Assembly: GCA_903789595.1 (NCBI GenBank) | Contig: CAIFEZ010000003.1 | Location: forward strand, 108,937-172,936 | DNA length: 64,000 bases | From: an uncultured eubacterium 1-6 | Lineage (GTDB): Bacteria; Bacillota; Clostridia; Lachnospirales; Lachnospiraceae | Direction of reading: 5' to 3' | Shown here: positions 1 to 64,000 of the stretch, one piece after another | How the letters are laid out: each line of letters opens with the position of its first letter | How positions within the stretch are numbered: position 1 is the first letter of the stretch | Notes under the pieces: model-generated | Databases searched by the model: none | What the model was told of the DNA's origin: nothing | Seen by the model: only the letters and a program-made list of their open reading frames with translations | Program-made: the position numbers and the translations under genes

Positions 1-2587
1 AACGGCGCAGAATTCACTGGATAATATTCTTCAGCACAAGGAAGAGTTCGAGAAGCTTGCAGAGGATCTCAGAAAGCTGAATGAGGAGAAGGAAATTCTG
101 CAGCGCATTGAAGAGCAGTATCTGCGCGTGCTGAGACTCGATGCGGAGGCTGTCAGAAGGATTCTCGCACAGAAAAAATTCCTGTACATGAGGCAGAAGC
201 GGACCGATGACGGCGAGGAAACGAATATCAGCGATATCAGGGGACGTATACGCGCGCTGGAGAAACAGGAGAAAAAGGCACAGAAGCTTTTTGAGGAAGC
301 GGATGAGGAATTTATCCGGGCATCAACGGCAGTGCACGAAGGCCAGCGTCCGATAGAAGAACTGAAGGATAAGCTCCGAAGAGAGGAAGAGAGCCGGGAT
401 GCGATGGAGGATTCCATACGCGCTCTCCGGGCGCTGAAGAAGAGGGTGCAGGACCTTTTTGATCATCAGGATGATATCACGGTTTCGGATGAAATCCGTG
501 AAACGATCGGCCGCGCGGGAGAAGTGACTGCGGACGAGGCTGAGATCGTCCGCGCCTTGCAGGAACTGGAGCACAAGCGGGAGCTTCTGCACCGCAATTT
601 TCAGCAGAAGAAAGAGGAGACCGGCTATGCGCTGCGCGACCTGCGGCGCGAGCTCGCGAGACTGAACGGCGAGATCCGTACGCTGCAGCAGAACAAAAAG
701 GTTCTGCCGGACGGCATGGAAGAGGAACTCGCTGTGCTGAAACGGGAGGCAGACCGCGCCGGTATTCACACAGAGATCCGTTTTGTGTGCGATCTTGTCA
801 ACGAGATCGATCCGAAATGGCAGATGGCGGCGGAAACGTTTCTCGGCGGCCGCCGGTTCAATGTGATAGCGGACCCTCAGGCGGTACCCGGGCTTCTGCG
901 CATCGTGGATGAGAAGAATCTTTACAGGATCTATCTCGTACTGACGAATAAGATGGACGATATTCCGGCGAAGGCACCTGAGGGTTCTCTTGCCGCGCGT
1001 TTCACGATCGCAAATATCTATGCCAGGAAGTACATCAATTATACCTGCGGGAATCTCAAGTGCGTGGAGACACGGCAGGAGCTGAATGACAATCCGAAGG
1101 GCGCGATCACTCCGGGCGGCATGCTGGCCAGAGGCATTGTCGGCAGCAAGATGAAGCCGGTGAGAGATCTTGTATTCGGAAAAGATGCCATCCTGCAGCT
1201 TTTGGAGAAAAAGCGGAAAGAGCGGGATGAGAAGCAGAAGAAGGAGGCTTCGCTCGAGGAGCAGTCAGGACGCTTCGCACAGCTTGCCGAGCAGGCTTAT
1301 GAGGCGACCTTTGCGCCGGAGAATTTTGATACCACCGCGCCAAAGATGGTGGTAAAGCTTCGTGAAGAAATCGCGGAAACAGAGCGAAATATCAAGGCAC
1401 TGCAGAACAACCCGTCCGCAAAGCGTCTGATGGACATGTATGCGGCAGCTTCTGAGAGACGCGAACAGGCACAGAAGCGTCTGACGGATATTCAGGGAGA
1501 ACAGAAGTCCGAAGCCAGGTCTGTACAGGAGGCGGAGGAAAGACTGCAGGCGGGACGGCGCACCGAGCAGTCGCTGCGTGATGATTATGAGACGGAGGCA
1601 GCCCTTCACCCGGAAGAGAAAAAAGCGGCGGATGAGCTTTATGAAAAGCAGAAGAACAATGCGGAGGCAAGCCTTCAGAGAGCCATTCAGGAAGTGAACC
1701 GGCAGCTGTCAGAAGCGACAAACAGCATGCTGGAGGCGATGTTCCGGTACAATGCGAGCCATGCGGGTTATGTGGCGGACAAGAAAGGCGCAAAGAAATA
1801 TATAGACCGTCTGGATGAGCTCCGGACAAAGGATATCGAGGAGACAAAGAACAGGATCGAAGCGAAGGCTCACACCATTTCCGATACATTCATGCGGGAT
1901 TTTGTAGAGGTCATTTACTCCAGAATCCGAAGCATGCGGGACCAGAAGGATGCAATCAATGATATGCTGAAGGCGCACAGGTTCGGCGACAAGAATTACT
2001 CGCTGATCATGAAGGCCCGAAACAGCGCGGACATGAAGGCGTTTTTCACAATCGCGCAGAAAATAGATGAAATCGGATCGGCGGACAGTCTTGAGGTTTA
2101 CCTGAACATGAACAGCAACTTCATGCAGGAGCAGGGAATCGCCGAGGCCTTCGAGATCTTCCGGGATACCGTCCTGAACGCGGAAGATGTGACAGAATAC
2201 ACAGATTACAGGAACTATTATACCTATGATTTCTTTATCAGCGACGGTCATCACACAGCGTATCTGTCAAAATCCCAGGGAATTTATTCGGGCGGAGGAA
2301 AACAGACGCCGTATTTTATTCTGCTGATCGCGGCGCTGATGACCAGCTACCGCACGGATGCCTGCTGCCTCAGAATCGCGTTTATCGACGAGGCGTTCGC
2401 GGCTATGGATGAGGACAGAATACGAAGCATGATCGATTACTTCCAGGACAACGGACTGCAGGTGATTTACGCGGCGCCGGACAAGACGATGCACAATATC
2501 GCGCCCTATGTGGACACCACGGTGACGGTTGTCAAGAAAGACAGAAAGGCGGATGTCATCGATATGCAGACGGGGGTTGAGGAATGA
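1..2587 (+). CDS. jetC: SMC-like ABC ATPase, JetC/MksF-like (Wadjet); 5' end lies outside the window
   Basis: The frame is open from base 2, and the ORF track starts at an internal Met at 128. More than 600 aa is E/K/R/L-rich coiled coil. The C-terminal ABC head has the signature-like YSGGGKQ and the Walker B/D-loop IAFIDEAFAAMDEDR. The stop overlaps the next gene by 4 bp (ATGA). Confidence 0.55.
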   Translation, partial: TAQNSLDNILQHKEEFEKLAEDLRKLNEEKEILQRIEEQYLRVLRLDAEAVRRILAQKKFLYMRQKRTDDGEETNISDIRGRIRALEKQEKKAQKLFEEADEEFIRASTAVHEGQRPIEELKDKLRREEESRDAMEDSIRALRALKKRVQDLFDHQDDITVSDEIRETIGRAGEVTADEAEIVRALQELEHKRELLHRNFQQKKEETGYALRDLRRELARLNGEIRTLQQNKKVLPDGMEEELAVLKREADRAGIHTEIRFVCDLVNEIDPKWQMAAETFLGGRRFNVIADPQAVPGLLRIVDEKNLYRIYLVLTNKMDDIPAKAPEGSLAARFTIANIYARKYINYTCGNLKCVETRQELNDNPKGAITPGGMLARGIVGSKMKPVRDLVFGKDAILQLLEKKRKERDEKQKKEASLEEQSGRFAQLAEQAYEATFAPENFDTTAPKMVVKLREEIAETERNIKALQNNPSAKRLMDMYAAASERREQAQKRLTDIQGEQKSEARSVQEAEERLQAGRRTEQSLRDDYETEAALHPEEKKAADELYEKQKNNAEASLQRAIQEVNRQLSEATNSMLEAMFRYNASHAGYVADKKGAKKYIDRLDELRTKDIEETKNRIEAKAHTISDTFMRDFVEVIYSRIRSMRDQKDAINDMLKAHRFGDKNYSLIMKARNSADMKAFFTIAQKIDEIGSADSLEVYLNMNSNFMQEQGIAEAFEIFRDTVLNAEDVTEYTDYRNYYTYDFFISDGHHTAYLSKSQGIYSGGGKQTPYFILLIAALMTSYRTDACCLRIAFIDEAFAAMDEDRIRSMIDYFQDNGLQVIYAAPDKTMHNIAPYVDTTVTVVKKDRKADVIDMQTGVEE

Positions 2588-3834
2588 AAACGGTTCATCG
2601 GCTGACGGATCCCTGGCAGAGAAAGCTGGTGGACAGGATACTTGACGCATATGAGCGTACGGGGACCTACCGCGGCGATACAAAGCGGAATCAGAATATC
2701 CGTGTCCCGGTGGAGGAGATTTTTCCGGCGTACGACAGGGATGATGCGGATCTGGAAAAACTGAGAATGTTTGAGGCTTCCATGATGGCGCTTGAGAAGA
2801 TCTCGCCGGTAAGAATCGTCTACAGAGACAAAAGAATCCGAAGTGAATTTCGTGAATTTACAGTGCCTGCGGGCTCGGTCGAGCCCGCACTCTATACGCT
2901 TGCGGACAGAAAACCGAAAAGAGATATCCATGCCGCGCAGATCGCCCTGTACGAAAAATACCGCGGGAGGAATTCCGTGCTGGATGCCTTTATCGGGGAG
3001 CAGGAGGAGCTGCTTCGCTCGGACAAAAATGCCTGGTTTCTGCCGGAAGCCGCGGAGGACGTGCTGCGGACGGTGGATTTCATTGTCGGGAATTCGGGCA
3101 ATATCCTTTATCGTGAAATCTCCATCTCACTGTTCGGAGATTCGAAATATCTCGAAAAGCGGGGAATCTTGTCTAAGGCCCTTCGTGTGCTGAAAAAATA
3201 CGGCGAATATGATTTCGTGGAAGCTGATTTTGACGCGAGGAAGGAATACGAGGATGCCGTGCTGGCGGAGTATTCGGTCTATGAAAACCCGACTTACGTG
3301 AACTTTAACGGGAACGGGGAGATAGTTTTTCAGAACGGAACAAGACTGGATCTGAAGTCAGGGGTCCCGGTTGCGGTGCGGTCGGACCGCCTGGCCGACA
3401 TCGTGAAAATCAGGGTTTTCGCGGATACGGTTCTGACGATTGAAAATCTGACATCCTATAACCGTCTTCAGACAGATGCCTTCCAGCTGTATCTGGCGGG
3501 GTATCATAACCATGCGCGTCAGGAATTTCTGGTGCGTATTCACAAGCAGAATCCGGACATCCGCAGGTGGCTTCATTTCGGCGATATTGATCCGGACGGC
3601 TTCTGCATCCTTGAAAATCTGCGCAGCCGGACCGGAATCAATTTTCAGAGCTATTGCATGGATCTGAGCTGGCTGAAGAAATATCGGGCTTACACAAAGA
3701 AGCTGAATGGAAATGACAGAGTTAAGGCGAGGAATCTGATTCAGGAAGGAAAGCATGTGGAGATCCTCGGATATATGCTGGAGCAGGATGAGAAGCTGGA
3801 GCAGGAGATTATCAGCTGGAAGGAAAGCACGTGA
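2584..3834 (+). CDS. jetD: JetD/MksG-like Toprim-domain subunit (DUF3322 + DUF2220-type architecture)
   Basis: 416 aa. The N-terminal half has REISISLFGDSKYLEK (the FGDSK motif typical of JetD). The C-terminal half has TIENLTSYN ... HFGDIDPDGFCILENLR ... YCMDLSWL, a Toprim-like E ... DxD pattern. It is translationally coupled to the SMC-like ATPase. Confidence 0.6.
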   Translation: MKTVHRLTDPWQRKLVDRILDAYERTGTYRGDTKRNQNIRVPVEEIFPAYDRDDADLEKLRMFEASMMALEKISPVRIVYRDKRIRSEFREFTVPAGSVEPALYTLADRKPKRDIHAAQIALYEKYRGRNSVLDAFIGEQEELLRSDKNAWFLPEAAEDVLRTVDFIVGNSGNILYREISISLFGDSKYLEKRGILSKALRVLKKYGEYDFVEADFDARKEYEDAVLAEYSVYENPTYVNFNGNGEIVFQNGTRLDLKSGVPVAVRSDRLADIVKIRVFADTVLTIENLTSYNRLQTDAFQLYLAGYHNHARQEFLVRIHKQNPDIRRWLHFGDIDPDGFCILENLRSRTGINFQSYCMDLSWLKKYRAYTKKLNGNDRVKARNLIQEGKHVEILGYMLEQDEKLEQEIISWKEST

Positions 3835-3841
3835 CCTGGCT

Positions 3842-3872
3842 CTGGCAAAGGTGCTGTGAGATCTTTGCCTTG
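3842..3872. repeat. Solo REP-like hairpin related to the Rep-A arm
   Basis: ggcaaag(3844-3850)/ctttgcc(3863-3869) forms a perfect 7-bp stem. About 20 of 26 nt match the Rep-A arm ggcaaaggcgctgtgaaattcctgcc. It sits 8 nt after the jetD stop. Confidence 0.4.
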
Positions 3873-3960
3873 ACAGCAGTCAGATCCGGATGGAATAGTG
3901 TCACGCAGCAGAAATTATAATTTTATAGAAACGTCGGAGGCTGCCACCGGGTAGTCCTTC

Positions 3961-4173
3961 AGAAGGGCGTCGGTCTGCTGCTGGGTATCGGAGGCGCGGC
4001 GCGCTTTATCATCAGCCGGACACAGAACCGGACGGACGAATCTCGTCGCGTTTGGAATGGCCGGCATCTGGCTGGCTATGCCGCTTACCGAGTGTGCCGT
4101 CTTACTCATCGCCGTTCTGGGCTTGCGCAGAATGAGCAGAAAAGACAAAAGAACGGACACACAGGATGAGTGA
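3961..4173 (+). pseudogene. C-terminal remnant of a MATE-family efflux transporter
   Basis: The frame ending in TGA at 4171-4173 reads ...NLVAFGMAGIWLAMPLTECAVLLIAVLGLRRMSRKDKRTDTQDE, a typical MATE last TM helix plus basic tail. No intact upstream ORF exists. Confidence 0.35.
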
Positions 4174-4315
4174 CGGAACAAGTGTAAGCGTGCATTCACG
4201 CCTGACGGATAAGAAAACTGTCTGACGAACACGGCTGACGGATAAGGCGGGGAGTGTCTGATGAACACACTTGCAAAAAGGCTTATAAGCGAATATACCT
4301 GCGAAAAGGGTTTAT

Positions 4316-4344
4316 TTGACACTTCGGTACAAGTACCGTATAAT
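4316..4344 (+). promoter_or_regulatory. Sigma-70/SigA-type promoter
   Basis: TTGACA (4316-4321), a 17-nt spacer, then TATAAT (4339-4344). Both hexamers match the consensus perfectly and lie directly upstream of the riboswitch. Confidence 0.7.
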
Positions 4345-4379
4345 CGGATTCAGAAAAATGAACAGGGAGCTTTTCAGTG

Positions 4380-4620
4380 CATTCCGGTGTTCTGCGGTGC
4401 CGAAAGGAAGGCCGCGGGATATCTGTATGAGAATAGAGAATCAGGTGAAAGTCCTGAGCGATCCGGTCACTGTGAGCAGCGAATCATTCCGAGATGTCAT
4501 TGTGTGCTTGGTGCATGAGAAGACAGGAAATGGTGCTTGAGCTGTCAGCCAGGAGAACTGCTGAAAGGTTTGGAAAGATGCTTCCGAAGAAAGCAGATTC
4601 TGATGGCTGAAATGTTTTTT
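4380..4620 (+). promoter_or_regulatory. Cobalamin (B12) riboswitch: aptamer plus putative expression platform
   Basis: Conserved core aatagagaatcaGGTGAAAGTCCtgagc ... ccggtCACTGTgagc, and a B12-box-like GTCAGCCAGGAGAACTGC at about 4544-4561. The downstream segment tggctga (4596-4602) is complementary to tcagcca of the B12 box and is followed by a T-run at about 4615-4620. A FecB/BtuF-type ABC importer lies downstream. Confidence 0.75.
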
Positions 4621-4740
4621 GCCGGATGTCCGGCGGAACAGATGGGAGAAAGGCTATGATTTTCAGGACGAATGCTTCGGCGTTCGTCCTTTGTGGTGTA
4701 TTGGAAGCGCTGCGGTTCTTCGGCATCGCGGGCGGAGGGC

Positions 4741-4848
4741 TGCGCACCGTGAATTTTAAGGATCATTCGGACGGCTGCGCACCGCGAATCTCGGGGATTA
4801 TTCGGACGGCTGCGCACCGCGAATTTCGGGGATCATTCGGACGGCTGC
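4741..4848. repeat. 35-bp tandem repeat x3 in the riboswitch-to-ATG leader
   Basis: The unit tgcgcaccgcgaatctcggggattattcggacggc occurs at 4741-4775, 4776-4810 and 4811-4845, with a few substitutions. Confidence 0.9.
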
Positions 4849-4902
4849 TTCTGAGATCCCTGAGAGATGGAAAGATCAGAACATGATTTGAGGGGGATTG
4901 AA

Positions 4903-6261
4903 ATGAAAAAGAAAAGATACCGCAGAGTATTGGCGGGAATTGCCGCGGCTGCACTTCTGGCTGCCGGCTGCGGTCAGGCTGGTTCCGGAGCGGCGTCGGC
5001 GTCTTCGACGTCTTCGGGTTCTCTGATGGTCAGCTCGTCCGGAGAGGCTGGGAATGGAGCGCCTTCGTCTGTGGAAGCTGTGACTGAAGACACTTCGGCT
5101 GGAGAGGCCGTGCATGAGAATTCCTCGTCCGAGGGGACTGTGGACGGGGATTCTTCGGGCAGTGCGGACGCGGAAACCCTGCTGGAGGAGGGAATCCTCA
5201 GCAGTCAGCCGGAGGATGCGCCTGCCGTCGACGGTCTGACTTATGTCGGTACGATGAATCTGCGCTATGCGAAGTGCTTTCAGGTATATTACTATGAGGG
5301 CGGCTGGCGGCTGCTTTCCATCCCCGACGGAGATTCGTTTCTCGTGGCACCGGATGGGCAGGAAGCTCCGAAGGGACTGTCTGACGCGTACACGGTGATA
5401 CACAGACCGTCTGCCATTTACCTTGCGGCGACCTCGGCGTATGCGCTGTTTGATGCCCTTGGTGCGGAGAATGCGGTCACCCTGTCCGGAACAGACAAAA
5501 GCGGGTGGACGATCGATGCGCCGAAAGAGGCGCTGGAGAATGGGACGATGACCTTTGCCGGCAAGTATAACGAGCCGGATTATGAACTTCTGGTGGACAA
5601 GGGCTGTGATCTGGCGATTGAATCGACGATGATCCTTCATTCTCCGGAGGTGAAGGAAATGATCGAGGATCTGGATATCCCGGTTCTGACTGATCGTTCC
5701 AGCTATGAGACGGAGGCTCTCGGAAGAACAGAGTGGATCAAGCTGTACGGCGCACTGATGGGGAAGGAAGAGGAAGCGTTTTCTTTCTTTAATGAGCAGG
5801 CGAAGGTTCTCGATGATCTTTCCGGAGAGAAGAGCACGGGAAAGACCGCGGTGTTTTTTGCGGTGGATACGGACGGCTCCATCGTGGTGCGCGCCGGGAA
5901 TGATTATATCTCGAATATGATCGACGAGGGCGGAGCAAAGTATATCTATGACGATTTGAAGAATACAGGAACGGCGGCGACTGTGACGCTGTCAATGGAG
6001 CAGTTCTACAAGGACGCCTCGGATGCGGATTATCTGATTTACAACGCGACCATTGAGCAGTCGCTCGGCAGTATTGACGACCTGGTGGCGAAGAATGATC
6101 TGTTTGGCGATTTTCGGGCGGTGAAGGACGGAAACGTCTTCCAGGTTGACCGGAAGATGTATCAGTCCACCGATAAGGTCGCTCAGTTCATCCGTGATGT
6201 GAATCTGATGGTGACGGGCGGCGATGAGAAGGAGATGACATTTCTGTCCAGACTGTCCTGA
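4903..6261 (+). CDS. btuF: Lipoprotein; FecB/BtuF-type ABC substrate-binding protein (corrinoid uptake inferred from the riboswitch)
   Basis: Start at ATG 4903 after the RBS gaggggga. The signal peptide plus lipobox is LLAAGC, followed by an S/A/G-rich linker of about 100 aa and then a Peripla_BP_2-like body (RPSAIYLAATSAYALFDALGA..., TEWIKLYGALMGKEEEA). Confidence 0.65.
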   Translation: MKKKRYRRVLAGIAAAALLAAGCGQAGSGAASASSTSSGSLMVSSSGEAGNGAPSSVEAVTEDTSAGEAVHENSSSEGTVDGDSSGSADAETLLEEGILSSQPEDAPAVDGLTYVGTMNLRYAKCFQVYYYEGGWRLLSIPDGDSFLVAPDGQEAPKGLSDAYTVIHRPSAIYLAATSAYALFDALGAENAVTLSGTDKSGWTIDAPKEALENGTMTFAGKYNEPDYELLVDKGCDLAIESTMILHSPEVKEMIEDLDIPVLTDRSSYETEALGRTEWIKLYGALMGKEEEAFSFFNEQAKVLDDLSGEKSTGKTAVFFAVDTDGSIVVRAGNDYISNMIDEGGAKYIYDDLKNTGTAATVTLSMEQFYKDASDADYLIYNATIEQSLGSIDDLVAKNDLFGDFRAVKDGNVFQVDRKMYQSTDKVAQFIRDVNLMVTGGDEKEMTFLSRLS

Positions 6262-6417
6262 CAGGAGGGTGCGGAAGAAAATCGTCAGATGTGGTACAGC
6301 GGCAAAAGAGATACAGTTTTAAACGGAGCGGCCGGGAAGATCTGACAGGAACAGCGGCCTGCGGGATAAGGCTGTGACCGGACTGCCATAGAGAAAACAG
6401 AGGAATATTACAATATT

Positions 6418-7470
6418 ATGAGCAACCATGAAATCAGCAGCTATCACGCGGAAAATCTGAAGCGGCGGATGAGATATACGGCGGTCTTTGCCGTCCTGGC
6501 AGCCGTGTTTCTGATCGTGACTGTGATTAACATCAATACCGGAAATGTCGACATTTCCATTGATAAAATCCTGAAGGCGGTTTTCCTCAGAAGCGGCACG
6601 AAGGATGATCTGAATATTATCTGGAAGATCCGTCTTCCGAGAATTCTGATGGCTGCGATTCTCGGAGGAGCTCTCTCTCTTTCGGGATTTCTGCTACAGA
6701 CATTTTTCGAGAATCCGATTGCGGGTCCGTTTGTCCTGGGAATTTCCTCGGGTGCAAAACTGATTGTCGCCTTCCTTATGATCCTTGTAGTGGCGAGGCA
6801 CGGGGCAGTGTCGTCCTGGGCTATGATCCTTGCGGCGTTCGCGGGGTCCCTTGTGTCGACCGGCTTTATTCTTCTGGTATCACGGAGTGTACGGAATATG
6901 TCGGCTCTGCTGGTCGCCGGAATTATGATCGGATACATCTGCACCGCGCTGACCAATCTTCTTGTCACATTTGCAAGTGACTCAGATATCGCCAATCTCC
7001 ACAACTGGTCGCAGGGCAGCTTTTCCGGAATGACGTGGGACAATGTTCTGGTGGGAGGAATCATCATCGGAGCGGCAACTGTCCTGGTGTTCCTGCTGGC
7101 AAAGCCGATCGGCGCCTTTCAGCTCGGCGAGGCCTATGCGCAGAGCATGGGGGTGAATGTCAGACAGTTCCGCATCGCTCTGATCCTGCTGTCCAGCATT
7201 CTTTCCGCGACGGTGACGGCATTTGCAGGGCCGATTTCCTTTGTGGGAATTGCGGTGCCTTTCCTGATCAAACGCGCGCTGAACACGGCAAATCCCATTG
7301 TGGTCATTCCGGCTACCTTTCTCGGAGGCGCTGTTTTCTGCATGATCAGCGATCTGATCGCGAGAGTGGCATTTGCCCCGACGGAGCTGGAAATCAGCAC
7401 GGTGACTTCCATCTTCGGAGCGCCGGTCGTGATCTTCATGCTGATACGGAGACAGAAGGGAAAGCGATAA
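6418..7470 (+). CDS. btuC: FecCD/BtuC-family ABC permease
   Basis: 350 aa and polytopic. It carries FecCD motifs: IWKIRLPRILMAAILGGALSLSGFLLQ and GPISFVGIAVPFL. Confidence 0.75.
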   Translation: MSNHEISSYHAENLKRRMRYTAVFAVLAAVFLIVTVININTGNVDISIDKILKAVFLRSGTKDDLNIIWKIRLPRILMAAILGGALSLSGFLLQTFFENPIAGPFVLGISSGAKLIVAFLMILVVARHGAVSSWAMILAAFAGSLVSTGFILLVSRSVRNMSALLVAGIMIGYICTALTNLLVTFASDSDIANLHNWSQGSFSGMTWDNVLVGGIIIGAATVLVFLLAKPIGAFQLGEAYAQSMGVNVRQFRIALILLSSILSATVTAFAGPISFVGIAVPFLIKRALNTANPIVVIPATFLGGAVFCMISDLIARVAFAPTELEISTVTSIFGAPVVIFMLIRRQKGKR

Positions 7471-8604
7471 ATGAACAAGGGGAAGAAAGAGGAAAAATAT
7501 TATCTCCACCTGGACGGCCTTTCGGTCGGCTATAACGGGAAACCGGTAATCCGTGACATTGAGATCGGGATCCGGCGGGGAGAGATTGTCACGCTGATCG
7601 GTCCGAACGGCGCGGGCAAATCTACAATATTAAAGAGCATCACGAGACAGCTCTCTCTCGTGAAGGGACAGGTCGTCTTTGATCTGAAAAATCTGTCGGA
7701 TTATTCGTTCCGGGAGCTGTCTTCCCGCATGGCGGTGGTCCTGACAGAACGGCTCCATCCGGAGCTGATGACCTGTCACGATGTGGTCGCAACCGGAAGA
7801 TATCCTTACACAGGGCGGCTTGGCAGACTGACAGAGGAGGATGAGCGGAAGGTCGATGATGCCATGAGGGCGGTTCAGGCCGAGGAAATCGGAAACCGTG
7901 ATTTCAACGCGATCAGCGACGGGCAGAAACAGCGGGTGCTGCTGGCGAGGGCCATCTGTCAGGAGCCGGATATCATCATTCTGGACGAGCCGACAAGCTT
8001 TCTGGATATCAAGCACAAGCTGAAGCTGCTTTCAATTCTCCGTGACATGGCGAAACAGAAAAATATCACGGTCGTGATGTCTCTGCATGAGATTGACCTG
8101 GCGATGAAGATTTCCGACCGGATTATCTGCGTTCACGGAGATAAAATTTTCCGCAGCGGAACGCCGGAGGCTATTTTCAGGGAGGACACTATCCGGGATC
8201 TCTACGAGATCGACAACGGCTTTTTCGATCCGATGTTCGGAAGCATTGAGCTTCCCGAAATCAAGGGAAAGCCGGAGGTACTGGTGTTGTCGTCGTGCGG
8301 CACGGGAATACCGGTGTACCGCAGACTGCAGAAAGAGAAAAGACCCTTTGCGGCGGGGATTCTGTATACGAATGATGTCGATTATCGTCTGGCGCGGCTG
8401 CTTGCTTCACAGGTGATCTGGGAAGAACCTTTCTATGAAATCTCAGACCGGGCGGCCGCTGAGGCACTGGGGGCCATAGAAAGCTGTGGGGAGATCATCG
8501 ACGCCGGCGTGACCATCGGACCCGGAAACCGGAGAATGCGGGAAATCCTGGATGCGGCCTATGCCAGCGGGAAATGCGTAAAGTACAGAGGCCCCGACAT
8601 GTGA
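7471..8604 (+). CDS. btuD: ABC ATPase (FecE/BtuD type) with a C-terminal extension of about 120 aa
   Basis: Walker A GPNGAGKST, signature SDGQKQR and Walker B IIILDEPTS. Residues from about 255 to 377 extend beyond a normal FecE-type ATPase. Confidence 0.7.
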   Translation: MNKGKKEEKYYLHLDGLSVGYNGKPVIRDIEIGIRRGEIVTLIGPNGAGKSTILKSITRQLSLVKGQVVFDLKNLSDYSFRELSSRMAVVLTERLHPELMTCHDVVATGRYPYTGRLGRLTEEDERKVDDAMRAVQAEEIGNRDFNAISDGQKQRVLLARAICQEPDIIILDEPTSFLDIKHKLKLLSILRDMAKQKNITVVMSLHEIDLAMKISDRIICVHGDKIFRSGTPEAIFREDTIRDLYEIDNGFFDPMFGSIELPEIKGKPEVLVLSSCGTGIPVYRRLQKEKRPFAAGILYTNDVDYRLARLLASQVIWEEPFYEISDRAAAEALGAIESCGEIIDAGVTIGPGNRRMREILDAAYASGKCVKYRGPDM

Positions 8605-8612
8605 AGACATTC

Positions 8613-8710
8613 AAAACCGGCTGAAACCTGAAATGAAAACCTGAAATTAAAACCTGAAATGAAAACCAGCTGAAACCTGAAATGAAAACCTGGAATTAAA
8701 GCCTGCAATG
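8613..8710. repeat. Nested A-rich tandem repeat (about 48 bp x2, built from aacctgaaatgaaa sub-units)
   Basis: aaaaccggctgaaacctgaaatgaaaacctgaaattaaaacctgaaatg is followed by the near-identical aaaaccagctgaaacctgaaatgaaaacctggaattaaagcctgcaatg. Confidence 0.85.
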
Positions 8711-8749
8711 TGCATATTATCTCATCATGATCACAGGAGGAGAACAGTT

Positions 8750-9376
8750 ATGAAACAGAGAACAGCAGCAATTATTTGTGCAGTGGTAATGGGAGCATCC
8801 CTTCTCGCGGGATGCGGAACCGGGACAGCGAATTCCGCTGCGGCAGCATCTTCGTCGGCTTCCGCACAGGCGTCGGCGGCAGAGGAAACCGCATCGTCCG
8901 GATCGTCTGCGGCTTCGGCAGCGTCTTCCGGTTCTTCCGGACAGTCCTCTGAGACGGTCTCCGGAAGTGCTTCGTCATCCGCTTCCGCATCTGAGGGCTC
9001 AGAAGTGCCTGCCGACGGAACCTACACGGCTGACTTTACGACGGACAGCCCGATGTTTAAGGTAAACGAGGCAAACGACGGAAAGGGCACCCTGACGGTG
9101 AAAGACGGCAAGATGGTCATTCATGTGAGCCTGACATCTGAAAATATTGTAAACCTGTTTGCAGGAACGAAGGAAGACGCGCAGAAAGACGGAGCGGAAC
9201 TTCTTCAGCCGACGGTGGACACCGTTACATACAGCGACGGTACGTCAGAGGAGGTGTACGGATTCGACATCCCCGTGCCCGCACTTGACAAGGAGTTTTC
9301 CGTCGCGCTGATCGGCAAGAAGGGAAAGTGGTACGATCACAAGGTTACCGTAACAAATCCCGTTCCGAAAGCATGA
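8750..9376 (+). CDS. Lipoprotein of unknown function downstream of btuFCD
   Basis: Start at ATG 8750 after the RBS aggagga. The signal peptide plus lipobox is LLAGCG, followed by a long S/A-rich linker and then a globular domain of about 125 aa (DGTYTADFTTDSPMFKVNEANDGKGTLTVKDGKMVIHV...KGKWYDHKVTV). Confidence 0.6.
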   Translation: MKQRTAAIICAVVMGASLLAGCGTGTANSAAAASSSASAQASAAEETASSGSSAASAASSGSSGQSSETVSGSASSSASASEGSEVPADGTYTADFTTDSPMFKVNEANDGKGTLTVKDGKMVIHVSLTSENIVNLFAGTKEDAQKDGAELLQPTVDTVTYSDGTSEEVYGFDIPVPALDKEFSVALIGKKGKWYDHKVTVTNPVPKA

Positions 9377-9452
9377 GAAGACACTCAATGATGCCAAAAC
9401 TGCGCAGAGTACGGCGGGTAACAAATGCCGTTACAAAGGCATGAGAAGACGC
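9343..9452. repeat. Imperfect direct repeat (about 33 bp) duplicating the 3' end of the lipoprotein CDS
   Basis: cgtaacaaatcccgttccgaaagcatgagaagac (CDS end plus stop) is repeated as ggtaacaaatgccgttacaaaggcatgagaagac about 72 bp downstream. Confidence 0.7.
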
Positions 9453-9478
9453 CGGAAGGCAGGGAAGGACGGAGAAAA

Positions 9479-11284
9479 ATGGCAGAAACACTGAAAGAAA
9501 GAGACGAAATCAGAGAAGAAGATAAGTGGGACCTTTCGTCCCTGTTTGCCGGTGACGAAGAATGGGAGAAAGCCTTCGCCGGACTGGATGCGAAAATTGA
9601 GAAGGCGGCGTCCTTCCGGGGAAGTCTGTCGGACGCGGCGGCTATCCGTGATTTTTTTGAAGCGGAAACGGAGCTCGACCGCAGCCTCTCCGATCTTTTC
9701 GCCTATGCAAGCATGCGCAGAGATGAAGATACCCGAAGACCGGAATCCCAGTCCATGTATTCAAGGGCGTACGCAAAATATATTAAGGCTGCCTCGGATA
9801 CCGCGTTCGGCAGCCCGGAGATCCTTTCTCTCTCGGAGGAAAAGCTGCGGGAAATCACAGATGCTCCGGAGATGGCGGATTACCGCTACACCATGGTTCG
9901 CCTGCTTCAGGAAAAGGCACATACGCTGACGGCGTCGGAGGAGAAGCTCCTCTCCGGCTTCGGCGAGGTGTTCGCGGCACCCAGAGAAACCGCGGAGAGC
10001 CTCCAGAATGCGGATCTGGTCTTCGACAGTGTGACAGATGGAGAGGGACGCGAGACGGAGGTGACCGGCGCCGGCTATATTCTGCTTCAGTCCTCCCCGG
10101 ACCGTGTGCTGAGAGAGAATTCCTTCCGGAGCTTTTATCGCGGATACCGGCAGCACATCAATACCTTTGCGGCCGCCTACACCGGAGCAGTGAAGGCGGC
10201 GACCGCAGAGGCAGCGGCGCGGCATTACCGGTCATCGCGGGAAATGTATATGGCGCGGGAGAATATACCGGAAGAGGTATATGATAACCTGATCGCCTCC
10301 GTTCGCAGACACATGCCGCTGATGTACCGTTACGCGGCGCTGCGCAAGAAGATACTGGGCGTAGATGAGCTCCATTATTATGACCTGTATGCGCCGCTTT
10401 CCGCGGGCGGAAGCAGGAAATATACCTATGATCAGGCAAAACAGATGGTCCTGGATGCGGTTGCTCCGCTGGGCGCGGACTATGTGAATACGGTCAGAGA
10501 AGGCCTCGAAAGCCACTGGATCGATGTGTATCCGAACCGGGGAAAACGGGGAGGCGCATATTCGGGCGGAACCTATGATTCCAATCCGTATATTCTTCTA
10601 AACTTCACGGGCACGCTGGACAGTGTGTCCACGATTGCTCATGAAATGGGACATTCCATGCAGACCTGGCTGTCCAACCGGAAGCAGCCGCCGCAGTACG
10701 CGGAATACACAATATTTGTGGCGGAGGTCGCGTCCACCTGCAACGAAAACCTTCTGATCGAGCAGCTGCTGCAGAAATGCACGGATCCCGCGGAAAAGCT
10801 GTCGCTACTGAATCAGTATCTGGAAGGCTTTAAGGGAACGGTATACCGGCAGACGATGTTCGCCGAGTTCGAGAAGGAAGCTCATGCCATGGCGGAGCGC
10901 GGGGAGGCGCTGAATGCGTCCGCACTGAATAAGCTGTACGGCGGGCTGGTCAGAGACTACTTCGGACCGGATCTGGTGATGGATGATGAGGTGGCATGCG
11001 AATGGGCGAGAATTCCACATTTTTACAGTCCGTTCTATGTGTATAAATACGCTACAAGCTACTCTGCCGCAGTGGCGGTATCAGAGGCCGTGCTGAACGA
11101 CGGGGCACCGGCTGTGGAACGGTATCTGGATTTCCTCTCCATGGGAGGAAGCCGGGATCCGCTCGACGAGCTGAAGAGCGCCGGCGTAGACCTTGGCACA
11201 CCGGAACCGATTGACCGGGCACTCGAAAAATTCGGCAAGGTTCTTGATGAAGCAGAGAAGCTTGTCTGTGATATGAAAGCATAA
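9479..11284 (+). CDS. pepF: Oligoendopeptidase F (M3B family)
   Basis: About 600 aa from ATG 9479. It has the zinc motif HEMGHSMQ and typical PepF segments (YRQTMFAEFE, WARIPHFYSPFYVYKYATS). Confidence 0.85.
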   Translation: MAETLKERDEIREEDKWDLSSLFAGDEEWEKAFAGLDAKIEKAASFRGSLSDAAAIRDFFEAETELDRSLSDLFAYASMRRDEDTRRPESQSMYSRAYAKYIKAASDTAFGSPEILSLSEEKLREITDAPEMADYRYTMVRLLQEKAHTLTASEEKLLSGFGEVFAAPRETAESLQNADLVFDSVTDGEGRETEVTGAGYILLQSSPDRVLRENSFRSFYRGYRQHINTFAAAYTGAVKAATAEAAARHYRSSREMYMARENIPEEVYDNLIASVRRHMPLMYRYAALRKKILGVDELHYYDLYAPLSAGGSRKYTYDQAKQMVLDAVAPLGADYVNTVREGLESHWIDVYPNRGKRGGAYSGGTYDSNPYILLNFTGTLDSVSTIAHEMGHSMQTWLSNRKQPPQYAEYTIFVAEVASTCNENLLIEQLLQKCTDPAEKLSLLNQYLEGFKGTVYRQTMFAEFEKEAHAMAERGEALNASALNKLYGGLVRDYFGPDLVMDDEVACEWARIPHFYSPFYVYKYATSYSAAVAVSEAVLNDGAPAVERYLDFLSMGGSRDPLDELKSAGVDLGTPEPIDRALEKFGKVLDEAEKLVCDMKA

Positions 11285-11394
11285 GCAGGCAGAGAAGCTT
11301 GCCTGTGATATGAAGTCATAAGCAGGCAGAGATGCTTGCCTGTGATATGAAAGCATAAGCAGGCAGAGAAGATTGTCTGTAATATGGGACCATG
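11249..11394. repeat. 37-bp tandem repeat x about 4 that starts inside the last codons of pepF
   Basis: The unit agcaggcagagaagcttgcctgtgatatgaa(a/g)(g/t)cata occurs at about 11247-11283, 11284-11320, 11321-11357 and 11358-11394. Each unit contains the caggca/tgcctg hairpin and the taa of cataagc. Confidence 0.9.
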
Positions 11395-11401
11395 AGCGTT
11401 T

Positions 11402-11441
11402 AAAAAGCGGCAGCCGCACGTATTCGTGCGGCTGCCGCTTT
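11402..11441. terminator. Bidirectional rho-independent terminator (pepF / galM convergent)
   Basis: A 14-bp perfect stem gcggcagccgcacg(11407-11420)/cgtgcggctgccgc(11425-11438), an A-run upstream and ttt downstream. Confidence 0.75.
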
Positions 11442-11519
11442 GAAATCAGGAACGCTGCGGCAGTGGGACTTCAGCCTGCAAAGCGCACGTCATCCAAATG
11501 GACAGTTTCCGGAACACAG

Positions 11520-12575
11520 TCACTCCCGGAAGCTGAGCTTATAGGTCGTTGTGGATTCATACCTCTGACCCGCCGGCAGAATCGGACTTGTGAAGCTTTC
11601 GATGTTGATGCTGTTCGGAAAATACTGTGTCTCGAGCGCGAAGCCGCATCGCCGGTCGTAAATGTGTCCGGACTTCGCGGTGTGGCGCGTCACATAATTC
11701 GCTGTGTAGAACTGCATGCCGGGAAGATCGGAGTATACATCCAGCTGCAGGCCGGTGACGGAGGAGAAAACCTCTGCCATCTTCCGTGTCTCACCCTTGT
11801 CCATCGCAAAGACAAAGTTGTGGTCATAGCCGTTTCCGAAGCGGAGCTGCTCATCATCCGCGTGAATATCAGCTCCGATCGATTTTCCGTTCCGGAAATC
11901 GAAGGGAGTTCCCTCTACATCAAGAAGCCTGCCCGTCGGAATGGTTCCCGCGTCGATCTCCGTGATCTTATCTGAGAACAGCTTGAGATTGTGATCCAGA
12001 ACATCACCGTTCCCTTCGCCGTTCAGGTTAAAATAAGAATGGTTCGTCATGTTGCATAGGGTGTCCTGATCGGATATCCCTTCATAGTGAATCGAGAGAT
12101 TCCCCTCACTGTCCAGCCGATAAGTCACGGTCACGGAAAACGCTCCCGGATATCCCTGATCTCCGTCCGGAGTGTCGAGCGTCAGCGAGATGGAAGCACC
12201 GTCGGGAGCGGTTCCCTGCGTCTTCCACATCCTTTTATAGTAGACATCGGGACCGCTGTGCAGATTGTTCTCACCGTCATTTTTTGCCAGATGGTATATC
12301 CTGCCGTTCAGCACGAATTCTGCGCCGCCGATGCGGTTGGCATTCCTTCCGACGGTTGCGCCGAAGCAGGCGTCGCTCTTCTCATAATCGGAAGCAGAGT
12401 CATATCCGAGGACGACATCGATAGGGGCGCCGTCGTCCCCCTTCACGGTAAAGGAGACAAGAGCAGCGCCGTAATCCGTAACAGACGCCGTGTACTTGCC
12501 GGCGTGTATCGTGTACAGCGCCGCCGTCTCTCCCTTGTCAGTTCTGCCGAAATCTTTCACCCATTCATTCATCAT
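11520..12575 (-). CDS. galM: Aldose 1-epimerase (galactose mutarotase)
   Basis: 351 aa with mutarotase motifs: GATVGRNANRIGGAEF, NNLHSGP, TNHSYFNL and ALETQYFPNS. Confidence 0.85.
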   Translation of the reverse strand: MMNEWVKDFGRTDKGETAALYTIHAGKYTASVTDYGAALVSFTVKGDDGAPIDVVLGYDSASDYEKSDACFGATVGRNANRIGGAEFVLNGRIYHLAKNDGENNLHSGPDVYYKRMWKTQGTAPDGASISLTLDTPDGDQGYPGAFSVTVTYRLDSEGNLSIHYEGISDQDTLCNMTNHSYFNLNGEGNGDVLDHNLKLFSDKITEIDAGTIPTGRLLDVEGTPFDFRNGKSIGADIHADDEQLRFGNGYDHNFVFAMDKGETRKMAEVFSSVTGLQLDVYSDLPGMQFYTANYVTRHTAKSGHIYDRRCGFALETQYFPNSINIESFTSPILPAGQRYESTTTYKLSFRE

Positions 12576-12700
12576 AAACCCACCTTTCAGAAATACCTTT
12601 TATTCTCCGGCCGCTGCCGGGGCCGTCTTTCATTATATTACAGCATTTCCTGCGCGAAAGACAGATGAAATGAAGAATACGTCCACAGCTTCATAATCCA

Positions 12701-12777
12701 GGAAACATCTTTGTTACAGTCGGTATGCGAATGACAACAGATCCGGGAAATCCCTGCCCGGATAACTGTGCCTACAG
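12701..12777. repeat. Degenerate solo right arm of Rep-A
   Basis: ggaaacatctttgttacagtcggtatgcgaatgacaacagatccgggaaatccctgcc aligns with the Rep-A segment ggataaaactttgttacagccagtttgcgaatggcaacagggctgtgaaatccctgcc. Confidence 0.55.
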
Positions 12778-12838
12778 TAAAGGTGCACAAAAAATGATGC
12801 CGTAATTTGAGAGTATTAACGAAAAGTAAAAATGATAT

Positions 12839-12852
12839 TGAAAACGTTTCCA
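12839..12852. promoter_or_regulatory. Palindromic LacI-family/cre-like operator
   Basis: tgaaaacgtttcca fits the cre/LacI-family pattern TGnAAnCGnTnnCA and lies upstream of the sugar-binding protein gene. Confidence 0.5.
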
Positions 12853-12874
12853 ACAGGTGTTATTCTCTAAACAT

Positions 12875-12888
12875 AGAAAACGTTTCCA
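12875..12888. promoter_or_regulatory. Palindromic LacI-family/cre-like operator (second copy)
   Basis: agaaaacgtttcca lies 36 bp from the first copy and shares the 12-nt core aaaacgtttcca. Confidence 0.5.
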
Positions 12889-12962
12889 ATGAAATCCGAA
12901 TATGACACAATCCTTTAAAACAAGGGTTCCGATGTAGTTTTGGTTCATGGAGAGGAAAAGTT

Positions 12963-12976
12963 CGAAAACGTTATCT
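12963..12976. promoter_or_regulatory. Weaker operator-like site
   Basis: cgaaaacgttatct shares the gaaaacgtt half-site. Confidence 0.3.
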
Positions 12977-13048
12977 AAAGGTAAGAAGTAGCTAACGGGA
13001 GAATAAATTTCCGTAGCTCAAATGTGTAAATCAAAGGAGGATAAACAC

Positions 13049-14533
13049 ATGAAAAAGAAAGTTCTCAGTCTTGTACTCGGAACGGCAATGGCTGCATCCA
13101 TGTTCGCGGCCTGCGGATCTTCAACAGATTCAAACAGCTCGTCTGCCGCTTCATCCAGCAGCGCAGCAGACAGCAGCGTAGCATCCGCATCTGCAGGAAC
13201 TACCGAGAATGTTGCTTCCAACAGCGCAACCGCGACAACCGCGTCCGGAGACGGCAGCGTTTATCTGCTGAACTTTAAGCCGGAGACGGATGATGCATGG
13301 CAGGATCTTGCAAAGACCTACACCGATCAGACCGGAGTAAAAGTAAACGTACTTACCGCTGCTGATGGACAGTACGCAACCACTCTTCAGTCCGAGATGG
13401 CAAAGTCCGAGGCACCGACAATTTTCAATATCGGATCTTCCACAGATGCACAGACATGGGATGATTACACATATGATCTGAAGGATACCGACCTTTACAA
13501 GCATGACAGCGATCACAGCCTGGATGTCGTATATAATGGCAAGGTTGCAGGTATCGCGAACTGCTATGAGGCATACGGAATCATCGTCAACAAGACAATC
13601 CTTGATACCTATTGCAGTCTTGATAACGCAGTGATCTCTTCCATCGATGACATTGACAGCTTCGACAAACTGAAAGCAGTTGCTGATGATATTCAGAAAC
13701 GTGTAGATGAGATCAACAAGGCAGGCGGATATGATCTGACAGGAGCATTCACTTCCGCAGGACTGGATGATTCTTCATCCTGGAGATTCTCCGGACATCT
13801 TGCAAATATGCCGCTGTACTATGAGTTCGTAGATGACGGACTTGAGGATCCGACGGCCGGCGAAGCTACCATCAAGGGAAAATACCTGGACAACTTCAAG
13901 AAGGTATGGGATATGTACGTATCCGATTCCGGAGCGGATCCGAAGACGCTTGCAGGCGGAACCTACAACGCAGAGCAGGAGTTCGGTATGGAAGAGGCAG
14001 TCTTCTATCAGAACGGCGACTGGGAGTACAGCGCGCTGAAGGATGCAGATGGAAAGAACGGATATCTCACAGCAGACGACGATCTTACCATGATCCCGAT
14101 CTACTTTGGCGTTGATGACAAGAACGAAGGACTGTGCGTAGGTACGGAAAATCACTGGGCAGTTAACAGCAAGGCATCTGAGGCGGACATCAAGGCATCT
14201 CTTGATTTCCTGAACTGGGTTATTACTTCTGATGAAGGCCGCAAGGCTATGGATGATACGATGGGACTTTCCTGCCCGTTCGATACATTCACCGGCGATT
14301 ACGCTCCGAAGAACGAGTTCGGTGCTGTCGCACAGAAGCTGAATGATGAAGGCAAGAAGTCTGTTGCATGGGCATTCAATGCTACACCGAATGTAGATGA
14401 CTGGAGAGCTGATGTCGTAGCTGCTCTTACCGCTTACACCGATGGAACCGGCGACTGGGATGCTGTCAAGAAGGCATTTGTAGACGGATGGGCAAATCAG
14501 TGGAAGCTTCAGCAGGAATCCGCTTCTGAATAA
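13049..14533 (+). CDS. Sugar (maltodextrin-type) ABC transporter substrate-binding lipoprotein
   Basis: Start at ATG 13049 after the RBS aaaggagga. The signal peptide plus lipobox is MFAACGS, followed by an S/A-rich linker and an SBP family 1 body. It is adjacent to MalF/MalG-like permeases and malQ. Confidence 0.8.
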   Translation: MKKKVLSLVLGTAMAASMFAACGSSTDSNSSSAASSSSAADSSVASASAGTTENVASNSATATTASGDGSVYLLNFKPETDDAWQDLAKTYTDQTGVKVNVLTAADGQYATTLQSEMAKSEAPTIFNIGSSTDAQTWDDYTYDLKDTDLYKHDSDHSLDVVYNGKVAGIANCYEAYGIIVNKTILDTYCSLDNAVISSIDDIDSFDKLKAVADDIQKRVDEINKAGGYDLTGAFTSAGLDDSSSWRFSGHLANMPLYYEFVDDGLEDPTAGEATIKGKYLDNFKKVWDMYVSDSGADPKTLAGGTYNAEQEFGMEEAVFYQNGDWEYSALKDADGKNGYLTADDDLTMIPIYFGVDDKNEGLCVGTENHWAVNSKASEADIKASLDFLNWVITSDEGRKAMDDTMGLSCPFDTFTGDYAPKNEFGAVAQKLNDEGKKSVAWAFNATPNVDDWRADVVAALTAYTDGTGDWDAVKKAFVDGWANQWKLQQESASE

Positions 14534-14636
14534 TCCTTTTCGAGATATTCATAAAAACTGACACGATCAGGTGGCACGCGGACATATGAAAATATGCCAT
14601 CATACATAAAGTGATGACACCATAGCAGAAGAATAG

Positions 14637-14686
14637 AAGGGCTGCCGCATGAAAAACAATAGGATCATTGCGACAGCCCTTTTTAT
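14637..14686 (+). terminator. Intra-operon hairpin/attenuator after the binding-protein gene
   Basis: aagggctgccgca(14637-14649)/tgcgacagccctt(14669-14681) pair with 1 mismatch and are followed by ttttatt. Confidence 0.55.
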
Positions 14687-14746
14687 TCCCCTGAAAACAG
14701 GGAAGCTGTTTATTGAGATTGATTTTGTTTTAAAGAGAGGCTATTT

Positions 14747-15604
14747 ATGTCGAAACCATTAAAAAAATACTGGCCGCTTTTTGTATTACCAACGATGGCG
14801 GCCTTTGTAATCGGATTTATTGTTCCGTTCGTGTACGGCGTTTTTCTCTCCTTCTGTAAATTCACGACAGTTACAGACTGGAAGCTTGTAGGAATCCGCA
14901 ATTACACCAGGATTTTCTTTGTAAATGGAAAACTGGATACGACATTTATCCACTCCCTGTGGTATACCTGCCTGTTTACAGTAGTTACTGTTCTGATCAT
15001 CAATGTAGTGGCATTTTTCATCGCGCTTGCGCTTACAAAGGGAATTAAGGGCACCAATATTTTCCGTACCTCTTTCTTCCTTCCGAACCTGATCGGAGGC
15101 ATCATCCTCTCCTACATCTGGTTGATGATTTTCAACGCAATCCTTGCGAAATACTCCAAGACGATCGTATCCACACAGTGGACAGCATTCTGGGGACTGG
15201 TTGTTGTTGTTTGCTGGCAGCAGATCGGATATATGATGATCATCTATGTCGCGGGTCTTCAGAATATTTCGGCGGATCTTCTTGAGGCGGCAAAAATCGA
15301 CGGCGCCAACAACTGGCAGCTGATGAAGGGCGTCATCATTCCGATGCTTCGTCCGACCATCGCAACCTGCACCTTCCTGACGCTGACAAACGGATTTAAG
15401 CTCTTCGATCAGAACTTCGCATTGACAGGAGGAAACCCGGGCAAGATGTCGCAGTTGCTTGCTTTGAACATCTACGACACCATGTACGGAACCACCGGAT
15501 GGCAGGGCGTAGGACAGGCGAAGGCAGTTATCTTCTTTATTCTGGTTGCGATCATTGCGCTGATTCAGAATAAGCTGACAACGCGTAAGGAGGTAGAGGC
15601 ATAA
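14747..15604 (+). CDS. Carbohydrate ABC transporter permease (MalF-like)
   Basis: 285 aa with 6 TM segments and the EAA-loop LLEAAKIDGANNWQLMKGVIIPMLRP. Confidence 0.85.
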   Translation: MSKPLKKYWPLFVLPTMAAFVIGFIVPFVYGVFLSFCKFTTVTDWKLVGIRNYTRIFFVNGKLDTTFIHSLWYTCLFTVVTVLIINVVAFFIALALTKGIKGTNIFRTSFFLPNLIGGIILSYIWLMIFNAILAKYSKTIVSTQWTAFWGLVVVVCWQQIGYMMIIYVAGLQNISADLLEAAKIDGANNWQLMKGVIIPMLRPTIATCTFLTLTNGFKLFDQNFALTGGNPGKMSQLLALNIYDTMYGTTGWQGVGQAKAVIFFILVAIIALIQNKLTTRKEVEA

Positions 15605-16536
15605 TGGCACAGGCAAATACAATGAAAGTAAAAAAACCGAAAGAGAACGAAGTGTCTGCCGCCAGAAAATCCAAACACGGCACAGCGCTGACCGTATTTT
15701 TCTCCGTGCTGTCTTTCGTTTGGATTCTTCCTATTCTTATTGTTATCCTGAACTCTTTTAAGAGGAAGGCTTATATCTTCAAGAATCCTTTCGGAATAAG
15801 CAATGTATCCCTCTCTCAGGGCGCTGAGAGATGGCGCGCAGGAATTCATAAAACCTTCGTAGGACTGACAAACTATGCGACAGCAATCGAGAAGACGGAT
15901 TTCTTCCGCTGTTTCGGATATTCTGTATTTATTACAGTGGTTTCCGTGGCTCTGATCGTTCTTCTCTGCTCCATGACCGCATGGTATATCATCCGTGTGA
16001 AAAACGCGGCGACGAAGACGGTTTATCTTCTGTGCATGTTCTCCATGATCGTGCCTTTCCAGATGGTAATGTTCACCCTTTCCAAGTTCGCGAACATTCT
16101 TCATCTGTCCAACCCGGTCGGCATCTGTGTTGTCTACCTGGGATTCGGAGCGGGACTCGCGATCTTCATGTTCACAGGATTTGTAAAGCAAATCCCGATT
16201 GAACTGGAGGAGGCTGCCATGATCGACGGCGCTACACCGGTTCAGTGCTATTTCCAGGTTATCCTGCCGGTTATGAAGCCGACGCTGATCACCGTTGCCA
16301 TTCTGGATGCAATGTGGATCTGGAACGATTACCTTCTGCCTTCTCTGGTCCTGAATGTCAATAAGTACAAGACCATTCAGATCGCCGTTCAGTATCTGAA
16401 GCAGTCTCACGGCCAGGTAGACTGGGGTGCCATGATGGCAGTTCTCGTTCTCGCGATCATCCCGATTGTCATCTTCTACATGGCAGTGCAGAAATACATC
16501 ATCGAGGGTGTCGTTGCAGGTGCCGTAAAGGGCTGA
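15604..16536 (+). CDS. Carbohydrate ABC transporter permease (MalG-like)
   Basis: 310 aa with the EAA-loop LEEAAMIDGATPVQCYFQVILPVMKP. The start overlaps the preceding stop. Confidence 0.85.
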   Translation: MAQANTMKVKKPKENEVSAARKSKHGTALTVFFSVLSFVWILPILIVILNSFKRKAYIFKNPFGISNVSLSQGAERWRAGIHKTFVGLTNYATAIEKTDFFRCFGYSVFITVVSVALIVLLCSMTAWYIIRVKNAATKTVYLLCMFSMIVPFQMVMFTLSKFANILHLSNPVGICVVYLGFGAGLAIFMFTGFVKQIPIELEEAAMIDGATPVQCYFQVILPVMKPTLITVAILDAMWIWNDYLLPSLVLNVNKYKTIQIAVQYLKQSHGQVDWGAMMAVLVLAIIPIVIFYMAVQKYIIEGVVAGAVKG

Positions 16537-16642
16537 TCCTGTCTTCACCGGGCTGTCCCGGTGGAAGACACAGGCATCGCATACGAATGAATCTGACAAA
16601 TGGGTCCGGGAGTTTCCGGATCTGAGGAAAGGAAGAAAAGAA

Positions 16643-18133
16643 ATGAGGGCAAGCGGAATACTGATGCCGATCTTCAGTCTTCCCGGTAAATACGGAATCG
16701 GATGCTTCTCGGAAGAGGCGTACCGGTTTGTGGACTTCCTGAAAAAATCAGGTCAGAAATACTGGCAGATTCTGCCGGTGGGACCGACGGGATTCGGAGA
16801 TTCTCCCTACCAGTCCTTTTCTACCTTTGCGGGGAATCCCTATTTTATAAGTCCGGATGAGCTGGTGAGACAGGAACTGATCCGGAGTGAGGATATCCCG
16901 GAACCGGAGAAAGACGCAAGGGAAGACAGGGTCGATTACGGGTGGCTCTACAACACACGGTATAAGGTTCTGAGAGATGCGTTTGAGAGCTGGAAGGGCC
17001 GGAGACATCCGGAGTTTGAAAAATTCCTGGATGACAATCAGTACTGGATCGAAGATTATGCTCTTTTTATGGCGGAAAAGGAACACTTCGGCGGAAGAAG
17101 CTTTACGGAATGGGATGAAGATATCCGTTTCCGGAGACCGGAAGCCATGGAAAAGGCAAAGACAGATCTCGCGGATGAAATTCTGTACCACGAATACATT
17201 CAGTATGAATTTGACCGCGAATGGAAGAACCTGAAGAAATACGCAAACGACAACGGAATTCAGATCATCGGAGATATTCCGATCTATGTATCTCCGGACA
17301 GTGCGGACTTCTGGGCACATCCGGAGCTGTTCCAGACGGATGAGAACAATCTGCCGACAAGCGTTGCCGGATGTCCGCCGGACGGTTTTTCGGCTGACGG
17401 ACAGCTGTGGGGAAATCCCCTCTATGACTGGGAGTATCACAGGGAAACCGGGTACGACTGGTGGCTGAGGAGAATCACGAAATGCGCGGAGCTCTATGAT
17501 GTGATCCGGATCGATCATTTCAGAGGGTTCGACGAGTATTACTCGATCAAGGCGGGAAGCCCGAACGCGATCGGAGGACACTGGTGCAAGGGACCGAATA
17601 CGGACCTGTTTGATACGATCCGTGAAAAAATCGGCGATATCCGGATCATTGCCGAGGATCTCGGCTACATCACGGAAACCGTGAAGAAGATGGTGAAGGA
17701 CACCGGATATCCGAACATGAAGGTGATCGAGTTTGCCTTTGATTCCAGAGACTCCAGCGGAAGAGCGGCTTATTATCCGTACAATTACAGCAGCAACTGC
17801 GTCGTATACACGGGAACCCATGACAATGAAACTCTTGTGGGATGGCTGGGCAATATCCTGCCGGAAGAGAGACAGGAACTGAAGGATTATCTCGGAACAG
17901 ACAGCGATGACGACTGTGAGATCGCAGACCGGACGATTCGTCTGGTGGAGAGCAGTGTAGCGGATCTCTGCGTGGTGCCGATACAGGACTGGCTGGGGCT
18001 GGATAATTCCGCACGAATAAACCATCCGAGCACAACCGGCACAAACTGGGTGTGGAGGCTGAAGGACGGACAGATCACGGAGCAGCTCGCGGAGAGAATT
18101 CACGAGATCTGCAGTATCTACGGAAGGATCTGA
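16643..18133 (+). CDS. malQ: 4-alpha-glucanotransferase (amylomaltase), copy 1
   Basis: 496 aa in GH77 with GILMPIFSLPGKYGIG, GDSPYQSFSTFAGNPYFI, IRIDHFRGF and YTGTHDNET. Confidence 0.9.
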   Translation: MRASGILMPIFSLPGKYGIGCFSEEAYRFVDFLKKSGQKYWQILPVGPTGFGDSPYQSFSTFAGNPYFISPDELVRQELIRSEDIPEPEKDAREDRVDYGWLYNTRYKVLRDAFESWKGRRHPEFEKFLDDNQYWIEDYALFMAEKEHFGGRSFTEWDEDIRFRRPEAMEKAKTDLADEILYHEYIQYEFDREWKNLKKYANDNGIQIIGDIPIYVSPDSADFWAHPELFQTDENNLPTSVAGCPPDGFSADGQLWGNPLYDWEYHRETGYDWWLRRITKCAELYDVIRIDHFRGFDEYYSIKAGSPNAIGGHWCKGPNTDLFDTIREKIGDIRIIAEDLGYITETVKKMVKDTGYPNMKVIEFAFDSRDSSGRAAYYPYNYSSNCVVYTGTHDNETLVGWLGNILPEERQELKDYLGTDSDDDCEIADRTIRLVESSVADLCVVPIQDWLGLDNSARINHPSTTGTNWVWRLKDGQITEQLAERIHEICSIYGRI

Positions 18134-18244
18134 ACAGCGGTTTTTACAGGACGTCTTGACATTCATAAGCATATGAGACATTATTGACGGTGGACAGACC
18201 CGCGTCGTCAGACAGACGGATGCGGGTTTTTTCAAGATCCTGAT

Positions 18245-18258
18245 TGGAAACGTTTCCT
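18245..18258. promoter_or_regulatory. Palindromic operator upstream of the LacI-family regulator
   Basis: tggaaacgtttcct has the perfectly palindromic core ggaaacgtttcc, which is related to the sites at 12839 and 12875. Confidence 0.5.
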
Positions 18259-18309
18259 ATCAGAACAGACAGGAGCTGGCAGGGCTTTTGTGGAAATAGA
18301 CAACAGGGA

Positions 18310-19383
18310 ATGACATCAGAGAGGGTTTTAGGAGAAGAAGAAAAGTTGGCGGGGTTAACAATTAAGGACATTGCAAGAATATGCAATGTAAGCATCAGTA
18401 CCGTGTCGAGAGCTATCAATAACGACCGGGGCATCAACAGTCAGACGCGAGAGCGTGTGCTTCAGGTGGCAAAGCAGTTCGGGTATGTGCCGAACAACAG
18501 CGCCAGAAATCTGAAGATGGCCGAGTCGAATACGATAGCTCTGATGTGCAAAGGCATGGACAATCCATTTTTCCAGGGGATGTATCCTTATTTTCAGCAG
18601 GAACTTGAGAAATACAATTATGAATTCCTTCTGCATTCGATGCCGGAGGAAATAGATGAGGGATACGAGGCGGAGGAGATCGCGAAGGAGAAGCGGCTCA
18701 AGGGGATGATCTTCCTCGGAGGCAGGCTGGACTATCCGGAGGCGGTACTGGGGAATATTCAGGTTCCTTTTGTTCTGTGCTCTGTCGCGAGCGCAGTCAG
18801 CGTGAACATGACGAATATGAATGTCTCATCGGTGTCCATCGATGACGAGAAGGAGGCCTACAAGGTCGTCCGGTATCTGATCCGGATGGGACATCGGAGA
18901 ATCGCGATTATCGCGGGAAAAAAGCATGATCACACCGTCGCCTCCCTTCGTGAGTCAGGATACCGCAGAGCCATCAATGAAAGCGGTCTTGAGCTTGATC
19001 CGGAACTGATCCGGTATCTGGATGACAGCATTCCGGAGTATACGGAGGCAAATGGGTATGCGACCATGAAGAAGCTTCTGGAATCCGGAACGGATTTCAC
19101 TGCAGTCTTCGTGATCTCGGACCGGATGGCTACCGGAGCCTACAAGGCGATCTACGATTCCGGAAGGAAGATACCGCGGGATATTTCCGTCGTCGGGTTC
19201 GATGGAATTGAGCTCTCCCGGTATCTGTATCCGTCACTGACGACTGTGGTACAGCCGGTCCGCAAGATGGTGAAATCCAGTGTGGAGCTGCTGCGGGCAC
19301 AGATCATGGGCGACGATACAAAGAAACACCTCATCTACGACGCGGAGCTTTCAGAGGCGGACTCCGTCAGAAGCCTGCTGTAA
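18310..19383 (+). CDS. LacI-family transcriptional regulator (maltodextrin locus)
   Basis: HTH LTIKDIARICNVSISTVSRAINN followed by a periplasmic-binding-protein-like sugar-binding core. The start is placed at the internal ATG 18310; the upstream ATG 18244 overlaps the operator and is less likely. Confidence 0.8.
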   Translation: MTSERVLGEEEKLAGLTIKDIARICNVSISTVSRAINNDRGINSQTRERVLQVAKQFGYVPNNSARNLKMAESNTIALMCKGMDNPFFQGMYPYFQQELEKYNYEFLLHSMPEEIDEGYEAEEIAKEKRLKGMIFLGGRLDYPEAVLGNIQVPFVLCSVASAVSVNMTNMNVSSVSIDDEKEAYKVVRYLIRMGHRRIAIIAGKKHDHTVASLRESGYRRAINESGLELDPELIRYLDDSIPEYTEANGYATMKKLLESGTDFTAVFVISDRMATGAYKAIYDSGRKIPRDISVVGFDGIELSRYLYPSLTTVVQPVRKMVKSSVELLRAQIMGDDTKKHLIYDAELSEADSVRSLL

Positions 19384-19497
19384 CCGGCGGTCATCGGAGT
19401 CTGAACCCCTGCCGATGATATTTGTACCTGCTTTAGACAGGTGACCGGCAGAGACAGGCAATACGGAGTGTTTGAGCACAGGATAACGAGGTAAAAA

Positions 19498-21015
19498 ATG
19501 AGATCAAGTGGTATTTTACTTCCGATTTCATCCCTGCCGACCCGATATGGAATCGGCGGATTCTCGGATGAAGCGTTTGAATTTGTGGACCGGCTTGAGG
19601 AGGCCGGGCAGAGCTGGTGGCAGGTTCTTCCGCTCGGCCCGACCGGATACGGAGATTCTCCGTATCAGTCCTTTTCCACGTTTGCCGGGAATCCTTATTA
19701 CATCTCGCTGGACAAGCTGAAAGAGGAGGGGCTCCTGACTGAAGAGGAGTGCGTGGAAGCGGACTGCGGTAAGGATCCGGAGTATGTGGATTATGAGAAA
19801 ATCTACTTCAGCCGGTTCAAGGTTCTGAAGAAGGCCTTCGGCAGGTTCGATCAGGCGTCTCAGCATTCGGAGGAACTGGAAAAATTCTGTGAGGAGAATC
19901 ACGAGTGGCTTGCGGATTATGCTCTTTATATGGCAATCAAGAACAGCCGGGGCGGTGAGGAGTGGAGCCGCTGGCCCGCGGAGCTGAAGGACAGGGACCA
20001 TGAGGCGCTGAAGGCTGCTGAGAAAGAACTGGAGCCGGAGGTGAAATTCTACAGCTTCCTGCAGTTTGCGTTTGCAAAGCAGTGGAAGGCTTTGAAAGAG
20101 TATGCCAACAGCAGGGGAGTCGGCATTATCGGGGACATTCCGATCTATGTGGCGATGGACAGCGCGGACTGCTGGGCCGGACGGGAACTCTTTCAGTTCG
20201 GAAGTGACGGAAAGCCCTCGGGAGTTGCGGGATGCCCGCCGGATGCATTTTCCGCTGACGGTCAGCTCTGGGGAAACCCGCTGTATGACTGGGATTACCA
20301 TAAAAGGACGGGCTATCGCTGGTGGATCCGCCGGATGAAGCGGTGCGCGGAGCTCTACGATTCCGTCAGAATTGATCATTTCCGCGGATTTGCCGGATAT
20401 TATTCGATCCCCTTCGGCGCGCCGAACGCCAGAGAAGGACACTGGGAGAAGGGACCGGGCATGGATCTGTTCCGCGCCATCCGGGCGGAGCTGGGGGATC
20501 AGAATTACATTGCGGAGGATCTCGGATTTTTGACCGATGATGTGGTTGAGATGGTAGAAGAATCCGGATATCCGGGCATGAAAGTTCTGGAATTTGCCTT
20601 TGACGGTAGCCCTGACAACGGTTATCTGCCGGATCACTATGAGAAAAACTGTGTGGTATACACCGGCACTCATGACAATGAGACGGTCGCCGGCTGGTTC
20701 CGCAATCTGAACCGGAGGGGCAGGGCGTTTGCGAAGAAGTATCTCGGGCACAGGGTTGTTCCGGAAGAAGATTTCGTAAGGCTTGCGATGTTGAGTGCCG
20801 CGAATCTCGCGGTCATTCCGGTTCAGGATTATCTGGGGCTCGGCAATGAGGCCAGAATTAACCATCCGTCCACAATGGGAGAAAACTGGAAATGGCGGCT
20901 TGTTCCGGGGCAGTTTGATGTTCATGCGGCAGGACGGATCCGTGAGCTGACGGAGATCAGCGACAGACTTCCGAAGACAAAAAAGAAAGACATAACAGAT
21001 ACAAAAAAAGCGTAA
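19498..21015 (+). CDS. malQ: 4-alpha-glucanotransferase (amylomaltase), copy 2
   Basis: 505 aa carrying the same GH77 motifs (GILLPISSLPTRYGIG, VRIDHFRGF, YTGTHDNET). It is a clear paralog of 16643-18133. Confidence 0.9.
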   Translation: MRSSGILLPISSLPTRYGIGGFSDEAFEFVDRLEEAGQSWWQVLPLGPTGYGDSPYQSFSTFAGNPYYISLDKLKEEGLLTEEECVEADCGKDPEYVDYEKIYFSRFKVLKKAFGRFDQASQHSEELEKFCEENHEWLADYALYMAIKNSRGGEEWSRWPAELKDRDHEALKAAEKELEPEVKFYSFLQFAFAKQWKALKEYANSRGVGIIGDIPIYVAMDSADCWAGRELFQFGSDGKPSGVAGCPPDAFSADGQLWGNPLYDWDYHKRTGYRWWIRRMKRCAELYDSVRIDHFRGFAGYYSIPFGAPNAREGHWEKGPGMDLFRAIRAELGDQNYIAEDLGFLTDDVVEMVEESGYPGMKVLEFAFDGSPDNGYLPDHYEKNCVVYTGTHDNETVAGWFRNLNRRGRAFAKKYLGHRVVPEEDFVRLAMLSAANLAVIPVQDYLGLGNEARINHPSTMGENWKWRLVPGQFDVHAAGRIRELTEISDRLPKTKKKDITDTKKA

Positions 21016-21170
21016 ACGGCCATGCTCCGCAGGAAAAGCAAGAGAACGGCGAGATCGCAGCCCAGCCGGTCAGGTGCGAACGGCAGCGGAGCAGGAACAT
21101 TGGGACTGAACTTTATACAGAAGTTACACTTTGAGACAGCGACATGTGAGAGAATAAGGAGAATCAAAGC

Positions 21171-23483
21171 ATGGGAACAATGGAAGCAAAAAGCGTAAAC
21201 ACGACAGATGCCGTTATGGAGGAGAGAATCGAAAAGATTCTAGCGGTGCGTTTCGGAAGAGGGCTGAAGGACTGCACGAAGGAAGAAATTTTTGAAGCAC
21301 TGATGCAGATCACCAAGGAAGAGATGGAAGGCCGTCCGAAGGTAGAGGGCAGGAAGAAGCTCTATTATATCTCCGCCGAATTCCTGATCGGAAAGCTTTT
21401 GTCCAACAACCTGATTAATCTCGGCCTTTACGACAAGGTGAACAACATCCTGAAGAAGTACAAGCTTTGCGTTGCGGACATCGAGGGACTCGAGAATGAG
21501 CCGTCGCTGGGCAACGGCGGTCTCGGACGTCTTGCCGCCTGCTTCCTGGATTCGATCGCAACGCTGAACCTGTGCGGAGACGGTGTGGGCCTGAACTATC
21601 ACTACGGACTGTTCCGCCAGGAATTCCTGAACAACAAGCAGCATGAGGTGATCAATCCGTGGATTCGCAAGGACAGCTGGCTGGAGCGCCGTCCGGAATC
21701 CTTCGAGGTGCCGTTCGGCAGATTTACCCTGAAATCCACGATGTATGACATCGATATTCCGGGATATGAGACCGGAAAGTGCAACAGGCTGCATCTGTTT
21801 GATCTGGATTCTGTTGACGACGGCATGGTTCAGCCGGACAGCATCAATTTCGACAAGAGAGATATCCAGAGGAATCTTACCCTTTTCCTGTATCCGGACG
21901 ACAGCGACCGGGACGGCAGAATTCTCCGCGTATATCAGCAGTACTTCATGGTAAGCAATGCCGCACAGCTGATCCTGAAAGAAGCTGACGAAAGAGGCGT
22001 TGACATTCATAAGCTGGATGAGTATGTCGCGGTGCAGATCAATGACACGCATCCGTCGATGATCATTCCGGAGCTGATTCGTCTGCTCACCGCCCGCGGA
22101 CTGTCCATGGATGAGGCAATTTCCGTTGTCACAAAGACCTGCGCCTACACCAACCACACGATCCTCGCGGAAGCTCTTGAGAAATGGCCGATCGATTATC
22201 TGGAGGAAGCCGTACCGCATCTTCTTCCGATCATCCGGGAGCTGGACAAGAGAGTCAAGGCGGCGGTGAAGGACGAGACCACCTACATCATCGACAAGGA
22301 CAATCTGGTGCATATGGCATCCATGGATATCCATTACGGCCATTCCGTCAACGGTGTCGCGTCTCTTCACACAAAGATTCTCGAGGAGTCCGAGCTGAAG
22401 AACTTCTATAAGCTTTATCCGGAGAAATTCAACAACAAGACAAACGGCATCACCTTCCGCCGCTGGTTCATCGCTTCCAATCCGGAGCTCACCTCCTATA
22501 TCGAGTCTCTGATCGGACCCGGATTCCGCAAGGACGCGACAGAGCTGGAGAAGCTGATGAAATATTATGATGACGAGAAGGTTCTCGATGAGATCGGAAA
22601 AATCCGTCACCACAACAAGAAGAAGGCGGCAGAGTATCTGTATGAGACACAGAACCTCGTGCTGGATGTGGACTCGATCTTTGATGTACAGGTAAAGCGT
22701 CTGCATGAGTACAAGCGTCAGCAGATGAACGCTCTCTACGCGATCTACAAATACCTTGAGATCAAGAAGGGTAACCTTCCGAAGCGTCCGATCACGATGA
22801 TCTTCGGAGCAAAGGCGGCTCCGGCTTACACGATCGCCAAGGATATCATTCACCTGATTCTCTGCCTGCAGGAGCTTACGACAAAGGATCCGGAGGTGAG
22901 TCCGTATCTCAAGGTTGTCATGATTGAGAACTACAACATCACCAAGGCGGAGAAGATCATTCCGGCCGCAGATATCTCCGAGCAGATCTCCCTTGCATCC
23001 AAGGAGGCGTCCGGCACCGGCAACATGAAGTTTATGCTGAACGGAGCCGTCACTCTTGGAACCGAGGACGGCGCAAATGTTGAGATTCATGAGCTGGTCG
23101 GCGATGACAATATTTATATTTTCGGAAAGAAATCAGAAGAGGTCGTGAAGCTCTATGAGACTGCAGGCTATAAGGCGAAGGATTATTATGACAATGTTCC
23201 GCTCATTCACAGACTGGTCGACTTCATCATCGGAAGTGAAATGAAGAAGATCGGTGATCCGGTAAGCCTTGAGAGACTGCACCATGAGCTGATCTCCAAG
23301 GACTGGTTCATGACGCTGCTCGATGTAGAGGACTACATCCGCACCAAGGAGAAGATGTTCGACGATTTCAATGACCGCAAGAGCTGGTACAAGAAGGAAC
23401 TCGTCAATATCGCGAAGGCCGGATTCTTCTCTTCCGACCGCACGATCGCACAGTATAATGAAGACATCTGGCACCTCAGCTGA
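21171..23483 (+). CDS. glgP: Glycogen/maltodextrin phosphorylase (GT35)
   Basis: 770 aa with [19 protein letters not shown], the PLP-site region [20 protein letters not shown] and [11 protein letters not shown]. Confidence 0.9.
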
Positions 23484-23505
23484 GTACGAGGCTGCAGGAC
23501 TGTCA

Positions 23506-23530
23506 CGGGCTGCCGCAATGCGGCAGCCCG
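23506..23530 (+). terminator. Stem-loop after glgP
   Basis: An 11-bp perfect stem cgggctgccgc/gcggcagcccg with a 3-nt loop and no clear T-run. Confidence 0.45.
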
Positions 23531-23620
23531 TAACTGTTTACCGCTCAACTCTTTACGGCAGGGATTTTACAGTATCTTTGACGTTTCAGCAGTGTGTAAA
23601 CCGCAGCGGCTGCCTGGTTA

Positions 23621-23949
23621 CTGTTCACGCATAGCTGACCAGGCAAGGATTTCAAAGCACCTTTGCCTGAGCATTACTGGCTGTTAAAAGTTTTATCCGT
23701 AAATTCTTCATTGAATAAATAGCGAGGACTTTGCGATGAGCACTTAGCGGGCGCTTGCGGCCGCTTACGTGCGACGCATACAAATCCCTTGGCGAATGAA
23801 ATGAGCCTAGTAGATTTGCAGTTTGACGAAGGCGCTTGCGCCTGAGGAGTTCCGCAGCTTCAATAAATAAGGATAAAACTTTGTTACAGCCAGTTTGCGA
23901 ATGGCAACAGGGCTGTGAAATCCCTGCCTTTCAGATATCCCGTGAACAG
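23621..23949. repeat. Rep-A element, copy 1 (MITE-like long imperfect palindrome with central insertion)
   Basis: Termini are ctgttcacg ... cgtgaacag. The arms (ggcaaggatttcaaagcacctttgcctgagcattactggctgttaaaagttttatcc versus ggataaaactttgttacagccagtttgcgaatggcaacagggctgtgaaatccctgcc) are mutually reverse-complementary. Relative to copy 3 there are about 90 extra central bp. Confidence 0.8.
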
Positions 23950-24092
23950 TAGCCTGCCTGTTTTTGCTGGATGGCAGTCCCGGATCCGATCTTGACGGAG
24001 AAAATAAATTCTGCTATTGTGCACATATGCGGTTCGGAAGACCGTGAGAGTGCATGCGAGGCATGAGTGATTATTAAAAGGAAGAAAAACTT

Positions 24093-25838
24093 ATGAGCAG
24101 AGAGTCAGACGACGACCGGGAGTACAGGCGGTCCGGAAGAGAGACAGACGACGGCCGGGAGTACAGGCGGTCCGGAAGAGGGACGGATGACGGCCGGGAG
24201 TACAGGCGGTCCGCGGGAGGACAGAAGGACGAACAGAGACACAGAGGGTCGGGGAAGCGGAGAAAAAGAAAGAACCGTAAGAAGACAGCTCTCAAGCTCA
24301 TGATCCTGATTATCGCTGTACTTGCAGCTGTTGCGATCATTTTTTTCCTGTTCCTGGAGGGAACGCTGAACAGCATCAAGAGAGTCGATACAGCAAACGA
24401 GGCATATGTCTCAAGGAGTGATGAGACCTTTGAGGTGGATTCCAGCGCAGGAAGCGACACAATGAATGCAAGTGATGTCAATTTCAACGGCAGCAATGTT
24501 GACATTATGGCCAGCGATGACGTGAAGAACATTCTGCTGATCGGCCAGGACAAGCGTGCGGATCAGAATACTCGCACCCGTTCCGATACGATGATCATCG
24601 CGTCGATCAATACGAATACCAATAAGATTACGATGGTATCGCTGATGCGCGACATGTATGTACCGATTCCCGGATATTCGGCAAACCGGATCAACGCCGC
24701 GTATGTGTTCGGCGGAATGAGCCTTCTGGATCAGGTGATCGAGGATGACTTTGGAATTACGATCGACGGCAACGTTGTCGTGGATTTTGACGGCTTCCTT
24801 GAGACGATGACGAAGATCGGAAACCTCGATATTGAACTGACCGAGGACGAGGCGAATTATATGAATGCCAATGAGGGACTCGGTTCAGCTGAGGACGACG
24901 CTTCTGTGACAGAGGCGTGGGGGCTTACCGCGGGCGTGAATTCGCTGACGCCGGAGCAGGCGCTTACCTACAGCCGTATGAGATATGTCGGCAATTCCGA
25001 CTGGGATCGGACGGAAAGGCAGAGAAAGCTTCTGACCGCCGTGTTCAAAAACGCACAGAAGTCGAGTGTTACCAAGATTCTCAGCATGGTCAGCGATCTG
25101 ATCCCGTATTTCGAGACGGACCTCAGCAATAAGGAGATCCTGAAGTATGTCAAGACAGTGTTCAGCGGAAATCTGGAGCTGAATTCCAAGAGCTACCGGA
25201 TACCGGTAGACGGCGGCTACACCTCCCAGACCATCAGCGGAATGTCTGTATTGGTTCCTGACCTTGAGATCAACAGCGCATATCTTCAGCATTACCTGTA
25301 TAATAAGAAGCTCAGCGAATCTCTGAAGGAAGCTGCCAAAAAGGCAGCCGCTTCCGCAAGCTCGGATACGGGAACATCCGCAGACAGCAGCGGTTCCTAT
25401 GACAGCACGGATAATGGCAGCACTTATTCGTACAGCACGGACAGCGGGAACACGTATTCCGGCGGATACGACAATTCTCAGAACTCGTATTACGAAGATG
25501 AGAACGGATCCGGAGGAACGGAAACTTATGGCCAGGGCGATTATGGCGGAGGCACGGCAGGAGGCTCCGGCACAGAGAGCTACAATGGAAATGGAGACGC
25601 GGGAGGCGGTACGGGAACAAATTCCGGAACGGCCAATACCGGAGCAGATCCGGGAACCGCGGATCCGGGGACAGGAACCGGAGGATCGGAAAATTCCGGC
25701 GCTGCGGACAACGGCGGAGGGGGAACCGGCGGTTCGGGAACCACGGATAACGGCGGGGCAGGAACCGGCGGCGCAGAAACCGGCGGCTCAGGCCCGGGAG
25801 AAGGAAGCACCACAGGAGCTGACGGAACTGCGGCGTAA
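24093..25838 (+). CDS. LytR-CpsA-Psr (LCP) family cell-envelope phosphotransferase with repeat and low-complexity extensions
   Basis: TM anchor ALKLMILIIAVLAAVAIIFFLFL and LCP core ILLIGQDKR...TRSDTMIIASIN...SLMRDMYVPIPGY..NRINAAY. The N-terminus has a 13-aa repeat. The C-terminus is a G/T/S-rich tail of about 170 aa. Confidence 0.85.
   Translation: MSRESDDDREYRRSGRETDDGREYRRSGRGTDDGREYRRSAGGQKDEQRHRGSGKRRKRKNRKKTALKLMILIIAVLAAVAIIFFLFLEGTLNSIKRVDTANEAYVSRSDETFEVDSSAGSDTMNASDVNFNGSNVDIMASDDVKNILLIGQDKRADQNTRTRSDTMIIASINTNTNKITMVSLMRDMYVPIPGYSANRINAAYVFGGMSLLDQVIEDDFGITIDGNVVVDFDGFLETMTKIGNLDIELTEDEANYMNANEGLGSAEDDASVTEAWGLTAGVNSLTPEQALTYSRMRYVGNSDWDRTERQRKLLTAVFKNAQKSSVTKILSMVSDLIPYFETDLSNKEILKYVKTVFSGNLELNSKSYRIPVDGGYTSQTISGMSVLVPDLEINSAYLQHYLYNKKLSESLKEAAKKAAASASSDTGTSADSSGSYDSTDNGSTYSYSTDSGNTYSGGYDNSQNSYYEDENGSGGTETYGQGDYGGGTAGGSGTESYNGNGDAGGGTGTNSGTANTGADPGTADPGTGTGGSENSGAADNGGGGTGGSGTTDNGGAGTGGAETGGSGPGEGSTTGADGTAA
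24108..24221 (+). repeat. In-frame 39-bp tandem repeat x3 (DDxREYRRSGRxT) at the LCP N-terminus
   Basis: The protein reads DDDREYRRSGRET / DDGREYRRSGRGT / DDGREYRRSAGGQ, and the DNA units are near-identical. Confidence 0.9.
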
Positions 25839-25931
25839 CAGGGACAGCCGGAGCGTCCTGTATGGCAGGAGCGCCCGGAGCTGTCACGTAAATCAGGCAG
25901 TATTCTGAAAGGTACACGTCGAAAGATGCAT

Positions 25932-26004
25932 AAAAAAGATCACCGGTTCTTCGGAGCCCCGGGTGCAGTGGCAGACCGGGCGGAGGAAACGGTGATCTTT
26001 TTTT
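25932..26004. terminator. Putative bidirectional terminator
   Basis: An A6 run, then gatcaccg(25938-25945) pairing with cggtgatc(25990-25997), then a T7 run. The large GC-rich interior can form further pairs. Confidence 0.45.
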
Positions 26005-26099
26005 ACGCGAACAGTGAGCCGCAGCCGAATGCGAAGTATGCGTGTGCGGCGAGCTTCGCGATAGCGAGATAAAACCCGCGCAGCGCGTTTTATCTCGTT

Positions 26100-26909
26100 T
26101 TATGTGCGGCGGGTGCTGCCGTGAATATAATCCTCGAGATAATCGCGGACGGTGCCGATCAGGTACCAGACCGTCTCATAACGGATGAAATGCAGGGCGT
26201 TCTGATCCAGGAGAAACTGGTAGTTCACAGGAAATTCGTCGTCGCCGTCCCAGAACTGGAACCACACGGGGAAATTGTCGAACACCGGGAGAACGGCGCT
26301 TACGTCCGCACTTCCGGGCGACGGAGAACCGTGAACCGCGAGACAGGCATCCTTCAGCTCACTGGTTTTCCCCGCGAAGAGAGCCTTTTCACGGTCGGAG
26401 ACGAGTGAACTTGCGTGATAGGCGCCGATGATGCCGCCGAGCTTTGAAACAGATGCCCATTCGCCGGAGAGAACCGGTGTATCGTGCTCCATAGAATAGG
26501 TGAACATCTCGTATACTGTCATGGATATTCCCGGGGACGCCTTGCGGAAGCCGATCCCTGTGCCGTTCTCCTGTGCGGCATTGAGGGGTGTGTATTTTGT
26601 ATCATTCCCCAGGGATGATTTGTAAGACTTGTCTATCGCATGATCCGCCGCTTCCGGCGCCGTGGAGGAGATCATCGAAGGCCAGGGCGACTCAATCTGC
26701 ACCTCGCCGGTATCCCGGAGAATGCGTGCCGGGAAGGAAAGGTACCGGAAAGAGATAGAGGAGTCATCCGCTTCCAGTTGATTCCGTCGGATGATCTGTT
26801 CCTGGTCAAAGTCAAGGAAAAGGTGTCGGCCCGACTCCGTCATGAGATCGTAGTTATTCTGTTTTTTGTACTGCTCAATTGTGTTCTGTATCTTTTTATT
26901 CTTTTCCAT
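26100..26909 (-). CDS. Hypothetical protein (resembles DUF3786-type proteins; weak assignment)
   Basis: Start at the internal ATG 26909, which has the RBS agaggtga 7 nt upstream. 269 aa. The C-terminal segment NFPVWFQFWDGDDEFPVNYQFLLDQNALHFIRYETVWYL recalls DUF3786, but this is from memory only. Confidence 0.5.
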   Translation of the reverse strand: MEKNKKIQNTIEQYKKQNNYDLMTESGRHLFLDFDQEQIIRRNQLEADDSSISFRYLSFPARILRDTGEVQIESPWPSMISSTAPEAADHAIDKSYKSSLGNDTKYTPLNAAQENGTGIGFRKASPGISMTVYEMFTYSMEHDTPVLSGEWASVSKLGGIIGAYHASSLVSDREKALFAGKTSELKDACLAVHGSPSPGSADVSAVLPVFDNFPVWFQFWDGDDEFPVNYQFLLDQNALHFIRYETVWYLIGTVRDYLEDYIHGSTRRT

Positions 26910-27039
26910 ATTCTGTTCACCTCTTACATCTATACAAAGGACATTTCCCTGAGACAGAAACATCGAAGTATTCGTCATTCTGACTTCAGAATGTCTCCGG
27001 GTTTATCAAAACTTTCCGAGAAGACCCCAGCCAAATGTT

Positions 27040-27495
27040 TCATTTGGCCGGGGATGAATCGGCTGTTTTTGCACGCTTGTTGTAATGCCGTTTTGGGCGG
27101 CCCTGCTCTTCCACATATCTTTTCAATACGTCCAAAGTAACACCTCCTGAGGTTGCGATAAAATAACTGTCACTCCAGAACGAATCCTTCCACAGATACT
27201 TGCGGATCGTTTCTCCGTAATCACGGCGGAGTATTCTTGCCGAAACACCCTTCAGCACATTGACGATTTCCTTGATAGAGTATTTTGTCCCAAGGGATAC
27301 CAGGATGTGGACGTGATCCACATCTGTCTCCATCTGCAGAATTTTCCCCTCGTAATGCTCCAATATCCTTGTACACTCCCGTTTGCATGCTTCGGCGACT
27401 TCCCCGGTAAGGCATGGTTTCCGATACTTTACAACGAGGACGATATGGTATTCCAAAGCATAAACAGCGTGAGGACCATGTGTGTATTCTGTCAT
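27040..27495 (-). CDS. tnpA: IS200/IS605-family Y1 (HUH) transposase TnpA
   Basis: 151 aa with YHIVLVVKYRKPCL, the HUH motif DHVHILVS and the catalytic-Tyr region WSDSYFIATSGG. Confidence 0.9.
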   Translation of the reverse strand: MTEYTHGPHAVYALEYHIVLVVKYRKPCLTGEVAEACKRECTRILEHYEGKILQMETDVDHVHILVSLGTKYSIKEIVNVLKGVSARILRRDYGETIRKYLWKDSFWSDSYFIATSGGVTLDVLKRYVEEQGRPKRHYNKRAKTADSSPAK

Positions 27496-27541
27496 GTCCT
27501 GTCCCCTCTAAAATAATCACCACCAATGTGTTATAAATCAC

Positions 27542-27569
27542 TTGTACAATAGCATATATACGATATAAT
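27542..27569 (+). promoter_or_regulatory. Promoter for the tnpB-like gene
   Basis: TTGTAC (27542-27547), a 16-nt spacer, then TATAAT (27564-27569). The RBS ggagg lies at 27594-27598. Confidence 0.5.
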
Positions 27570-27607
27570 GTAAATATACACCAAATGTATTTCGGAGGCT
27601 TTTTTGC

Positions 27608-29290
27608 ATGAAAAAAACGCTGCTTTCGCGGCATATCCTGTTTGCTTCCTTAAGCCAGAAGGAAGTGGATACAATCAGGAATGATATCGCCCTGTTCAAC
27701 CAAATCAAACGCACGGTCACCAGAAGGAAGTCCGTATCGTGCGCTTCAGAGAAAGAAGCGGAGAAGACAGCGGACAAGCCTGACCTCCGCAGAAAGGAAA
27801 ATGCGGAGCTCCGGAAAAAACAACCGAAATCGGTGCACCTGCAGCTGAAGGAAGCATTCGGCACAGAAGACCATTTCACAAACAGTGCGCTCCGCTCTGC
27901 CAACGCCGCGATCCGGTCTGTCAAGGAACTGAAACAGATGAACCTTGACAGGGCCGAGTCAGACGTCGATGACATCACAGCCAAGATTAAGGACAAAAAG
28001 AAAAGGCTGAAAGCGCTCAACAATATGCAGGCATCCCTCGTCAAACGTTCGAAAGCCAAAAAGGCCGGCCGCCGTATTCCTGCCCCGTGTTCCAACCCGA
28101 TTGAGGTTTACAGGGACGGAAAGTGGTATATCACTTATTTCGGGAAAACCGTATCCGTTTATGAAAACGACTATCTTTTTGAGATCCGTTATCTCCGTCC
28201 GAAGATCAGGCAGCTGTCCGGAGCCATCAAGGCCCTTGTTTTGTGCAAAAACCGTCTGGAGCACAAGATCTCCCTGATGAAGGAGGACAAGGACGCTCAT
28301 ATCTGTTACGGAAGGAAAGACTTTTTCCGAAAACAGTCTACCGTATATGAAAACCAGCATGATGTATGGCTGTCCGGTTTTAGGAAACGCAGGAATAAAG
28401 CTCTTACGATTTCCGGGAGACAGGACGCGGACGGCGGGAACTTCCTCTTCCATTACGACCCGTTGTCACATACACTCTCTTACCGGTCACAGACTGGAAA
28501 AAGAACCATCGCGATTCCAAACGTTGTTTTTCCTTACGGACAGCCGGATGTTGACCACGCCGTAACAGTAAAGAAGCCGGAACGGAATGCGGTCACGTGG
28601 AGCATTGAGATCCACGGCCAGTCCTTCATCGTCAAATGCATGATAGAAGCTGTTTCGAATAAACGCATCAATGACGATTACAGCAACGGGTGTGTCGGGG
28701 TTGATTCCAACTACGACTGTCTCGCTGTAACAGAGACAGACGGAAGCGGCAACCTTCTGCGGCACCTGGTCATTCCCATTGATGTAACAGGAAAGTCCGG
28801 AAGCAACGAACAGTCCGTATCTAAGGCGCTGGACCAGGTTTTTGCCATATGCAGGGAGTCACACAAACCCTTCGCGATGGAGAGCCTGTCAATGAAATCC
28901 AAACCGCACCTGTATGGAGGAAAGAAACAGAACCGCCATATCAGCCTTTTCTCCGCGGATACTATTACCTGGCTTGCCGAAGGCAAGGCACTTCGTAATG
29001 GAGTGGCGTGCGCCTTTGTAAACCCGGCGTATACTTCACAGATTGGTAAGATGAAGTATATGCGGAGGTTTGGCCTCACCATCCACGAAGCCGCCTCCTT
29101 TGTAATAGCAAGAAGGGCGATGGGCATCCGTACAGAACGGCTGCCCGCGTGGATGCGGAGAGACCCTGTGGTGCAGAAAAAGAGGACTGCGAAAAACGCC
29201 GGCCGCAACGCATGGCGGGACGCATACACGCTGACGAAGAAGATCACTCCGGCGGAACGGATGCAGGGCCCACGCCCGTCATTTGCGTAA
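27608..29290 (+). CDS. Atypical TnpB-related protein (RuvC-like, no zinc ribbon, expanded N-terminal/REC region)
   Basis: 560 aa. RuvC-I is CVGVDSN (D366), RuvC-II is FAMESL (E425), followed by VNPAYTSQ. Only 17 aa then separate YTSQ from TIHEAASFVIARRA (E494 where canonical TnpB has D in DxNAAxNI). The protein contains no CxxC pair. Residues from about 40 to 160 are K/E/R-rich. Confidence 0.7.
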   Translation: MKKTLLSRHILFASLSQKEVDTIRNDIALFNQIKRTVTRRKSVSCASEKEAEKTADKPDLRRKENAELRKKQPKSVHLQLKEAFGTEDHFTNSALRSANAAIRSVKELKQMNLDRAESDVDDITAKIKDKKKRLKALNNMQASLVKRSKAKKAGRRIPAPCSNPIEVYRDGKWYITYFGKTVSVYENDYLFEIRYLRPKIRQLSGAIKALVLCKNRLEHKISLMKEDKDAHICYGRKDFFRKQSTVYENQHDVWLSGFRKRRNKALTISGRQDADGGNFLFHYDPLSHTLSYRSQTGKRTIAIPNVVFPYGQPDVDHAVTVKKPERNAVTWSIEIHGQSFIVKCMIEAVSNKRINDDYSNGCVGVDSNYDCLAVTETDGSGNLLRHLVIPIDVTGKSGSNEQSVSKALDQVFAICRESHKPFAMESLSMKSKPHLYGGKKQNRHISLFSADTITWLAEGKALRNGVACAFVNPAYTSQIGKMKYMRRFGLTIHEAASFVIARRAMGIRTERLPAWMRRDPVVQKKRTAKNAGRNAWRDAYTLTKKITPAERMQGPRPSFA

Positions 29291-29650
29291 CTGTTCCGGA
29301 AGGGGTATCAGGCAGTTTTTCATCTGTAAGCAAAGAAACGATTTGTTACTCGCAAACATCAGTATTCATGCCGTCAGGCAACATGCTTTTTCCTGTGGAC
29401 GAGGATCACGAAGCAGGGGACTGTGTGACGCAGTGTCTGGCGGCATCCGACAAAGATATGCACATGGATCCGCGTCACGCGGACGGGAAGCAATACCGGG
29501 CCCTGATCCGCGCTGAGAATCTCACGACATATCTTTCAGGTATTTCCGTCATGGTGATTAACGGAAACCGGCCCGCTGAGGTTCAGCGGCGGGCTCAAAA
29601 GAGGCCCCTTTCAAATCCCTTCGGGGATTTGGGAGTGGGAGCTTCACTTT
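29291..29650 (+). ncRNA. Candidate omega-RNA/reRNA scaffold and right-end region of the IS
   Basis: About 360 nt is non-coding and GC-rich, with consecutive stem-loops. These are tttccgt/acggaaa (29543-29567), ccgctga/tcagcgg (about 29571-29590) and aaatccc-ttcg-gggattt (29613-29630, a UUCG tetraloop). The composition turns AT-rich after about 29660. Confidence 0.4.
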
Positions 29651-29794
29651 AGTCAAATGAAAGAAATTAGGTCCTGCGATTCGTCGAAGAAGACTGATAT
29701 TTTTTGGACAATTTTCCGTAATAAAACTATTATATCACTGTCTTTCCGGAATATCTCGACAGATCGCAGGCGGTGATTATACGATCATGCATCG

Positions 29795-29823
29795 TTGACC
29801 TTATTGTTCCGGTTGCCTATAAT
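29795..29823 (+). promoter_or_regulatory. Sigma-70/SigA-type promoter
   Basis: TTGACC (29795-29800), a 17-nt spacer, then TATAAT (29818-29823). Confidence 0.6.
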
Positions 29824-29938
29824 AAAGAAGGATAGCGATTCAGCGCTCTGATCAAGAGATCCTGCGGTTTTCTCGGTGTGCTGAATATAGGTACCAGATA
29901 GTCGGCAAAAAATGCATCTTATAAAAAGGAGAACAGCT

Positions 29939-30337
29939 TTGAGTACAATTACAGGCATGAATCATGTGGCATTGAATTGTAATGGAAAAAAAGAGATGGA
30001 CGAGGTTGTCAATTTCTATTGCAACGTTCTTGGATTCAGGAAAACAGCCGGATGTTACGTCGAAGGACTGGGCAATATGGCGATGATTGATACCGGAACA
30101 GGCTCGATTGAGTTGTGGGACAATGCGGATCCGAAACGCGGAGATGGTGTGATCGGTCATCTGGCTTTGACCGTCGAGAATGCGGATGAAGCAGTTGAGA
30201 TTTTCCGCAAGGAGGGACTTCCGGTTGATTCCGAACCGGTTGATCTGGTGCTGGATACGGAACCGAAGATGAATATCCGGGTCGCATTCGTAAGAGGGAA
30301 GGCCGGAGAGTCGATTGAGATCTTCCAGGAGCGATAA
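29939..30337 (+). CDS. VOC-family (glyoxalase/bleomycin-resistance fold) protein
   Basis: A TTG start at 29939 lies 6 nt after the RBS aaggaga; the ORF-track ATG 29912 lacks an RBS. Motifs: MNHVALNC, GHLALTVENADEA and IEIFQE. Confidence 0.7.
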   Translation: MSTITGMNHVALNCNGKKEMDEVVNFYCNVLGFRKTAGCYVEGLGNMAMIDTGTGSIELWDNADPKRGDGVIGHLALTVENADEAVEIFRKEGLPVDSEPVDLVLDTEPKMNIRVAFVRGKAGESIEIFQER

Positions 30338-30375
30338 GGAGAACTGTCTGTTCTTTCTTGTGCGTGAGGGAAAAC

Positions 30376-30594
30376 GATGACAGTTATTGTGGACTGCTGT
30401 CCGGTGACCATAGGCGACAATGTCTTCTTCGGACCCGGGGTATCGCTTCTTACTCCCATGCATCCGTTTTGCTGGCAGGAGAGAAATCCCTATGTCAAGC
30501 AGGATGGAACGCTGACGGATCGGGAGTGCCATGCCGCGTGATCCGGGAAATTACCGATGCGGACAGGATGAATCCTCATCCGGAATCTGAATGA
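30376..30594 (+). pseudogene. Remnant of a hexapeptide-repeat sugar O-acetyltransferase (Maa/LacA type)
   Basis: It reads ...CCPVTIGDNVFFGPGVSLLTPMHPF...ERNPYVKQDGTLTDRECHAA*. After a frame shift the typical C-terminus VIREITDADRMNP follows. The N-terminal half is missing and there is an internal deletion/frameshift. Confidence 0.6.
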
Positions 30595-30944
30595 GCCGTT
30601 ATTCGTTGTGTGCGTATTGCGCATCAGATATGATTGCCTGACACGAATACTTCCAATATTCACATATTTCGATTCACTTATTATGAAAGGGGTGATCTGC
30701 ACAACTGGCTGGCTGTGCGGGTGGCCCCTTTGACATTGCTCTCAACCGACCGGGCCTCCGGCAATTCTTTCAAGCATTGACGGAAAAACTTTCCCTGTGC
30801 TATATTTATAAGGTTTAGACCGGAACGCCGCACGCGGAATGCCGCGTGGGGCTGCTGTATATTGCGCCGCGCGAAACACCGCGTGGAATGGATGGATCCT
30901 GCGGTCCGTGCGAGGACTCTGCGATCGGATTAGGAGTATAGAAC

Positions 30945-32537
30945 GTGGCTGATTATAGAAAAGAGATTCAAAAGAGACGTACCTTTGCGATTATTTCCCA
31001 CCCGGATGCCGGTAAGACGACATTGACGGAGAAATTCCTGCTGTACGGCGGCGCGATCAATCTGGCGGGCTCCGTCAAGGGAAAGGCGACGGCAAGGCAT
31101 GCGGTCTCGGACTGGATGGAGATTGAGAAGCAGAGGGGTATTTCCGTCACCTCGTCGGTTCTTCAGTTCAATTACGAGGGCTACTGCATCAACCTTCTGG
31201 ACACACCGGGACATCAGGATTTCTCGGAGGACACCTATCGTACGCTGATGGCCGCGGATTCCGCGGTGATGGTGATCGACGGAGGCAAGGGCGTGGAGCC
31301 GCAGACCAGAAAGCTGTTCAAGGTATGCGCCATGCGCCACATCCCGATTTTTACCTTCATCAACAAGATGGACCGGGATGCGAGAGATACCTTTGATCTG
31401 ATCGATGAGATCGAGAAGGAGCTCGGGATTCCGACATGTCCGGTCAACTGGCCGATCGGCTCCGGAAAGAGCTTCCGCGGCGTTTATGACCGCAACACGA
31501 ACAAGGTTCTGACCTTCTCTGATACCATGAAGGGGACGAAGGAGGGAAAGGAAGAAGAGATTTCTCTCGATGATCCGCATCTTCTGGATGTCATTACAGA
31601 GGACCAGAAGGAGCAGCTGGAGGAGGAGATGGAGCTTCTGAACGGTGCGGCGGAGGAATTCGACCAGGAGAAGGTGACCGCCGGAAAGCTCTCCCCGGTT
31701 TTCTTCGGGTCGGCTCTTACAAACTTCGGCGTGGAGACCTTCCTGCAGCACTTCCTGAAGATGACGATGCCTCCGCTGGCACGGATGTCCGACGAAGGCC
31801 TGATCGATCCGATGCAGGAGGATTTTTCCGCCTTTGTCTTCAAGATTCAGGCGAATATGAACAAGAATCACAGGGACCGGCTCGCTTTCATGCGCATCTG
31901 CTCGGGGCGCTTTGAAGCGGACCGTGAGATCTATTATGTGCAGGGCGACAAGAAGATGCGGCTTCTGCAGCCGCAGCAGATGATGGCGGACGACCGCCAC
32001 GTGGTGAACGAGGCGTATGCGGGAGATATCATCGGCGTTTTCGATCCGGGTATATTTTCGATCGGGGACACGGTGTGCGCGCCTGGCAAAAAGTTCCGTT
32101 TCGAAGGCATCCCGACCTTTGCGCCCGAGCATTTCGCGAGGGTTACGCTGATTGACTCGATGAAGAGAAAACAGTTCGTGAAGGGAATCCGCCAGATCGC
32201 GCAGGAGGGCGCGATTCAGGTCTTTCAGGAGATTCACGGCGGAATGGAGGAGATCATCGTCGGCGTTGTCGGTGTTCTTCAGTTCGATGTGCTCAAGTTC
32301 CGGATCGAAAATGAATACAATGTGGACATCCGTCTTGAGATGCTCCCCTATGAATATATCCGCTGGATTGAGAACTGGCACGAGGTGGATCTGGACCATA
32401 TCGTCGGAACCTCAGACATGAAGAAGGTAGAGGATATGAAGGGGCAGCCGCTTCTGCTCTTTGTCAATTCCTGGTCTGTGGGGATGGTTCTGGACCGGAA
32501 CGAGGGCCTGGTGCTGACGGAGTTTTCGAGGAACTGA
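30945..32537 (+). CDS. prfC: Peptide chain release factor 3
   Basis: GTG start, 530 aa. GTPase motifs are RRTFAIISHPDAGKTTLTEK, DTPGHQDF and NKMD, and RF3-like domains follow. Confidence 0.9.
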   Translation: MADYRKEIQKRRTFAIISHPDAGKTTLTEKFLLYGGAINLAGSVKGKATARHAVSDWMEIEKQRGISVTSSVLQFNYEGYCINLLDTPGHQDFSEDTYRTLMAADSAVMVIDGGKGVEPQTRKLFKVCAMRHIPIFTFINKMDRDARDTFDLIDEIEKELGIPTCPVNWPIGSGKSFRGVYDRNTNKVLTFSDTMKGTKEGKEEEISLDDPHLLDVITEDQKEQLEEEMELLNGAAEEFDQEKVTAGKLSPVFFGSALTNFGVETFLQHFLKMTMPPLARMSDEGLIDPMQEDFSAFVFKIQANMNKNHRDRLAFMRICSGRFEADREIYYVQGDKKMRLLQPQQMMADDRHVVNEAYAGDIIGVFDPGIFSIGDTVCAPGKKFRFEGIPTFAPEHFARVTLIDSMKRKQFVKGIRQIAQEGAIQVFQEIHGGMEEIIVGVVGVLQFDVLKFRIENEYNVDIRLEMLPYEYIRWIENWHEVDLDHIVGTSDMKKVEDMKGQPLLLFVNSWSVGMVLDRNEGLVLTEFSRN

Positions 32538-32573
32538 TGCTGTTCCTTATTCACGGTATGTCTGTAATGAAGA

Positions 32574-32898
32574 ATTTACGGATAAAACTTTTAACAGCCG
32601 GTAATGCTCAGGCAAAGGCGCTGTGGAATCCTCGCCCGGTTAGTTGTGTGAACAGTTTATCGTTAACGATACATTTGAAAGGCAGGAGTTTCACAGCACG
32701 GTTGCCATTCGCAAACTGGCTGTAACAAAGTTTTATCCTTATTTATTGAAGCTGCGGAACTCCTCAGGCGCGAGCGCCTTCGTCATACAGTCCTCGCTAT
32801 TTACCCGATGGAGGATTTGCGGATAAAACTTTTAACAGCCAGTAATGCTCAGGCAAAGGCGCTGTGAAATTCCTGCCTGGTAATTAAACCGTGAACAG
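32574..32898. repeat. Rep-A element, copy 2 (inverted orientation; one full copy plus an abutting extra arm)
   Basis: An extra arm at 32574-32655 ends in gtgtgaacag. The full copy at about 32656-32898 ends in ccgtgaacag, and its other terminus is the variant cgttaacgatacat. Confidence 0.8.
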
Positions 32899-32928
32899 TA
32901 TTCATATAGTATGATTATGCAAGAACGG

Positions 32929-32957
32929 TTCACAAAGACAGCTGTGTTTGGTATAAT
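32929..32957 (+). promoter_or_regulatory. Extended -10 promoter for the asp23-nusB block
   Basis: TTCACA (32929-32934), a 17-nt spacer, then TGgTATAAT (-10 at 32952-32957). Confidence 0.55.
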
Positions 32958-33040
32958 TGGAATAAATTCCGGTATCCGAAAGAGACAGGCATCCGGGACA
33001 GGCGGCAGAAGAACAGGCCGAGGGTATGAAGGAGGCATAA

Positions 33041-33436
33041 ATGTCACAGAAGGGATCTAAGGAAAAGCAGAACACATACATGATTTATGATGATCACACG
33101 GTCGGGACTGTACAGATTGCGGATGAGGTGATCGCGACCATTGCCGCTCTGGCAGCAACCGAGAATGACGGCGTGGCATGTCTGGGAGGCGGGATCACGC
33201 ATGCAAAGGCATCGCGCGCGGGTGCGCGCGCTCTGGCCAAGGGCGTCCGGATTGAGCTTCAGGAGAAGGTGATCCGGGCGAGCATTATCATCATCATGCG
33301 CTTCGGATATAATATTCCGGAGACGACAAAGAAGGTTCAGGAGAGAGTGAAGAATGCTCTGGAGACGATGACCGGCTTTGAGGTTGCGGATGTGAATGTA
33401 AGCGTCGCCGATGTACAGGTAGATAAGGATAAGTAA
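33041..33436 (+). CDS. Asp23/Gls24-family envelope stress protein
   Basis: 131 aa with GTVQIADEVIATIAALAATENDGV ... VADVNVSVADVQV. Confidence 0.85.
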   Translation: MSQKGSKEKQNTYMIYDDHTVGTVQIADEVIATIAALAATENDGVACLGGGITHAKASRAGARALAKGVRIELQEKVIRASIIIIMRFGYNIPETTKKVQERVKNALETMTGFEVADVNVSVADVQVDKDK

Positions 33437-33502
33437 ATATCTGCGCAGAAGGCGGCTGACAGAGGTTGTGACGGAATAATTAGATCGGGAGATATTGAGA
33501 GA

Positions 33503-33997
33503 ATGATACGTACCCAGCTGAGAGAGACTATTTTTCGTCTCCTTTTCATGAAGCAGTTTGCCGACAAAGAAGAGATGAACGATCAGGTAACCCTGTACCT
33601 GGATGAAATGCGGGGAGGGCTTGTTGAGATGCCCTATGCCTCCTATGAGGATAAGGAGGAGGAGAGGGAGAATAATCCTGACTTCGCCAACGCAGAGGAT
33701 GTGACCATGGAGGACGAGAAGTATATCCGCGAAAAGCTGTCCCGGATTCTCGAAAAGCTGCCGGCGATTGACGCGAAGCTGAACGAGGCGTCCAGGAACT
33801 GGAAGACTTCCCGCATGGCCAAGGTTGATCTCAGTGTCCTGCGGCTCGCGGTATATGAGATTCTGTATGACGAGGATATTCCGACCGGCGTGGCAATCGA
33901 TGAGGCGGTGGAACTTGCGAAGCATTACGGCGGGGAGGAGTCCGGTTCCTTTGTGAACGGCGTTCTCGGGCAGATCGCGCGGGAAGAAAAGGAATGA
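33503..33997 (+). CDS. nusB: Transcription antitermination factor NusB
   Basis: LRLAVYEILYDEDIPTGVAIDEAVELAKHYGGEESGSFVNGVLGQI. Confidence 0.9.
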   Translation: MIRTQLRETIFRLLFMKQFADKEEMNDQVTLYLDEMRGGLVEMPYASYEDKEEERENNPDFANAEDVTMEDEKYIREKLSRILEKLPAIDAKLNEASRNWKTSRMAKVDLSVLRLAVYEILYDEDIPTGVAIDEAVELAKHYGGEESGSFVNGVLGQIAREEKE

Positions 33998-34003
33998 TCT
34001 GTA

Positions 34004-35287
34004 TTGAATCATAATATATATTCGGTCGGACAGGTGAATGCATACATCCGGAATATGTTTGCGCAGGATTTTGCGCTGCGCATGATATCGGTGAAGGGTG
34101 AGGTCAGCAACTGCAAATATCACCGCTCCGGCCATATTTATTTTACACTGAAGGACGCATCGTCCGCCATTTCCTGCGTCATGTTCTCGGGCGACCGGAG
34201 GGGCGGGCTGGGATTTCTGATGAAGGACGGCGACCGCGTTGTTGTGACAGGGCCGATCGAGGTTTATACCAGAGACGGAAAATATCAGCTCTACGCAAAG
34301 AAGATTGAGCTGGAGGGAGCGGGTGCTCTGTACGAGCAGTTCCTGAAGCTGAAGCAGGAGCTGGAGGATATGGGAATGTTCGCTCCGGAATATAAGCGCC
34401 CGATTCCGAAGTACGTCCGCACACTCGGAATTGTAACGGCGCCGACGGGCGCGGCGATTCAGGACATCCGCAATATCTCACTGCGGAGAAATCCTTTTAT
34501 TCAGCTGATTCTGTATCCGGCCCTGGTACAGGGCGAGGGCGCAGTACCTAGCATTGTCCGGGGAATTGAGACGCTGGACCGGCTTGGGGTGGACTGTATC
34601 ATCGTCGGTCGGGGCGGCGGATCCATCGAGGATCTGTGGGCGTTTAACGAGAGAGAGGTCGCGCGGGCGGTCTTCGACTGTCAGACGCCGATTATCTCTG
34701 CCGTGGGTCATGAGACGGATACGACGATCACGGACTATGTCGCGGATCTCCGGGCTCCGACCCCATCGGCCGCCGCAGAGCTTGCGGTAGCTGATGTGCG
34801 GGAGATCCTTCAGCGTATGGAGGAATATCGCGACCGGATGGTTTCTGACATGGAGAGAAGCCTTTCCGGAGCCAGAGACCGGCTTTCGGCGGACCGGGCA
34901 AAGATCCGGTATCTGAGTCCGGCGAATCAGCTTCGGGAGAAGAAGCAGCGCCTTGCCGATCTGGAGGAGCGGCTGGAGGAGCGCGAGGACCGGATTCTCG
35001 GTGAGACGAAGAGGCGGTGGAACGATCAGCTGCGCCTGCTGCGGGACCGTTCGGAGCAGATCACGGAGGACAGGAGGCACCGTCTGGAGCTGCTGATCCG
35101 GCAGCTGGACGGCCTGTCGCCGATTCGGAAGCTGAACCAGGGGTATTCCTATGCAGAGGACGCGGGCGGCAGGAATATTTTTTCCGTGGAGCAGGTAAAG
35201 CCGGGAGATGAGCTGCTGCTTGAGGTTACGGACGGAGTCATCCACAGCAGCGTCACAGATACGAAGAAGAGAAGGAGAGAGGTCTGA
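34004..35287 (+). CDS. xseA: Exodeoxyribonuclease VII large subunit
   Basis: TTG start. It has an OB-fold N-terminus (SVGQVNAYIRNMF...VKGEVSNCKYHRSGHIYFTLKD), GIVTAPTGAAIQDI and IIVGRGGGSIEDLWAFN. Confidence 0.9.
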   Translation: MNHNIYSVGQVNAYIRNMFAQDFALRMISVKGEVSNCKYHRSGHIYFTLKDASSAISCVMFSGDRRGGLGFLMKDGDRVVVTGPIEVYTRDGKYQLYAKKIELEGAGALYEQFLKLKQELEDMGMFAPEYKRPIPKYVRTLGIVTAPTGAAIQDIRNISLRRNPFIQLILYPALVQGEGAVPSIVRGIETLDRLGVDCIIVGRGGGSIEDLWAFNEREVARAVFDCQTPIISAVGHETDTTITDYVADLRAPTPSAAAELAVADVREILQRMEEYRDRMVSDMERSLSGARDRLSADRAKIRYLSPANQLREKKQRLADLEERLEEREDRILGETKRRWNDQLRLLRDRSEQITEDRRHRLELLIRQLDGLSPIRKLNQGYSYAEDAGGRNIFSVEQVKPGDELLLEVTDGVIHSSVTDTKKRRREV

Positions 35288-35506
35288 ATGGGGTCTGAGG
35301 AGAAGAAGGAGCTGACTCTGGAAGAATCTTTTCAAAAACTGGATGAACTGATCGCGAGACTGGAAAATCGGGACATCCCGCTGGAGGAATCCTTTGCGAT
35401 ATACAAGGAAGGGATGGACCTTCTGAAATCCAGCCGCGAGAAAATTGATACCGTTGAGAAGAAAATGCTTCAGATAAGCGAAGATGGTGAGCTAAGTGAA
35501 TTTTGA
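35288..35506 (+). CDS. xseB: Exodeoxyribonuclease VII small subunit
   Basis: 72 aa with LEESFQKLDELIARLENRDIPLEESFAIYKEGMDLL. Confidence 0.9.
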   Translation: MGSEEKKELTLEESFQKLDELIARLENRDIPLEESFAIYKEGMDLLKSSREKIDTVEKKMLQISEDGELSEF

Positions 35507-36392
35507 CGAGGAATTGAGGAAGCGCAGAGACAGGGCAAATGACATAATCGAGCGTTATCTGCCGGGGGAAGATGCGGTCCCCGGAAAGCTGGCGGAGGCG
35601 ATGAATTACAGCATCCGGATCGGGGGCAAACGGATCCGTCCGATTCTGATGATGGAAAGCTATCGGATGTTCGGAGGACACGGGACGGCCGTGGAGCCTT
35701 TTATGGCTGCCATCGAAATGATTCACACGCATTCACTGGTGCATGATGATCTTCCCGCCATTGACAACGATGCGCTTCGCCGGGGCAGGAAGACGACCCA
35801 TGCGGTTTACGGAGAGGCGATCGGGATACTGGCGGGAGACGCTCTGCTGAATTACGCCTACGAGACGGCTCTTCAGGCCTTCCGGCACACAGAGGACCCA
35901 CAGCGGGTTGTGCGCGCGCTGGAGATCCTCTCATCGGAAACCGGTCTGTACGGGATGCTCGGCGGTCAGAGTGTGGACGTGGAGAATGACAAAAACGGCG
36001 TTTCCGCCTTGTCTAAGGAGAGCCTGGATTATATCTATTTCCACAAGACAGGCGCGCTGATTGAGGCTCCGCTGATGATCGGGGCTGCTCTGGCGGGCGC
36101 GGACAAGACTGAGACCGGATGTATGAAGGAGATCGGAAGCCGGATCGGTCTGGCTTTCCAGATTCAGGACGATATTCTGGACGTGACCGGAACCACGGAG
36201 GAACTGGGCAAGCCTGTCGGATCGGATACGAAGAACGACAAGACAACTTATGTCACGCTCCGGGGCTTGGACGGCGCGCGGAAGACGGTCAAGGAACAGA
36301 CGGATGCCGCGGTGAGACTTCTGGACAGCATGCTTGGTGAGAAGGAATTCCTGAGGGAGCTTCTCATCCGTATGGCTTCCAGGAGCAAGTAG
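35496..36392 (+). CDS. ispA: Polyprenyl (farnesyl/geranylgeranyl) diphosphate synthase
   Basis: The FARM motif is LVHDDLPAIDNDALRRG and the SARM motif is FQIQDDILD. Confidence 0.9.
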   Translation: MNFDEELRKRRDRANDIIERYLPGEDAVPGKLAEAMNYSIRIGGKRIRPILMMESYRMFGGHGTAVEPFMAAIEMIHTHSLVHDDLPAIDNDALRRGRKTTHAVYGEAIGILAGDALLNYAYETALQAFRHTEDPQRVVRALEILSSETGLYGMLGGQSVDVENDKNGVSALSKESLDYIYFHKTGALIEAPLMIGAALAGADKTETGCMKEIGSRIGLAFQIQDDILDVTGTTEELGKPVGSDTKNDKTTYVTLRGLDGARKTVKEQTDAAVRLLDSMLGEKEFLRELLIRMASRSK

Positions 36393-36412
36393 ACGGTACG
36401 GTTCATGACGTG

Positions 36413-36630
36413 CCCGGATGGCAGGGCCGATCCTGTCGGATGGGTGTGAACAGGGACAAGACGGATTCCGGATGGGTGTGAACAGGGACAAGACGGATTC
36501 CGGATGGGTGTGAACAGGGACAAGACGGATTCGAATGGGTGTGAACAAAGACAAGACAGATTCCGAGTATGTGTGAACAGGGACAAGACGGATTCCGAGT
36601 GCGTGTGAACAGGGACAAAGCGGAATCGGA
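36413..36630. repeat. 32-bp tandem repeat array, about 6.5 copies, no spacers
   Basis: The unit ggatgggtgtgaacagggacaagacggattcc occurs at 36438, 36470, 36502, 36533, 36565 and 36597, preceded by a degenerate partial copy. The later copies are progressively diverged. The array lies between the ispA stop and the dxs start. Confidence 0.9.
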
Positions 36631-36683
36631 ACGGAGATCTGCAGGGCAGTTACTGCAAGGAAATGCTGAGGGGGTGCAGGATA

Positions 36684-38567
36684 ATGCTGGAAAAAATCAA
36701 GAAACCGAATGATGTGAAGAAGATTCCGGCAAACCGGCTCCCGGAGCTGGCGGATGAAATCCGTCAGTTCCTGATCTCGTCTGTCAGCAGGACCGGCGGC
36801 CACCTCGCGTCAAATCTGGGATCGATTGAGCTGACGATTGCGCTGCATTATGTACTGAATCTTCCGAAGGACAAGATTTTGTGGGATGTGGGGCATCAGT
36901 CCTATACGCATAAAATTCTGACCGGACGGAAGGACCGCTTTTGTACGCTGCGGCAGGAGGGCGGGCTATCCGGTTTTCCGAGACGGGAAGAGAGCAGCTG
37001 TGATTCCTGGGACGCGGGCCACAGCTCGAATTCCATCTCCGCCGGACTGGGTTATGTCCGGGCGAGAGACCTCAGAAAGCAGCAGTACACAGTTGTCTCC
37101 GTGATCGGAGACGGAGCGCTGACCGGCGGCATGGCGTATGAGGCACTCGATAACGCCGCACAGCTGAAGACAAATTTTATCATCATACTGAATGACAACA
37201 ATATGTCAATTTCCGGAAATGTCGGCGGAATGCATGATTATCTCGCGACTATCCGGACCTCGCACGCGTATACGGATCTGAAGGAGCAGGTGACCGGGAA
37301 GCTCGAGAAGCTCCACGGCGGCGATGAGATGATTGAGCGCATCCGGAAGACGAAGAACAGCATCAAGCAGCTCGTCATTCCCGGCATGCTGTTCGAGAAT
37401 ATGGGCCTCACCTACCTGGGACCCGTAGATGGCCACAATATCTCCGCAATGATCCGCATCTTTGAGGATGCAAAGCGGATCAACGGACCGGTGATTGTCC
37501 ATGTAAAGACCGAGAAGGGTCACGGCTATGCTCCGGCTGTCCGGCATCCGTCCCGCTTCCACGGAACCGGCGCGTTCGATGTCGCCACCGGAATCCCGGA
37601 GAGCAGGGGAGCTGTATCCTGGACGGATATTTTTTCCACGGTCATGGTGAAGATGGGAGAGCGGAATCCGGATGTCGTGGCGGTCACCGCGGCGATGAAG
37701 GAGGGAACGGGTCTGAAACGCTTTGCAAATCGTTTTCCGGACCGGTTCTTCGATGTCGGGATCGCCGAGGAGCATGGAGTGACCTTTTCCGCGGGCCTGG
37801 CCCTCGGAGGACTCATTCCCGTCTTTGCGGTCTACTCCTCTTTCCTGCAGCGCGGCTTTGATCAGATCATGAACGATGTCTGCATGCAGGGGCTGCATGT
37901 TGTTTTTGCGATCGACAGGGGCGGGCTTGTCGGCGCTGACGGAAAGACCCACCAGGGCGTTTTTGATCTGTCCTATCTGACGATGCTTCCGGGAATGACC
38001 GTGATGGCGCCGAAGAACAAATGGGAGCTTTCCGACATGATGAAGTTTGCCGTCGCCTTTCACGGACCGATTGCCATACGGTATCCGAAGGGAGCTGCCT
38101 GCAGCGGTCTCATGGAGTGCCGCGGGGAAATTGTTCTCGGGAAGGCGGAGGTCATACGAAAGGGCAGGGGAATCGCACTTCTCGCAGTGGGCTCCATGGT
38201 GGCGGAGGCGGCGGAGATTGCCGGACGTCTGGAAGCGGACGGTCTGAATCCCACGGTTGTGAATATGCGGTTTGTCAAACCGATTGACAGGGAGCTTCTG
38301 CGGCAGCTTGCCTGTGACCACGGCCTCTTTGTGACGATGGAGGAAAATGTCAGGTGCGGCGGTTTCGGAGAGCAGGTTCTCGACGAGATGAAAAGCATGC
38401 CGCGGGAGAATCCGGTACATGTGGAAATTATCGCGGTCCCGGATACATACATTCATCACGCGGGACGGGATTCCCAGATGCGCACGGCGGGCATTGACGC
38501 GGAGACGGTTTATCGGAAAATCTGTGAAATCGTGAAAACTGACGGCGGATCATCGTTCACGTCATGA
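36684..38567 (+). CDS. dxs: 1-deoxy-D-xylulose-5-phosphate synthase
   Basis: GGHLASNLGSIELTIALHYV, the TPP motif GDGALTGGMAYEALNN-like (IGDGALTGGMAYEALDNA) and AEEHGVTFSAGLA. The start is placed at ATG 36684. Confidence 0.9.
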   Translation: MLEKIKKPNDVKKIPANRLPELADEIRQFLISSVSRTGGHLASNLGSIELTIALHYVLNLPKDKILWDVGHQSYTHKILTGRKDRFCTLRQEGGLSGFPRREESSCDSWDAGHSSNSISAGLGYVRARDLRKQQYTVVSVIGDGALTGGMAYEALDNAAQLKTNFIIILNDNNMSISGNVGGMHDYLATIRTSHAYTDLKEQVTGKLEKLHGGDEMIERIRKTKNSIKQLVIPGMLFENMGLTYLGPVDGHNISAMIRIFEDAKRINGPVIVHVKTEKGHGYAPAVRHPSRFHGTGAFDVATGIPESRGAVSWTDIFSTVMVKMGERNPDVVAVTAAMKEGTGLKRFANRFPDRFFDVGIAEEHGVTFSAGLALGGLIPVFAVYSSFLQRGFDQIMNDVCMQGLHVVFAIDRGGLVGADGKTHQGVFDLSYLTMLPGMTVMAPKNKWELSDMMKFAVAFHGPIAIRYPKGAACSGLMECRGEIVLGKAEVIRKGRGIALLAVGSMVAEAAEIAGRLEADGLNPTVVNMRFVKPIDRELLRQLACDHGLFVTMEENVRCGGFGEQVLDEMKSMPRENPVHVEIIAVPDTYIHHAGRDSQMRTAGIDAETVYRKICEIVKTDGGSSFTS

Positions 38568-38700
38568 TCAGAAGAGTCGGAATTTTACAGTTTTGCCGGT
38601 CTCAAAATGGCAGGCGGTCTTTTGCGCGGGTTTCGCGTAAAATCGGCATGCCGGGCAGTTCCGGCGAATATATTTTGTATCATGATGGGAGGAAAGAAGC

Positions 38701-39531
38701 GTGGCGAAGAAACGCCTGGATATACTGGTGACAGAAAGAGGACTGGCCCCCTCGCGGGAAAAGGCAAAGGTGCTGATTATGGCCGGTGAGATTTTTGTGG
38801 ACGGGCAGAGGGAGGATAAACCCGGGATGACGTTTGCGGAGACGGCGGAAATCACGATGAAGGGACGGGATCTTTTTCCCTTCGTGAGCCGGGGAGGGCT
38901 CAAGCTGGATAAGGCGGTGAAGAGCTTCGCCTTGGATCTTTCCGGAAGAGTCTGCATGGATGTGGGAGCGTCTACGGGAGGCTTTACCGATTGCATGCTC
39001 CAGAACGGTGCGGTCAAGGTATATTCGGTGGATGTGGGACGCGGACAGCTGGACTGGAAGCTCCGCGAGGATCCCAGAGTCGTCGTAATGGAAAAGACAA
39101 ACATCCGCTATGTGACGGCGGATGATATCCAGGAGAGGCCCTCGTTCGTATCGGTGGACGTTTCCTTCATATCGCTGACCAAGGTGCTGCCTGCCGTGAA
39201 GGAACTGATGGAGCCGGAAGGAGAGCTGGCGTGTCTGATCAAGCCGCAGTTCGAGGCGGGTCGGGAGAAGGTTGGAAAGAAGGGGGTCGTCCGGGATCCG
39301 GAGGTGCATGAGGAAGTAATCCGGACGATTGTTTCCTTTGCCGCCGAAATACAGCTCTGGCCGGAGAAACTTGATTTTTCACCGATCAAGGGGCCGGAGG
39401 GCAATATTGAATATCTGATCTATCTTAGAAAATACGCTGACGGCAGCGGCAGCAGCCGGATCACGGAGAATATGATCCGGGATACGGTAGCGGCCGCACA
39501 CGGTGCCCTTGACAGGAAAGCGGAGAAATGA
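38701..39531 (+). CDS. tlyA: TlyA-family rRNA (cytidine-2'-O)-methyltransferase
   Basis: GTG start. An S4 domain (KKRLDILVTERGLAPSREKAKVLIMAGEIFVDG) is followed by the FtsJ-like MTase motif CMDVGASTGGFTDC. Confidence 0.85.
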   Translation: MAKKRLDILVTERGLAPSREKAKVLIMAGEIFVDGQREDKPGMTFAETAEITMKGRDLFPFVSRGGLKLDKAVKSFALDLSGRVCMDVGASTGGFTDCMLQNGAVKVYSVDVGRGQLDWKLREDPRVVVMEKTNIRYVTADDIQERPSFVSVDVSFISLTKVLPAVKELMEPEGELACLIKPQFEAGREKVGKKGVVRDPEVHEEVIRTIVSFAAEIQLWPEKLDFSPIKGPEGNIEYLIYLRKYADGSGSSRITENMIRDTVAAAHGALDRKAEK

Positions 39532-40406
39532 AATCCATGACAGCAATGAAGAATTTTTTTATCATCACGAACCTTGCCAAGGATCCAGATCGGAGCATCA
39601 CGGACTCGATTGTAAGATATATCGTGAATCGCGGCGGTAAGGCCGCGGTTCACAGCGACAGCGCCGTCCCCGGGTCGGGACGCCGCAATACCGAGCCGGA
39701 TGATATCCCGGAGGATACCGACGGCATCATCGTGCTCGGCGGCGACGGAACTCTGATCCGCGCCGCGGATGACGTGGTGGACAGGCAGATCCCGCTCCTC
39801 GGCGTCAATCTGGGAACGCTGGGGTATCTGACCGAGATTGACCGGAATTCCATTTTTCCGGCGCTGGATGCTCTGCTGGAGGGAAGATATCAGGTTGAAT
39901 CCCGCATGATGCTCCGCGGGAGGGTCTATCACGAGGGCATGCTGATCAGTGAAGAACGTGCATTGAACGATATCGTGATCGGGCGGGAGAATTCGATGCA
40001 TGTGATCTCAATTACAAACTATGTCAATGACGCATTTCTGAATTCCTATCGCGCGGACGGCATGATCATTTCCACTCCGACCGGATCGACCGGGTACAGC
40101 CTGTCTGTAGGAGGCCCGCTGATTTCGCCGGAGGCGCATCTGTTCCTGATGACGCCCATTGCCGCTCATACCCTGAATACCAGAAGTATCATTCTTCCGG
40201 AAGAAAACAGAATTACCGTGAGGCTCGGGCCCGGGAGGGACAATACGACCGAGCATGCGATGGCGTACTTCGACGGAGACCGTAAGGCGCCGATGGTCAC
40301 CGGGGACAGTGTCGTGATTGTCCGCGCGGACAAGGACGTGAAGATTACGAAGATTCATAATGACAGCTTTCTCGGTACGCTGAGAAGAAAAATGAGTCAT
40401 ATCTGA
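39528..40406 (+). CDS. nadK: NAD kinase
   Basis: The GGDGTLIRAA motif, LGVNLGTLGYLTE and STPTGSTGYSLSVGGPL. Confidence 0.9.
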   Translation: MKSMTAMKNFFIITNLAKDPDRSITDSIVRYIVNRGGKAAVHSDSAVPGSGRRNTEPDDIPEDTDGIIVLGGDGTLIRAADDVVDRQIPLLGVNLGTLGYLTEIDRNSIFPALDALLEGRYQVESRMMLRGRVYHEGMLISEERALNDIVIGRENSMHVISITNYVNDAFLNSYRADGMIISTPTGSTGYSLSVGGPLISPEAHLFLMTPIAAHTLNTRSIILPEENRITVRLGPGRDNTTEHAMAYFDGDRKAPMVTGDSVVIVRADKDVKITKIHNDSFLGTLRRKMSHI

Positions 40407-40549
40407 AGAAGAAGACCGGGAAACCGCAGAAACAGCACGGGTGCGTACCCGACGGCAGCGGAAGATATGAGGGAATATGAACGCAATGAAGCTGCAGCGG
40501 CGCGGGTGCGTGCAGACGCCGGGATGTATTTCACGGATGGAGGATTCGG

Positions 40550-41005
40550 GTGAAGCTTGAGAGACAGACGGAGATATTAAGACTGATCCATGAATATGAG
40601 ATCGACACACAGGAGGAACTTGCCAGAAGGCTGCAGGAGAACGGTTTTGACGTGACGCAGGCAACCGTCTCGAGAGATATCCGTGACATGAAGCTCACCA
40701 AGGTGGCCGGAGAGAACGGCCATCTGCGGTATACGCTTCTTCAGAACCAGGCGAAGGATACCGCCGGGCGCTATGTGCGGATGCTCAGAGACGCGGTTAC
40801 GGCGGTCGACGTGGCGGGAAACCTGCTGGTGGTTCACACCGCTTCCGGGATGGCGATGGCGGCTGCCGCCGTCATTGATGAGATGAACTGGGAGGAGATC
40901 GTCGGATGCATCGCAGGTGACAATACCATTTTCTGTGCCGCACGGGGCGCGGATGAGGCGCTGAGCGTGAGAGACAAGTTTCAGAAGCTGCTGGAAAAAT
41001 TCTGA
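40550..41005 (+). CDS. argR: Arginine repressor
   Basis: GTG start, 151 aa, with RQTEILRLIHEYEIDTQEELARRLQENGFDVTQATVSRDIRDM and the C-terminal GCIAGDNTIFC. Confidence 0.9.
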   Translation: MKLERQTEILRLIHEYEIDTQEELARRLQENGFDVTQATVSRDIRDMKLTKVAGENGHLRYTLLQNQAKDTAGRYVRMLRDAVTAVDVAGNLLVVHTASGMAMAAAAVIDEMNWEEIVGCIAGDNTIFCAARGADEALSVRDKFQKLLEKF

Positions 41006-41063
41006 GCCGCGGCGGAGACCTGCAGGTTTCCGCTGAGACGGCAGCAGACAGGAGGTAGAAAAA

Positions 41064-42743
41064 ATGCTTACAGAGCTTCATGTCAGAAATCTGGCGCTGA
41101 TCGATGAGGCGGAGGTGGCCTTCGGCCCGGGACTGAATATACTGACCGGAGAGACGGGAGCCGGAAAATCCATCCTGATCGGTTCGATCAATCTGGCGCT
41201 CGGCCACAAGCTGCAGAAGGAAATGCTGCGCAAGGGGGCCGGAGCCTGCCTTGTCGAGCTTGTTTTTCAGATTGAGAATCCTGCAGTTCTGCGTCGCCTT
41301 CAGGGCATGGACGTAGAGACGGAAGAGGGACAGCTGATCATCACGCGGAAGATCACGGACGGCAGAAGCATCTGCCGCCTGAACGGAGAGGTGACGACGG
41401 CCGCGAGGATCCGGAAGATATCGAGTCTGCTTCTGGATATTCACGGGCAGCATGAGCACCAGAAGCTCCTGTATCCGGAGAATCAGCTGGAGATTCTGGA
41501 TGAGTATGGACAGGATATTCTCGCCGCGCCGCTTGCGCAGGTGGAGAATTCCTACCAGGCATGGCGAGCGGTGTGCGAGGAGCTGAAGGAATACGAGATC
41601 GATGAGAAGGAGAGAGAGCGGGAGCTTTCGTTTCTGAAGTACGAGATCAGTGAGATCGAGGACGCCGCGCTCACCCCCGGCGAAGAGGAGGAACTGGAGA
41701 AAAAATACCGCCTCATGTCAAACAGCCGGAAGATCGCGGAGTCACTGAACGAGGTGCACCGGCTGACCGGGTACGAGGACGGTGCCGGCGACATGACCGG
41801 CCGCGCGGTCCGGGAGCTGGCGCAGGTGGCGGGATACGATGAGGCGCTCTCGGGATTCGCAGCGAGCATTTCGGATATCGACAATCTGCTGAATGATTTC
41901 AATCGGGAGATCTCGGACTATTTATCGGAGTTTACCTTTTCCGAGGAGGAATTTTTTGAGACGGAGAAGAGGCTCGATCTGATCAACGGCCTGAAGGCCA
42001 AATACGGCAGGACGACGGCGGAGGTTCTGGCATATCAGGAGCAGCAGAAGAAAAAACTGGAGAAAATGGAGAATTTCGACCGGCGGAAGCAGGAACTTCT
42101 GAACAGGAAGGAAGCGCTCGAAAAGAATCTGGAGCTTGACTGCCGGACGCTTTCCGAGGCGCGTAAGAAGGCGGCAGCGGAACTTTCCGCCGGAATCCGG
42201 GAAGGCCTGAAGGAGCTGAACTTCCTTTCGGTGGAATTTGAAATCCGCTTTGCCAGAACCGCAAATTACAGCAGAAACGGGTATGACGCGGTCGAATTCC
42301 TGATCTCGACCAATCCGGGGGAGCCGGTCAAGCCTCTGGCGTCCGTCGTGTCCGGAGGTGAGCTTTCGAGAATCATGCTCGCGATCAAGACGCTTCTGGC
42401 GGATAAGGACGATACGGAGACACTGATCTTCGATGAGATTGACACCGGAATCAGCGGAAGGACGGCGCAGAAGGTATCGGAGAAGATGGCGAGGATCGGA
42501 AGAAGCCATCAGGTGATCTGCATCACGCATCTGGCGCAGATCGCCGCGATGGCGGACCATCATTTTGAGATTGCGAAAAGCGTGGAGAACGCGTCGACCA
42601 TCTCCCGGATCCGCGAGCTGAACAGCGAGGAGTCCGTGGAGGAGCTGGCGCGCATTCTGGGCGGCGCCGAGATCACCCGCGCCGTGCGGGACAACGCGAG
42701 AGAGATGAAGCTTCTCGCCGAGGAGAAAAAGAAGGCGCTTTAA
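41064..42743 (+). CDS. recN: DNA repair protein RecN
   Basis: 559 aa with Walker A GETGAGKSIL, a coiled-coil middle, the signature SGGELSRIMLAIK and Walker B LIFDEIDTGISG. Confidence 0.9.
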   Translation: MLTELHVRNLALIDEAEVAFGPGLNILTGETGAGKSILIGSINLALGHKLQKEMLRKGAGACLVELVFQIENPAVLRRLQGMDVETEEGQLIITRKITDGRSICRLNGEVTTAARIRKISSLLLDIHGQHEHQKLLYPENQLEILDEYGQDILAAPLAQVENSYQAWRAVCEELKEYEIDEKERERELSFLKYEISEIEDAALTPGEEEELEKKYRLMSNSRKIAESLNEVHRLTGYEDGAGDMTGRAVRELAQVAGYDEALSGFAASISDIDNLLNDFNREISDYLSEFTFSEEEFFETEKRLDLINGLKAKYGRTTAEVLAYQEQQKKKLEKMENFDRRKQELLNRKEALEKNLELDCRTLSEARKKAAAELSAGIREGLKELNFLSVEFEIRFARTANYSRNGYDAVEFLISTNPGEPVKPLASVVSGGELSRIMLAIKTLLADKDDTETLIFDEIDTGISGRTAQKVSEKMARIGRSHQVICITHLAQIAAMADHHFEIAKSVENASTISRIRELNSEESVEELARILGGAEITRAVRDNAREMKLLAEEKKKAL

Positions 42744-42759
42744 CTGTCGCTGTTCACGG

Positions 42760-44397
42760 TCATTTCTGCTTTGTGGCGAAGTGCCGGATCACGACGAAGA
42801 GCACGATGGCGCCTGCGGCGGAATATCCGAGGAAACCGAGCAGAGGCATTCCGAATATCTTCGGATGCATATCCGTGAGACAGAGAATGCTGGATGAGAT
42901 CAGAAGCGCGACCACCCACATGCCGATGACGATGTTCTGAACGAGCTTCCGGAGCAGCCAGGCGAGATTTTTCGAGGTCTTCAGCTCCAGGTTGACCCGG
43001 CTTTGGCCGTTCAGGTATTCCTTCATGATGCGGCTCATCAGGGAGGGAAGCTTCGCGGAGTCTCTGGCGGCGTGGAGAAGGTCCTGCCCGCTGTGACTGA
43101 GCGCATCCTTCCAGTCAAAGCTTTCCATGTAAGAGGAGCGGATTCGCTGAGCGGCGATTTCCGCCATATTGATGTCCGGACTGATCTCTGCCAGATCGCC
43201 CTCCATATGGGTCAGCCCTCTTGCCAGCATGGTGAGACCGTGCGGCATCGTGATCTTGTTCTTCTTCATGGCGTCCATGACGTCCATGAAGAAATCCGCA
43301 ATGTCAATTCCGGCGATATCTGTGTCGCCGTAGCGCTGAAGAATATCGCGCAGATCCTGGTAGAGCTGCTCTCTGTCGGGCTTTCCCTTTCGGAAGTCGG
43401 CCAGGGAAAGCACCGCGTTCTCCACACGGGAGACATCGTGATCGGCGATTCCCCTGACCGCCTCGGTCAGGAGATTCCGGTCTTTTTCGGTGAGGCGGCC
43501 CATCATTCCCATGTCGATCCAGATGATTTTTCCGTCTCGTATCCGCAGATTTCCCGGGTGCGGATCCGCGTGGAAGAATCCGTCGTCAATGACCTGTTTG
43601 ATGAAGTTGTCGACCAGCTTTGCCCCGATTTCGTGAAGATCATAGCCGTTTTTCTGAAGGGATTTCGTATCCGTAATAGAAAAGCCGTCGATGTATTCCA
43701 TGACGAGAACCTGTGAGGTCGTGTACTGACGGTAGAGAGTCGGAACGCCGACGAACGCGATGTCTCTGTTGCAGCGGGCGAATTCTTCCATGTTGTCCGC
43801 TTCCTTCAGAAAATTCATTTCCTCCTGCGCGACCGACCACAGCTCGTCAAGGACCTGGCTTAAATCCACAACGTTCTTCAGGCCGCCGATAGAAGGCAGG
43901 AGTCTCACTGCACGGTGGAGGAGCCGGATATCCCGTGACATGGTGTCGTAGATGCCCTTGCGCTGCACCTTGACGATGACGTCCTCCCCGCTTTTCAGAC
44001 GCGCGCGATGTACCTGCGCGATGGAGGCGGAGCCGAGAGAGACGGGATCGATGATCTCAAAGATCTCCGACCATTTTTCCCCGTAGGAGCTCTCGATGAC
44101 GGAGATGACGTCGGAGAAAGGCATGGGCGTCACCTCGGAATTGAGCTTCATCAGCTCCGTGCAGTATTCCTTCGGCAGAATATCGGAGTGAAGCGACATG
44201 ATCTGTCCGAGCTTGATATAGGTGGGGCCCAGTTCCTCGATGACGATCCGGAGCTTTTCCGGGGTGACGCCGCGAAAGACCTTGTTCTCGAATAGAATCT
44301 GTGTGATTTCTTTCAGACGAGAGGAGCTGTCCGGTTTATTTTTTGACATTGCCGAAATGGAAGGATTGTTATTAGCGTTTTCTTCTGCATGATTCAT
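42760..44397 (-). CDS. ABC1/UbiB-family atypical kinase
   Basis: LGPTYIKLGQIMSLHSDILP, ASIAQVHRARL, VIVKVQRKGI, HADPHPGNL and IWIDMGMMG, plus a C-terminal TM pair. The start is uncertain: ATG 44397 is chosen, and ATG 44439 (inside Rep-B) is the alternative. Confidence 0.75.
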   Translation of the reverse strand: MNHAEENANNNPSISAMSKNKPDSSSRLKEITQILFENKVFRGVTPEKLRIVIEELGPTYIKLGQIMSLHSDILPKEYCTELMKLNSEVTPMPFSDVISVIESSYGEKWSEIFEIIDPVSLGSASIAQVHRARLKSGEDVIVKVQRKGIYDTMSRDIRLLHRAVRLLPSIGGLKNVVDLSQVLDELWSVAQEEMNFLKEADNMEEFARCNRDIAFVGVPTLYRQYTTSQVLVMEYIDGFSITDTKSLQKNGYDLHEIGAKLVDNFIKQVIDDGFFHADPHPGNLRIRDGKIIWIDMGMMGRLTEKDRNLLTEAVRGIADHDVSRVENAVLSLADFRKGKPDREQLYQDLRDILQRYGDTDIAGIDIADFFMDVMDAMKKNKITMPHGLTMLARGLTHMEGDLAEISPDINMAEIAAQRIRSSYMESFDWKDALSHSGQDLLHAARDSAKLPSLMSRIMKEYLNGQSRVNLELKTSKNLAWLLRKLVQNIVIGMWVVALLISSSILCLTDMHPKIFGMPLLGFLGYSAAGAIVLFVVIRHFATKQK

Positions 44398-44427
44398 GGG
44401 CAAATTCTCGCATTCTGTGTATGGATA

Positions 44428-44688
44428 CTGTATAAGCATAAAGTCTCTTACGCGCGCTACGCGACAGGCGACCTTTCTGCGTTTTCGAAGAGCTGTTAAT
44501 GCATGGCTACTGTATAAGCTACGGATTGCTCCGTGCTGCGCACTACCGCAATCCTACAAGTATGAGCACTTACGTGCCGCTTACGCGTCACTTCGTGCTC
44601 ATACTTGTTGCCTTCGAAATCGCATAAAGTCTCTTACGCGCGCTACGCGTGCGACGAGCCTTTCTGCGTTTTCGAAGAGCTTATACAG
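44428..44688. repeat. Rep-B element, copy 1 (MITE-like; 10-bp perfect TIR)
   Basis: The TIR is ctgtataagc(44428-44437)/gcttatacag(44679-44688). There are internal direct repeats of about 59 bp (44436-44494 and 44622-44681). A 14-bp perfect inverted repeat acaagtatgagcac(44556-44569)/gtgctcatacttgt(44595-44608) is also present. Confidence 0.75.
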
Positions 44689-44790
44689 TAACATCGCCCC
44701 GCAGACGGAACAGCGCAGATGATGAGACTGCAGACTGTTCTATGCTGTGGGGCGATGGGGACAATGGATCAGGCTTCCCGGATGAAAGGC

Positions 44791-45159
44791 TCAGTCGATT
44801 TTAGATTCTTCTGTATCGGCCGCATCCTTGCGGGCAAGCTGCTCCTTTAAAGCAGCAAGCTGTTCCGGGGTCAGTTTGTCGAGCATTTCGGTGAAGTCGT
44901 CTCCCTTTGGAGCGGAGGATGTCTGACAGGAGTCTGGTTTTACCTTTGCCTGCGCTTTTTCCTTTGCGTCAGCGGCGGCATCGTCCATTTTGTGCTTGAG
45001 CTCCTGGTTCAGAACTTTACCCTGCTCAACGGTCAGTTCTCCTTTTTCTACGAGGCTGTCAATGGCAGCTTTTGATTTTTCTGCGCTGAGAGCTACCGCT
45101 CCAACGCCGGCCAGAAAGATTTTGCGGAAAGTATCCGTCAGTTTCAAATCGTCACTCAT
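44791..45159 (-). CDS. Small coiled-coil protein, phasin-like
   Basis: 122 aa with FRKIFLAGVGAVALSAEKSKAAIDSLVEKGELTVEQGKVLNQELKHK. It lies adjacent to the ABC1 kinase gene on the same strand. Confidence 0.5.
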   Translation of the reverse strand: MSDDLKLTDTFRKIFLAGVGAVALSAEKSKAAIDSLVEKGELTVEQGKVLNQELKHKMDDAAADAKEKAQAKVKPDSCQTSSAPKGDDFTEMLDKLTPEQLAALKEQLARKDAADTEESKID

Positions 45160-45223
45160 AATTCATTCCTCCTTTATTTTTCTATGTGTGGGAAATGCGT
45201 TGGTTGCTGCAGGAGCCAGGGAG

Positions 45224-45283
45224 CTGACCTGCGAATGGGAACGGCGCTGTGAAAGCGCTGCTTTTCAGATATCGGGTGAACAA
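45224..45283. repeat. Solo right arm of Rep-A
   Basis: ctgacctgcgaatgggaacggcgctgtgaaagcgctgcttttcagatatcgggtgaacaa aligns with the Rep-A segment ccagtttgcgaatggcaacagggctgtgaaatccctgcctttcagatatcccgtgaacag. It ends 6 nt from the dgkA stop. Confidence 0.65.
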
Positions 45284-45289
45284 TAACGG

Positions 45290-45643
45290 TCAGAACACCT
45301 TGGGCACAAAGATGAGAAGCCCGATGATCGCGGCAAAAATCGCGGAGATCAATACGGCTCCGGCTGCAGCGTCCTTTGCGAGTTTCGCGAGGGGTCTTCT
45401 CTCCTCAGAGACCAGGTCAACGCAGGCCTCGATAGCCGTATTGACGATTTCAAGACTGAGCACCTGGGCGAAAAGGATCAGGCAGATCAGCCATTCCGTG
45501 ATGCTGATCCGAAGAATACAGCCGGATATTATGACAAGCGACATAATCGTCAGGTGAATTTTGATATTGCGTTCTCTTCGAATACAGGCCCATATGCCCT
45601 GAAAGGCATATCCGAAACTTTTATATAAGGGACTTTTCTTCAA
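45290..45643 (-). CDS. dgkA: Diacylglycerol/undecaprenol kinase (DgkA family)
   Basis: KSFGYAFQGIWACIRRERNIKIHL ... SLEIVNTAIEACVDLVS ... AKDAAAGAVLISAIFA. A TTG start at 45643 (RBS aaaggacgg) gives the usual length of about 117 aa. The ORF-track ATG 45844 adds 67 aa without an RBS. Confidence 0.75.
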   Translation of the reverse strand: MKKSPLYKSFGYAFQGIWACIRRERNIKIHLTIMSLVIISGCILRISITEWLICLILFAQVLSLEIVNTAIEACVDLVSEERRPLAKLAKDAAAGAVLISAIFAAIIGLLIFVPKVF

Positions 45644-45912
45644 TGTGACGTCCGTCCTTTTCGTGAAGGGATTTTCCTTTCCCGGTTCAGAAGCACTTTT
45701 TCTATATCTGAATTGTACCACCGTCAGAGAAACAATACAACGTGAGAAAGCAACCGCTGCGAAACTCCGGATGACCAGGCGTCTGTGGAGTGTTCTGCGC
45801 ATCGTGAAGAAAGGGCATTTTTCCCTTAAAAATCGGGATTGCATAGCGGATATTTTTCGTATATGATAGGGGCTGTATCATTTTATAGGATTTTTAAAGA
45901 AAAGGAGAACTT

Positions 45913-47130
45913 ATGAAAAAGAAATTTTTGTGTTTAGGCCTTATTGCCGCACTTTGTGGCGCCATGACTGCCTGCGGTTCTTCAGCGGGTTCATCTTCCG
46001 TATCCTCCGGCTCAGCTTCCGGGACGGTGACAAAGGTATCTGGCGATGCATTTAAACTGGGAGCTTCCGGTCCGCTTTCCGGAGATGCTTCCGTGTATGG
46101 AATTGCGGTAAAAAATGCCGCGGAGCTTGCCATTGACGAGATCAACAAGAAAGGCGGCATTCAGTTTGAGCTGAATTTCCAGGATGACCAGGCAGATACC
46201 GAGGCAGCGGTTAATGCTTACAATACGCTGGCTGACTGGGGGATGCAGGTGTCTCTTCTGACCGTTACCTCCGGATCCGGACAGTCAGTCGCTCCGCTTT
46301 ACAAGCAGGACAATATTTTTGCAATTACACCTTCCGGTTCTTCTACGGCTGTGATCTATCAGGATGCCGAGAACAACAAGGACCCCTACGGAAATATCTT
46401 CCAGATGTGCTTCACGGACCCGAACCAGGGAAAAGCTTCTGCGGATTATCTGGCAGAGCACACAGACCTCGGTACAAAGGTCGGCATCATCTACCGGAAT
46501 GATGACAACTATTCGACCGGAATCTACAATACCTTCGTGGCAGAGGCGAAAGAGAAAAATCTGAAAATCGTAAGCACGGGAACCTTCACAAAGGGCGCGA
46601 CCGACTTCTCGGTTCAGATCAAACAGGCAAAAGATGCAGGAGCGGACATTGTGTTCCTTCCTATTTACTATCAGCCGGCATCGCTGGTTCTCCAGGCGGC
46701 AAAAAACGCAGGCTATACACCGACCTTCTTCGGATGCGACGGAATGGATGGTATTCTTACCCAGGACAACTTTGACAAGTCTCTGGCGGAGGGATTGTAC
46801 ATGCTGACACCGTTCTCTGCAGACGCAACCGATGAGAAAACCCAGAGCTTTGTGAAAGCATACAAGGATAAATACGGCGAGACTCCGAACCAGTTTGCGG
46901 CAGATGCGTACGATGCGGTCAACGCACTGGCGCAGGCACTGGAAAATTCGGATGTAACGCCGAAAAGCTCTACAGACGATATCACGGCAGCACTGACAAA
47001 ACAGTTTACATCCATGACCTTCCAGGGTATTACCGCTCCCGGTGACATCACATGGAATGAGAATGGAGAGGTTTCGAAGGAGCCGCGTGCCATTGTAATT
47101 AAGGATGGCGCTTATGTTTCTGCTGAATAA
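45913..47130 (+). CDS. livJ: Branched-chain amino acid ABC transporter substrate-binding lipoprotein
   Basis: Lipobox MTACGS and a Peripla_BP_6-like body (KLGASGPLSGDASVYG..., ADIVFLPIYY). It lies upstream of livHMGF. Confidence 0.8.
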   Translation: MKKKFLCLGLIAALCGAMTACGSSAGSSSVSSGSASGTVTKVSGDAFKLGASGPLSGDASVYGIAVKNAAELAIDEINKKGGIQFELNFQDDQADTEAAVNAYNTLADWGMQVSLLTVTSGSGQSVAPLYKQDNIFAITPSGSSTAVIYQDAENNKDPYGNIFQMCFTDPNQGKASADYLAEHTDLGTKVGIIYRNDDNYSTGIYNTFVAEAKEKNLKIVSTGTFTKGATDFSVQIKQAKDAGADIVFLPIYYQPASLVLQAAKNAGYTPTFFGCDGMDGILTQDNFDKSLAEGLYMLTPFSADATDEKTQSFVKAYKDKYGETPNQFAADAYDAVNALAQALENSDVTPKSSTDDITAALTKQFTSMTFQGITAPGDITWNENGEVSKEPRAIVIKDGAYVSAE

Positions 47131-47215
47131 GTAAAGAATCTGTCCCGGGGCGCCGGTCTTTTGCGGCGCTTTTGGGGCAGATATCTGTTTTTTCTGAATT
47201 TGAGGAGGTACTCCA

Positions 47216-48094
47216 ATGCAATTCCTGTCATATCTGATCAGCGGTCTGGGGCTGGGAAGCGTCTACGCGATTATGGCGCTCGGATATTCTATGGTTTACG
47301 GAATTGCAAAAATGCTGAACTTCGCGCATGGCGACATCATCATGGTCGGCGCGTATGTTGCGTTCTTTGCAATTTCCGGAGCCGGGATGCCGCCCGCAGT
47401 CGCGATTCTTCTGTCTGTCCTGGTCTGCACCGTGCTTGGCGTTGTCATCGAACGTCTCGCCTATAAGCCGCTCCGTGAGGCATCCTCCCTGGCGGTTCTG
47501 ATCACCGCGATCGGCGTTTCGCATTTTCTGGAAAACGGCGCATTGATTCTCTGGGGCGCGGATTCCAAGTTCTTTCCGTCCAACATCTTCCCACAGGGCG
47601 GACCGACCATCGGATCCCTGACGATCTCCTGGCTGACCATTATTACCATTGCGGTCTGCTGTGTGATTATGATCCTCTTGATGCTGTTTGTGGGACGCAC
47701 AAATACAGGACGCGCGATGCGCGCATGTTCGGAGGACAAGGGCGCGGCTACATTGATGGGAATCAATGTCAATGCGATAATTTCCCTTACCTTTGCCATC
47801 GGTTCCGGACTGGCCGCAATAGCGGCAGTGCTGCTGGGGTCGACATATCCTTCCATTTCGCCGACACTGGGAGCCATGCCCGGAATCAAGGCATTTACCG
47901 CGGCTGTTCTCGGAGGAATCGGTTCGATTCCGGGAGCGTTTCTGGGAGGACTTCTTCTGGGCGTGATCGAGAATCTGTCAAAAGCATATATTTCGCAGCA
48001 GCTTTCTGACGCGATTGTATTTGGAGTATTGGTTGTGATCCTGTTGATTAAGCCTGCCGGGCTTCTGGGCCGCAAGGTAAGCGAAAAAGTCTGA
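47216..48094 (+). CDS. livH: Branched-chain amino acid ABC permease
   Basis: 292 aa with GLGSVYAIMALGYSMVYG, NFAHGDIIMVGAY and GGIGSIPGAFLGG. Confidence 0.85.
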   Translation: MQFLSYLISGLGLGSVYAIMALGYSMVYGIAKMLNFAHGDIIMVGAYVAFFAISGAGMPPAVAILLSVLVCTVLGVVIERLAYKPLREASSLAVLITAIGVSHFLENGALILWGADSKFFPSNIFPQGGPTIGSLTISWLTIITIAVCCVIMILLMLFVGRTNTGRAMRACSEDKGAATLMGINVNAIISLTFAIGSGLAAIAAVLLGSTYPSISPTLGAMPGIKAFTAAVLGGIGSIPGAFLGGLLLGVIENLSKAYISQQLSDAIVFGVLVVILLIKPAGLLGRKVSEKV

Positions 48095-48108
48095 TAAGGA
48101 GGCCGAAG

Positions 48109-49170
48109 ATGAAAGAAAAATTTAAAAGCAATAGAAATTCAACGGTTTCCTATTCTCTTGTGATTGCGCTCTTTATCATTCTGAGCATCATGAGCGGTGC
48201 CGGACTTCTGGGCCGGAAGTATTCCTCTCTTCTGGTTCCGGTTTGCTGCTATATCGTGGCGGCGATCGGACTGAACATGAATGTTGGTATCTCCGGAGAG
48301 CTGAATCTTGGCCAGGCCGGATTTATGTCACTGGGCGCGTTTACCGCAGTGATTGTGGCGGGTGCCTTGAATTTTCATGGCGTAACAGCTCCGGCGCTTG
48401 TTCTTCTGATCTGTATCGTATGCGGGACGTTGATCGCCGGATTTCTCGGCTGGCTGATGTCGATTCCGGTGCTGAAGCTGGAAGGAGATTACCTGGCGAT
48501 CGTGACACTGGCATTCGGTCAGATTATCGTAAATATAATCAACAATGTATATCTCGGCATTGACGAAAACGGGCTGCATTTCAGCTTTGTCAACAACTCG
48601 ATTCAGATGCAGGAAGATGGAAAAATGTTGATCTCAGGGCCGATGGGAGCTACCGGTGTGAATACAGCTTCCAGCTTCCTGGCCGGTTTCCTGCTGGTGC
48701 TGATCTCCCTGATCGTGGTCTATCATATCATGAACAGCCGGAACGGCCGTGCGATCATGGCGTGCCGTGACAACCGGATTGCAGCGTCAACGGTCGGAAT
48801 CAATGCGGTCGCGGAAAAAACGCTTGCCTTCGTTATCTCCGCCGCTCTGGGAGGTGCTGCCGGAGCGCTCTATGGCATGAATTATTCTTCTTTTGCGGCG
48901 ACAAAATTTGATTTCAACCTTTCTATCCTGATTCTGGTTTACGTGGTACTGGGCGGTCTTGGCAATATGACCGGTACGATCATTGCCACGACTCTGCTGG
49001 TGGTGCTTCCGGAGGTGCTTCGATTCCTTTCGATCTACCGGATGCTGATCTATGCGGTTGTTCTGATTGTGATCATGATTGTGACCAATAACCAGACGAT
49101 CCGGCTGAGACTGAAAAATTTACGCCAAAACAAGAAGGAAAGCGGAAAGGGGGCGAAGACCAATGGCTGA
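48109..49170 (+). CDS. livM: Branched-chain amino acid ABC permease
   Basis: 353 aa with GELNLGQAGFMSLGAFT and a polytopic topology. Confidence 0.85.
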   Translation: MKEKFKSNRNSTVSYSLVIALFIILSIMSGAGLLGRKYSSLLVPVCCYIVAAIGLNMNVGISGELNLGQAGFMSLGAFTAVIVAGALNFHGVTAPALVLLICIVCGTLIAGFLGWLMSIPVLKLEGDYLAIVTLAFGQIIVNIINNVYLGIDENGLHFSFVNNSIQMQEDGKMLISGPMGATGVNTASSFLAGFLLVLISLIVVYHIMNSRNGRAIMACRDNRIAASTVGINAVAEKTLAFVISAALGGAAGALYGMNYSSFAATKFDFNLSILILVYVVLGGLGNMTGTIIATTLLVVLPEVLRFLSIYRMLIYAVVLIVIMIVTNNQTIRLRLKNLRQNKKESGKGAKTNG

Positions 49171-49939
49171 GGAGAATAGAAAGCCGATTCTGGAGGTGCA
49201 GGATCTTGGCATTGACTTCGGCGGTCTGACGGCCGTTAATAACCTGAATATGAAAGTCTATCCGGAGCAGATTGATGGTCTGATCGGCCCGAACGGCGCA
49301 GGAAAGACGACGGTTTTCAATATGCTGACAAAGGTATATCAGCCGACCCGCGGGAAAATTTTTCTGGAGGGAAAAGATCTGGAAAAGCTCAATCCGGTGG
49401 AGGCTTCGCAAGCGGGAATCGCCCGCACGTTCCAGAACATCCGTCTCTTCTACAACATGTCGGTTATTGACAACGTGAAGACTGGTATGCACAACCATTT
49501 TCATTACAATAATTTTGATGCCATCTTCCGTACCGGTCGATTCCGCCGCGAGGAAAAGCGGGCGGATCAGGATGCGAGAGAGCTGCTGGAGATCTTTCAT
49601 CTGTCGGAGTATGCGGATCTGACCGCCGGAAACCTTCCGTACGGCCAGCAGCGTCGGCTTGAGATTGCGCGTGCCATGGCGACGCAGCCGAAGCTTTTAC
49701 TGCTCGATGAGCCGGCTGCAGGAATGAACCCGCAGGAGACCGAAGAGCTCATGGCGATGATCCGTGAGGTGCGCGATCACTTTAAGATCGCGATTCTGCT
49801 GATTGAACACGATATGCAGCTGGTTATGCAGATTTGCGAGCACATCACCGTGCTGAATTACGGCATGCTTCTGGCCGAGGGAACGCCGCAGGAGATCCAG
49901 AGCAACCCGGATGTCATCAAAGCTTATATCGGCGATTAA
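49163..49939 (+). CDS. livG: Branched-chain amino acid ABC ATPase
   Basis: GPNGAGKTT, YGQQRRLEIARA, LLLLDEPAAGM and the C-terminal DVIKAYIG. Confidence 0.9.
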   Translation: MAEENRKPILEVQDLGIDFGGLTAVNNLNMKVYPEQIDGLIGPNGAGKTTVFNMLTKVYQPTRGKIFLEGKDLEKLNPVEASQAGIARTFQNIRLFYNMSVIDNVKTGMHNHFHYNNFDAIFRTGRFRREEKRADQDARELLEIFHLSEYADLTAGNLPYGQQRRLEIARAMATQPKLLLLDEPAAGMNPQETEELMAMIREVRDHFKIAILLIEHDMQLVMQICEHITVLNYGMLLAEGTPQEIQSNPDVIKAYIGD

Positions 49940-49953
49940 GGAGGAAATACAGG

Positions 49954-50658
49954 ATGCTGAAAGTTGAAAATCTGAAGGTGCGCTACGGCATGATCGAGGC
50001 AATTAAAGGCATTTCCTTCGAGGTCAAGGATGGAGAAATCGTGACGCTGATCGGCGCAAACGGCGCCGGGAAGACAACAACCATGCATGCGATCTCCGGA
50101 CTTTTAAAACCTGCGGCGGGGTCAATCACCCTGGATGGTCATGATCTGGTGAAGATGCCGCCTCACAAAATCGTTTCGCTGGGACTGGCTCAGGTTCCGG
50201 AGGGCAGGCGTGTCTTTGCACAACAGACCGTAGAGGAAAACCTGGTACTCGGAGCATATACGAGAAAGGACAAGGGAGCGATAGCGGAAGACCAGGAGAA
50301 GGTTTTTGAACTGTTTCCGAGATTGAAGGAGCGGAGGACGCAGCTGGCGGGAACCTTGTCCGGAGGGGAACAGCAGATGCTTGCAATGGGACGCGCGCTC
50401 ATGGCAAAGCCGAAGATTATTCTGATGGATGAGCCGTCCATGGGACTTTCGCCTCTTCTGGTCAAGGAAATTTTTCACATCATTCAGGATATCAATAAAC
50501 AGGGCACAACGGTGCTTCTGGTTGAGCAGAATGCACGTATGGCACTCGCCATTGCGGACAGGGCTTATGTGCTGGAAACGGGGAAGATCACGCTCGAGGG
50601 CACCGGCGCGGAGCTGGCGGAAGATGAGCGGGTGAGAAAGGCTTATCTGGGAGGTTAA
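49954..50658 (+). CDS. livF: Branched-chain amino acid ABC ATPase
   Basis: Start at ATG 49954 after the RBS aaggagg. GANGAGKTT, SGGEQQMLAMGRAL, ILMDEPSMGL and the C-terminal VRKAYLGG. Confidence 0.9.
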   Translation: MLKVENLKVRYGMIEAIKGISFEVKDGEIVTLIGANGAGKTTTMHAISGLLKPAAGSITLDGHDLVKMPPHKIVSLGLAQVPEGRRVFAQQTVEENLVLGAYTRKDKGAIAEDQEKVFELFPRLKERRTQLAGTLSGGEQQMLAMGRALMAKPKIILMDEPSMGLSPLLVKEIFHIIQDINKQGTTVLLVEQNARMALAIADRAYVLETGKITLEGTGAELAEDERVRKAYLGG

Positions 50659-50661
50659 ATT

Positions 50662-51333
50662 ATGTTTGTAAAGGATCATATGACAAAGGACCCTGCGGTT
50701 ATCACGAAGGACGTTTCGCTGATGAAGGCGACGGACATTATGGGGAAGGGAAGATTTCATCGCCTTCCTGTCGTGGATCAGGAAGGAAGACTGATAGGAC
50801 TTGTGACAGGCGGACTGGTCAAGGAAAAATCCGGCGCTGACCGGACTTCCCTGTCTATCTATGAGCTGAATTATCTTCTGACACGGACGACAGTCGGCGA
50901 CGTCATGATTACCGATGTCAGGACCATAGGGCCTGACGCGTTTCTGGAGGAGGCTTCCGGAATTATGGCGGACAACGATATTTCGGTGCTTCCGGTCGTG
51001 GACGATGACCGGAAAGTTCTGGGGATCATCACGGATCGCGATATTTACCGCGCGTTTATTGACCTCACCGGATACCGCAAGCAGGGAACGCGGTTTGTGA
51101 TTTCCTGCGAGGACCGTCCTGGACAGCTTCTCAGGGTTGCACAGCTGTTCGCTGAGGAGAACGCGAATCTGGAGAACCTTGCGGTTTACCACACGGAGCG
51201 GGGAGTTGAGATCGAGATCAAGGCGACCGGTGAGGTTTCTGTGGAACACATGACAGAGGTTCTCAGGGGAGCGGGTTTTGAAGTGACCAACGTCCTTCAG
51301 AGACATGCGGACGGAAGCTGTGACAGATATTGA
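50662..51333 (+). CDS. CBS-pair + ACT domain protein (AcuB-like)
   Basis: Two CBS motifs (HRLPVVDQEGRLIGLVT; ISVLPVVDDDRKVLGIITDRD) are followed by an ACT-like C-terminus (RFVISCEDRPGQLLRVAQLFAEENANL). Confidence 0.8.
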   Translation: MFVKDHMTKDPAVITKDVSLMKATDIMGKGRFHRLPVVDQEGRLIGLVTGGLVKEKSGADRTSLSIYELNYLLTRTTVGDVMITDVRTIGPDAFLEEASGIMADNDISVLPVVDDDRKVLGIITDRDIYRAFIDLTGYRKQGTRFVISCEDRPGQLLRVAQLFAEENANLENLAVYHTERGVEIEIKATGEVSVEHMTEVLRGAGFEVTNVLQRHADGSCDRY

Positions 51334-51435
51334 GAAAAGAAAATTAAGTTTTGTGAGATTTGTTACGGCAAAATCTTTTTTTTCTGGTATACTGTACTCA
51401 TTCTGATAATGAGCACAATTCCAGGAGGTATTAGG

Positions 51436-53295
51436 ATGGATACAAATAATGCAATGTTCTGTTACCAGTGCCAGGAAACGATGAGCGGCACAGGCTGTAC
51501 AAGAGTAGGCATGTGCGGCAAGAAGCCGGACCTGGCCGCGATGCAGGATCTGCTGATTTATGTGACGAAGGGGCTGTCCGCGATTACCACGCAGCTTCGG
51601 AGAGAGAAGACGGAGATCACGGCAGATGTGAACCACATGGTGACCGCAAACCTTTTTGCTACGATCACGAATGCGGATTTCGATAAGGAAGACATCATCT
51701 CCAGAATCGAAGCGACACTCCGGAAGGAAGAGGAACTTCTGGCAAAGGTGAGCAAAAAGGATGCCCTGCCGGAGGCGTCTCTGTGGAGAGGATCCCGTGA
51801 GGAATTCGCGGTCAAGGCTTCCGGCGTCGGAGTTCTTGCAACCAAGGATGAGGATATCCGCAGCTTCCGTGAGCTGATCACCTACGGAGTGAAGGGCCTT
51901 GCCGCTTACGTGAGTCACGCCAATGCGCTGGGGAAGGAAGATACCGATATCGATATGTTCATGCAGAGAGCGCTGGCACAGACCATGGATGATACGCTCA
52001 CGGGCGGAACTCTTCTGGCGCTTGTGATGGAGACCGGACGCTACGGTGTCCGCGGCATGGATCTGCTGGACCGTGCCAATACGGAGGCATACGGAAATCC
52101 GGAGATCACGAAGGTGAATATCGGTGTGCGCAGCAACCCTGCGATCCTGATCTCCGGCCATGATCTGAAGGATCTGGAAATGCTTCTGGAGCAGACGCAG
52201 GGGACCGGCGTGGACGTATACACGCACGGTGAGATGCTTCCGGCGCATTACTATCCGGCCTTCAAAAAATATGAGAATTTTGCGGGAAACTACGGAAATG
52301 TATGGTGGAAGCAGAAGGAAGAATTTGAAAGCTTTAACGGCCCGGTTCTTCTGACCACGAACTGTCTGGTCCCGCCGAAGGATTCTTATAAGGACCGTCT
52401 GTTCACAACCGGAAACGCGGGATATCCGGGATGCGTTCATATTGATGCGGATGAAAACGGCCACAAGGATTTTTCCAGGATCATTGAGCTGGCAAAGACG
52501 CTGCCTTCTCCGACGGAGATCGAAACAGGAGAGATCGTCGGCGGCTTTGCGCACAACCAGGTATTTGAACTTGCGGATAAGGTTGTGGATGCGGTGAAGA
52601 GCGGAGCGATTCAGAAATTCGTTGTGATGGCGGGCTGCGACGGCCGCGCCAAGACCAGAAGCTATTACACGGATTTTGCGAAGGCGCTTCCTAAGGATAC
52701 GGTGATCCTTACAGCAGGCTGCGCAAAGTACAGATACAACAAGCTTGATCTCGGGGACATCAACGGCATTCCGAGGGTGCTGGATGCAGGGCAGTGCAAC
52801 GATTCGTACTCTCTGGTTCAGATTGCGCTGAAGCTGAAAGAGGTGTTCGGATATGACAATCTGAATCAGCTTCCGATCGTCTACAACATCGCCTGGTATG
52901 AGCAGAAGGCCGTGATCGTTCTGCTGGCCCTCCTTTACCTGGATGTGAAGCACATTCACCTCGGACCGACGCTTCCGGCGTTCCTTTCTCCAAACGTGGC
53001 GAACGTGCTGGTGAAGTATTTCGGTATTTCCGGAATCAGCACGGTTCAGCAGGATATGGACTCCATGCTCGGCGGCTCCGATCAGCTGATCCGCGCGGAC
53101 ATGATTGTCGGCGATATTGTACAGGCATATCCTTCGCTGGTGCCGGTTATGCTCAGCTGCGGCCTGCACTGCATCGGCTGCGGCGTGTCCGAGATGGAGA
53201 CGCTCGAGGAAGCATGTATGACCCACGGACTGGATGTATATGATATGCTGGACATTCTGAATGACGAGCTTGCACACGAAAAAAACGGTAAATGA
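51436..53295 (+). CDS. hcp: Hybrid-cluster protein (hydroxylamine reductase) fused to a C-terminal redox-disulfide (DUF1858-like) domain
   Basis: Start at ATG 51436, 7 nt after aggagg. The N-terminal cluster is [16 protein letters not shown], and the Hcp core has [14 protein letters not shown] and GQCNDSYS. The C-terminal roughly 70 aa contains CGLHCIGCG. Confidence 0.85.
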
Positions 53296-53310
53296 TCTGA
53301 CGGAAATATG

Positions 53311-53360
53311 AGAGTCCGCCGCACCGGCTGCAGATGCAGCTGGTGCGGCGGACTCTTTCT
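53311..53360. terminator. Bidirectional terminator (hcp / SPFH gene convergent)
   Basis: agagtccgccgcacc(53311-53325)/ggtgcggcggactct(53342-53356) form a 15-bp perfect stem followed by ttt. Confidence 0.75.
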
Positions 53361-53453
53361 GTAAGTAATAATATTAGAAAAAGATGAGCAAAACGTAAAG
53401 CGGAGCAGGAATTTTTCCTGCTCCGCTTGCGGTGTGTCCTTTTTTGCGGCGTT

Positions 53454-54506
53454 TTATATTTCCGTGTTATCAGAGTGCTGATCCTCAGAGGTCACGGAAG
53501 AATTAATCGCGGCAGTTGCTGCCGCCGCTTCCCGGCCGCCCCGGCCGGTTTCGTCCGTGATGCAGGGATCCTTCGGAGCAGCCGGCTTCGGTTTGGCGTT
53601 CCGGTTGACAGGTGTCGCATCACCGATTCCCAGCGCCTCGCCGGCTACGCCGAGAGAGGAAATGACATTCGCGATATCAGAAGGCATGTAGATCTTGGTG
53701 GCTCTTCCATCGGAGACATCCTTGAGAGCCTCGATCCCCTTCAGCTTCAGGACGCTTTCGCTGATGCCTGCCCTGTTCAGATCGCTGATACCTGCCGCTT
53801 CCGCCTCATAGACAAGCTTGATGGATTTGGCGCGTCCTTCGGCCAGAGCGATCTGCGCGTCGCGTTCCGCCTCGGCGGCCAGGATTTTCGCTTTCTTGTC
53901 GCCTTCTGCCCGGCTTACAACGGCTTCCTGATGCGCCTGTGCCTCGAGAACGGTCTGACGGCGTTCGCGCTCCGCACGCATCTGCTTGGTCATGACCTCT
54001 TCGATCTCTTTCGGGGGCTGGATATTCTTGATCTCCACGCGGGTGACCTTGATGCCCCAGGGATCGGTCGCCTCGTCGAGAATCGCCTGCATTTTTCCGT
54101 TGATCGTCTCGCGGGAGGTGAGGGTCTGATCCAGTTCCATATCGCCGATGATGTTCCGCAGCGTCGTGGCGGAAAGATTCTGGAGACCGGCGATCGGGTT
54201 TTCAATTCCGTAGGTATAGAGCTTCGGATCAAACACATAACAGAAAACGACAGAATCGATCATCATGGTGACGTTGTCCTTGGTGATGACCGGCTGTGGC
54301 GGGAAATCCAGGACCTGTTCCTTCAGGGAAACCTTTTTTGCAATTTTCTCCACGACCGGCATCTTCAGATGAAGACCCGCGTTCCAGATTGTCTTGAACT
54401 TTCCGAGGTGTTCGATGACGTATGCTTCCGCCTGCGGAACAATTCGGATATTCGCCGCAATAAGCCAGATGATGAGGACTGCCAGAATAATCCAGATAAT
54501 AAACAT
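53454..54506 (-). CDS. SPFH/band-7 (stomatin/prohibitin-like) membrane protein
   Basis: Start at ATG 54506 (RBS aaaggag). The TM anchor is MFIIWIILAVLIIWLIAA, followed by the SPFH core (IRIVPQAEAYVIEHLGKF ... WGIKVTRVEIKNIQPP) and an A/E-rich coiled coil. Confidence 0.85.
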   Translation of the reverse strand: MFIIWIILAVLIIWLIAANIRIVPQAEAYVIEHLGKFKTIWNAGLHLKMPVVEKIAKKVSLKEQVLDFPPQPVITKDNVTMMIDSVVFCYVFDPKLYTYGIENPIAGLQNLSATTLRNIIGDMELDQTLTSRETINGKMQAILDEATDPWGIKVTRVEIKNIQPPKEIEEVMTKQMRAERERRQTVLEAQAHQEAVVSRAEGDKKAKILAAEAERDAQIALAEGRAKSIKLVYEAEAAGISDLNRAGISESVLKLKGIEALKDVSDGRATKIYMPSDIANVISSLGVAGEALGIGDATPVNRNAKPKPAAPKDPCITDETGRGGREAAAATAAINSSVTSEDQHSDNTEI

Positions 54507-54525
54507 GAGAATACTCCTTTCCCAA

Positions 54526-54823
54526 ATACCTGTTGTCGTCGCAAAGCCATAGCCGGCCTTGCACACCCTTCGGGTGTGCGCCCGTCTCTGTCATGCGACT
54601 GGACTTATACAATAAACGGTTAACGATACATAGTGCTACAAACTGTATAAGTCTCCGCGTCACTTCGCTGCTTTGCAGCTTCCGTGCCGCTAACAGGTAT
54701 TCGCATTTCCGCGGTGTTCCACACCGCTTCATGCTCATACCTGTTGTCGTCGCAAAGCCATAGCCGGCCTTGCACGCCCTTCGGGTGTGCGCCCGTCTCT
54801 GTCATGCGACTGGACTTATACAG
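54526..54823. repeat. Rep-B element, copy 2 (11-bp TIR element plus an 86-bp direct duplication)
   Basis: The 86-bp direct repeats 54526-54611 and 54737-54822 differ at 1 nt. The TIR is ctgtataagtc(54643-54653)/gacttatacag(54813-54823). Each 86-mer contains the hairpin gcacaccc-ttcg-gggtgtgc. Confidence 0.8.
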
Positions 54824-54988
54824 TAAGTATATCATGACATTTTCGGCATCGCATTAAATATTTTCGGAAAATAAAAACTGTGAAAGCAACAGTAAAGCGC
54901 AGACGGATTGTTTTTTCTGTACCCGGCGATATATAATACAGGCAGTGACACGTTACGTAGAATAATCTGACAGAAATGTGAGGGTGGT

Positions 54989-55741
54989 ATGCGATTCGAA
55001 AAGAAACATGTTGAGGTGATTGATGATCCGGTCCGTCACGCGGAATCCGTGTATCAGAGAAAATTCCGCGTTGCGCAGCGGGTCATACCCTGGGAGCCGT
55101 TTCTCAGTGTATGCGTGACCTCTCAGTTTGCTTCCCTGGGTAAGGGGTATGAGAGACACTGCGGCCCTGTGGCGATCACAAACCTGATTCTAGCCCTCCG
55201 CAGGCAATGTTTTTCTTCCGTGAATGAGGGACAGCCGGGGGGAAGTAATCACGTAAATGCGGACAGGCTTCATGAACAACAAAATTCCGGTCAGCGGCTT
55301 CTGCCGGAGGATGTCTTTCTCTGTGTGAGCGGAATCGGTGAAAAAATGCTGATTTATCACAACATGGATCTTTTTCATCATTTCGGGGGAACCAGTGACG
55401 CTCTGACAGGACTTTATATTCGCACCTGTCTGAAGAAGTATCACATGAAGTGCTGCGTTTCGCCGTGCATTCCGCTGCGGAAGGGGCTTTTCATGGAGTG
55501 GGCGAAGCAGAACCGGACTCTGTATCTGAAGCTTCGGAATCATCCCTGCTATGGAAACCATCATGTGATCTGCTACGGCGCAGTCGAGGTGGAAAGTGAG
55601 GACAGGGAGGAACACGGGCTGTATCTCGCGATCGCGGACGGATGGGCGCCGCATCTGAGATATCTTGCGGTTTCCGGACTCGGAATCTGTTCCGGATATC
55701 AGATCATTCCCGAAGAAAACAGAAAAAAAGGACAGGCGTAA
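54989..55741 (+). CDS. Hypothetical protein, possible papain-fold (C39-like) cysteine peptidase
   Basis: 250 aa with the RBS gagggtgg. The candidate catalytic residues are Q..HCGPVAITN (Cys), GNHHVICYG (His) and IADGW (Asp). The assignment rests on motif pattern only. Confidence 0.35.
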   Translation: MRFEKKHVEVIDDPVRHAESVYQRKFRVAQRVIPWEPFLSVCVTSQFASLGKGYERHCGPVAITNLILALRRQCFSSVNEGQPGGSNHVNADRLHEQQNSGQRLLPEDVFLCVSGIGEKMLIYHNMDLFHHFGGTSDALTGLYIRTCLKKYHMKCCVSPCIPLRKGLFMEWAKQNRTLYLKLRNHPCYGNHHVICYGAVEVESEDREEHGLYLAIADGWAPHLRYLAVSGLGICSGYQIIPEENRKKGQA

Positions 55742-55757
55742 GCGGAGAGGTATCGGT

Positions 55758-57320
55758 TTGAGTGACAAGATGAGAGTTGAGCAGAGAAGCTGGACCAAGA
55801 CGAGCATCGTCCGTGTGTTTTTCGTCGTGATGCTGATCGCGATGCAGTTCGCGTGGATTTTCGAGATGATCACCTATCTGGAAGCAAGGGTGACCTGGCT
55901 TTCAACGGCGATTACCTTCGGCGCCATGGTCCTGACGCTGACGATTTTTGCACGGCATATGAACGCATCCTACCGGATGTTCTGGATGATTGTCGTCATG
56001 GCCTTCCCCATGCCGGGCATCGTGTTCTATGCACTTATGGGAAGGAAAAATTCCACGCGCCGCATGCGCCGGGAATTCGAGACAATCGACCGTTCCGTTT
56101 TCCGGAAGCTGAAGCAGAGCCGGAAAACGCTGGAAACGCTGGAAAAAGAGGATCAGAGAGCGGCCGGAGCTTCCAATTATCTGTGGAAGACGTGCGGCTT
56201 TCCGGTGTACCGGAACACACGCGTGAAGTTTTTCGCGGACGCGGCGGATGGTTTTGAGGCGCAGCTTCAGGACCTGGAGAAGGCGAGACACCACATCTTT
56301 ATGGAATACTTTGCCATTGAAGAGGAAGGCGCCTTCGAAAGGGTCTTCCGGATTCTGAAGAAAAAAGCGGAGGAAGGCGTGGAGATCCGCATGATCTACG
56401 ACGATATCGGAAGCGTTGCCTTTCTGAACCGGAAATTCAACCGGAAAATGGAGGAGGCGGGCATCCACTGCATCCGGTTCAACCCGGTACTCCCGCTTCT
56501 GAATATCTTCGTGAATAACCGGGATCACAGGAAAATCATGGTGATCGACGGCAAGGTTGCGTACACCGGCGGTTACAATCTTGCGAACGAATATTTCCAT
56601 ATCACAAGGCCTTACGGATTCTGGAAGGATACCGGAGTACGTCTCGAGGGCGCGGCGGTGCGAAGCTTTTCGCTGATCTTTCTGGAGATGTGGGATCTGC
56701 TCAGTCACACCGATCCGGCCGGCGATGTGAAAAAATATCTGCCGGAGATCCCCTGCGGGATCGAAAACGACGGCTATGTGCAGCCCTATGCGGACAGCCC
56801 TCTGGATGACGAGCCGACCGGAGAAGAGGTCTATATGAACATGCTCCGGACGGCCAAGAGCTATGCGTATTTCGTGACGCCGTACCTGATCATAACGGAC
56901 GAAATGCGCCGGGAAATGGTGGGCGCCGCGAAGAGAGGGGTGGATGTGAGAATCATCACACCCGGAACCCCGGATAAAAAGCTGGTCTATCAGGAGACGA
57001 GATCCTACTATTCGGGGCTGGTCCGCGGAGGCGTGCGGATTTACGAGTATACGCCGGGATTCTGCCACGCGAAGATGAGCGTCGTCGACGACCGGTCAGC
57101 AACGGTCGGAACGATCAATCTGGACTACCGGAGCCTGTATCTGCATTTTGAGGACGGCGTGCTGTTCCACCGCGGCAGAATCGTAGGCGAGATCAAGGCG
57201 GATTTCGAGAAGATGTTCCGGGAATCCGAGGAGGTGACAAACCGTTACCGCAAAGGGGCACAGACAATTCTGAAGCGTTCTGTCCGCGCAGTGCTCCGAT
57301 TCCTGGCGCCTCTTCTCTGA
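55758..57320 (+). CDS. cls: Cardiolipin synthase (PLD superfamily, two HKD motifs)
   Basis: N-terminal TM helices, then HKD motifs HRKIMVIDGKVAYTGGYN and HAKMSVVDDRSATVGTIN. A TTG start at 55758 lies 7 nt after ggagagg; the alternative is ATG 55770. Confidence 0.85.
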   Translation: MSDKMRVEQRSWTKTSIVRVFFVVMLIAMQFAWIFEMITYLEARVTWLSTAITFGAMVLTLTIFARHMNASYRMFWMIVVMAFPMPGIVFYALMGRKNSTRRMRREFETIDRSVFRKLKQSRKTLETLEKEDQRAAGASNYLWKTCGFPVYRNTRVKFFADAADGFEAQLQDLEKARHHIFMEYFAIEEEGAFERVFRILKKKAEEGVEIRMIYDDIGSVAFLNRKFNRKMEEAGIHCIRFNPVLPLLNIFVNNRDHRKIMVIDGKVAYTGGYNLANEYFHITRPYGFWKDTGVRLEGAAVRSFSLIFLEMWDLLSHTDPAGDVKKYLPEIPCGIENDGYVQPYADSPLDDEPTGEEVYMNMLRTAKSYAYFVTPYLIITDEMRREMVGAAKRGVDVRIITPGTPDKKLVYQETRSYYSGLVRGGVRIYEYTPGFCHAKMSVVDDRSATVGTINLDYRSLYLHFEDGVLFHRGRIVGEIKADFEKMFRESEEVTNRYRKGAQTILKRSVRAVLRFLAPLL

Positions 57321-57321
57321 T

Positions 57322-57560
57322 CTGTTCATGCACAACTGACAAGGCATGGATTTCAAAGCACCTTTGCCTGAGCATTACTGGCTGTTAAAAGTTTTATCCG
57401 TAAATCCTTCATGGAATGAACAGCGAGGACTGTTTGACGAAGGCGCTCGCGCCTGAGGAGTTCCGCAGCTTCAATAAAGAAGGATAAAACTTTGTTATAG
57501 CCAGTTTGCGAATGACAACAGGGCTGTGAAATCCATGCCTTTCAGATATCCCGTGAACAG
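57322..57560. repeat. Rep-A element, copy 3 (compact, 239 bp)
   Basis: The termini are ctgttcatg ... cgtgaacag, and both arms are nearly identical to copy 1. The element is flanked by the 12-bp direct repeat tcttctctgatc (57311-57322 and 57569-57580). Confidence 0.85.
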
Positions 57561-57612
57561 ATAACTGATCTTCTCTGATCCTCTGATTCGTGTTTGTTTT
57601 CGAGAATGCCGC

Positions 57613-57641
57613 TTGCAATTGAAAATACAGTGTTATATAAT
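57613..57641 (+). promoter_or_regulatory. Sigma-70/SigA-type promoter of the suf operon
   Basis: TTGCAA (57613-57618), a 17-nt spacer, then TATAAT (57636-57641). A leader of about 140 nt precedes sufC. Confidence 0.6.
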
Positions 57642-57781
57642 GAAGCGACTGAAAAGTGTAGCATTTTACTAGGGTTTATTTTTCAGAAGCTGAAAAGCAG
57701 CAGATGGATGCTGAACTTATACAGTTTGCGGCGTGTTTTGCCGCATGAGTATTTATCGGGCAGTACGATTAGGAGGATGTT

Positions 57782-58543
57782 ATGGCAGATATTTTATTAC
57801 AGGTGAAGGACCTGTCAGTCAGTGTAGAGGACAAGGATATCCTGAAGGGCTTAAACCTCGAGGTGAGAAAGGGAGAGACGCACGTTCTGATGGGACCGAA
57901 CGGCGCGGGCAAGTCTACACTCGGAAATGCGCTGATGGGCAATCCGAATTACATCGTCAAGAGCGGTGATATTATTTTCAACGGCAAGAGCATACTGGAC
58001 GAGCCGGTGAATCAGAGAGCAAAGGACGGGCTGTTCATGTCCTTCCAGAACCCGCTGGAGGTTCCGGGAATTTCTCTCTCGAACTTTATCCGCAACGCGC
58101 TGGAGAACCGGACGGGAGAGAGAATCCGTCTCTGGGATTTCCGCAAGAAGATCGCGGCGTCAATGGATGTTCTGCAGATGGATCACTCCTATGCGGAGCG
58201 TGATCTGAATGTCGGCTTCTCCGGAGGAGAGAAGAAGAAGGCGGAGATTCTTCAGCTTCTGATGCTGAACCCCTCTCTCGCCATTCTGGATGAGACAGAC
58301 TCCGGTCTGGATGTCGACGCGGTGCGCACCGTGTCCAAGGGCGTCGAGGAATACCAGAAGAACCGCGACGGCTCGCTGATCATTATCACGCACAGCACGC
58401 GGATTCTGGAGTCCCTTCATGTCGATGCCACCCACGTTCTCGTGGACGGCACGATTGTCGAGGACGGCGACGCGTCGCTGGTAGATGAAATCAATGAGAA
58501 CGGATTCGAGCGGTTCATCAAGGAAGAAACCAAAGAGGCATAA
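57782..58543 (+). CDS. sufC: Fe-S cluster assembly ATPase SufC
   Basis: GPNGAGKSTL, FSGGEKKKAEILQL and AILDETDSGLD. Confidence 0.9.
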   Translation: MADILLQVKDLSVSVEDKDILKGLNLEVRKGETHVLMGPNGAGKSTLGNALMGNPNYIVKSGDIIFNGKSILDEPVNQRAKDGLFMSFQNPLEVPGISLSNFIRNALENRTGERIRLWDFRKKIAASMDVLQMDHSYAERDLNVGFSGGEKKKAEILQLLMLNPSLAILDETDSGLDVDAVRTVSKGVEEYQKNRDGSLIIITHSTRILESLHVDATHVLVDGTIVEDGDASLVDEINENGFERFIKEETKEA

Positions 58544-58552
58544 GGAGATCAT

Positions 58553-59965
58553 ATGGCAAAGGAAAAGACATACGTCGAGGATATAGACCGGAGTATGTAC
58601 GACTTCCGCAATGAGGAAAAAGATGAATTCCGAATTGAGGAGGGCCTGACTCCGGATATTATCCTCGAGATTTCAAAAGAAAAAAACGATCCGGAGTGGA
58701 TGAGAGATTTTCGTCTGAAATCTCTGGATATTTACAACAAGAAGCAGGTCCCGGACTGGGGACCGTCCATCGAAGGACTGGATATGGACAATATCGTCAC
58801 CTATGTGCGTCCGAACACAAAACGGATGGCAAAGGACTGGAACGATGTTCCGGACGAGATCAAGGATACCTTCGAGCGTCTCGGAATTCCGCAGGCGGAG
58901 AGAAAATCCCTTGCGGGCGTGGGCGCGCAGTATGATTCCGAGCTTGTATATCACAACGTGAAGGACGAGGTGGCGGCGCAGGGCGTGATCTACACGGATA
59001 TCGAGAGCGCGCTTCGCGGAGAATATGCGGATATGATCCGCAGCCATTTCATGAAGCTCGTACCGCCGACGGATCATAAATTTGCGGCACTTCACGGCGC
59101 CGTGTGGTCGGGCGGATCCTTTGTGTACGTTCCGAAGGGAGTTCATGTGGATATTCCGCTGCAGTCCTATTTCCGCCTGAACGCGAAGGGAGCAGGACAG
59201 TTTGAGCACACGCTGATCATCGTGGACGACGACGCCTACCTTCACTTCATCGAGGGATGCTCGGCTCCGAAATATAATGTGGCGAATCTGCATGCCGGCT
59301 GTGTCGAGCTTTACGTTGGAAAGAACTCGACCCTTCGGTACTCCACGATCGAGAACTGGTCCAAGAACATGTACAATTTGAACACAAAGCGCGCGCGTGT
59401 GGAAGAAGGCGGAAAAGTGGAATGGATTTCCGGATCCTTTGGCTCCCATGTTTCATACCTGTATCCCATGAGTATTCTGGCAGGCAGGGGCGCGAGGGCG
59501 GAATTCACCGGCGTGACCTTTGCGGGCAGAGGGCAGAATCTGGACACGGGATGCAAGATGGTGCACAGCGCGCCGGACACTTCCTCCTATGTGAGCACCA
59601 GATCTATTTCGAAGGACGGCGGAATCAGCACCTTCCGGAGCTCTGTCGTAGTCAACAGCCAGGCGAAAAACAGCAAATCATCGGTATCCTGTCAGTCTCT
59701 GATGCTTGACGCCGAGTCCAGATCCGATACCATTCCGGCTATGGATATCCGGACGCAGCAGGCGGATATCGGGCATGAGGCAAAGATCGGCCGTATCAGC
59801 GATGACGCGGTCTTCTATCTGATGAGCCGAGGACTGTCCGAGGAAGATGCCCGCGCGTTGATTGTCAGCGGATTTGCGGACAACGTAGGCAAGGAGCTTC
59901 CTCTCGAGTATGCGGTTGAGATGAACAATCTGATCCGTCTTGAGATGAAGGGCAGCATCGGTTAA
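58553..59965 (+). CDS. sufB: Fe-S cluster assembly scaffold SufB
   Basis: 470 aa with IESALRGEYADMIRSHF, AHLHFIEGCSAP-like (AYLHFIEGCSAP) and FYLMSRGLSEEDARALIV. Confidence 0.9.
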   Translation: MAKEKTYVEDIDRSMYDFRNEEKDEFRIEEGLTPDIILEISKEKNDPEWMRDFRLKSLDIYNKKQVPDWGPSIEGLDMDNIVTYVRPNTKRMAKDWNDVPDEIKDTFERLGIPQAERKSLAGVGAQYDSELVYHNVKDEVAAQGVIYTDIESALRGEYADMIRSHFMKLVPPTDHKFAALHGAVWSGGSFVYVPKGVHVDIPLQSYFRLNAKGAGQFEHTLIIVDDDAYLHFIEGCSAPKYNVANLHAGCVELYVGKNSTLRYSTIENWSKNMYNLNTKRARVEEGGKVEWISGSFGSHVSYLYPMSILAGRGARAEFTGVTFAGRGQNLDTGCKMVHSAPDTSSYVSTRSISKDGGISTFRSSVVVNSQAKNSKSSVSCQSLMLDAESRSDTIPAMDIRTQQADIGHEAKIGRISDDAVFYLMSRGLSEEDARALIVSGFADNVGKELPLEYAVEMNNLIRLEMKGSIG

Positions 59966-59975
59966 GGAGGCAGAC

Positions 59976-61052
59976 ATGGGAGAAATCAGAAATATTAAAC
60001 TCAACCGGCTGCCGGCGATCACCTGGTACTGGCTGAATATGAATGAGGCAAGCGTCGGAGCGAATTTTTCCGGCGCGGCTGTAGTAAACGCGGAGGTTCC
60101 GGAAGGAATTCGGACCCGCGAAGAAGAGAAGAATCTGTTTCCGGAGCAGCCGACGGGAGCGGGGAAGGCTTTCACGAAGGCTGTTGAGGCATCCGCCAAG
60201 AGCGTGCAGGTGTACACCGCACCGGCGGGCACGAAGGCAGATGCGCCGCTTCGGCTGCAATACTCCTATCAGGATGGCGACAGAAGTGTAAATGCGGTAG
60301 ATCTCGTGGCAGAGAAGAACAGTGAGCTTACGGTAGTGATGGATTTTACGGCGGCTCCGGACGCTTCCGGTTCGGCGGCGATTCAGACAAAATTTTCTGC
60401 CGGGGAAAATGCGGTTCTCCGTCTGGTACAGATCGTACGGGTCGGTCAGAACTTCAGCTTCATCAATGATCTCGGAGGAAAGACGGGAGACAACGCCAGG
60501 GTGGAGGTCATTCACCTGGTGCTTTCCGGAAAGGAAGTCTATCAGGGGTATCAGATTGATCTCGCCGGCTACAAGAGCAGTCTGAAGACCGATATTGCCT
60601 ATCAGGTTGCGGGAGAAGGGCATCTCGACATGAACTATTTTGCGAATCACATCGCGAAAAAAACAGAGTGCGAGATCAACGTCAACGGCGTACTTCGCGA
60701 CAAGGCATCGAAGATTCTCCGCGCCACCATCGATCTCAAACGCGGTGCGGTTGGAGCGGTAGGAAATGAAAAGGAAGATGTCCTTCTGATGGATGAGGGC
60801 GTAAGAAACCAGACGATACCGCTGATCCTCTGCACGGAGGAGGACGTGGTAGGAAATCACGGCGCCACGATCGGAAGGCTGGACGAGAGCCTTATGTTCT
60901 ATCTGGAATCCAGAGGTCTGAACAAGGAAGAAATCTATGAAATGATGGCCAAGGCCAGAATCGACGCCACAGTCCGGATGATCCCGGATGAGAAGACGAA
61001 ACAGGAAATCAACGAGTTTCTGGGAGGAGGCCTCGAGGATGACGAAGACTGA
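59976..61052 (+). CDS. sufD: Fe-S cluster assembly protein SufD
   Basis: 358 aa. The SufB/D-family C-terminal core is GHGATIGRLDESLMFYLESRGL. The gene lies between sufB and sufS. Confidence 0.8.
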   Translation: MGEIRNIKLNRLPAITWYWLNMNEASVGANFSGAAVVNAEVPEGIRTREEEKNLFPEQPTGAGKAFTKAVEASAKSVQVYTAPAGTKADAPLRLQYSYQDGDRSVNAVDLVAEKNSELTVVMDFTAAPDASGSAAIQTKFSAGENAVLRLVQIVRVGQNFSFINDLGGKTGDNARVEVIHLVLSGKEVYQGYQIDLAGYKSSLKTDIAYQVAGEGHLDMNYFANHIAKKTECEINVNGVLRDKASKILRATIDLKRGAVGAVGNEKEDVLLMDEGVRNQTIPLILCTEEDVVGNHGATIGRLDESLMFYLESRGLNKEEIYEMMAKARIDATVRMIPDEKTKQEINEFLGGGLEDDED

Positions 61053-62274
61053 ACGCAGGGAGGAGGATGCGCGGATCCGCAGGGATTTTCCGCTCCTGAC
61101 TCCCGGTGAGGCATATCTTGACAACGCGGCGACAACCCAGAAGCCGCAGGCAGTTCTGGACGCGGTCACGGAATACTATCGGAAATCAAACGCGAATCCG
61201 CTCAGAGGACTGTATGCGCTGAGCGTGGAGGCGACCCGTGAGTATGAGGATGCGCGGGAAGCGGTCCGCTCGTTTATCAACGCGAAGAGTACGGAAGAGA
61301 TCATTTTTACCAGAAACGCAACAGAGAGCCTGAATCTGATCGGCTATTCGTGGACCGCGGATCATCTGAAAGAGGGAGACGAAATACTGATTACTGTCAT
61401 GGAGCATCACAGCAACATGCTTCCGTGGCAGCAGGCGGCGAGGAGAACCGGCGCGGTTCTGAAATATCTGGAGCCGCAGCAGGACGGCACCATCACAGAG
61501 GAGATGTTCCGCAGCGCGCTCACGCCCAGAACCCGGCTCGTGTGCATGACACAGATCTCCAATGTCCTCGGCTGCAGAAACGATGTGAAGAGATTTGCTT
61601 CGATCGCTCACGAGCAGGGAGCGGTGTTTGTGTGCGACGGCGCGCAGAGCGTGCCCCACATCCCGGTGGACGTGCAGGATTTGGATGTCGATTTTCTGGC
61701 ATTTTCCGGCCACAAGATGCTTTCGCCGATGGGAATCGGCGTGCTGTACGGCAGGAAAGAGATTCTGGAGGAGATGCAGCCCTTCCTGTTCGGCGGAGAG
61801 ATGATCGAGTATGTGACGCGCGAGGGAGCCACTTACGCGGAGCTTCCGCACAAGTTCGAGGCGGGTACCGTAAACGCCGGCGGCGCTGTCGGTCTTCACG
61901 CGGCTATCGATTATTACAATCGGATCGGGTTTGACCGCATCGTAGAGAGGGAGGAGCATCTGACCCGTTACGCCATGGAGCGGATGAAGGAAAATCCGTA
62001 TATTACGATTCTCGGGTCGGAGGATCCGAAGAATCATCACGGCATCATCACCTTCAAGATCGAGGGCGTACATCCTCATGACATCGCGGCGATTCTGGAC
62101 AGCCTTCATGTGGATGTCCGGGCGGGGCACCACTGCGCGCAGCCGCTTCTGAAGTTTCTCGGCATCCCGTCCACCACGAGAGCCAGCTTCTGCTTCTACA
62201 ATACGGAGGACGAGGCGGACAGGCTGATTGACGCTTTGAATTCGGTAAGGAAGGAAATGGGTTATGCAGAATAA
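61039..62274 (+). CDS. sufS: Cysteine desulfurase SufS (class II aminotransferase V)
   Basis: Start at ATG 61039 after the RBS gggaggagg. YLDNAATTQKP, the PLP-Lys FSGHKMLSPMGIG and the catalytic loop RAGHHCAQPL. Confidence 0.9.
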   Translation: MTKTERREEDARIRRDFPLLTPGEAYLDNAATTQKPQAVLDAVTEYYRKSNANPLRGLYALSVEATREYEDAREAVRSFINAKSTEEIIFTRNATESLNLIGYSWTADHLKEGDEILITVMEHHSNMLPWQQAARRTGAVLKYLEPQQDGTITEEMFRSALTPRTRLVCMTQISNVLGCRNDVKRFASIAHEQGAVFVCDGAQSVPHIPVDVQDLDVDFLAFSGHKMLSPMGIGVLYGRKEILEEMQPFLFGGEMIEYVTREGATYAELPHKFEAGTVNAGGAVGLHAAIDYYNRIGFDRIVEREEHLTRYAMERMKENPYITILGSEDPKNHHGIITFKIEGVHPHDIAAILDSLHVDVRAGHHCAQPLLKFLGIPSTTRASFCFYNTEDEADRLIDALNSVRKEMGYAE

Positions 62275-62755
62275 TACCTTTTATAACGAGATTCTGACCG
62301 ATCATAATCTTCACCCGGCGCACAAGCATGAGCTCGAGGACGCAAATTATGAGCTGGAGGGCGTGAACCCGAGCTGCGGCGACGATATTGTTCTCAAGCT
62401 CAAGGTCGAAGACGGAAAGATCACAGACGGAGCATATGTCGGAGACGGCTGCGCCATCTCCCAGGCTTCCGCGGATATGATGCTGGATCTGGTCATCGGA
62501 AAGACAGTCGATGAGGCAAGGCATCTTTCAGACATCTTTCTTCGGATGATCAAGGAAAAAATCACCGACGAGGAGAGAGACGAGCTGGAAGAGGCCGGTG
62601 TGCTTCAGGACATTTCCCATATGCCGGCCCGAGTAAAGTGCGCCGTTCTCGGATGGCACACCATGGACGAGATTTTCGACGATCCGGAAAAAGCGAAGAA
62701 GAACTTTACATCGATAAAGGGACCGTCTGATTCCTCGAACATCTGCCATATGTAA
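62264..62755 (+). CDS. sufU: SufU/IscU-like sulfur-transfer scaffold
   Basis: NPSCGDDIVL, GDGCAISQASADMM and RVKCAVLGW are the three conserved Cys regions. Confidence 0.85.
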   Translation: MQNNTFYNEILTDHNLHPAHKHELEDANYELEGVNPSCGDDIVLKLKVEDGKITDGAYVGDGCAISQASADMMLDLVIGKTVDEARHLSDIFLRMIKEKITDEERDELEEAGVLQDISHMPARVKCAVLGWHTMDEIFDDPEKAKKNFTSIKGPSDSSNICHM

Positions 62756-62772
62756 CCGGTACAGATACAGAA

Positions 62773-63228
62773 ATGGATAAAAATGTCATTGTATCATTAA
62801 AGGGTTTTCAGTATATCCGGTCGGAGGAGGAGAACAGGCCGGTGGAGGTCATGTTCCCCGGTGTGTATTACCATAAGAACGGTCAGCATTATGTCGTGTT
62901 TGACGAAGTTCAGGAGGAGCTTCCCGGGAAGACGCACAGCGTTCTGAAATTCACGGAGGATCGCCTGCTCGTCCGCAGAAGCGGAGTGATCGAGGTCGAG
63001 ATGCTCTTCGAGAAGGAGAAGAGAACATCCGCATCGTATCATACGCCGTTCGGGATGATGAACCTTCAGATTTCGGCGACATCGTTCCGGCTGGAGGAGC
63101 AGGAAAACCGCATTGATTATAAGGTGGGGTACGCGCTTACCGTAGAGGAGGACGTGACCGCGGACTGTGAAATCGAGATCCGCATCGAGTCACAGCGCGG
63201 CGGAGCGTTTCATCTGACTGATGAATGA
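62773..63228 (+). CDS. DUF1934-family beta-barrel protein
   Basis: 151 aa with the pattern YYHKNGQHYVVFDE ... LVRRSGVIEVEMLFEKEKRTSASYHTPFGMM, typical of DUF1934/YwiB-like proteins (from memory). Confidence 0.6.
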   Translation: MDKNVIVSLKGFQYIRSEEENRPVEVMFPGVYYHKNGQHYVVFDEVQEELPGKTHSVLKFTEDRLLVRRSGVIEVEMLFEKEKRTSASYHTPFGMMNLQISATSFRLEEQENRIDYKVGYALTVEEDVTADCEIEIRIESQRGGAFHLTDE

Positions 63229-63344
63229 CGGCAGCGGGGAGAACAGACGCTCTGCGGATGAAGGCCGGCAGCGGCGCCTTCGTTTCCAGACGGCACTGCG
63301 GTCACATGCGGGACGTCTTTTGATATGCAGCTGCAGCAGAAAAA

Positions 63345-63384
63345 AGAAAGGAGGTCGGAATCACAGGATTCTGACCTCCTTTCT
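63345..63384. terminator. Bidirectional terminator
   Basis: agaaaggaggtc(63345-63356)/gacctcctttct(63373-63384) form a 12-bp perfect stem between convergent genes. Confidence 0.7.
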
Positions 63385-63420
63385 GGTGACCCGGGGATGC
63401 GGATCATCTGGGGAGCGGGA

Positions 63421-63891
63421 TTATTCCTCACCGCGGCCCTTGCGGAGCAGCTGCTCCATTTTGCTCTCTTTCTTCTTCTTGCCGGCGTTATCAAGCTTGC
63501 CGCGAATTGCGCGGACATCTGTTATATACAGGCCGGAAATCGTAGCCTTGACCTCCTTCTTCAGGGGAATCACGTCGAATACGTTCTTGTCGCAGATGAA
63601 AGAAGAAACCATGGCACCTCGTCCGGTATTGACTCTGGCCTTGACAACGGGGAATTTACGTCCGCGAAGCATTTTCGGGGTCTGCTGCAGAACGACATCC
63701 GGGAAACCGGCATCCTTCAGCTTTACTTTCTTCTTGTCAATAACCAGCATTGTGACATTCTGCTTCTGCGCATCGATCTGCTCCTGCTGTTCCGCCTGCT
63801 TCTTCTCGGCGCGTTTGCCCAGAAAATACAGGACGGCAATCACAGCGGCGACGATCGCAATTACGATGATCAGAACTACCCACCAGCGCAT
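63421..63891 (-). CDS. Single-pass membrane protein, unknown function
   Basis: 156 aa. An N-terminal TM helix (WWVVLIIVIAIVAAVIAVLYFL) is followed by a K/E/Q-rich segment and a beta-rich domain of about 90 aa. Confidence 0.6.
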   Translation of the reverse strand: MRWWVVLIIVIAIVAAVIAVLYFLGKRAEKKQAEQQEQIDAQKQNVTMLVIDKKKVKLKDAGFPDVVLQQTPKMLRGRKFPVVKARVNTGRGAMVSSFICDKNVFDVIPLKKEVKATISGLYITDVRAIRGKLDNAGKKKKESKMEQLLRKGRGEE

Positions 63892-64000
63892 GTCCTCGTA
63901 CCTCCTACCTGTTTGTTGAAAATATCTAATCTATTTTAGCATTCCTGCGGGCAAAAGGCAATCCGTTTTGAAGCGGCGGATATTGCTAAGAAAGCGGATT

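Follow-up and report, generated by a model that had tools for sequence, protein, structure and literature searches.

An intact IS200/IS605-type element in a Lachnospiraceae contig encodes a TnpB-related protein without a zinc ribbon and with a histidine at RuvC-III

A census of TnpB proteins described the clade RIIIr-4, a large, major clade in which histidine replaces the RuvC-III aspartate and no C4 zinc finger is found; it was predicted to be catalytically active and reported in viruses, and its archaeal members linked to RHH/MazE were highlighted (Altae-Tran et al., 2023, PNAS; PMC10691335). Both defining traits were found in the protein studied here, which was matched to the clade by the description of these traits, although in our window copy and its close relatives the linked gene is that of a Y1 TnpA, not RHH/MazE. 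A sequence-only reading of this DNA had implied that the lineage is novel, and that view could not be upheld, as the traits were already described and homologs already bear a name from the NCBI annotation pipeline ("IS200/IS605 family accessory protein TnpB-related protein"). The same reading had allowed for a well-characterised family of identical architecture and known mechanism; the clade is indeed catalogued (PMC10691335), while our literature search found no experimental or biochemical study of zinc-finger-less TnpBs with a RuvC-III His. The window copy is a good specimen of a catalogued branch and not a new kind of system, because the 2023 census already described a branch with these features.

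Several other systems are close enough to be compared. Like the canonical TnpB of ISDra2 and IS608, the protein has RuvC-I, RuvC-II, the PxxTSQ motif and the overall fold, but it is 560 aa long instead of ~400, lacks the zinc ribbon, has His and not Asp at RuvC-III, stands divergent to its tnpA, falls below the Pfam and NCBIfam TnpB thresholds, and is followed by a conserved tail that lies 3' of the stop codon and does not overlap the ORF. It resembles Cas12m2 (type V-M) and Cas12k, compact Cas12 effectors with a coiled-coil REC, of which Cas12m2 has a His in the RuvC triad and Cas12k acts without cleavage; in Cas12m2, the His led to the loss of the second Mg2+ and of dsDNA cleavage (PMC10442227). 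However, both are CRISPR-associated and no CRISPR array is present here, and Cas12m2 keeps its zinc finger (HCCC), has the His at RuvC-I and an Asp at RuvC-II, whereas RuvC-I and RuvC-II are canonical here. TldR is likewise a TnpB derivative missing the C-terminal RuvC-III/zinc-finger region, but TldRs are not mobile, have no conserved catalytic residues and lie beside fliC or oppF (in part after PMC10691335), whereas the present family is mobile, multi-copy, transposase-linked and variously flanked, with an invariant D-E-H triad.

The window, a stretch of 64,000 nucleotides from an uncultured Lachnospiraceae bacterium, encodes the TnpB-related protein at 27608..29290 on the + strand (560 aa, ATG start), as supported by the ORF call, profile alignment and predicted fold. 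The ORF and the motifs GVD366SN, AME425SL, NPAYTSQ (472-478) and TIHE494AAS (491-497) were confirmed at the residues first assigned to them, and so was the lack of any CxxC pair: the protein has nine Cys, and CxxC, CxxH and HxxC are absent throughout. The 17 aa previously counted between YTSQ and TIHE had to be corrected to 12 residues from Q478 to T491, or 14 to H493. The profile searches proposed earlier were carried out and gave no match to Pfam OrfB_IS605 or OrfB_Zn_ribbon, and the NCBIfam TnpB models matched residues 405-498 below threshold (guided_TnpB, 30.6 vs 100 bits; TIGR01766, 22.2 vs 32). The sole match in PDB sequence searches was to the stretch from RuvC-II to TSQ of Cas12j19/Cas12X (E=8e-4).

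To assign the RuvC-III residue, a profile alignment with ISDra2 and five canonical TnpBs from viral contigs was used; hhalign against ISDra2 alone aligned only 35 columns and did not cover RuvC-III, and the five added TnpBs resolved the register. D366, E425 and H493 mapped onto D191, E278 and D361 of ISDra2, and Glu494 mapped onto Glu362. The guided_TnpB match, calibrated with a truncated ISDra2, ends inside the zinc-finger positions of the profile (349-362), before RuvC-III (379), and therefore leaves the RuvC-III register unsettled. Among 253 relatives, D366 is conserved in all, and E425 and H493 in 252 each, whereas Glu494 is kept in only 149 and replaced elsewhere by Q, I, V, T, M or G; the RuvC-III motif of the family reads S-I-H-E/Q-A-A-x-x-x-I-A-R-R. 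Relatives from Thermus have an Asp in the His493 column on the same ribbon-less scaffold. As judged from these alignments, the conserved RuvC triad is Asp366-Glu425-His493, and the RuvC-III residue is His493, not Glu494, on which a "DEE" site had been proposed. Two marks of the TnpB/Cas12 superfamily, an Asp at RuvC-I and a Glu at RuvC-II within an RNase H fold, are present in the protein, while the column of the superfamily's RuvC-III Asp (DRDxN or NADxN) is occupied by His493.

The linker from TSQ to the RuvC-III His is exactly 14 residues in all 253 relatives, and none of them has a zinc ribbon in it. The missing zinc ribbon/TNB domain, recognised earlier in the window copy, is by this comparison a family trait of a divergent TnpB lineage and not a one-off. 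The family comprises 3,631 clusters at 50% identity, and its dN/dS of 0.12-0.17 indicates purifying selection. The possibility raised before, that close homologs are longer and this copy carries a deletion, was checked, and the close homologs were found to be 559-563 aa. Family members are multi-copy in B. yapensis (eight copies, all intact), Halolactibacillus miurensis and Ectobacillus funiculus, adjoin Y1 transposases or an IS607 serine transposase, and occur on viral contigs in seven cases.

The suggested structural check was performed with AlphaFold and Foldseek. In the model (pLDDT 88.4), the region of residues 41-160, 40% of which are K/R/D/E, lies in long helices (H17-52 and H88-152). 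The charged and helical nature ascribed to this region was retained, but it is family-wide and not an insertion in this copy; moreover, the extra length had been attributed to residues 40-160, but relative to ISDra2 it cannot lie there only, because a further helical block is present at 188-262. The best PDB matches were Cas12g, Cas12k, Cas12f, CasX (Cas12e), Cas12m, ISFba1 TnpB, Fanzor2 and RuvC, the top ones having E values of 3e-7 to 4e-4 with modest TM-scores of 0.2-0.5; the RuvC resolvases among them had TM-scores of 0.53-0.59 normalised to the target. The predicted fold is TnpB/Cas12-like and bilobed (WED/REC/RuvC), with a large helical REC-like N-terminal region, in agreement with the enlarged REC-like region noted before. 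This region probably takes over heteroduplex contacts, and a short helix at 476-488 takes the place of the zinc ribbon. The equal-length homologs, the purifying selection and the TnpB/Cas12-like fold together bore out the initial view that this is a divergent TnpB lineage and not a decayed gene.

The protein belongs to an intact, autonomous and recently mobile IS200/IS605-type element of 2.6 kb (~2.64 kb), located at about 27007-29647. Its tnpA (27040..27495, − strand) encodes an intact IS200-type Y1 (HUH) transposase of 151 aa, characteristic of IS200/IS605 (Pfam Y1_Tnp, E=1.2e-38; NCBIfam transpos_IS200, 133.8 bits vs a cut-off of 55), so the intact neighbouring tnpA seen at the outset was verified. 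The divergent layout of tnpA and the tnpB-like gene, with a spacer of 111-112 bp, is common to the elements L001-L009. The divergent promoter region (27496..27607, assigned to neither strand) was analysed by sequence reading and a consensus scan. On the + strand, the tnpB-like gene is preceded by TTGTAC, 16 nt and TATAAT (27542-27569), and by the RBS GGAGG (27594-27598, +) 9 nt before the ATG. The "good promoter and RBS" of the sequence-only reading held for the RBS and the perfect −10 (27564-27569), but the −35 matches at only 3/6 positions, below the −35 criterion, and the promoter was not called by the scan. The tnpA promoter on the − strand (TTTACA, 17 nt, TG-TATTGT) was listed by the scan.

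At the left boundary, the element adjoins TTTAT (27002..27006, +), which was found in 13 of 14 independent insertions with otherwise unrelated upstream flanks, the remaining one having CTTAT. It is a candidate TnpA target site and therefore a candidate TAM; flank conservation and the analogy with IS608 and ISDra2 make it the likely target motif. IS200/IS605 elements insert 3' of a particular tetra- or pentanucleotide and produce no target duplication; a search of metagenome contigs for an empty insertion site gave no match. The left end (LE, 27007..27056, +) overlaps the tnpA stop codon and contains, by sequence reading, an imperfect hairpin at 27025-27053 (CCCCAGCCAAATG-TTT-CATTTGGCCGGGG; 12/13 pairs, one A.C mismatch) located 18 nt from TTTAT. 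The sequence ..CGAGAAGAC and the LE hairpin are kept in Bacillaceae elements that encode proteins of only ~32% identity and differ in stem sequence. An imperfect subterminal hairpin is also present at the right end (29601-29645), and the element has no terminal inverted repeats, as is the case for IS200/IS605. Elements more than 84% identical were found in at least five different contexts. The element resembles the ISDra2 and IS608 TnpB elements in its Y1 TnpA, its imperfect subterminal hairpins, its left-end penta-/tetranucleotide (TTTAT here vs TTGAT and TTAC), its right-end tetranucleotide TCAA or TCAC, and a conserved structured 3' tail that ends at the right end.

Comparison of contexts delimited a 357-nt non-coding tail at the right end (29291..29647, +), conserved up to a sharp limit at 29647 in each of five independent contexts. 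Between the window and the related element L005, positions 29402-29601 are 91-92% identical, compared with ~84% for the ORF (dS 0.57). Within the element, conservation is lowest over the final 100 nt of the ORF. The gene calls included small ORFs in the tail, but these were treated as spurious, because tail conservation lies far above that of synonymous sites in the main ORF and one of these ORFs exits the element. An IStron or group I intron was rejected as an explanation of the long tail, as no Rfam family matched it; a weak Rfam CRISPR-DR17 match at 29608-29632 (23 bits vs 42) is just the inner hairpin of P2. The region from ~29360 to 29647 is a candidate guide-RNA (omega-RNA) scaffold, as suggested by its conservation. 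Its covarying structured module consists of the last ~105 nt and stops exactly at the right end, as would be expected of a guide-RNA scaffold; 87% of its cells are paired vs 75% in shuffles, and its covariation score of 0.293 vs 0.132 was reached by 0/500 shuffles, slid controls giving at most 0.134.

The module comprises three hairpins. P0 (TTTCCGT/ACGGAAA; 29543..29567, +) shows both-side changes at 8/8 stem pairs in homologous Bacillaceae hairpins, P1 (GGCCCGCTG...CAGCGGCGGGC; 29570..29594, +) varies in length between lineages, and P2 (29601..29647, +) is the right-end hairpin, which contains a nested stem-loop (AAATCCC-TTCG-GGGATTT) and whose outer and inner stems both covary. The terminal tetranucleotide TCAC (29644-29647), which forms the right-end boundary, is TCAC in Lachnospiraceae-type elements and TCAA in Bacillaceae. 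The P0 loop CATGGTGATTA contains GTGA (29554-29557), complementary to the terminal TCAC, and such complementarity recurs in four lineages with differing sequences; in the window it amounts to only 4 bp and is not significant alone (538/1000 shuffles as good). This pairing competes with the extended P2 stem. P2 and the LE hairpin are also needed by TnpA as single-stranded DNA, and covariation alone is therefore no proof of RNA. The 20 nt directly 3' of the right end, TTTAGTCAAATGAAAGAAAT (29648..29667, +), may represent the guide segment, by analogy with TnpB omega-RNAs, in which the guide starts where right-end conservation drops.

The best explanation of these results is that the protein is a member of the zinc-finger-less, RuvC-III-His TnpB clade and an accessory protein of the element. 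We consider it somewhat probable that the protein acts as an RNA-guided homing nuclease through an Asp-Glu-His site, a reading in which the architecture is observed and the chemistry is what we infer. TnpA would excise and insert the single-stranded element via the left-end and right-end hairpins, inserting it 3' of TTTAT. The tnpB-like mRNA would extend through the 357-nt tail, and its structured P0-P1-P2 part ending in ...TCAC would be kept as the guide-RNA scaffold, the flanking ~16-20 nt from 29648 serving as guide. The protein-RNA complex would recognise TTTAT plus a guide-matching sequence, two features that would be combined only where excision has left an empty donor joint, predicted to read ...GGGTTTAT|TTTAGTCAAATG.... 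Cutting of this joint by the Asp366-Glu425-His493 site, followed by sister-copy recombination that restores the element, would result in homing and retention, as shown for canonical TnpB.

Cas12m2 has a His-containing triad and does not cleave dsDNA (PMC10442227), and therefore cleavage by the Asp-Glu-His site is not to be assumed. The protein might instead bind DNA under RNA guidance without cutting both strands, acting as a roadblock or target marker that, for example, directs or regulates TnpA transposition, or it might be a nickase; the Asp-Glu-His site would then bind a single metal ion together with the displaced strand, or only process RNA. This appears rather unlikely, and histidine belongs to working RuvC sites, such as those of T. 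thermophilus RuvC and Cas9 RuvC, which counts against it. It would accord with the single Mg2+ bound by the His-Asp-Asp triad of Cas12m2, which leaves dsDNA uncut (PMC10442227), with the binding-only effector Cas12k, and Cas12m, being among the best fold matches, and with the dispensability of Glu494 next to His493. However, Cas12m2 is altered at both RuvC-I and RuvC-II, which are canonical and invariant in this family; the family remains on mobile elements beside transposases, unlike exapted dead TnpBs; and the census authors judged the zinc-finger-less His clade active (PMC10691335). We tentatively entertain, with more doubt than belief, that the ribbon-less Asp-Glu-His site differs mechanistically, for example in one-metal or His-assisted chemistry leading to nicking, another cut pattern or binding only, and that it works with a compact right-end RNA module of ~105 nt whose hairpin loop pairs with the last pre-guide nucleotides. 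If true, this would define a distinct class of transposon-borne RNA-guided effectors with a Cas12-like enlarged REC lobe.

A function independent of RNA guidance is quite improbable. The protein would then work with TnpA on the folded single-stranded ends, as a structure-specific nuclease of the RuvC type or as an accessory factor, the tail being purely a DNA-level transposition signal; the absent zinc ribbon/TNB domain, the sub-threshold scores on every TnpB model, the RuvC resolvases among the fold matches, and covarying hairpins that fit single-stranded DNA too are consistent with such a role. But the full-length fold matches are Cas12/TnpB proteins with WED and REC lobes beyond the RuvC core. 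An IS608-type TnpA needs only ~50-60 nt per end, whereas ~290 nt of the tail are conserved. The P0 loop and terminus, moreover, vary through G.U-compatible changes (TTGAAT, TTGAGC vs GTTCAA), which fit RNA better than DNA. As for a decaying TnpB pseudogene that lost its ribbon in the window copy, it has only the absent domain and HMM scores below threshold in its favour, and it is refuted, with next to no probability left, by the equal length of the homologs, the constant TSQ-to-His spacing, the low dN/dS, the thousands of clusters and the confident model.

The value of the window copy lies in enabling a direct cleavage test and not in a new category: it brings an intact TnpA, defined ends, the candidate TAM TTTAT, a candidate scaffold and a scaffold/guide boundary at 29647/29648. 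Ribbon-less, RuvC-III-His TnpBs are multiplying actively among Bacillaceae and in Lachnospiraceae of the gut. Knowing whether the D-E-H site cuts DNA would show to what extent RNA-guided cleavage can do without the RuvC/TNB module, and also whether new compact editors or natural DNA binders are to be sought in this branch.

A LytR gene lies to the left of both the window element and L001, and a shared insertion site was considered; it was rejected because the two LytR genes are 49% identical and in opposite orientation, and L001 lacks the DUF3786 neighbour. The Bacillaceae copies occur by themselves in short multi-copy elements, and the window copy and its close relatives are those linked to a Y1 TnpA.

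The TnpB-related ORF (27608-29290, + strand) encodes a protein of 560 aa, in which the motifs quoted in the sequence-only reading were all found at the residues it gave, namely GVD366SN, AME425SL, NPAYTSQ (472-478) and TIHE494AAS (491-497). The absence of a zinc ribbon was likewise confirmed, as the nine Cys residues form no CxxC, CxxH or HxxC pair. The Pfam search of this protein returned no matches, and two NCBIfam models, guided_TnpB (30.6 bits, cut-off 100) and TIGR01766 (22.2 bits, cut-off 32), matched residues 405-498 below threshold. An intact tnpA encoding an IS200-type Y1 transposase (27040-27495, − strand; 133.8 bits against 55) lies upstream in divergent orientation, separated by a 112-bp spacer. 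The "good promoter and RBS" proposed for the ORF held in part: GGAGG is located 9 nt before the ATG and the TATAAT is perfect, but the −35 region matches at only 3/6 positions, and a consensus promoter scan made no call for the TATAAT-containing promoter.

The register of RuvC-III was examined by aligning the family profile, using hhalign, with a canonical profile composed of ISDra2 TnpB (sequence checked against PDB 8BF8/8EXA) and five canonical TnpBs from viral contigs. The results placed D366, E425, TSQ, H493, E494, A496 and I500 opposite D191, E278, SSQ, D361, E362, A364 and I368 of ISDra2 TnpB, respectively; the overall probability was low because the profile is small, and the register matches the conservation pattern. 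Among 253 members aligned over the C-terminal domain, Asp366 was conserved in all 253, and Glu425 and His493 in 252 each; Glu494 was kept in only 149, with Gln (40), Ile (17), Val (11), Thr (9), Met (6) and Gly (5) as replacements. As an independent check, the relatives from Thermus thermophilus plasmids, which share the ribbon-less scaffold, read ...SLSKDVAAAYVIGRRA and have Asp in the His493 column; a Pseudomonas relative reads ...SVHQAAGLVIARRG. Taken together, the profile register, the conservation and the Thermus Asp identify the site as Asp366-Glu425-His493. The observation behind the earlier "Glu at RuvC-III" was real and well read, but the DEE site derived from it was one residue out of register, the aligned residue being His493 and Glu494 being variable.

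Both of these ribbon-less relatives are distant. The Thermus protein with Asp at this column (L103, plasmid pAA2-2b, 1781-3289) is 502 aa long, and the RuvC part of this type of relative also occurs on four Thermus phages. On a plasmid of Pseudomonas sp. FeN3W (L104, 1501-3772), an IS607-family serine transposase immediately precedes the D-E-H protein of 549 aa.

A word-seeded search retrieved 149 relatives, the nearest of which share 83-91% identity and measure 559-560 aa, and an exhaustive profile search yielded 3,631 clusters (50% identity) at E<=1e-3, of which 1,082 also passed E<=1e-30. A zinc ribbon was found in 0/253 aligned members, and the spacing from TSQ to His was 14 residues in 253/253; the missing ribbon is a family trait and not a deletion in the window copy. 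A decayed pseudogene or a ribbon deletion in this copy was excluded by the equal-length homologs, the fixed spacing and the dN/dS of 0.12-0.17 between paralogous copies, and all eight Bacillus yapensis copies (567 aa) were intact (8/8), which upheld the view that the gene is not decayed. TnpB has been split into five major clades (Altae-Tran et al., 2023; PMC10691335), and both defining traits of clade RIIIr-4, a RuvC-III His and no C4 zinc finger, are present in the window protein, which is thus matched by traits. The same authors considered that the conserved rearrangement of RIIIr-4 implies activity, and reported the clade in viruses (PMC10691335). Full-text literature searches for experimental work on RIIIr-4 found none. 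Several more distant relatives already carry the NCBI name "IS200/IS605 family accessory protein TnpB-related protein". The earlier description of a divergent, functional TnpB lineage without zinc ribbon was therefore right in kind, but its implied novelty was not, the lineage having been catalogued with both traits; judged from its sequence, the window element appears to be a new, unusually complete member of this clade.

An AlphaFold model (49-sequence alignment; pLDDT 88.4, pTM 0.72) comprised an N-terminal strand (residues 2-6), long helices (17-52 and 88-152) with a low-confidence charged linker between them, beta hairpins (166-185), further helices (188-262), a beta-rich region (265-347) and an RNase H-like core from residue 363. 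A short helix (476-488) takes the place of the zinc ribbon of canonical proteins, and the helix at 492-504 starts with His493. Foldseek against the PDB ranked Cas12g, Cas12k, Cas12f, CasX, Cas12m2, D. radiodurans RuvC, ISFba1 TnpB and Fanzor2 (E-values 3e-7 to 4e-4), with TM-scores in the modest range (0.2-0.5) that flexible proteins of two lobes would be expected to give. The protein is TnpB/Cas12-like and, as proposed, has an enlarged helical REC-like region, larger than in TnpBs of about 400 aa.

Nine loci encode proteins 84-91% identical to the window protein, and in at least five unrelated contexts their similarity to the window runs from 27002 to 29647-29648. The left boundary reads TTTAT/CAAAAC...CGAGAAGA, followed by an imperfect hairpin (27025-27053), and the right end reads ...GGGAGTGGGAGCTTCAC. 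The same grammar was found in Bacillaceae elements of about 1.96 kb (left TTTAT/CAAC...CGAGAAGAC plus hairpin; right ...GGTGGGGGTAGTTCAA), whose proteins are about 32% identical to the window protein; B. yapensis, Halolactibacillus miurensis and Ectobacillus funiculus each carry multiple copies, and no tnpA was found within 3 kb of these elements. Of 14 independent insertions, 13 have TTTAT immediately before their left end. IS608 targets TTAC and terminates in TCAA at its right end, and ISDra2 targets TTGAT. By analogy, TTTAT is likely the TnpA target and hence likely the TAM. An empty insertion site was sought in metagenome contigs and none was recovered.

In these three species the elements (among L012-L088; ~1.96-2.2 kb, without tnpA) reach copy numbers of roughly 8-12 or more in each genome. 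The copies are 90-96% identical, have intact ORFs and constitute a currently expanding non-autonomous family, for which a mobilising transposase was looked for within 3 kb and not found. Two pairs of loci with close relatives, L001/L002 and L003/L004, encode an identical TnpB-like protein (P0001) and share the left flank, with different right flanks starting at 6028 in L001 and 3990 in L003; the right end of L001/L002 adjoins prophage-like genes (AcrVA2-like, RusA). This right-end boundary, which the predicted guide would specify, is exactly where an insertion or rearrangement has occurred.

The tail of 357 nt after the stop codon is non-coding, and from about 29360 its conservation exceeds that of the ORF: between the window and L005, another locus with a close relative, 29402-29601 is 91-92% identical, against an ORF average of about 84% (dS 0.57) and only 72% over the last 100 nt of the ORF. 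The final ~105 nt, homologous to nearly the whole tail of the Bacillaceae elements, comprise hairpin P0 (29543-29567), hairpin P1 of variable length (29570-29594), the right-end hairpin P2 with a nested stem-loop (29601-29647; all + strand) and a terminal TCA(A/C). In a covariation test on a 23-sequence alignment with 500 shuffles and slid controls, 87.1% of cells in the tail module were paired against 75.1% in shuffles, and the covariation score was 0.293 against 0.132 (0/500 shuffles reached 0.293; slid controls <=0.134); both-sided changes occurred in 8/8 P0 pairs and 5/7 inner P2 pairs. Four lineages of differing sequence show complementarity between the P0 loop and the terminal nucleotides of the element: Bacillaceae (loop UUGAAC, terminus GUUCAA; the variants UUGAAU and UUGAGC remain G.U-compatible), L011 (GUGACUU, AGGUCAC), L028 (GUGGUCC, GGAUCAC) and the window (GUGA, UCAC), where the 4-bp match is not significant by itself. 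This pairing looks like the guide-adjacent pseudoknot of TnpB and Cas12f RNAs. Alternatively, the terminal nucleotides could lengthen P2 (GAGGC/GCUUC); P2 and the left-end hairpins are, in any case, needed as DNA by TnpA. The Rfam search of the tail gave no matching family. A 12-nt indel (GGAAGCAATACC) together with clustered substitutions at about 29485-29520 (columns 207-218 of alignment A3) distinguishes the window and L005 from L001 and L003, in a tail that hardly varies elsewhere; the region probably corresponds to a variable loop in the putative RNA.

We lean, by a modest measure, towards a predicted RNA-guided homing nuclease whose site would be D-E-H, whose TAM would be TTTAT and whose guide would begin at 29648. 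The main rival, an RNA-guided binder that does not cleave, appears rather unlikely. For a His in the triad, Cas12m2 is the closest mechanistic precedent: its His-Asp-Asp site holds one Mg2+ ion and leaves dsDNA uncleaved (PMC10442227), but the alterations there lie at RuvC-I and RuvC-II, unlike the RuvC-III His of the window protein.

Left of the element, a LytR_cpsA_psr protein (24093-25838, + strand) has an N-terminus in which the DDxREYRRSGR motif occurs three times in repeats, and a C-terminal tail that is long, of low complexity and rich in Gly, Thr, Ser and Asn. The window also contains a cobalamin riboswitch (RF00174, 74 bits; 4378-4579, + strand) upstream of the ORF 4867-6261, and two copies of the Clostridiales-1 RNA motif (RF01699; gathering score 48), for which we know of no function. 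One copy (44514-44684, − strand; 93 bits) lies just upstream of an ABC1 atypical kinase (42760-44439, − strand) and the other (54647-54819, − strand; 80 bits) just upstream of an SPFH/Band 7 protein (53454-54566, − strand); since the two copies precede unrelated genes, this suggests a cis-regulatory leader.

What the first reader, a model, noticed from the sequence alone, without database searches (positions are those of the whole stretch)
29291..29660. Unusually long structured non-coding tail after the tnpB-like gene: candidate guide-RNA (omega/reRNA) scaffold
In IS200/IS605 elements the omega-RNA overlaps the tnpB 3' end and runs to the right end. That usually leaves at most about 150 nt after the stop. 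Here about 360 nt of GC-rich non-coding sequence follows the stop at 29288-29290. It ends in three consecutive stem-loops: 29543-29567 (7 bp), about 29571-29590 (7 bp), and 29613-29630 (7 bp with a UUCG tetraloop). The composition then switches sharply to AT-rich DNA at about 29660. The ORFs the track places here (29149-29652 and 29283-29516) have no RBS and overlap tnpB. If the protein lacks the zinc-ribbon domain, a larger RNA scaffold could compensate. That compensation idea is pure inference.
Basis: partly seen in the sequence, partly recalled or inferred. Interest (0 to 1): 0.65.

Follow-up and report, generated by a model that had tools for sequence, protein, structure and literature searches.

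The report
Guide RNA gene of a zinc-finger-less TnpB transposon
The long non-coding tail after the tnpB-like gene is mostly a conserved, highly structured 272-nt guide-RNA (omega RNA) gene that ends at the transposon's right end; it belongs to a little-studied TnpB branch with no zinc finger and an altered catalytic site.

Summary
Its main interpretation, a candidate omega/reRNA scaffold, is supported.

- **Element limits.** Empty sites in four DNA metagenomes define an IS200/IS605-type element at 27007-29647. It is inserted 3' of TTTAT with no target duplication, so the whole 357-nt tail lies inside the element.
- **Tail structure.** The tail has two parts: a poorly conserved 85-nt spacer (29291-29375) and a 272-nt block (29376-29647) that is more conserved than the ORF.
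- **Covariation.** The block folds into six helices with strong covariation. In the full-length alignment 94% of cells pair and 45 of 82 pairs carry compensatory changes. In the 3' module, 21 distinct sequences give 93% pairing.
- **Transcript.** In ruminant metatranscriptomes, 90-95% identical relatives give an abundant discrete RNA. It runs from about 29376 to 12-14 nt beyond the right end, at depth 150-700 against 0-30 over the ORF.
- **Other readings.** The tail ORFs are not conserved. The last hairpin also matches the left-end hairpin, so it probably doubles as the TnpA recognition site.
- **Protein.** It has a RuvC Asp and Glu but a His in motif III and no zinc ribbon. This matches the catalogued RIIIr-4 clade, whose only tested member found here was inactive in a TAM screen.
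- **Compensation idea.** The idea that a larger RNA replaces the zinc ribbon remains unsupported.
- **Not shown.** Guided cleavage is inferred, not shown.

The parts
27002..27006 (+). TTTAT: target pentanucleotide at the left junction. It is flank, retained in the empty site, and is the predicted TAM of the guided nuclease.
   Evidence: The empty-site joint keeps 27002-27006. TTTAT, or NTTAT, precedes the element in 11 independent insertions. Contigs from other insertion sites begin to match at 27002 (loose ends).
27007..29647 (+). Complete IS200/IS605-type element, 2641 bp, starting CAAAAC... and ending ...GCTTCAC. No target-site duplication.
   Evidence: The joint 27006->29648 skips 2641 nt in four DNA metagenomes, with no ambiguous letters. 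Flanks differ between copies.
27025..27053 (+). Left-end subterminal imperfect palindrome, CCCCAGCCAAATG-TTT-CATTTGGCCGGGG. Predicted TnpA binding hairpin on the top strand.
   Evidence: DNA fold z = -3.8. The same CCCC..CCAAA/TTTGG..GGGG stem occurs at the right end of the same element and in relatives L013 and L179.
27040..27495 (-). tnpA: Y1 (HUH) transposase, 151 aa.
   Evidence: Pfam Y1_Tnp 1.2e-38. NCBIfam transpos_IS200 3.9e-39.
27608..29290 (+). tnpB-like gene, 560 aa. It has a RuvC-I Asp (D366, GVDSN) and a RuvC-II Glu (E425, AMESL). Motif III reads IHEAAS (H493). There is no zinc ribbon. It fits the RIIIr-4 clade.
   Evidence: No Pfam hit. Weak guided_TnpB and Cas12f2 NCBIfam hits over residues 405-498. 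Invariant D366, H493 and A496, nearly invariant E425, and no Cys after residue 470. AF2 model with pLDDT 84, whose best folds are Cas12k/g/f/e, TnpB and RuvC. Clade description in PMC10691335.
29291..29375 (+). Spacer between the stop codon and the RNA 5' end. It is the least conserved part of the element.
   Evidence: Nucleotide identity to L005/L176/L177 is 0.75/0.46/0.44, against 0.84/0.71/0.67 for the ORF. It is much shorter in L011-L014. Relatives replace 29216-29340 by unrelated sequence.
29376..29647 (+). Omega RNA (reRNA) scaffold, 272 nt. Helices are P1 29378-29431, P2 29433-29446, P3 29447-29540, P4 29543-29567, P5 29569-29596 and P6 29601-29645.
   Evidence: Identity is 0.93/0.82/0.74, higher than the ORF. 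Consensus structure has 82 pairs. Covariation is shown. RNA contigs at depth 150-700 start at 29376-29379 and run to the right end in X26, X27, X28 and X36. There is no Rfam family above threshold.
29543..29567 (+). P4 hairpin, UUUCCGU / ACGGAAA, with an 11-nt loop CAUGGUGAUUA. The loop (GGUGAWUA) is conserved in the nearer clade.
   Evidence: All 7 pairs show compensatory changes and 98.6% of cells pair across 21 distinct sequences. Loop conservation is visible.
29601..29645 (+). P6: terminal imperfect hairpin with a UUCG loop (core 29613-29630). Predicted dual role as the last stem of the RNA scaffold next to the guide and as the right-end TnpA hairpin on DNA.
   Evidence: All 11 inner pairs are compensatory. 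It resembles the left-end hairpin. Sub-threshold CRISPR-DR17 resemblance, 23 bits, E 0.41.
29648..29661 (+). Flank transcribed as the guide (TTTAGTCAAATGAA...). The length is inferred from relatives.
   Evidence: RNA contigs of relatives continue 12-14 nt past the right end into their own, different flanks and then into adapter: CCGAAACCGTGC, (T)AACACCCGAAGCC and (..)ACAGCCCCGGCG. The empty site reads TTTAT|TTTAGTC.

Best explanation
The tail holds the guide-RNA gene of the transposon. The element at 27007-29647 is an IS200/IS605-type insertion sequence with a Y1 transposase (tnpA, minus strand) and a TnpB-like RuvC protein (plus strand).

**What is shown.**
- A 272-nt scaffold (29376-29647) is transcribed on the tnpB strand in close relatives.
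- It folds into six conserved helices.
- It continues for about 12-14 nt or more into whatever DNA flanks the right end. That read-through piece is the guide.

**What is inferred.**
- The RNA is probably cut out of a read-through tnpB transcript, because no consensus promoter precedes it.
- The element always sits 3' of TTTAT, and excision rejoins TTTAT to the right flank. The RNA-protein complex should therefore recognise exactly the emptied donor site: TTTAT as TAM, followed by the guide-matching flank.
- It should cut that site, so that recombination with a copy that still carries the element restores it. This is the TnpB homing/retention mechanism.
- The terminal hairpin P6 serves twice: as the guide-proximal stem of the RNA, and, as single-stranded DNA, as the right-end hairpin for TnpA.
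- Binding by the protein, processing by the protein, TAM use and DNA cleavage by the D-E-H active site are all inferred, not shown.
For: **Element ends and target.**
- The empty-site joint 27006->29648 occurs in four DNA metagenomes.
- Flanks differ in at least five contexts.
- TTTAT or NTTAT lies at 11 left junctions.

**Conservation.**
- The RNA block is more conserved than the ORF, and the spacer much less.

**Structure.**
- The RNAalifold consensus has 82 pairs.
- In the full-length alignment of 10 sequences, 94.2% of cells pair against 35-48% when partners are slid. 45 of 82 pairs have changes on both sides against 8-13 slid, and 0 of 500 shuffles reach the observed value.
- In the 3' module, 42 loci (21 distinct sequences) give 93% paired against 29-60% slid. 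Compensatory pairs number 7/7 in P4, 9/10 in P5 and 11/11 in inner P6.
- All matches lie on the gene strand, downstream of the gene.

**Transcript.**
- In four bovine-gut metatranscriptome runs from two studies, contigs 90-95% identical to the window cover 29376/29379 to the right end at depth 150-720. The ORF shows 0-30.
- Adapter sequence abuts both ends, and 12-14 nt of locus-specific flank follows the right end.

**Not coding.** The tail ORF is lost in L176, L016 and L179.

**Protein.**
- It has a TnpB/Cas12-like fold.
- It gives RuvC-II/TnpB profile hits.
- The family is large and multi-copy in genomes.

**Literature.**
- TnpB omega RNAs derive from the right end and carry a flank-derived guide.
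- The RIIIr-4 clade is predicted to be catalytically active (PMC10691335).
Against: - No RNA data exist for the window's own copy. The transcript evidence comes from assembled contigs of 90-95% identical relatives.
- Contigs carry no strand. Strand is suggested only by adapter orientation.
- Both covariation alignments were fitted to the model, which inflates pairing. The slid controls and the MAFFT-only alignments A5 and A8 mitigate this.
- The single-sequence fold energy is unremarkable (z = -1.8).
- The protein lacks the canonical RuvC-III Asp and the zinc ribbon.
- E494, next to H493, is Q or V in some members.
- The only RIIIr-4 orthologue found in the searchable literature was inactive in a TAM screen. 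Guided cleavage is therefore not assured.
- The guide length seen (12-14 nt) is short and may be trimmed.
- No Rfam family matches.
Confidence: 0.85

Rival explanations
1. The conserved structure is only a cis-acting DNA feature of the transposon end. It would consist of single-strand DNA hairpins bound by TnpA during excision and integration, and the RNA would be incidental read-through.
For: P6 closely resembles the left-end hairpin of the same element, and the two change together between relatives. IS200/IS605 elements are known to need subterminal hairpins at both ends.
Against: TnpA hairpins account for about 45 nt, not for a 272-nt block with five more covarying helices that have no counterpart at the left end. 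An RNA with discrete ends, at 10-100 times the depth of the ORF, is not incidental read-through. G-U pairs are common in the helices, which fits RNA better than DNA.
Confidence: 0.04
2. It is a stable processed 3'-UTR RNA or small RNA with a regulatory role rather than a guide. It might control tnpA or tnpB expression or titrate the protein. The TnpB-like protein would be inactive or would work without it.
For: The catalytic motif III is non-canonical, and E494 varies. One RIIIr-4 orthologue was inactive in a TAM screen. The RNA does not overlap the ORF, unlike most omega RNAs.
Against: The RNA ends 12-14 nt beyond the element in sequence that differs at every insertion site. That is the hallmark of a flank-derived guide and has no purpose for a fixed regulator. 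D366 and H493 are invariant and E425 nearly so across the family. The elements are multi-copy and polymorphic, meaning recently mobile.
Confidence: 0.08
3. The tail encodes a small protein: the ORF starting at ATG 29368 (MPSGNMLFPVDEDHEAGD...), which gene callers called in L003, L007 and L008.
For: An open frame of 94-124 codons crosses the tail in the window, L001, L003 and L005. A 12-nt, in-frame indel separates L001/L003 from the window.
Against: The frame is closed in L176 (longest 56 aa), L016 and L179. It runs across the right end into flank, so its end differs at every site. Substitutions are compensatory in helices rather than following a three-base period. No RBS is present. The RNA 5' end lies downstream of the ATG.
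Confidence: 0.01
4. It is a remnant CRISPR repeat or a member of another already described RNA family, such as a group I intron (IStron) or a riboswitch.
For: A sub-threshold Rfam CRISPR-DR17 match (23.4 bits against a gathering score of 42, E 0.41) lies on 29608-29632.
Against: The match is a single copy in 64 kb, with no array and no other Rfam hit at E up to 10. The matched hairpin is the transposon's right-end hairpin.
Confidence: 0.01

Closest known systems
TnpB omega RNA / reRNA of IS200/IS605 elements (e.g. ISDra2; orthologues in Nety et al. 2023, PMC10278001)
   Same: It is encoded on the tnpB strand at the right end. The scaffold stops at the transposon boundary, and the guide is the adjoining flank. 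The TAM equals the transposon's target motif 5' of the left end. It is a discrete, abundant, structured RNA. The 5' end probably arises by processing.
   Different: There is no sequence or Rfam similarity. The scaffold lies wholly downstream of the ORF, starting 86 nt after the stop, rather than overlapping its 3' end. At 272 nt it is at the long end of the published range (106-338 nt). The partner protein lacks the Zn ribbon and the RuvC-III Asp.
RIIIr-4 major clade of TnpB (Altae-Tran et al. 2023, PMC10691335)
   Same: Both defining traits are present: a RuvC-III Asp replaced by His (invariant H493), and no C4 zinc finger. The RuvC-I motif GVDxNxDxLA resembles the Nocardiopsis RIIIr-4 representative.
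   Different: Placement in the clade was not tested by phylogeny. Pairwise similarity to the one available representative is limited to 67 residues. This family is from Bacillota, is about 560 aa long and is associated with Y1 TnpA. The paper highlights MazE-associated and viral members. No validated omega RNA or TAM for the clade was found in the searchable literature.
IS608 / ISDra2-type IS200/IS605 transposition (Y1 TnpA, peel-and-paste)
   Same: It has a Y1 HUH transposase and inserts 3' of a fixed short motif without duplication. Similar subterminal hairpins lie on one strand at both ends. Excision is precise, as the empty sites show.
   Different: tnpA and tnpB are divergently transcribed. 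The target is TTTAT, against TTAC for IS608 and TTGAT for ISDra2 (from my own knowledge of those elements). The element is not named in any collection searched.
Cas12f / Cas12k / Cas12g effectors with tracrRNA-crRNA
   Same: These are the best structural matches to the predicted protein. Each is a compact RuvC effector that depends on a large structured RNA.
   Different: There is no CRISPR array, no adaptation genes and no zinc ribbon. TM-scores are low (0.2-0.43). The guide comes from the flank, not from spacers.

Membership tests
TnpB omega RNA (OMEGA guide RNA) | Encoded on the tnpB strand at the element's right end, with the scaffold ending at the transposon boundary | tested here: met
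   Conservation and the covarying structure end at 29645-29647. The right end is mapped at 29647 by empty sites.
TnpB omega RNA (OMEGA guide RNA) | A discrete transcript that reads through the right end into flank, forming the guide | tested here: met
   Met for 90-95% identical relatives only. Contigs run from 29376/29379 to the right end plus 12-14 nt of site-specific flank and then adapter, at depth 150-720. The window's own copy has no RNA data.
TnpB omega RNA (OMEGA guide RNA) | Conserved secondary structure supported by covariation | tested here: met
   93-94% paired against 29-60% when slid, and 45/82 and 28/36 pairs with changes on both sides.
TnpB omega RNA (OMEGA guide RNA) | Scaffold overlaps the 3' end of the tnpB ORF (typical, not obligatory) | tested here: not met
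   The RNA 5' end at about 29376 lies 86 nt after the stop at 29290.
TnpB omega RNA (OMEGA guide RNA) | Directs the RuvC protein to cleave DNA next to a TAM | not testable with these tools
   This needs biochemistry or an interference assay. The TAM is predicted to be TTTAT from the insertion sites.
IS200/IS605 insertion sequence | Y1 (HUH) tyrosine transposase TnpA | tested here: met
   Pfam PF01797 1.2e-38 and NCBIfam NF033573 3.9e-39.
IS200/IS605 insertion sequence | Insertion 3' of a specific short motif, with no target-site duplication and precise excision | tested here: met
   The empty site reads GGGTTTAT|TTTAGTC in four runs. (N)TTAT lies at all 11 left junctions.
IS200/IS605 insertion sequence | Similar subterminal imperfect palindromes at both ends on the same strand, and no terminal inverted repeats | tested here: met
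   The left-end hairpin is 27025-27053 and the right-end hairpin 29601-29645. They share CCCC..CCAAA/TTTGG..GGGG stems in the window, L013 and L179.
Canonical TnpB (Pfam OrfB_IS605 + OrfB_Zn_ribbon) | RuvC-I Asp and RuvC-II Glu in a TnpB/Cas12-like fold | tested here: met
   D366 is invariant and E425 nearly invariant. NCBIfam guided_TnpB scores 30.6 bits over 424-498, below its cut-off of 100. Foldseek finds Cas12k/g/f/e, TnpB ISFba1 and RuvC.
Canonical TnpB (Pfam OrfB_IS605 + OrfB_Zn_ribbon) | RuvC-III Asp (DRDxN / NADxN motif) | tested here: not met
   The motif reads IHEAASFVIARR, with H493 invariant and no Asp.
Canonical TnpB (Pfam OrfB_IS605 + OrfB_Zn_ribbon) | C4 zinc ribbon between RuvC-II and RuvC-III | tested here: not met
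   Only 13 residues separate NPAYTSQ from IHEAAS. There is no Cys after residue 470 and no Pfam hit.
RIIIr-4 clade of TnpB (PMC10691335) | RuvC-III Asp replaced by His, and loss of the C4 zinc finger | tested here: met
   with the clade definition read.
RIIIr-4 clade of TnpB (PMC10691335) | Phylogenetic placement among the clade's representatives | tested here: inconclusive
   Only one truncated representative sequence was available (Nocardiopsis #39). BLASTP gives 30% identity over 67 aa, E 5e-5.
CRISPR repeat | Direct repeats in an array separated by spacers | tested here: not met
   A single copy in the window. The Rfam score is 23.4 against a gathering score of 42.

The most novel reading that the evidence does not exclude
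This RNA and its 560-aa partner would be the first defined RNA-protein pair for the zinc-finger-less, Asp-to-His (RIIIr-4-like) branch of TnpB. The reading is a working RNA-guided DNA nuclease with a D-E-H active site, a TTTAT TAM and a 272-nt scaffold that is physically separate from the ORF. If so, the zinc ribbon and the third acidic residue are dispensable for guided cleavage. The modular layout of gene, spacer and RNA would resemble the step towards a separately encoded guide seen in type V CRISPR systems.
Probability: 0.5. Interest if true: 0.65.

Novelty: new variant of a known kind. Interest (0 to 1): 0.55.

Why it matters
TnpB nucleases are the ancestors of Cas12 and are being developed as very small genome editors. 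Nearly everything known about their guide RNAs comes from the 'typical' and 'derived' clades, which carry a zinc ribbon and a D-E-D site.

**What this locus adds.** It gives a concrete, testable system for a large branch that has been catalogued but not characterised. About 1,000 clusters at 50% identity match at E <= 1e-30. The locus supplies:
- exact element ends;
- a predicted TAM (TTTAT);
- the RNA's 5' and 3' limits, taken from natural transcripts;
- a covariation-supported secondary structure.

**What it would settle.** It would show whether guided cleavage survives loss of the zinc ribbon and of the RuvC-III aspartate.

**Annotation use.** The RNA family is absent from Rfam, and gene callers place spurious ORFs on it.

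**Limit.** The existence of an omega RNA next to a TnpB-like gene is what a specialist would expect, so the surprise is moderate.

Tried and rejected
- **Rfam.** A permissive search over 26500-30500 found nothing but a sub-threshold CRISPR-DR17 match.
- **Repeats.** A search of the window for the UUCG hairpin found a single copy, so there is no array. The repeat finder gave only short chance pairs.
- **Coding hypothesis.** Rejected for the tail ORFs because the frame is not conserved.
- **Promoter.** No consensus sigma-70 site lies before 29376. A weak TATTCA 7 nt upstream is not conserved in relatives, so processing is preferred but not proven.
- **nhmmer.** A profile of the RNA reached only relatives with 41% or more protein identity.
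- **MAFFT.** It misaligned the diverged RNAs, so covariance models were used instead.
- **Full-length model R1.** It finds nothing in Bacillaceae loci.
- **Module model R2.** It matches Bacillus yapensis copies only weakly (E 0.03-1). Homology of the RNA across the whole protein family is therefore not established beyond the terminal hairpin.
- **Possible pseudoknot.** A pairing between the P1 apical loop (GAUCAC) and the P4 loop (GUGAU) was considered. Both segments are nearly invariant, and the one variable position is not compensated, so it cannot be supported.
- **PDB sequence search.** It gave only RuvC-II matches to Cas12j/X.
- **Plasmid collection.** It gave no named IS.
- **Literature.** Searches found no paper characterising this clade's RNA.
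Full report
**1. What is at the coordinates**

- The window carries a Y1 transposase gene (27040-27495, minus strand; Pfam Y1_Tnp 1.2e-38).
- Divergent from it is a 560-aa ORF (27608-29290, plus strand).
- The ORF has no Pfam hit. It gives only weak NCBIfam matches to guided_TnpB, TIGR01766 and Cas12f2, over residues 405-498.
- After the stop at 29288-29290, the next convincing gene is a glyoxalase at 29912.

**2. Where the element ends**

- Proteins 84-91% identical to this one are encoded in at least five unrelated genomic contexts.
- On the right, alignment of those loci shows similarity stopping abruptly at ...GGGAGCTTCAC(T).
- On the left, similarity starts at TTTATCAAAAC.
- Contigs from four DNA metagenomes that share the window's flanks contain the empty site. 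The joint is 27006->29648, skipping 2641 nt, with no ambiguous letters.
- The element is therefore 27007-29647. It sits 3' of TTTAT, made no target duplication, and is polymorphic in nature.
- Eleven independent left junctions read TTTAT, or ATTAT/CTTAT, before CAA....
- The refuting condition 'right end near 29300' is excluded. All 357 nt of the tail belong to the element.

**3. The tail has two parts**

Nucleotide identity to three relatives (L005, L176, L177):

| Region | L005 | L176 | L177 |
|---|---|---|---|
| ORF | 0.84 | 0.71 | 0.67 |
| Spacer 29291-29375 | 0.75 | 0.46 | 0.44 |
| RNA block 29376-29647 | 0.93 | 0.82 | 0.74 |

- The first 85 nt are a variable spacer. They are much shorter in L011-L014, and some relatives replace them with unrelated sequence.
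- The last 272 nt are the best conserved part of the whole element.
- The long ORF that gene callers place on the tail is closed in L176, L016 and L179, so the region is not coding.

**4. Structure**

RNAalifold on six close sequences gives 82 pairs in six helices:

| Helix | Coordinates |
|---|---|
| P1 | 29378-29431 |
| P2 | 29433-29446 |
| P3 | 29447-29540 |
| P4 | 29543-29567 |
| P5 | 29569-29596 |
| P6 | 29601-29645 |

Full-length model R1, built from these six sequences:
- It aligns relatives down to 41-50% protein identity.
- On ten sequences, 94.2% of cells pair, against 35-48% when partners are slid.
- 45 of 82 pairs changed on both sides, against 8-13 when slid. No shuffle out of 500 reaches the observed values.

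107-nt model of P4-P6 (R2):
- It matches 42 further loci, giving 21 distinct sequences. All lie on the gene strand and downstream of the gene.
- 93% of cells pair, against 29-60% when slid.
- Compensatory changes occur in 7/7 pairs of P4, 9/10 of P5 and 11/11 of inner P6.

Caveats:
- These alignments are fitted to the model.
- The MAFFT-only alignments already show many compensatory pairs.
- The changes are visible by eye. For example, P4 reads UUUCCGU/ACGGAAA, AACCCGG/CCGGGUU and AAUGGCC/GGCCGUU in different relatives.
- The single-sequence fold energy is not significant on its own.

**5. Transcript**

- No RNA run holds the window's exact sequence. Bovine-gut metatranscriptomes hold relatives that are 90-95% identical.
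- Four runs from two studies (X26, X27, X36; X28) have contigs at depth 150-720 that cover only 29376/29379 to the right end. The ORF shows 0-30.
- In X28 an adapter directly precedes AGA-CAAC..., which corresponds to position 29376. L176 also reads AGA at that position.
- In X26 and X27 the contigs continue past the right end for 12-14 nt into site-specific flank and then into adapter. The flanks read CCGAAACCGTGC and (T)AACACCCGAAGCC. The second equals the DNA flank seen in X12, X22 and X24.
- Adapter orientation fits a plus-strand RNA if the libraries are dUTP-type. This is weak evidence.
- Taken together, this is a discrete RNA of about 285 nt whose 3' part is flank-derived, which is the signature of an omega RNA.
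- No consensus promoter precedes 29376. By analogy with published TnpB self-processing (PMC10278001), I infer that the 5' end arises by processing of a read-through tnpB transcript. This step is not shown.

**6. The last hairpin has a second job**

- The left end carries CCCCAGCCAAATG-TTT-CATTTGGCCGGGG (27025-27053; DNA fold z = -3.8).
- P6 has the same CCCC..CAAAT/ATTTG..GGGG design.
- In L013 and L179 the left-end and right-end hairpins change together.
- This is the IS200/IS605 pattern of subterminal hairpins recognised by TnpA.
- P6 is therefore probably shared between transposition (as DNA) and the guide RNA. P1-P5 have no left-end counterpart.

**7. The protein**

- An alignment of 30 family members shows invariant D366 (GVDSN), nearly invariant E425 (AMESL) and invariant H493 in IHEAAS. 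That motif follows NPAYTSQ after only 13 residues.
- There is no cysteine after residue 470, so there is no zinc ribbon.
- The AlphaFold model (pLDDT 84) best matches Cas12k, Cas12g, Cas12f, Cas12e, TnpB ISFba1 and RuvC. TM-scores are low, at 0.2-0.43.
- Altae-Tran et al. 2023 define a major TnpB clade, RIIIr-4, by exactly these two traits: RuvC-III Asp replaced by His, and no C4 zinc finger. They predict it to be active.
- The only RIIIr-4 orthologue in Nety et al. 2023 (Nocardiopsis, #39) shares the GVDxNxDxLA motif with this protein and was inactive in their TAM screen.
- No later paper on the clade was found.
- The family is large: 1,008 clusters at 50% identity match at E <= 1e-30. It is multi-copy in Bacillus yapensis, Halolactibacillus and Ectobacillus genomes.

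**8. Why the tail is long**

- Published omega RNA scaffolds range from 106 to 338 nt or more. At 272 nt this one is long but not exceptional.
- In Bacillus yapensis copies of the family, the right end lies only about 95-110 nt after the stop.
- In those copies the P4-P6 module, matched weakly, starts about 13 nt before the stop. The rest of any RNA there would overlap the longer ORF.
- In the window's lineage the ORF ends earlier and a spacer intervenes. The long tail therefore reflects separation of the gene from the RNA.
- The Bacillaceae relatives also lack a zinc ribbon. The idea that a bigger RNA compensates for its loss gets no support.

**9. Mechanism proposed**

- Shown: the element limits, the target motif, a structured conserved RNA, and a discrete transcript in relatives that includes flank.
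- Inferred, step 1: the RNA binds the TnpB-like protein.
- Inferred, step 2: the complex recognises TTTAT followed by the guide match. That is the donor site left after TnpA excision, which reads TTTAT|TTTAGTCAAATG... here.
- Inferred, step 3: the D-E-H RuvC site cuts it, and recombination restores the element.
- Rivals considered were a DNA-only cis element, a non-guide regulatory RNA, a small ORF, and a CRISPR or other known RNA family. They are weighed in the Rival explanations section. None accounts for both the five extra covarying helices and the flank-containing 3' end.

**10. Verdict**

- This is a new structural variant of a known kind of RNA. It is attached to a catalogued but uncharacterised TnpB branch.
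- It comes with enough detail (ends, TAM, RNA limits, fold) to be tested directly.
- Interest is moderate (0.55).

Noticed in passing
L005:1941-3479 (and L005:1870-1912): One copy of the element sits directly beside a 512-aa protein with a PF14239 RRXRR domain, which is IscB-like and another OMEGA-type nuclease. nhmmer gave a weak match of the RNA core just upstream of that gene (E 0.05-0.08).
   Followed up: no
L001/L002:5938-7633: Another copy lies next to an AcrVA2-like gene (PF26125) and a RusA resolvase gene, which suggests a prophage context. A 271-aa ORF called across the left end (L001:2622-3437) starts inside the element and is probably a fusion or an artefact.
   Followed up: no
window 29216-29340 and 29447-29577: Contigs of relatives replace the ORF 3' end plus spacer (joint 29215->29341, 123 other letters). 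Separately, they replace the P3 domain (joint 29446->29578, 131 other letters) with unrelated sequence of similar length. P1/P2 and P5/P6 are kept, so the spacer and P3 are swappable modules.
   Followed up: partly
window 29608-29632: The terminal hairpin gives a sub-threshold Rfam match to a CRISPR direct repeat (CRISPR-DR17, 23.4 bits, E 0.41). It is a single copy and probably a chance match. It does recall the proposed descent of crRNA repeats from omega RNA 3' stems.
   Followed up: partly
L026-L069 (Bacillus yapensis), e.g. L034:4189-4298: At least ten near-identical copies of a related element occur in one genome. The right end reads ...CCCCTTCCTCAAAAATCCATTTGGATTTTAGGTGGGGGTAGTTCAA, only about 95-110 nt lie after the stop, and the ORF has a longer C-terminus. 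The RNA there probably overlaps the ORF.
   Followed up: partly
window 29336-29375 and spacers of L176-L179: A short GTAAACA-like motif recurs in the otherwise variable spacer of several relatives. In the window it reads CTGTAAGCAAAG. Elsewhere it reads TTGTAAACAATG, CCTGTAAACAAAG and CAGTAAACAAG. Its role is unknown; it could be a promoter or a processing signal.
   Followed up: no
window 30930-32537: The 530-aa plus-strand ORF (30945-32537) looks like a peptide-chain release factor 3-type GTPase. The 489-aa antisense ORF overlapping it (30930-32399) is probably spurious.
   Followed up: no
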